From assembly GCA_964347045.1 (NCBI GenBank), contig CAYFXC010000008.1:1-13332 (forward strand): DNA of 13,332 bases. The letters are read 5' to 3'. Shown here one piece after another: positions 1 through 13,332 of the stretch (within the stretch, counting starts at the first letter, position 1; every line of letters begins with the position of its first letter). The notes beneath the pieces were generated by a model that did not search any database, was not told where the DNA came from, and saw nothing but the letters and a program-made list of their open reading frames with translations. Source of the stretch: an uncultured archaeon. Lineage in GTDB: Archaea > Asgardarchaeota > Hermodarchaeia > Hermodarchaeales > Hermodarchaeaceae. The translations under genes were made by a program, and so were the position numbers.

Positions 1-1
1 T

Positions 2-76
2 GCCGAGGTGGCGGAGTGGCCACGCGACAGCCTGCAGAGCTGTTTTATATGGGTTCAAATCCCATCCTCGGCTCCA
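2..76 (+). tRNA. tRNA-Cys (anticodon GCA), intron-less, CCA encoded
   Basis: Cloverleaf folded by hand. Acceptor GCCGAGG (2-8) pairs with CCTCGGC (66-72); D stem GCG/CGC; anticodon stem ACAGC (27-31)/GCTGT (39-43) with loop CT-GCA-GA; T arm ATGGG-TTCAAAT-CCCAT. Discriminator U73 is the Cys identity base, and CCA follows at 74-76. Confidence 0.97.
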
Positions 77-89
77 CTTCTCTTTCTTC
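77..89 (+). terminator. Possible archaeal pyrimidine-rich terminator after tRNA-Cys
   Basis: Pyrimidine tract CTTCTCTTTCTTC lies immediately after the CCA. Confidence 0.35.
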
Positions 90-151
90 GTTACTAGATG
101 TAAGGATGTCTTGGAGCGGCGAATGGACCGGTAATTTGGCGGATTGATTAT

Positions 152-3100
152 TTAGGCCGCTGAAGTGTCAGGAGGCGGCATGGGGGCTAGTTGAATGGGT
201 TTGAATATTCCTTTCACACGCAGTTGATATATTCCCATGAGGGCTTCAAGTTTTTCGGTTTTTGCCGCTGCGAGATAGGTGCTTAGGATTTGACCAAGGA
301 AGATGTATTCTCTGTCAATGGTTAATTCCTTTGCAAGAGTGTAGATGTCGGATTCTAGTGAAGAGAGTTGAGCGCCCCGTGGTCGACGTTTGGTAACACT
401 ATGTGGATGGCGCAGTGAGATTAAGAAGACTTCTTCGACAAGGTCTGATGCGCTGTTGAATTGGTCTACACGACCTTCCCAGTGCTCAAAGTCACCCTTG
501 TATCGCGTCTCAAATACATCTGTGAAAGTTTCGAGTCGGTTTCGTAACTGCTCACTTGGTGTTCCACTCAGAACCAAGGCAACACGGACAAACCGACCAT
601 CGTTGATGAGAATTCGGAAGCCTTCATATTGGAGTTCGCGAAGAGTCCGAGCCTCTTCAGAGTCATCAGCGAGACCGGGACTATCTCCTAGATCGTGACC
701 AAAAGTTGATATCGCTTGGAGGAAGCCAGCTACAAGAGTTGCATCTTGACTTTCTTCCGCGAACGGATCAAAAACACAAATGCCACTTTCTTTATGAAGC
801 ACAAGTAGCCGATTGAGATTTGCTACATCACTAAAGGTGTCAGCAATTGCCTGATATTTTGCGAGTTTCTGAAGACGTTTGGGTAGAAGAACGTATCGGC
901 GATATGTCATGAAACCACCGAGAGGAACGAAAATGATAATTACAACTAGCAATGCAATTAGAGGAAGTTGACTCATGAATACAGTGTTAAATGATATTGC
1001 ACTGATACGCAGAATATCTCCATTATGTTCGAGGGGAGCATTGGAGAGACCAGCATAGTTCTCGGCGGCATCAATTGATACATAAAAGGAATATTGTCCT
1101 TCTTCATTGAGATTACTTTCAAGATGAATCCATCCGTTGACAACATAACTTTCAATTTGGATTGACCCACCACCTTGAACTGTAATGGTTAAAGTAACCT
1201 TGGTACCATCTGGAAGTAAAGCACCACTAGGTTGTTTTAGAAAAGATTGTTGACTTCCTATCAGGTGTGCGGAAGATGAACTAGTTTCAACGAGATAGAA
1301 TTGAATGTCCAAAGACCATGGAGTATTTAGATTTGGTGCAATCGGGTTGAATTCAGGGAGTACATTGTACTCGATGGTCTGTTTAGGAGCTATGGTAAGG
1401 GAGATTGTCGTTGCAGAATCAACAAAATCATTAGCCTCTGCGTATATGGTAACATTGTATGTTCCAGGAGAAAGCCCCTCTGTGCTGAAGTTTGCAATCT
1501 CATAGAGCCCAAGACCTGGTGTTGCTAACGTGAGCGTGGTATTCTCTCCACCATTGACACCTGCTTCAAGGACACCATGGCTTAAGTCTTCACCGTTGAG
1601 TGCATCGCGGAGTACAACCCGAAGAATAATTGGATGATCACTAGTCGGGTATTGCCAATCTTCATAGAGTATAATGTTTTGAAACTCTGTAGGAACATCA
1701 ATTCTTGTTGGACGAGGCTGCGGTCGCACATTGACTGGTTTTGACCAATTGGCTTCATACCCAAATTTTACTGCATAAATCAAAATGAAAGCGGTATCTC
1801 CTTCGTGAAAGGCAATACCACCGATGGGATTTGTGTCAATGGTGATGTTATAAAATCCGATTTTTGTTGAATCAGTAAGTGACCAATCAACCCAGTCAAG
1901 GCGTTTAAACACGCCTAACGTACCATGAACAATATAGGGCACCAATGTGGCGTCCTTGATAGGAATACCGCCATCATCGGTGTACAGGATTGTGAATTGT
2001 AATGAGGAGTCGTTAATGTATGGTTGCGGAGAAGTAAACCAGTAGCTGGACACATTATCTAGACCTGAGAGAGGTTGATCTTCCCAGAAGAAGAGAATGT
2101 GGGTTTCTCTTGTTTTTATTTCAAAGCTTTTGGTTACATTTTGTTCTTGGTTATAGGGTGACGAAAAATACATGGTGATGTTATGGAGAACCCCAACAGA
2201 GGCGTTATGCGTATGGATAAACGCGGTGTAGAATCCTGGTGATCCATATGACGCCCAATTTACCCATTGATAATCGACGACCGTATCTCCAGGACCTAAT
2301 CCCCATTCGAGACCACTTGTTTCGTTTATGATTGTAACAACTGCATCAGGGATAAATATCCCCCATTCATTATAGTACAAGACTTCAATGATGACATCAT
2401 CACCGCGAATGACAGGTTCGTCTTCTTGTGGAAATTCATAGGAGACCCAATAATTAGTTTTGACATAGACTTCAAGGGTTTCAAGGGTTAGACCAGCTTC
2501 AGTACCGTTGAACCATATTATTTGGAGATTGTGAAGCCCCCCGACGGTGGCCGTGGTCCAGATTGACCAGTTGAGTTCAACGATTCCCCCGGGTGGCATT
2601 GCAAGCGGATTGAGATGATAATGAACTATGTAATTTTCCGGATCGTAGACAAGCAGGTAACCGAATCCGCTGGTTGCATTTTCGCCCATCCCATCTTGAA
2701 CGTACCCATTTGCATAAATTGTTTCTGTACTGTTTGCCATCGTTATGGGTTGTCCTGTTTCATTTAGAATTTCTGAGTTCACTAAATAATCGGGAGAACG
2801 GCAAAGGATTGTCCATTGTCCGCTGACCGCATTTTCAATGACAAGCCACCATCCCGTGGTGGGGGAATACCGATAGAAATAATCCATATGAAAAGAGCCA
2901 TCCACAATAACTTGGAAGACATTCCAGTCGGACTCGATTGAGACAGATATCCGTTGGTCTATAGCAGAGGCAGGAAAATCAGCATAAAAACTTACATTCC
3001 AATCCACCCAGTTATGCAGAGCATGCACAGTGAACTGTGAATCGACAATGAGTGTCTCGTAGAACCATCCGATCCAGGTAACATCGTATGTTAATCCGGA

Positions 3101-4234
3101 CCATACATATTCGACGTCAAAGTAGCGATTCGCTTTCGTCATGTTGATAGCCGGTGAATGCCATCCGCCATCCCAAATACCAGTACCTGGATTTGGAAAG
3201 AGATTCATAACGGGAGTTCCATTTACGGTCATTCCGATCTCACTCGGGTAGAAGAACCGAGTAAACACAACTATAAGGAAGAAATCAAGGGAAGGCCCTG
3301 AAAGGAAATTCAAAGAGGGCCAAGGATAAGATTGCCATGCATCACCTTCGTCCTCTCCATCTCCATCAGGTGGAAAACCGACATCTTCCATTAATGCCCA
3401 AGCCGCTGCAGCGCCTGGCATCATGGTCAGTGCAAAATAGAATGTATTCGCATAGGTCATTTGACTATCTAATAGGATTGGTACGGTGGGCAGTCCAATC
3501 CACTGTTCGGTAGAGGAGGGCATATCAGGTACAAATTCTTGCATCCAAGGTCCAAGGGGCCGAGCTAAATCGGGCATTGTACCTAGACCTGAGATTACAC
3601 TTGGAGCAGCAGCATAAACTGTATAGTTAAACCAGCCTCCCGTTCTAGGATTATTTGGTGAATACAAATAGATCGCAAATTCTGTGAGTTCAACAGGTAA
3701 ATGACCAGTGGCATTGAACGCCATAAAAACAACTTCGCCAGGCCATGTTTTTTCATCCATCGGCCAGTAATACCTCCAACCCGTCGAGGGATCATGATCT
3801 TCAACCATGATGAAGTCTTTATTGTCGTTGATGTTGCCGATTCGAGAAAAGAAACTAACATCATGATACATCATCCCTTTATCAATGGTCACCTGATAAT
3901 CAGATCCATTATCTTCCCCCGTAAAGGAATTAGAAATGTTCCATGTTAGTTGGGTCATCCGTGGTGATCCCATTCCAGTTTGAGATAATGGCATTACCGG
4001 GTTCACGGGTTCAGGTTCGGGTATACTAGAATCACTTGGGGAAGTATAGGATTGAGTATTTTGCAGGGTTTCTTGTTCAATATCAGGAATGGCAATATCA
4101 TGAGAAGGAATACTTCTTTCCTCATTTTGCACAATGTCGGGTTGTAAATTGGGTCCATTTACGGGAAAATACGGAATAAGCGGGAAAAGTATCATGCCTA
4201 ACATTAACAATGAAAAAAATTGTATTCTCCTCAT
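152..4234 (-). CDS. Large single-pass membrane glycoprotein: signal peptide, beta-rich (probably Ig-like) ectodomain, TM helix, cytoplasmic longin/roadblock-like domain and possible C-terminal winged helix
   Basis: Long open ORF (1363 aa from GTG 4243; ATG 4234 is preferred because AGGTG lies 6 nt upstream). N-terminus MRRIQFFSLLMLGMILFPLIP is a signal peptide. TM segment LPLIALLVVIIIFVPLGGFMTY is followed by basic RRYVLLPKR. The tail has LLVLHKESGICVF...DATLVAGFLQAISTFG...LRELQYEGFRILINDG, a pattern typical of Asgard longin-like domains. Confidence 0.85.
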   Translation of the reverse strand: MRRIQFFSLLMLGMILFPLIPYFPVNGPNLQPDIVQNEERSIPSHDIAIPDIEQETLQNTQSYTSPSDSSIPEPEPVNPVMPLSQTGMGSPRMTQLTWNISNSFTGEDNGSDYQVTIDKGMMYHDVSFFSRIGNINDNKDFIMVEDHDPSTGWRYYWPMDEKTWPGEVVFMAFNATGHLPVELTEFAIYLYSPNNPRTGGWFNYTVYAAAPSVISGLGTMPDLARPLGPWMQEFVPDMPSSTEQWIGLPTVPILLDSQMTYANTFYFALTMMPGAAAAWALMEDVGFPPDGDGEDEGDAWQSYPWPSLNFLSGPSLDFFLIVVFTRFFYPSEIGMTVNGTPVMNLFPNPGTGIWDGGWHSPAINMTKANRYFDVEYVWSGLTYDVTWIGWFYETLIVDSQFTVHALHNWVDWNVSFYADFPASAIDQRISVSIESDWNVFQVIVDGSFHMDYFYRYSPTTGWWLVIENAVSGQWTILCRSPDYLVNSEILNETGQPITMANSTETIYANGYVQDGMGENATSGFGYLLVYDPENYIVHYHLNPLAMPPGGIVELNWSIWTTATVGGLHNLQIIWFNGTEAGLTLETLEVYVKTNYWVSYEFPQEDEPVIRGDDVIIEVLYYNEWGIFIPDAVVTIINETSGLEWGLGPGDTVVDYQWVNWASYGSPGFYTAFIHTHNASVGVLHNITMYFSSPYNQEQNVTKSFEIKTRETHILFFWEDQPLSGLDNVSSYWFTSPQPYINDSSLQFTILYTDDGGIPIKDATLVPYIVHGTLGVFKRLDWVDWSLTDSTKIGFYNITIDTNPIGGIAFHEGDTAFILIYAVKFGYEANWSKPVNVRPQPRPTRIDVPTEFQNIILYEDWQYPTSDHPIILRVVLRDALNGEDLSHGVLEAGVNGGENTTLTLATPGLGLYEIANFSTEGLSPGTYNVTIYAEANDFVDSATTISLTIAPKQTIEYNVLPEFNPIAPNLNTPWSLDIQFYLVETSSSSAHLIGSQQSFLKQPSGALLPDGTKVTLTITVQGGGSIQIESYVVNGWIHLESNLNEEGQYSFYVSIDAAENYAGLSNAPLEHNGDILRISAISFNTVFMSQLPLIALLVVIIIFVPLGGFMTYRRYVLLPKRLQKLAKYQAIADTFSDVANLNRLLVLHKESGICVFDPFAEESQDATLVAGFLQAISTFGHDLGDSPGLADDSEEARTLRELQYEGFRILINDGRFVRVALVLSGTPSEQLRNRLETFTDVFETRYKGDFEHWEGRVDQFNSASDLVEEVFLISLRHPHSVTKRRPRGAQLSSLESDIYTLAKELTIDREYIFLGQILSTYLAAAKTEKLEALMGIYQLRVKGIFKPIQLAPMPPPDTSAA

Positions 4235-4243
4235 ATTAACCAC

Positions 4244-4470
4244 CTATAGTTGATGAGGTTTCTATTGCAGCCGCAAGGGTGCATTGTACAGAAATTGAAG
4301 AGTGCTGGATTCTCCTCAATGTCTACCTAAAGCCCGTGAAATACGCGTTCTTAAGTATTTGTCTAGATGGTGAGTGGATAAAAATTGATTGAGGGATAAA
4401 CAAAGCTGCGGAGCGTAGCCTATAAGAGATTAAGAAGGTTAGAGTACTTATTCGGAAGTTGATGGAGTGG
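4244..4470. promoter_or_regulatory. Divergent promoter region between the membrane protein gene and the nitroreductase operon
   Basis: Non-coding gap of about 230 bp between head-to-head genes, with AT-rich TATA-like words (TTCTTAAGTATTT, CTATAAG). Exact promoters could not be resolved. Confidence 0.4.
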
Positions 4471-4473
4471 ATG

Positions 4474-5094
4474 ATGATGCCTGCCTTCTTTGAATTCATT
4501 GTCAACAGAAGAAGTATCCGGAAATATAAGAAGAAATCAATACCTCAAAGTCAGATCACTCGTATTGTCGAGATGGGAAAATGGGCACCTTCTGCGCATA
4601 ACGCTCAACCCTGGCGATTCTTTATCTTACAAACATCTGAAGAAAAAGAAAAACTAGCAAGAGCAATGGGTAACATGTTTCGACTGGATCTAGAAAGGGA
4701 TAAGGAGAACCCGAAAATAATTGATAAGTTGGTTCAAGCATCCATTGAACGGTTTTCTTCGGCGCCGGTGCTTATTCTAGCTTGTCTGACGATGCAGCCA
4801 ATGGATTCGTATCCAGATGAAAAACGTCAACAAGCGGAATTTGTTATGGCGATTCAGAGCGTAGCCGCAGCGCTTCAGACGATTCTTCTGGCTGCCCATG
4901 CAGAGGGAGTGGCGACTTGTTGGTTTTGTGCACCATTATTTTGTCCCGATGTTGTACAACGAACGCTAGGATTATCAGAGGAGTTTCTACCACAAGCACT
5001 GGTTACAATGGGAATTGCGGATGAAACTCCTGAGCCACCAATTCGCCATCCATTTGAAGAGTTTGCTACTTTTGTTGACAAAAAGGAGAGATGA
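4474..5094 (+). CDS. FMN-dependent nitroreductase-family protein, FbiB C-terminal-domain/FbiE-like (putative dehydro-F420-0 reductase)
   Basis: Nitroreductase motifs RRSIRKY and APSAHNAQPWRF. The segment QSVAAALQTILLAAHAEGVATCWFCAPLFCPDVVQRTLGL resembles the FbiB C-terminal subfamily. It sits directly upstream of cofD. The start is probably ATG 4474 or 4477, after GGAG at 4464-4467. Confidence 0.85.
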   Translation: MMPAFFEFIVNRRSIRKYKKKSIPQSQITRIVEMGKWAPSAHNAQPWRFFILQTSEEKEKLARAMGNMFRLDLERDKENPKIIDKLVQASIERFSSAPVLILACLTMQPMDSYPDEKRQQAEFVMAIQSVAAALQTILLAAHAEGVATCWFCAPLFCPDVVQRTLGLSEEFLPQALVTMGIADETPEPPIRHPFEEFATFVDKKER

Positions 5095-5098
5095 GACA

Positions 5099-6046
5099 GT
5101 GTTGGTGGTTGCGCTAGCAGGTGGGGTGGGTGCCGCGCGGTTCTTAGAAGGTCTCGTTCAAGAGATGCCTCCTGAAAAGCTCACAATAATCGGGAATACA
5201 GGTGACGACATGGCAAATTTCATGGGATTATACATCTCGCCGGATTTGGATATAGTGACTTACACGCTGGCAGGAGTCGTGGACCCAGTGAAAGGCTGGG
5301 GAATAAAAGGCGATACGTTCCACGCCTTAGAGGTTCTTCAAAACTTGGGATTTGATACTTGGTTTGCACTAGGAGATCAGGATTTGGGTACCCACTTTGC
5401 ACGAACGGCTATGTTACAGCAGGGATGGTCTCTATCTAAAGCGACACAGGTAATCAGTCAATCCATGGGTGTTCGGTGTCGAATTATTCCAATGACAGAG
5501 AAATGGGTGCCTACACGCATTGTAACTGATGTTGGGTTAGTGCATTTTGAAGAATATCTTGTAAAACGTGGCGCGAAGGATACTGTTGAGGATGTGATTT
5601 TTGATGGCATCGACGGCGCCTCACCAAGCCCGGGTGTGCTTGAAGCAATTGAACAAGCGGAACTCATCATTATCTGTCCCAGTAACCCCATCGTAAGTAT
5701 TGGACCAATCCTCGCAGTTCCCGGTATTAAACAAGGAATTATGAAAGCTAATGCTCTCTGTGTAGCGGTCTCGCCGATTATCAGTGGTAAACCAGTAAAA
5801 GGACCTGCGGATAAGCTCATGGAAGGAAAAGGCATTGAAGTCTCACCCGTGGGAGTAGCAGAAATCTATCAAGAGTTCCTCGACGTTTTGATAATTGATA
5901 AGAAAGATCACAAACTAGTCCCACGCATCGAGGAGTTAGGTATGACTGTTGTTGTTGAACAAACGCTCATGACATCTCTAGCACGAAAAAAGAGGTTAGC
6001 TAAAACAGTTCTAAAAGTGGCTAAGGACCAGAAACGCAAATCATAG
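5099..6046 (+). CDS. cofD: 2-phospho-L-lactate (or PEP) transferase CofD/FbiA, coenzyme F420 biosynthesis
   Basis: Family motifs LAGGVGAARF, IGNTGDD..GLYISPDLD, WFALGDQD, HFEEY, ICPSNPIVSIGPIL and VSPII..PVKGPA. Likely start is GTG 5099 (AGGAG at 5084-5088), just after the nitroreductase stop; the ORF-track start at 5015 overlaps the upstream gene. Confidence 0.95.
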   Translation: MLVVALAGGVGAARFLEGLVQEMPPEKLTIIGNTGDDMANFMGLYISPDLDIVTYTLAGVVDPVKGWGIKGDTFHALEVLQNLGFDTWFALGDQDLGTHFARTAMLQQGWSLSKATQVISQSMGVRCRIIPMTEKWVPTRIVTDVGLVHFEEYLVKRGAKDTVEDVIFDGIDGASPSPGVLEAIEQAELIIICPSNPIVSIGPILAVPGIKQGIMKANALCVAVSPIISGKPVKGPADKLMEGKGIEVSPVGVAEIYQEFLDVLIIDKKDHKLVPRIEELGMTVVVEQTLMTSLARKKRLAKTVLKVAKDQKRKS

Positions 6047-6094
6047 AACAGCACATTTATACGGGACGAACAGCTGGTTCAGGCGGGAGAAGTC

Positions 6095-7546
6095 ATGATA
6101 AAAATTTACAATACCCTCTCACGGAAGAAAGAGCCCTTCACCCCATTGCACGCGGGCGAGGTACGCATGTATGTCTGCGGACCCACCGTGTATGATTCAA
6201 GTCATTTAGGTCATGCCCGTTCAATTGTCGCTTTTGACGTGATTCGACGCTATTTAGAGTATAAAGGCTATGATATGCGTTTCATCCAGAACTTCACTGA
6301 TATAGATGATAAAATGATTCAACGCGCTCAATCCCAAAAAACTACCACTGACAAGTTAGCCACCAAGTACATTCAGGAGTATTTTGAAGATTTTGATAGG
6401 CTCAGCGTGAAACGAGCCACAGCTTATCCGAAAGCCACAGAACACATCCAAGAGATGATTGAATATATTCAGAAATTAGTCAAGAAAGGATTTGCATACG
6501 AAGCTAATGGTAGTGTATATTTCAGGGTGACCAAAATCAAGAATTATGGGAAACTTTCGCGCCAAGAAAGGAGTGAAAAGGTGGTTGAGGATCAAGATGC
6601 TGGCGTTGCAGAGGATAAGGAACACCCGAAGGATTTTGCTTTATGGAAGAAAATGAAGCCGGGGGAACCGAGTTGGGATTCCCCTTGGGGGAAAGGTCGA
6701 CCAGGATGGCATATTGAATGCTCTGTCATGTCAACCAAATATCTTGGTGACCCAATTGATATACACGGTGGTGGGCTAGACCTTGTTTTTCCCCATCACG
6801 AAAATGAAATTGCACAATCAGAGGCCTTGAGTGGACAACCGTTTGTGCGTTATTGGATGCATAATGGATTCCTTACCGTAAATAAAGAGAAGATGTCCAA
6901 ATCTTTGGGGAACTTTTTCACAATCCAAGAAATTACTAAAAAATATAATCCAGAAGTTATTCGATTTTTTCTTATTTCATCTCAGTACCGGAGCCCCATT
7001 GATTTCAGCGACGCACAGCTTGAAGAAGCAAAATCCCGACTATCCCGCATTCACAATTCCATTGATATCCTTCAACGTCGCCTTCGTGAAGCCCGAATTG
7101 CTGAAGTAAAAAATACGGTAAAACCCTCTTCCGCAGATGTAGAGTTATGGGAGGCGTTATCAACGTTAGAGAAGGAATTTGAGCAGGCTATGGATGATGA
7201 TTTCAATACACCCATAGCCTTAGCAAATTTGAATAAGTTTCTGACCAAGATGAACTCCGTGCTCTCTGGTGGTAACTCTGTTACTGTAGGAACCCTACAA
7301 AAAGTCTTTGAGACGCTTGATGCGATTGGTGAAGTCTTTGGCCTATACCGTGAGCGAATGAAACTGGAAGCAATGGACCAAGGAACAATTAATGGTTTAG
7401 TGGAAATTCTAATTCAGCTTAGGAATGAAGCACGGAAACTAAAAGATTTCAAAACAGCAGATCGGATCAGGGATCAGCTGAAAGAGCTCGGAATCCTTCT
7501 TGAGGATGAAAAATCGGGAACTGTGTGGAAGTTAGAAGGAAAATGA
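6095..7546 (+). CDS. cysS: Cysteine--tRNA ligase (class I CysRS)
   Basis: Motifs MYVCGPTVYD..HLGHAR (HIGH), NFTDIDDK, DFALWK, SPWGKGRPGWHIECS, DIHGGGLDLVFPHHENE and KMSKSLGN, plus the C-terminal DFKTADRIRDQL anticodon-binding region. Confidence 0.98.
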   Translation: MIKIYNTLSRKKEPFTPLHAGEVRMYVCGPTVYDSSHLGHARSIVAFDVIRRYLEYKGYDMRFIQNFTDIDDKMIQRAQSQKTTTDKLATKYIQEYFEDFDRLSVKRATAYPKATEHIQEMIEYIQKLVKKGFAYEANGSVYFRVTKIKNYGKLSRQERSEKVVEDQDAGVAEDKEHPKDFALWKKMKPGEPSWDSPWGKGRPGWHIECSVMSTKYLGDPIDIHGGGLDLVFPHHENEIAQSEALSGQPFVRYWMHNGFLTVNKEKMSKSLGNFFTIQEITKKYNPEVIRFFLISSQYRSPIDFSDAQLEEAKSRLSRIHNSIDILQRRLREARIAEVKNTVKPSSADVELWEALSTLEKEFEQAMDDDFNTPIALANLNKFLTKMNSVLSGGNSVTVGTLQKVFETLDAIGEVFGLYRERMKLEAMDQGTINGLVEILIQLRNEARKLKDFKTADRIRDQLKELGILLEDEKSGTVWKLEGK

Positions 7547-8820
7547 AAGCATTAATTCTTGCCGCTGGCTACGGCACACGATTACATCCTTTAACCCAAT
7601 ATCGACCAAAGGCAATGCTCCCGCTCCTTGGTAAGCCAATGCTTCATCATGTAATTGATTCCGTGCATGATGCGGGAATGAAAGAAATTGTGTTAGTGGT
7701 TGGTCATTATCGAGAACAGATTGAAGGTTATTTTGGTGATGGTGAACACCTAGGAGTCAATATTAGCTATGCTGAGCAAACAGAGCCGAAAGGTGAATAT
7801 GACGCTGTTCTAGCAGCGGAACAGAATCTTTCCACTGAAGATCGGTTTCTGATGACTGATTGCGACATCATTACAACAACAAGTCGCTTCAAAGATACAC
7901 TGAAAGCAGCAAAAACTGGAGACATGGCCTTATCACTTTTTGAAGTGCCAAATCCTTGGCAATTCGGAGTAGTAGAATTAGATGGAACCAAAATTACAAC
8001 TATTGTCGAGAAACCAAAGAAGGGCACTGAACCGAGTAATCTTGCGGTTGCAGGCGTCTATGTATTTTCAAAGACAATTTTTAATGCAATCCGTAAAACC
8101 CAAGATCTAGAGGTGGGAATCCAAGAGCTGATCAATGAAGGACATACCGTATATGGGAGCCATTCAAAGGATCCCTGGGTTGATGTTGGTCGCACCTGGA
8201 ATATACTTGAGGCATCCCCTGTGCTCTTTGACCGATTACGGAAACAAAAAGGAGAACCTATTGATTCATCCGCAACTGTGAGCGATGCTGCGCATATCAG
8301 CGGAGATGTATGGATTGGACCCAGAGCCAGGATATTTCCAGGAGCGTCTCTTGTTGGACCAGTTTTTGTTGGACCAGATGCTATTATTGGCAATAATTGT
8401 CTTCTCCGTGATCAGGTAGTGATGGAGCAAGGGGCAAGAACTGGTTTTTCCTGTGAACTTCGAAACACGGTGATGATGCCCCAAGGCCGTATTGGTCATC
8501 TCGCCTTTGTTGGAGACAGTATCCTCGGGTTTGATGTAGAAATTGGAGCTAGTGTCGTTTTGTCGAATTACCGATTTGATGGAGCAGAAGTGCACGTTAT
8601 GCTCCAAAATCAGTTGGTCTCTACTCACACTGATAAATTTGGGGCAGTTGTTGGTGATACATCAAAAATTGGATGTGGGGTTGTTGTACTACCAGGTCGA
8701 ACCATTGGATATAATTCGTGGATTGACCCCTTGATTGTCGTACAAAGAGATGTTGCGGATAATACGCACCTGAAGTTGAAACAGACTCTCATTGAAAAAC
8801 AACGACGCCCTTCTACTTAG
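7543..8820 (+). CDS. glmU: Archaeal GlmU-type bifunctional sugar-1-phosphate nucleotidylyltransferase/acetyltransferase
   Basis: N-terminal MKALILAAGYGTRLHPLT..RPKAMLP, EKP and WVDVG motifs. C-terminal hexapeptide beta-helix with HLAFVGDSILG, SNYRFD and KFGAVVGD. ATG 7543 overlaps the cysS stop (ATGA). Substrate specificity is uncertain. Confidence 0.85.
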   Translation: MKALILAAGYGTRLHPLTQYRPKAMLPLLGKPMLHHVIDSVHDAGMKEIVLVVGHYREQIEGYFGDGEHLGVNISYAEQTEPKGEYDAVLAAEQNLSTEDRFLMTDCDIITTTSRFKDTLKAAKTGDMALSLFEVPNPWQFGVVELDGTKITTIVEKPKKGTEPSNLAVAGVYVFSKTIFNAIRKTQDLEVGIQELINEGHTVYGSHSKDPWVDVGRTWNILEASPVLFDRLRKQKGEPIDSSATVSDAAHISGDVWIGPRARIFPGASLVGPVFVGPDAIIGNNCLLRDQVVMEQGARTGFSCELRNTVMMPQGRIGHLAFVGDSILGFDVEIGASVVLSNYRFDGAEVHVMLQNQLVSTHTDKFGAVVGDTSKIGCGVVVLPGRTIGYNSWIDPLIVVQRDVADNTHLKLKQTLIEKQRRPST

Positions 8821-10216
8821 TAAGTCGAGTTAACGCCGTTTTTGCATCCTTTAGGAGCATCTTGGCACGCTGAGCTGAAAATGCTTCAACGGTTAAACGA
8901 ATTACTGGCTCGGTTCCAGAGGGGCGAACAAGTATCCAACTAGAATCAGAAAAACTGACCCGCACACCATCCATTTTATTCACATCTTGTACGTCTTTCC
9001 ACTTTTCGAGTGAGGAACTAATTTGGGTCATTACTTTAGCTTTTTGCGCATTTGAATAGGATACAGAAGCCCGAAGCAAAAATGTGGAGGGTAAATCATC
9101 TACAAGCTGACTTAGGGGACGATTAGCCCAGTCTAAAAGTTCAAGTATCTTGCAGGCCGCAAGAGGCCCATCCGGGCATAGATGGACTTCAGGGAAAATA
9201 AAAGGTCCAGAGGGTTCAGCACCGATAATTGCATTATGATCCTTAACCAGGTTAGATACAAAGACATCTCCAACACGGCTTCGTTCGACTCTTGCTCCAT
9301 GTTGCTTTGCCACATGATCAACTACACTCGAACTGGATACAGTTGTAGCGATGACTTTTCCTCCGCGCGTCGCAAGATAATAATCAGCTACAAGAGCTAG
9401 GAGAGTGTCACCTGCAAGAATGCGTCCTTTGTCATCAACGGCAAGGACGCGGTCTGCATCACCATCATGGGCAATTCCCACATCTGTATTCGTTGATGTA
9501 ACTATCTCGCTCAAATCATCTAAGCAAACAAAGTGTTGCCATTCTGCCGCCGCCGCACTTTGAGTTTTTGAGGGCCCACAATGTTGAGCATATTCTTTTC
9601 CATTAGGAGGAGCATTGAGGAGTTTGACATGAGCATTAAGCTGACGTAATGCAATGGGCGTGACAAGGCTACCAACGCCAAGAGCAGCATCTAAAACAAC
9701 ATTATATGTTTTCGTTACTTGAGTTGCATCATGAATAGCATTGATATGAGGGGGAAGGGCTTCGAAGGAATGAAAATCTGCAAAATCTTCCCAACCAACT
9801 GCAACCGCATCTTTGAGAAAGGTTTCAATTTCCTCTTGTTGAGATATTGAAAATCCTGCTCCATCAGGATTATGAAATTTAAATCCATTATATTCAGGGG
9901 GATTGTGACTAGCTGTCACTATCAGCGATGCATTCAATCCAATCTTTCCTGCAGCATAAGCGATTGACGGGGTAGGAGCCATTTCTGTTTTAGTAACAGG
10001 GACTCCACCTTGAAGGAGTCCAGCCGTCAATCCTGAGGTCAGCATGGGACCAGTGATCCGATGATCATGCCCCACCATTATTTGTGGAGTCTGGTAATGA
10101 GTTCGGAGAAATTGAGCCGTTGCTAGACCGAGTTTTATCGCAAATGGACCAGTGATAACTTCGTTGACTTTACCTCTGATGCCAGAGCTACCAAACAGTG
10201 ACTGCGTGAATGGCAT
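8813..10216 (-). CDS. glmM: Alpha-D-phosphohexomutase, most likely phosphoglucosamine mutase
   Basis: Motifs LFGSSGIRG, TASHNP (phosphoserine), HDGDADR (metal), AEPSG (sugar loop) and RPSGTEP. Adjacent to the GlmU-type gene, with a GGTG ribosome-binding site upstream. The family is secure; the specific glmM call is inferred. Confidence 0.8.
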   Translation of the reverse strand: MPFTQSLFGSSGIRGKVNEVITGPFAIKLGLATAQFLRTHYQTPQIMVGHDHRITGPMLTSGLTAGLLQGGVPVTKTEMAPTPSIAYAAGKIGLNASLIVTASHNPPEYNGFKFHNPDGAGFSISQQEEIETFLKDAVAVGWEDFADFHSFEALPPHINAIHDATQVTKTYNVVLDAALGVGSLVTPIALRQLNAHVKLLNAPPNGKEYAQHCGPSKTQSAAAAEWQHFVCLDDLSEIVTSTNTDVGIAHDGDADRVLAVDDKGRILAGDTLLALVADYYLATRGGKVIATTVSSSSVVDHVAKQHGARVERSRVGDVFVSNLVKDHNAIIGAEPSGPFIFPEVHLCPDGPLAACKILELLDWANRPLSQLVDDLPSTFLLRASVSYSNAQKAKVMTQISSSLEKWKDVQDVNKMDGVRVSFSDSSWILVRPSGTEPVIRLTVEAFSAQRAKMLLKDAKTALTRLTK

Positions 10217-10244
10217 TATAACTTACACCACTGATATTAGCATT

Positions 10245-11624
10245 CTATGTGGAGGCATTTCTAAGAACATGATTAATCCATTCTAGGCCGAGGTTCAGAA
10301 GTTCCTGGGCACGTTTCTTCTTTCTTGATTCGGCGAAACAGCGAAAGACCGGTTCAGTTCCGGAAGGGCGGAGAAGCAGCCATCCATCAGCGAATACTGC
10401 TTTGACTCCATCTATGGTTATGATTCGCGCTTTAGGAAATTGTTCTTTGATCATGTCTAAAGCATGGAGTGTAACAGCTTCTTTGAGTTCGTTCGGGCAT
10501 TCGATTGCTCTTTTCAATTGGATGTATTGGGGAAATTCATCGATGATGTTGCTCAGCGATCTTGTGTGTTGGGCGAGATATTCGAGGAGATGGGCGATAC
10601 CAAGACCGCTATCAGAGAGATAGTTGAGCCGGGGATAGATAACTTTACCAGATTCTTCAAAGGCAAAGAGGGCATTATGTTTCTTTGCCGCAGCAACTAT
10701 TGCGGGTGGACCTACGCGACTATAAACAACGCGAGCTTTGAATTGTCCAACTATGTCTTCGACAAGATTGCTTGAATTAATGGGAGTGATAATTGTCCCT
10801 CCACCTTCCCGTGAAAGTTCAATGTAAGCCAAGAGCGTGCCCGACACATCACCCATCAATGCACGCCCTTTATCATCAATGAAGAAAACGCGGTCAGCAT
10901 CACCATCTGTAGCTACTCCCAAATCCGCCTTCTGCTCCTTAACAAGTTGCACTGCTTGATCTAATAGTTTGACTCGTAAATTAGGTGACCGCCCAGGAAA
11001 TTTGGGATCACGCTCCGTATTCAGACCAATTATGGTACAGCCCAACTGGTCGATAACGTCAAGCAACCAGGGTATAGCTGTTCCATTGGCAGCATCGACA
11101 ACAATGCGAAATTGCCGTTTGCGAATTAAGTCCACATCCACTTGTTCTAAAACCTTAGTGACCCAAAAGGCACCTACATCAGTTATTCGGCGTAGTTGCC
11201 CATGGATTAGCCAATCAATGGGTTTAGCTCTAGCCATATTTAGCTGTTCGATTTGATTCTCAATATCATGAAAAACCGGAGCACCATCAGCACCAAGCAC
11301 TTCAATTCCAGACATATGAGCAGGAATATGACTTCCCGTAATAAGAACCGCCCCTCCCACCTCACAATGACGAGTATAAAGACTTACGGCGGGAGTAATG
11401 ACTTCGCCACCATAATGAGCATCTGAACCCCCTGCCATTAATCCACTAGCGACTGCATTGGTAAGAAGTGGACTGCTGGTTCGGTTATCATGGCAGACTA
11501 GAATGGGTTTCTGATTAAACACCGTGGCAATACTATAACCAATTTGCCAAGCGATTTCAGAATTTAATTCATCAGGAACACTTCCACGAATACCACTTGT
11601 ACCAAAGGACGGAGTCCATGCCAT
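10245..11624 (-). CDS. Alpha-D-phosphohexomutase superfamily protein (PMM/PGM-like), variant catalytic loop
   Basis: Motifs FGTSGIRG, TGSHIP, TDGDADR, FEESG and RPSGTEP. Likely start is ATG 11624 (MAWTPSFG) with GAGG upstream; the ORF track starts at 11660. Confidence 0.92.
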   Translation of the reverse strand: MAWTPSFGTSGIRGSVPDELNSEIAWQIGYSIATVFNQKPILVCHDNRTSSPLLTNAVASGLMAGGSDAHYGGEVITPAVSLYTRHCEVGGAVLITGSHIPAHMSGIEVLGADGAPVFHDIENQIEQLNMARAKPIDWLIHGQLRRITDVGAFWVTKVLEQVDVDLIRKRQFRIVVDAANGTAIPWLLDVIDQLGCTIIGLNTERDPKFPGRSPNLRVKLLDQAVQLVKEQKADLGVATDGDADRVFFIDDKGRALMGDVSGTLLAYIELSREGGGTIITPINSSNLVEDIVGQFKARVVYSRVGPPAIVAAAKKHNALFAFEESGKVIYPRLNYLSDSGLGIAHLLEYLAQHTRSLSNIIDEFPQYIQLKRAIECPNELKEAVTLHALDMIKEQFPKARIITIDGVKAVFADGWLLLRPSGTEPVFRCFAESRKKKRAQELLNLGLEWINHVLRNAST

Positions 11625-11660
11625 GATGAAGCCTCTTTCAACAACTTTCCAATAAACCAT

Positions 11661-11756
11661 AGGGGCACGCTTTTATACCCCTTTTTATAGGCTGGTTTTT
11701 TCTACAATGCATAAAGCAAAGAAGTTAAATCTGCTGACTACTTTAAGGAGATTAGG
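11661..11756. promoter_or_regulatory. Divergent archaeal BRE/TATA promoters
   Basis: Minus strand reads AAAAAGGGG-TATAAAAG (about 11670-11686) upstream of the mutase. Plus strand reads AAAGAAG-TTAAAT (about 11718-11730), about 27 bp before ATG 11757, with AGGAG at 11746-11750. Confidence 0.5.
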
Positions 11757-12467
11757 ATGAGAGTCGTTAAAACTACGGATTCCCTTGGGAATTCAACACA
11801 AATGGATGAAGACCATCTTGCTGCAGTCATACGTGAGTTTGGGCGATCTATGCGTGAAGTTACTGGTGGCTTAGATGATGCAATGAATCGTTGGGAATCA
11901 GCGCATCGTAGTTCACTTCGACCCATCCGAGTTATTCTGGGCGCGTTATCAAAAATTAATTACTTCCGTAATATCGAAGATCTTGGAAAACTCAATTCCT
12001 TCGATGGTATTGTTGATCGTGCTATTACTAAAAACATGGGTCTTCTTGACAAGGTGCTTCCCAAAGTATTAGCCCTTGCATCTGATTTTGAAAGTTCAAT
12101 CCGTAAAATGAGACTCATGGAAAAACGGGTTTTCGAATTACAACGTCGCGGAGCTAGTTTATTAGGCGGAGAAGGCAACGATGAACCACGGGTTCGACAG
12201 CTAGTTGACAACGTCGATGCACTGAGTTGTAAACTCCGACAAATTGTGTGCATGTACGAGGATGAATATCTCTTCCGCAAGAAGACCATCCGAAACATTG
12301 AGGAACTAATAGACCCGAAGGAACTCTATACAAGCCTTCTATTATGGACTATGGAGCCATATCTGGAATCGGATCGGATCGAAGCCATTCGCAGAGAAAT
12401 TGGCACCCACATTGAGGAGACGCGATCCTTGGTTTCACGGCAAAACGTCCCCGCGAATATGTTCTAA
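11757..12467 (+). CDS. All-helical protein resembling eukaryotic CINP / C1orf109 (AIRIM) AAA+ adaptor family
   Basis: 236-aa ORF filling the gap between two mutases, with its own RBS and TATA-like element. Amphipathic helical pattern throughout. The C-terminal MYEDEYLFRKK...DP......LLLWTMEPYLESD resembles the CINP C-terminus as recalled from memory. The CDS is well supported; the homology needs a search. Confidence 0.7.
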   Translation: MRVVKTTDSLGNSTQMDEDHLAAVIREFGRSMREVTGGLDDAMNRWESAHRSSLRPIRVILGALSKINYFRNIEDLGKLNSFDGIVDRAITKNMGLLDKVLPKVLALASDFESSIRKMRLMEKRVFELQRRGASLLGGEGNDEPRVRQLVDNVDALSCKLRQIVCMYEDEYLFRKKTIRNIEELIDPKELYTSLLLWTMEPYLESDRIEAIRREIGTHIEETRSLVSRQNVPANMF

Positions 12468-12545
12468 GCAGGCTAGCTTGAATTGAAGTACCCCACACAT
12501 TAATTAGTTAACACGTAGGTTTGAGAAGTACGAGAGGAGTCTCTT

Positions 12546-13332
12546 TTGACCCGACTATTTGGTACCCAAGGATTTCGAGGAATTGTCAATGAAGAACTCA
12601 CATCAATGGTAGCACACGATATTGGTTTGGCAATGGCGGAATTTATGGGTATTCAGAAAACCATTGGATTAGGATGGGACACACGTAAAACCAGCGAAAT
12701 GATAGGATTTGCCTTTAGTGCAGGCCTTATGACTGGGGGGTGCGATGTTCATCTTTTCGGTCTCATTCCGACACCCCTATTGTCATATGCCATCCCACAC
12801 CTTAATCTGGATGGCGGTGCAATGATAACAGCCAGCCACAATCCTCCAGAATTTAATGGCATCAAATTATGGGGAAAGGATGGCGCGTCTTTCACCCCAG
12901 AAATGGAACGTGGAGTTGAAAGCCATTATTTTACCAAAGAAAAGGTTCAGAAAAATTGGCAAACTTGTGGACGCCTAATTCCTGCAGAGGATTTTAGACT
13001 TCAATATATTGAAGGATTATTAGATCAGGTTGATTCACAACGAATAATAAAACAACAGTTTCGTGTAGCAGCGGATTGTGGTGGAGGCGCTGCCACAATG
13101 GTAGCTCCAGTACTTTTGAATGCCGTTGATGCTCAAACGGAATTGTTGTTTTGTGAGCCAGATGGACTCTTTGCCAATCGATTACCTGAACCGAAGGAAA
13201 ACAACTTGACGCAATTAATTGAATGCGTTAAAGAGAACAATCTGGATCTTGGAATGGCATGGGATGGCGACGCAGATCGTGTTGTTTTTATTACAAACAA
13301 AGGTCGATATTTAATGGGCGACCGCATCTTTG
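12546..13332 (+). CDS. Third alpha-D-phosphohexomutase (PMM/PGM/GlmM family), truncated by the window edge
   Basis: Manually translated from TTG 12546 (GAGGAG at 12534-12539): MTRLFGTQGFRGIVNEELT...GWDTRKTS...IPTP...MITASHNPPEFNGIK...EPDGLFANRLPEP...AWDGDADRV...LMGDRIF. The frame is open to the end of the window, which is why it is missing from the ORF track. Confidence 0.95.
   Translation, partial: MTRLFGTQGFRGIVNEELTSMVAHDIGLAMAEFMGIQKTIGLGWDTRKTSEMIGFAFSAGLMTGGCDVHLFGLIPTPLLSYAIPHLNLDGGAMITASHNPPEFNGIKLWGKDGASFTPEMERGVESHYFTKEKVQKNWQTCGRLIPAEDFRLQYIEGLLDQVDSQRIIKQQFRVAADCGGGAATMVAPVLLNAVDAQTELLFCEPDGLFANRLPEPKENNLTQLIECVKENNLDLGMAWDGDADRVVFITNKGRYLMGDRIF

Follow-up and report, generated by a model that had tools for sequence, protein, structure and literature searches.

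The window, the whole stretch of 13,332 nucleotides analysed, carries on its minus strand a gene for a large membrane protein, the likely true start of which is the ATG at codon 4 of the 1363-amino-acid (aa) open reading frame (ORF). The region 152-975 (minus strand) corresponds to residues ~1090-1363 of this ORF. The initial annotation had read into it a transmembrane (TM) helix, a basic helical linker, a longin-like domain and a winged-helix-like end, and all four parts are present. In the following list and below, tail residues are counted from residue 1113.

152-4243, minus strand: whole gene, 1363-aa predicted type I membrane protein, stop codon at 152-154
4163-4243, minus strand: signal peptide-like N-terminal segment (residues ~1-27), two Arg followed by a hydrophobic stretch
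977-4162, minus strand: ectodomain (residues ~28-1089, ~1060 aa)
908-976, minus strand: single TM helix (residues 1090-1112), KD19 hydropathy up to 2.8
818-907, minus strand: basic juxtamembrane helix (residues 1113-1142, tail 1-30), helix at tail 2-30
410-817, minus strand: longin domain (residues 1143-1278, tail 31-166)
188-409, minus strand: winged-helix domain (residues 1279-1352, tail 167-240), starting at the nearly invariant P168-H169
155-187, minus strand: short proline-rich C-terminal end, of low model confidence and unconserved in the family

Only two hydrophobic segments occur in the protein, one at residues ~6-30 (KD19 hydropathy 1.6-1.95), forming the signal-like segment, and one at 1082-1116. 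Six basic residues lie within the 16 residues directly after the TM helix. All 23 N-X-S/T sequons fall at residues 102-930, and the tail holds none against ~5 expected at equal density. The basic cluster and the sequons, 23 outside and none inside, place the tail within the cell. A signal sequence, one TM helix, a positive-inside flank and sequons on the N-terminal side only are together the marks of a type I single-pass protein. Read from these sequence features, the gene product is a surface protein that crosses the membrane once, N-out and C-in, and we count this topology as established. The sequons, confined to the ectodomain, further suggest that the protein is glycosylated. The ectodomain itself is rich in T, G, S, N, Y and W, contains only 3.3% K+R and matches no Pfam family. 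A feature search returned sub-threshold hits to lectin-like and Ig-like archaeal surface proteins (score 0.83), which we treat as a weak lead to its relatives.

The AlphaFold2 model of the 251-aa tail (pLDDT 91.4, pTM 0.84) shows a longin domain and, after it, a winged helix. DSSP assigns to the model strands at tail residues 31-38, 44-46, 89-94, 97-103 and 107-113 and helices at 56-74, 119-135 (plus 137-141) and 148-161, which is the longin order beta-beta-alpha-beta-beta-beta-alpha-alpha with a five-stranded antiparallel sheet. These segments coincide with the strings from which the longin order had been proposed, and solved longin domains top the structural match list. All Foldseek matches of the tail are longin or roadblock proteins. 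Longin structures match at Z 10-12 across 120-130 residues, led by the Lokiarchaeota Roadblock-Longin protein 8yqg (Z 12.0, 130 aa, 2.9 A) and followed by Sec22b (Z 11.9), Fuzzy (11.2), VAMP7 (10.6), Mon1/Ccz1 (10.4) and Ykt6 (10.2). Roadblock structures (LAMTOR2/3, MglB) and SRX appear in the match lists at Z 9-10. The roadblock alignments span the common core only and end at model residue ~138, and the longin matches cover ~25-165. Furthermore, the protein has no Robl_LC7 match in Pfam (PF03259) and carries two C-terminal helices as in longin, placing it outside the Roadblock/LC7 family. Neither a fold other than longin or profilin nor a position outside the cell, the two outcomes named beforehand as speaking against the proposal, was found.

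Sequence profiles detect little of this fold, and its relation to longins emerges only from the profile-profile comparison with an Asgard longin family given below. The Pfam longin models (Longin, Sybindin, Clat_adaptor_s, Fuz_longin_1) do not match this protein, Sybindin matches one of 69 family tails (E 0.0013), and PDB sequence and profile searches with the tail gave nothing meaningful. Conserved residues of the longin domain are the H38-K39-x-x-G42 hairpin, L58, G61, F62, A65 and F69 of the first helix, D103-G104, R108 and the invariant E133. The juxtamembrane helix has a net charge of +4 (family mean +4.1) and conserves P9, K10, F25, D27 and N30; a weak PilO match on it (E 0.02) was dismissed as a coiled/helical artefact. 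Folded alone, the winged helix reached pLDDT 92.6, with helices at 21-33, 42-52 and 57-69 and a strand at 73-75, numbered within that separate model. For the last ~85 residues all structural matches are winged helices (Z 6-8.2), among them the TbtB RRE (Z 8.2), MecI (Z 7.5, 61 aa, 2.4 A) and ORC/Cdc6/MCM (Z 6.3-6.9). As modelled, the tail is a longin fold joined to a winged helix.

We searched a library of 1.84 billion proteins with the tail. At E<=1e-3 the search returned 991 cluster representatives, of which 535 also pass E<=1e-10, a count far above chance. In 140 of 141 family members a TM-like segment precedes the longin domain by no more than 100 aa, and the module is nearly always preceded by a TM helix and, before that, an adhesin-like ectodomain that varies between members. 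The ectodomains of other members contain FG-GAP, Ig-like, beta-propeller, SpaA or MG4 domains; none is common to all, and the tail alone aligns. A conserved ~195-aa TPR/MIT-like cytoplasmic domain is added in 46 of 156 members examined and is absent from this protein. The MIT model weakly matches 9 of 40 (best E 4e-4), MIT and TPR both staying below Pfam cut-offs.

At least seven other Hermodarchaeota/Promethearchaeota assemblies, and also several independent sources, contain full-length orthologues of 1285-1389 aa, and a single-protein scan of related loci likewise found only close orthologues from these groups. The Asgard origin suggested by the initial annotation is thus borne out by orthologues in Hermodarchaeota MAGs. 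The count of paralogous tails that it called for gave five copies in the genome, one of which, C30, appears split into two overlapping frames. Tail identity to this protein is 78-90% in orthologues and only 30-42% in the other paralogues of the genome. Despite this old divergence, A65, F69 and E133 are invariant and G42, L58, G61, G104 and R108 nearly so. Phylum-wide, 290 of 301 genomes contain tail-profile matches, a tally that overstates the spread of the receptor form, many matches being soluble proteins with the longin part only, as a check of closed genomes showed.

All named members examined are Asgard proteins labelled 'hypothetical protein', and neither Pfam nor NCBIfam has a family model for the protein or its tail. 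One JGI record calls a short member 'predicted DNA-binding protein'. In the literature searched, coverage of which was incomplete, we found no description of a TM-anchored longin receptor in Asgard archaea. The unannotated receptor-type architecture within the known Asgard longin superfamily is real.

The 8yqg protein shares with the tail the Asgard phylum and the beta-beta-alpha-beta-beta-beta-alpha-alpha fold at an identity of only 8%, and its solved longin domain is a dimer. In the wider Asgard longin/roadblock expansion (Tran et al. 2024, PMC10933270; Liu et al., bioRxiv 10.1101/2020.10.19.343400), the proteins either are soluble or have GTPase, roadblock or two-component domains as fusion partners. 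The longin domain described here, in contrast, has the ~1060-aa extracellular part and the TM helix before it and a winged helix after it. The first longin of Fuzzy, Mon1, Ccz1 and HPS1 (Fuz_longin_1, PF19036; Z 10.4-11.2) gives the highest identity among the structural matches, 15-16%. The tri-longin Rab GEFs to which it belongs (Mon1-Ccz1, Fuzzy-Inturned, HPS1-HPS4) have three longins per subunit, whereas this tail has one, followed by the winged helix. Among eukaryotic systems, Ragulator (LAMTOR1-5 with the Rag GTPases) and the SRX domain of SR-alpha with SR-beta likewise set a longin- or roadblock-fold platform at a membrane. These use a separate lipidated or TM anchor subunit and have no ectodomain, whereas here anchor, ectodomain and platform form one polypeptide on the cell surface. 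The longin SNAREs Sec22b, VAMP7 and Ykt6 are also membrane proteins with a cytosolic longin domain, but these are tail-anchored proteins whose longin stands at the N-terminus, and they possess a SNARE motif and lack an ectodomain; the order here is ectodomain-TM-longin and no SNARE motif is present.

NPRL2/NPRL3 of GATOR1 show the same order as the tail, a longin and then a small C-terminal domain of winged-helix type, and 'NPRL2-like longin' families have been catalogued in Asgard archaea. NPRL2 is absent among the top 50 structural matches, and Pfam NPR2 run over the genome finds nothing relevant. Longins with GAP activity (FLCN, NPRL2, SMCR8) carry a G-P motif before strand 2 and an adjoining catalytic arginine finger (PMC12290439). 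The tail has S-G before strand 2 where the NPRL2 type has G-P: in the family alignment, G42 (96%) is followed by a variable residue, not Pro, and R108 (88%) starts strand 5. Integrins and cadherins offer a functional analogy alone, with varied adhesive ectodomains (FG-GAP propellers in some members), one TM helix and a conserved tail to which a shared adaptor would be recruited. Their tails are not homologous to the one described here, and those of integrins are short peptides rather than folded domains.

The annotation had proposed a receptor or adhesin tied to small-GTPase signalling. Type I topology and the internal tail uphold the receptor half; the coupling to a GTPase drew no backing from the locus, where no GTPase, roadblock or other signalling gene adjoins this gene. 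Downstream genes in orthologous loci serve housekeeping metabolism (phosphoglycerate mutase, phosphorylase, transporter, PhoU). None of the five tail-bearing genes adjoins any of the at least 30 Ras-like GTPase or 13 roadblock genes of the genome, and the GTPase nearest to four paralogues lies 6-7 kb away. A phyletic test was negative as well, Asgard genomes without a tail-profile match keeping 4-15 Ras-like GTPases. In eukaryotes the longin fold serves as a docking site for small GTPases. In Asgard archaea small GTPases and longin/roadblock proteins number in the dozens and their genes are rarely in operons; dimers of longin and roadblock domains act as conserved platforms for GTPases (PMC10933270).

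Indirect support for a link to GTPases comes from homology. The hhalign comparison of the tail family with a soluble Asgard family of Fuz_longin_1 type gave a probability of 84.7% (E 6.7e-6) over the whole longin domain. That soluble Fuz/Mon1-type family reaches the Fuz_longin_1 cut-off, and in three different gene neighbourhoods and several genomes its coding sequence shares 4 bases with that of a small GTPase. Searches of the genome with Pfam NPR2 and Fuz_longin_1 leave the gene in the window unmatched. The closest soluble relative, a 220-aa protein comprising the longin domain and a portion of the winged helix, has conserved gene neighbours of another kind: an AAA+VWA protein, a GIFT-domain protein and CDC48, and no GTPase.

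We tentatively propose, at a little short of an even chance, that the gene encodes a glycosylated surface protein with an interchangeable ectodomain and a conserved docking tail, for which a Rab/Arf-like small GTPase is the most plausible partner. The ectodomain would be one of many interchangeable binding modules, and the 250-aa tail of basic helix, longin and winged helix would be a docking module conserved across a large Asgard family. The same tail residues persist in old paralogues, and all members therefore probably share a single cytoplasmic partner at the membrane. A small GTPase is the most plausible candidate, by analogy with all well-studied longin/roadblock platforms and by homology to the GTPase-coupled soluble longin family. 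Its binding by the tail, probably in dimeric form, would couple what the ectodomain recognises outside to GTPase-controlled machinery inside.

A smaller yet appreciable chance belongs to a tail that works without a GTPase, its role limited to fixing, clustering or sorting surface glycoproteins. It could do this through longin-longin dimers beneath the membrane or by attaching to cytoskeleton, ESCRT or AAA proteins, and would thereby replace the missing S-layer lattice. In agreement with this role, Asgard cells have no S-layer but bear a lawn of numerous complex surface proteins (PMC9834061). The gene neighbourhood without a GTPase and the AAA+VWA and CDC48 genes beside the nearest soluble relative point the same way. 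MIT domains bind ESCRT-III in eukaryotes, and about a third of the members examined have the TPR/MIT-like domain; its MIT and TPR matches are sub-threshold, however, and this protein does without it. The top winged-helix matches, such as the TbtB RRE, are of protein- or peptide-binding kinds. On the other hand, a 250-aa two-domain module that keeps the polar residues E133, R108, D27 and H38-K39 phylum-wide is more than a simple anchor needs.

The winged helix could instead bind DNA, at the membrane as the regulators ToxR and CadC do or after proteolytic release, with the longin as a regulatory or ligand-binding part. Structural matches to MecI/BlaI, Fur-family, SarX and LexA repressors suggest such a role, as do soluble longin plus winged-helix paralogues in the genome that weakly match TrmB, MarR_2, HTH_24 and HTH_47, and the JGI label. 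Yet matches at Z 6-8 are generic, and at E<=0.1 the tail alignment finds no DNA-binding HTH family apart from a single DsrD match. No profile places the domain in the DNA-binding wHTH families (TrmB, MarR, PadR, BlaI/MecI), and it has no basic recognition helix: this helix is neutral (mean charge -0.1; whole domain +1) and starts with a conserved acidic residue. Its preservation across paralogues with unrelated ectodomains would, moreover, imply an identical DNA target for all of them, and we consider a membrane-tethered transcription regulator very unlikely. That tail and ectodomain come from separate proteins, in a chimeric or mis-assembled ORF or a pseudogene, is scarcely credible. The gene sits near one end of its MAG contig (C8:1-13332) and C30 looks split, but an uninterrupted 1363-codon frame, full-length orthologues in the other assemblies and the matching architecture of the relatives contradict such an origin.

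Within the docking-tail proposal, a more specific version, which we think improbable, is that the proteins are receptor-type GTPase regulators. A ligand or contact with a partner cell would pair the tails into a longin dimer like those of Mon1-Ccz1 or Fuzzy, which would recruit or activate a Rab/Arf-like GTPase at the contact site. If true, this would be an archaeal forerunner of eukaryotic signalling from surface receptors to small GTPases, with a possible role in steering the growth of protrusions, the formation of vesicles or the engulfment of partners in the lineage from which eukaryotes arose.

The tail family merits a Pfam or NCBIfam model, because every named member examined is a 'hypothetical protein'. 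In it an extracellular binding domain is linked directly to a longin platform, which offers a testable entry point for finding the cytoplasmic partner. Should the partner be something other than a GTPase, the family probably still accounts for some of the uncharacterised 'complex surface proteins' that cryo-tomography has revealed. If it is a GTPase, signalling from outside the cell to switches of the trafficking type would be older than eukaryotes, and could explain how a protein-studded surface free of an S-layer talks to the cytoskeleton and the membrane-remodelling machinery.

The studied protein is encoded by a single uninterrupted ORF of 1363 codons (window 152-4243, minus strand), with the region of interest, 152-975, at its 3' end. 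A hydropathy scan of the whole protein reveals two hydrophobic segments only, an N-terminal signal-like segment and a strong transmembrane helix:

Residues 1090-1112, minus strand: transmembrane helix

Six Arg/Lys form a basic cluster in the 16 residues after the helix. All 23 N-X-S/T sequons lie within residues 102-930, and the 251-residue tail (residues 1113-1363) contains none, versus ~5 expected at equal density. Thr, Gly, Ser, Asn, Tyr and Trp abound in the ectodomain, where Lys and Arg are scarce; the tail, by contrast, has a composition ordinary for the cytoplasm. The split in sequons, the basic flank and the contrast in composition therefore place the protein N-out, C-in, bearing out the cytoplasmic location that the initial annotation had assumed for region 152-975.

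Searches of Pfam, NCBIfam and PDB sequences returned nothing for the tail. We modelled it with AlphaFold2 from an alignment of 69 tails (A1), obtaining a pLDDT of 91.4 and a pTM of 0.84. The model displays a 30-residue helix running on from the membrane, a domain of beta-beta-alpha-beta-beta-beta-alpha-alpha order, and a short strand, three helices and a wing. Every element of the beta-beta-alpha-beta-beta-beta-alpha-alpha domain coincides with the strings from which a longin order had been proposed, confirming that order. Foldseek retrieved longin/roadblock proteins only (AP2 sigma, Sec22b, Fuzzy, LAMTOR and zeta-COP), and VIA-align gave the following matches.

Structural matches of the tail (VIA-align)
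8yqg, longin domain of a Lokiarchaeota Roadblock-Longin protein: Z 12.0
Sec22b: Z 11.9
Fuzzy: Z 11.2
VAMP7: Z 10.6
Mon1/Ccz1: Z 10.4

Because longin matches extend to model residue ~165 and roadblock matches end near 138, the domain is of longin rather than roadblock type. The last ~85 residues, modelled separately (pLDDT 92.6), matched winged helices only, with modest Z: TbtB RRE (8.2), MecI (7.5), and the winged helices of ORC, Cdc6, MCM, RPA32 and cullin (~6-7). In this model the fold class is clearly winged-helix, and the matches do not single out a specific family. By structural definition the studied protein thus contains both a longin domain and a winged helix; in sequence-profile tests it matched none of the curated longin families. 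What is structurally secure is that the protein is a surface glycoprotein of type I topology and that its conserved cytoplasmic docking module consists of a longin domain and a winged helix.

The gene neighbourhood gives no functional clue. The gene has a nitroreductase-family gene, CofD, CysRS and sugar-nucleotide genes upstream and, in orthologous loci, phosphoglycerate mutase, a phosphorylase, a transporter and PhoU downstream. As listed, the nitroreductase-family ORF (4459-5094, plus strand) overlaps that of CofD, a 2-phospho-L-lactate transferase (5015-6046, plus strand), by 80 bases; the true CofD start is probably further downstream than 5015, and the pair suggests an F420-related function. 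A sugar-activation cluster at 7525-13331 comprises a hexapeptide-repeat NTP-transferase together with three phosphoglucomutase/phosphomannomutase paralogues:

8813-10216: phosphoglucomutase/phosphomannomutase paralogue
10245-11660: phosphoglucomutase/phosphomannomutase paralogue
12546-13331: phosphoglucomutase/phosphomannomutase paralogue

Located ~3 kb from the sequon-rich surface protein, this cluster may supply glycan precursors. A 236-aa ORF (11757-12467, plus strand) weakly matches PF15011 (C1orf109-like, eukaryotic ribosome biogenesis; E 1e-4, below cut-off) and is possibly a further eukaryote-like protein.

A phmmer search of the tail against 1.84 billion cluster representatives identified 991 relatives at E<=1e-3. 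Orthologues (1285-1389 aa, tails 78-90% identical) occur in Hermodarchaeota/Promethearchaeota MAGs, which identifies the organism as an Asgard archaeon. Its genome (2.58 Mb, 89% complete) carries the complete transmembrane and tail module in five genes; the other four tails are only 30-42% identical to the studied one, indicating that the paralogues are old. Some 12 soluble proteins of this genome have the longin part too, several with a winged helix behind it. Of 141 relatives extending upstream by 110 residues or more, 140 have a transmembrane-like segment directly before the longin domain. Ectodomains range from ~70 to 2400 residues and, where Pfam matches them, contain FG-GAP repeats, bacterial Ig-like domains, beta-propellers, SpaA or MG4. 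Despite this diversity A65, F69 and E133 (tail numbering) are invariant, and D27, G42, L58, G61, F62, Y94, G104, R108 and P168 are kept at 88-99%. Matches to the tail-family profile occur in 290 of 301 genomes searched in the phylum; in five closed or nearly closed genomes that were checked, many proved to be the longin part alone, carried by soluble proteins. The organism's own family and no fewer than six further families of the phylum clearly have the full membrane-anchored module, with one to five copies in each of their genomes checked. Structure- and feature-based atlas searches found this full module in archaeal (Asgard) clusters only, bacterial entries reaching TM-scores of at most 0.50.

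Two paralogous receptor loci of the same genome, L002 (C24:1-3726) and L004 (C30:1-3311), have the appearance of either strain variants or a segmental duplication. Between them, the 221-aa gene alongside, encoding a PadR-like wHTH and a D-V-T-G-G motif, is 90% identical and the receptor tails only 64%. The L004 copy lies in two overlapping frames at the contig start, possibly a frameshift. Another Asgard genome (G030:C13:44681-48424) has two tail-bearing genes in tandem on one strand, ~3 kb apart, with ORFs 914 and 922 aa long; their products could form heterodimers.

Since old paralogues with unrelated ectodomains keep identical tail residues, we infer that they probably share a single cytoplasmic partner, which they would dock at the membrane. 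By analogy with known longin/roadblock systems (PMC10933270), this partner would most plausibly be a small GTPase on a longin dimer platform. The initial annotation had likewise proposed a receptor or adhesin linked to small-GTPase signalling. The genome encodes 30 or more Ras-superfamily GTPases and has 13 roadblock genes, but none of these adjoins any of the five tail genes, and Asgard genomes lacking a profile match nevertheless carry 4-15 such GTPases each. Indirect support comes from a soluble longin family of ~273 aa that is homologous in sequence and coupled to a GTPase; it passes the Pfam Fuz_longin_1 cut-off. The tail longin domain aligns with it full-length (hhalign probability 84.7%, E 6.7e-6), and both share the helix alpha1 motif D-x-x-L-(I/L)-S-G-F-L-x-A. 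In the studied genome a ~273-aa longin gene abuts an Arf/Ras/Roc-type GTPase gene (C7:76888-78260, L020). Homologues 40-52% identical (L023, L024, L025) have the two genes overlapping by 4 bases, so the pair is conserved; the homologous pairs stand in otherwise differing neighbourhoods.

The main rival explanation is that the tail has a GTPase-independent anchoring or sorting role. Counting against a GTPase link is the context of the nearest soluble relative, which has 220 aa and comprises the longin domain plus a portion of the winged helix:

G000:C2:129628-130293 (L006:1252-1914), minus strand: 220-aa soluble relative, in the same genome

Its neighbours encode a Macro domain, an ~850-aa AAA(MoxR/Mg-chelatase-like)+VWA protein, CDC48 and, on the opposite strand, an IFT52-GIFT/DUF4350 protein; this neighbourhood, conserved to 56% identity (loci L027-L030), includes no GTPase. 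A conserved ~195-aa TPR/MIT-like domain hints at other protein partners. Absent from the studied protein, it stands behind the winged helix in about a third of members examined (46 of 156; relatives P0032-P0144, e.g. P0040:1274-1468) and accounts, as one homologous cytoplasmic domain, for 46 of the 52 extensions longer than 100 aa. Its TPR-like repeats match consensus-TPR proteins in PDB (E 7e-8). In 9 of 40 there is a weak MIT match (best E 4e-4, below cut-off). The domain may connect these proteins with partners of ESCRT-III type. The winged helix could also make the protein a membrane-tethered transcription factor, a weaker reading because this domain is roughly neutral, carries a conserved acidic residue where its third helix starts, and matches no DNA-binding HTH family.

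Longin/roadblock expansion in Asgard archaea is well documented and extends to NPRL2-like longins that bear a small domain at their C-terminal end, and to fusions with GTPases or two-component domains (bioRxiv 10.1101/2020.10.19.343400; PMC10933270; PMC12290439). Unlike Rab GEFs, the studied protein lacks a three-longin architecture. The literature searched contained no description of a longin domain behind a transmembrane helix and a large ectodomain. Named members are all 'hypothetical protein', except for one automatic label, 'predicted DNA-binding protein'. Together, the tails constitute a large, unannotated Asgard family.

Follow-up and report, generated by a model that had tools for sequence, protein, structure and literature searches.

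A CINP/C1orf109-family protein in an Asgard archaeon and its possible relation to Cdc48-type unfoldases

Introduction

Does an Asgard archaeon carry a relative of the adaptor proteins that sit on a eukaryotic AAA+ unfoldase, and if so, could that relative work in a similar way? The question is raised by one open reading frame in the stretch of DNA analyzed here (13,332 nucleotides, referred to as the window), whose product resembles CINP and C1orf109, disease-linked parts of the human 55LCC complex, which matures the large ribosomal subunit. Human CINP and C1orf109, with five helices each, pair into a T-shaped heterodimer by way of the alpha1-alpha2 loop of C1orf109 (PMC12019325, PMC11055677). 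The C1orf109-CINP pair is bound by the N-domains of SPATA5 and SPATA5L1 and forms a funnel above the pore (PMC11055677, PMC12019325).

In Arabidopsis, the OPENER complex places OPNR (C1ORF109-like), OAP1 (CINP-like), and OAP2 on a CDC48D-CIP111 hexamer (PMC12332008). The lid module of OPENER is old within eukaryotes and takes hold of an eL24-family placeholder by the tail (PMC12332008). A 2025 preprint called CINP and C1orf109 eumetazoan-specific.

The preliminary description of this locus suspected that CINP-like proteins had already been flagged in Asgard surveys, rightly so. Koestlbacher et al. (Nat Microbiol 2026; PMC12962969, Fig. 4h) list CINP, under the name CINPL, among the Asgard “isomorphic ESPs”, and report CINPL from five major Asgard clades, with no occurrence in other prokaryotes. 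They describe eukaryotic CINP as monophyletic and sister to Hodarchaeal sequences (UFBOOT 99). The family is therefore already known, and the window contributes one further CINPL member: compared with CINPL as presented there, the window protein belongs to the same family and has no distinguishing feature, the full-length matches to CINP being shared. The occurrence of this lid family in Asgard archaea, already in print, places its origin before the eukaryotes.

The main text of PMC12962969, as searched, says nothing on C1orf109, copy number, oligomeric state, partner ATPase, or substrate. Beyond that paper, we add that the gene is single-copy, that it shows no co-variation with Cdc48, that no ATPase gene was seen adjoining it in the loci examined, and that no Rlp24-like second eL24 accompanies it.

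The CINP-like gene and its neighborhood

Translation and an all-helical model bear out the preliminary description of the frame at 11757-12467 as encoding a helical protein of 236 aa with a characteristic C-terminal peptide (Table 1). That peptide, QIVCMYEDEYLFRKKTIRNIEELIDPKELYTSLLLWTMEPYLESD, corresponds to residues 162-206 of the 236-aa protein (nt 12240-12374) by translation.

Some database orthologues are annotated from the second methionine (M16, nt 11802; 221 aa), and the conserved part of the protein begins at about residue 17 in the homologue alignment. Other orthologues have valine at the M16 position, so the upstream start is obligatory in those. In the window, the Shine-Dalgarno-like AAGGAG supports the first ATG. 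Two A/T-rich, TATA-like elements lie inside the 96-nt divergent spacer that separates the start of a PGM/PMM gene (11660, minus strand) from the CINP-like gene, and together with AAGGAG they support the annotated start.

The N-terminal residues 1-20, MRVVKTTDSLGNSTQMDEDH, lack both the PRKP and the RKIK motif of animal CINP. Both motifs are dispensable for complex formation in human cells (PMC11055677). Because the human complex forms without them, we did not treat them as family-defining.

Table 1. Features of the window (nucleotide positions counted from its first letter)
Feature	Position	Strand	Remarks
Large uncharacterized protein, 1363-aa ORF	152-4243	-	No Pfam family
Nitroreductase-family ORF	4459-5094	+	
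CofD (2-phospho-L-lactate transferase) ORF	5015-6046	+	80-nt overlap with the nitroreductase-family ORF as listed
Nucleotidyl-transferase with left-handed beta-helix tail, GlmU/GMPP-like	7525-8820	+	
PGM/PMM-family paralogue	8813-10216	-	
PGM/PMM-family paralogue	10245-11660	-	
TATA-box-like TTTTATA	11671-11677	.	Putative promoter element by sequence reading
TATA-box-like TTTTTATA	11682-11689	.	Putative promoter element by sequence reading
AAGGAG, Shine-Dalgarno-like	11745-11750	+	Six bases 5' of ATG 11757; putative function, by sequence reading
CINP-like CDS (CINPL / PF15011-type)	11757-12467	+	236 aa, ATG start, stop codon included
W46 codon, helix 1	11892-11894	+	Invariant in Asgard members; aligned with Trp of human CINP LKW
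Helix1-helix2 loop L76-G84 (LGKLNSFDG)	11982-12008	+	Loop placed from predicted model; LGKL..F signature conserved family-wide
C-terminal conserved block Q162-D206 (MYE...DP...W..EPY.ESD)	12240-12374	+	From alignments to human CINP
PGM/PMM-family paralogue	12546-13331	+	Runs off window end

A sugar-nucleotide gene cluster surrounds the CINP-like gene (window 7525-13331). The order PGM/PMM <- CINP-like gene -> PGM/PMM is kept across the two genera of the window's family; other families lack it and have a CBS-HTH regulator, SAM synthetase, and Trp/Tyr-tRNA ligase as neighbors. Neither the window nor any of the 31 related loci inspected showed an ATPase gene beside the CINP-like gene, and the earlier statement that the window holds no AAA+ gene is correct for the ORFs scanned. 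Further upstream, Pfam searched at E<=1 assigned no family to the 1363-aa ORF and gave only faint matches to Big_10 and PilO (E ~0.2). The Pfam match of CofD starts from residue 31, so its actual start is probably downstream of the listed one.

Relationship to CINP and C1orf109

The first sign of kinship was the human CINP C-terminus quoted in the preliminary description, which proved letter-perfect. In an ungapped phmmer alignment against PDB sequences, residues 162-206 of the window protein pair with KLLEMYRKELLLKRTVAKELAHTGDPDLTLSYLSMWLHQPYVESD of human CINP (entries 9gwj_B, 8cih_A, 8rhn_C, and 9lgo_J), and the matches at MY..E.L, DP, L..W, and PY.ESD are as first given. The residue number of the window protein equals the human CINP number plus 11 in this alignment, a numbering validated by the fact that all four residues named in PMC11055677 fall on the right letters. 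F173, T192, and L195 thereby correspond to CINP L162, S181, and S184.

As a single-sequence comparison, this match is not above chance (E 0.44-0.64, ~13 bits; phmmer, PDB sequences). When 1.84 billion representatives were searched exhaustively with phmmer, no more than 13 proteins reached E<=1e-3, all named ones from Asgard MAGs. Together with two word-indexed profile searches, this phmmer search returned Asgard proteins only and no eukaryotic CINP or C1orf109. The 32 homologues collected are 61-93% identical to the window protein, and the close homologues in this range come solely from Asgard MAGs named Promethearchaeota or Hodarchaeota. A narrow profile of 30 close homologues (A1) brought no improvement against the PDB, with CINP at E 0.44.

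Profiles built from more diverse members reach CINP clearly. Profile A2, made from 17 diverse Asgard members, matches human CINP in the PDB at E 7.9e-9, with profile positions 8-185 on chain residues 5-179 of 196, and the deeper profile A4 (32 members) does so at E 4.7e-11 and 45.6 bits, with positions 7-183 on the same residues 5-179 of 196. The family's most conserved columns, MY..E, W...EPY, and W46, fall on identical residues in human CINP. In both alignments, I163, M166, E168/E170, W197, E200, and P201 are near-invariant and W46 is invariant, its match to CINP being tryptophan to tryptophan in the profile alignment. Loss of the MY..E and W...PY motifs had been named beforehand as counting against kinship; these motifs are among the most conserved Asgard columns.

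An independent model points the same way. At E<=1e-3, Pfam PF15011 (CA109-like, the C1orf109 family; gathering cut-off 27 bits) matches 30 of 32 diverse Asgard members, the strongest at E 1.6e-14, and no other family recurs. For the window protein, the score is 22.7 bits (E 9.8e-5, residues 33-182), below the 27-bit cut-off. Six of ten distant members lie above 27 bits, scoring 36.7-54.5, and orthologues 88-92% identical to the window protein carry precomputed PF15011.13 matches. A literature search by the PF15011 identifier found no publications.

Among 30 language-model neighbors listed by the ESM Atlas, 19 are PF15011-bearing clusters and seven are CDK2-interacting-protein-like without a common Pfam family. 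The named nearest clusters among those listed are all eukaryotic, either C1orf109-like or CINP-like.

Against the human C1orf109 chain itself, A2 and A4 give E 0.011-0.023, a noise-level result interspersed with designed bundles, and the match to C1orf109 covers profile positions 17-162, ending before the Asgard C-terminal W..EPY block. An N-terminal-only profile (A5, whose F67 is F82 of the window protein) does not list C1orf109 against the PDB and gives CINP at E 0.8. The homology to CINP is full-length; kinship with C1orf109 draws on the Pfam model and the fold.

Predicted structure and conserved interface elements

The AlphaFold2 model of the window protein is helical throughout (pLDDT 88.3, pTM 0.81). 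Its best Foldseek matches in the PDB are the CINP and C1orf109 chains of 8cih, 9gwj, 9lgo, and 8rhn (TM up to 0.61/0.69), with 8cih_A (CINP) at rank 1. VIA-align, run over 48,161 chains, places 9gwj_C (C1orf109) first (Z 15.0, 193 residues aligned) and 9lgo_J (CINP) second (Z 14.7, rmsd 2.9, 168/174 residues). Designed helical bundles come close behind (Z 14.2/13.3 vs 15.0/14.7), and a search of the ESM Atlas by shape yielded unspecific helical matches only. Given the bundles at Z 13-14 and the unspecific shape search, the fold is insufficient alone, and the sequence profiles carry the case.

These figures bear on whether the likeness might be a chance resemblance between long-helix bundles, with no kinship to CINP/C1orf109. 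The insignificant single-sequence match, the near-equal scores of designed bundles, the unspecific shape search, and the failure of the N-terminal profile to find either human protein are all what such a coincidence would produce. A collinear, full-length profile match at the level reached by A4, an independent Pfam model recurring across the family, and matching motifs that are also the family's most conserved columns argue against it, as does the published, independent phylogeny that sets eukaryotic CINP beside Hodarchaeal sequences (PMC12962969). On these sequence comparisons, chance resemblance appears largely refuted by the A2, A4, and PF15011 results, and we consider it very improbable. 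The relationship to CINP/C1orf109 put forward in the preliminary description holds up in the A4 match to CINP, in the Pfam results, and in the top two structural matches, and we regard the window protein as a homologue of this family with high confidence.

The window protein shares with human CINP (8cih, 8rhn, 9lgo, 9gwj) the helix-1 tryptophan, MY..E, DP, W...PY.ESD, and the long five-helix architecture, whereas structure-based identity is only ~11-15%. The best superposition on the model of the window protein is that of C1orf109 (AIRIM), and the Asgard helix1-helix2 loop is conserved, as is the loop used by C1orf109. On the predicted model, the L76-G84 loop would be the positional counterpart of the CINP-binding C1orf109 alpha1-alpha2 loop, a mapping that is approximate. 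At the other end of the protein, mutation of the C-terminal segment of CINP breaks the human complex (PMC11055677), and the best-conserved Asgard block coincides with this segment.

Distribution and copy number

The A2 profile finds the CINP-like gene in 120 of 301 genomes of the phylum. It is concentrated in four families (16/18, 71/76, 5/5, and 20/21 genomes), and the same profile finds none in other Asgard families (0/68, 0/29, and 0/11 genomes). With many Asgard families lacking the gene, any role it has is dispensable or lineage-specific.

Each of the 120 positive genomes, including genomes that are 96-100% complete, has a single copy, apparent doubles being fragments. In the window's own genome (89% complete), PF15011 and A2 both give one match at E<=1. 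A second lid subunit, as in the CINP and C1orf109 pair, was not detected, there being one family gene per genome.

The copies in genus g18 (L030:113-844 in genome G020; protein P0038) carry ~40 additional residues between the central helices, the rest of the gene being intact. In-frame stops suspected in these copies were rejected, the flagged codon being the terminal stop.

Copy number bears directly on how far the eukaryotic arrangement may extend to Asgard archaea. Human and plant lids are hetero-oligomers, and a 55LCC-like adaptor could likewise be a heterodimer with a highly diverged C1orf109-like second subunit that escaped detection. The Asgard profile barely picks up C1orf109 (E ~0.02), so a diverged paralogue could be missed, and the incompleteness of the window's genome leaves some room for one. 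However, neither PF15011 nor A2 finds a second gene there at E<=1, no second full-length copy occurs in any of the positive genomes, some of them close to or fully complete, and both interface-type conserved elements are found on one protein. We therefore consider a hidden second subunit improbable.

Candidate partner ATPases and substrate

The window's genome encodes three Cdc48/VAT paralogues with canonical N-domains, at C15:27342-29618, C3:77499-79751, and C2:126498-128657 (designated C15, C3, and C2), and three single-ring AAA proteins. All three double-ring ATPases rank VAT (739-812 bits) above p97 (616-677) and p97 above SPATA5 (552-655). By this score ranking, none of the Cdc48 paralogues in this genome appears to be SPATA5-type. 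Archaeal VAT-like Cdc48 is the source of SPATA5 and SPATA5L1, and in published trees all archaeal Cdc48 proteins fall outside the eukaryotic Spaf/Spaf-like clade (PMC5070193).

We compared 17 genomes with the CINP-like gene and 14 without it. No Cdc48 paralogue tracked the gene across this panel of 17 and 14 genomes. N-domains of the C15 and C3 types occur in families both with and without the CINP-like gene, and the C2 type is restricted to the window's genus among the 31 genomes.

Drg1, SPATA5, and the plant complex pull out an eL24 paralogue via its tail (PMC12019325, PMC12332008). A single Ribosomal_L24e gene was found in the window's genome and in each of the 31 panel genomes, with no Rlp24/RSL24D1-type eL24 paralogue among them. 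The Asgard genome differs from human 55LCC, in which a separate C1orf109, a SPATA5/SPATA5L1 pair, and an Rlp24-type substrate are present, none of which was detected here. OPENER, compared with the Asgard protein by description, also involves a helical lid, seated on a double-ring ATPase of the Cdc48 family, but has three distinct lid subunits and a dedicated ATPase pair, whereas the Asgard genome has one lid-type gene and one eL24.

The preliminary description had also cast this protein as an adaptor of a CDC48/VAT-type ATPase. The homology on which that proposal was built stands; the adaptor role finds no direct support, with neither ATPase adjacency nor co-variation. The same two results, together with the lack of an Rlp24-type substrate, the lack by score ranking of a SPATA5-type ATPase, and the branching of all archaeal Cdc48 outside the Spaf/Spaf-like clade, would be expected if a true CINP homologue worked without an AAA+ unfoldase in Asgard archaea and the link to the Cdc48 family arose only in eukaryotes. 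Such a protein might serve replication or genome maintenance as a helical scaffold, or might be a ribosome-associated factor; human CINP itself entered the literature as a replication and checkpoint factor (cited in PMC12962969). In animals and plants, however, the family is known only within a lid on a Cdc48-family hexamer, and the block involved in complex formation is the best-conserved part of the protein from Asgard to human. CDK2 and ATRIP, the other reported partners of CINP, are eukaryotic and would not be expected in archaea, which we also count against a non-unfoldase role. We consider this alternative rather unlikely, though a serious one. Were it true, recruitment of the family to an ATPase would have occurred only in eukaryotes.

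A proposed lid on Cdc48/VAT

The reading that we prefer has the Asgard CINP-like protein cover the N-terminal domains of a double-ring AAA+ unfoldase of the Cdc48 type as a helical “lid”, where it would help to present a substrate tail to the ATPase pore. The partner would be one of the widespread archaeal Cdc48/VAT paralogues and not a dedicated SPATA5-type enzyme. By analogy with the human and plant complexes, we advance this adaptor mechanism tentatively, as possible but somewhat short of probable.

Since there is one gene per genome and both conserved interface elements, the helix1-helix2 loop and the C-terminal block, lie on the same protein, the lid would act as a homo-oligomer. The statement as a whole, a single-copy member of the CINP/C1orf109 family forming a homo-oligomeric lid on Cdc48/VAT, is one to which we give nearly, though not fully, balanced credence. 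A complex prediction with two copies of the window protein (residues 16-230) and the C15 Cdc48 N-domain scored 0.01 (mark 0.32) and counts neither way.

A more far-reaching version holds that the Asgard gene is of the undivided type ancestral to both eukaryotic lid subunits, forming a homo-oligomeric lid on an ordinary Cdc48/VAT. 55LCC and OPENER would then have arisen through parallel duplication of the lid (CINP and C1orf109) and the motor (SPATA5 and SPATA5L1). We hold this evolutionary scenario to be conceivable but on the whole doubtful.

On this scenario, which the published Asgard paper does not put forward, the adaptor-unfoldase module predates the eukaryotes and is not “eumetazoan-specific”. 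If the homo-oligomeric lid on Cdc48 is real, a single lid gene together with an ordinary Cdc48 could offer a simpler version of the lid-plus-motor module for study, and would provide a concrete case of a eukaryotic hetero-complex arising from paired duplications.

Further features of the eL24 and Cdc48 genes

The eL24 of the window's genome (C16:9958-10419, minus strand) is ~135 aa long and combines an L24e zinc-ribbon with a Lys/Ala/Pro-rich basic tail of ~75 aa (KAKPKAKAKPK...). Frames of such length (153 and 138 aa) were seen in no genus but that of the window, those of 29 other Asgard genomes being 60-105 aa. The basic tail was considered as an archaeal counterpart of the Rlp24 tail and rejected, as it is genus-specific and the other genomes bearing the CINP-like gene have short L24e frames.

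The third Cdc48/VAT paralogue of the window's genome (C2:126498-128657, minus strand) is a 719-aa frame with a fast-evolving N-domain. Used as a query, this N-domain found an orthologue in the same genus only (82% identity) and none in the sister genus or other families. Two Cdc48-type N-domain matches in other Asgard genomes (G210:C9:116467-116955 and G025:C47:3857-4351) lie in open frames of 1241 and 1236 aa, compared with ~730-760 aa elsewhere, suggesting fused or extended forms of Cdc48.
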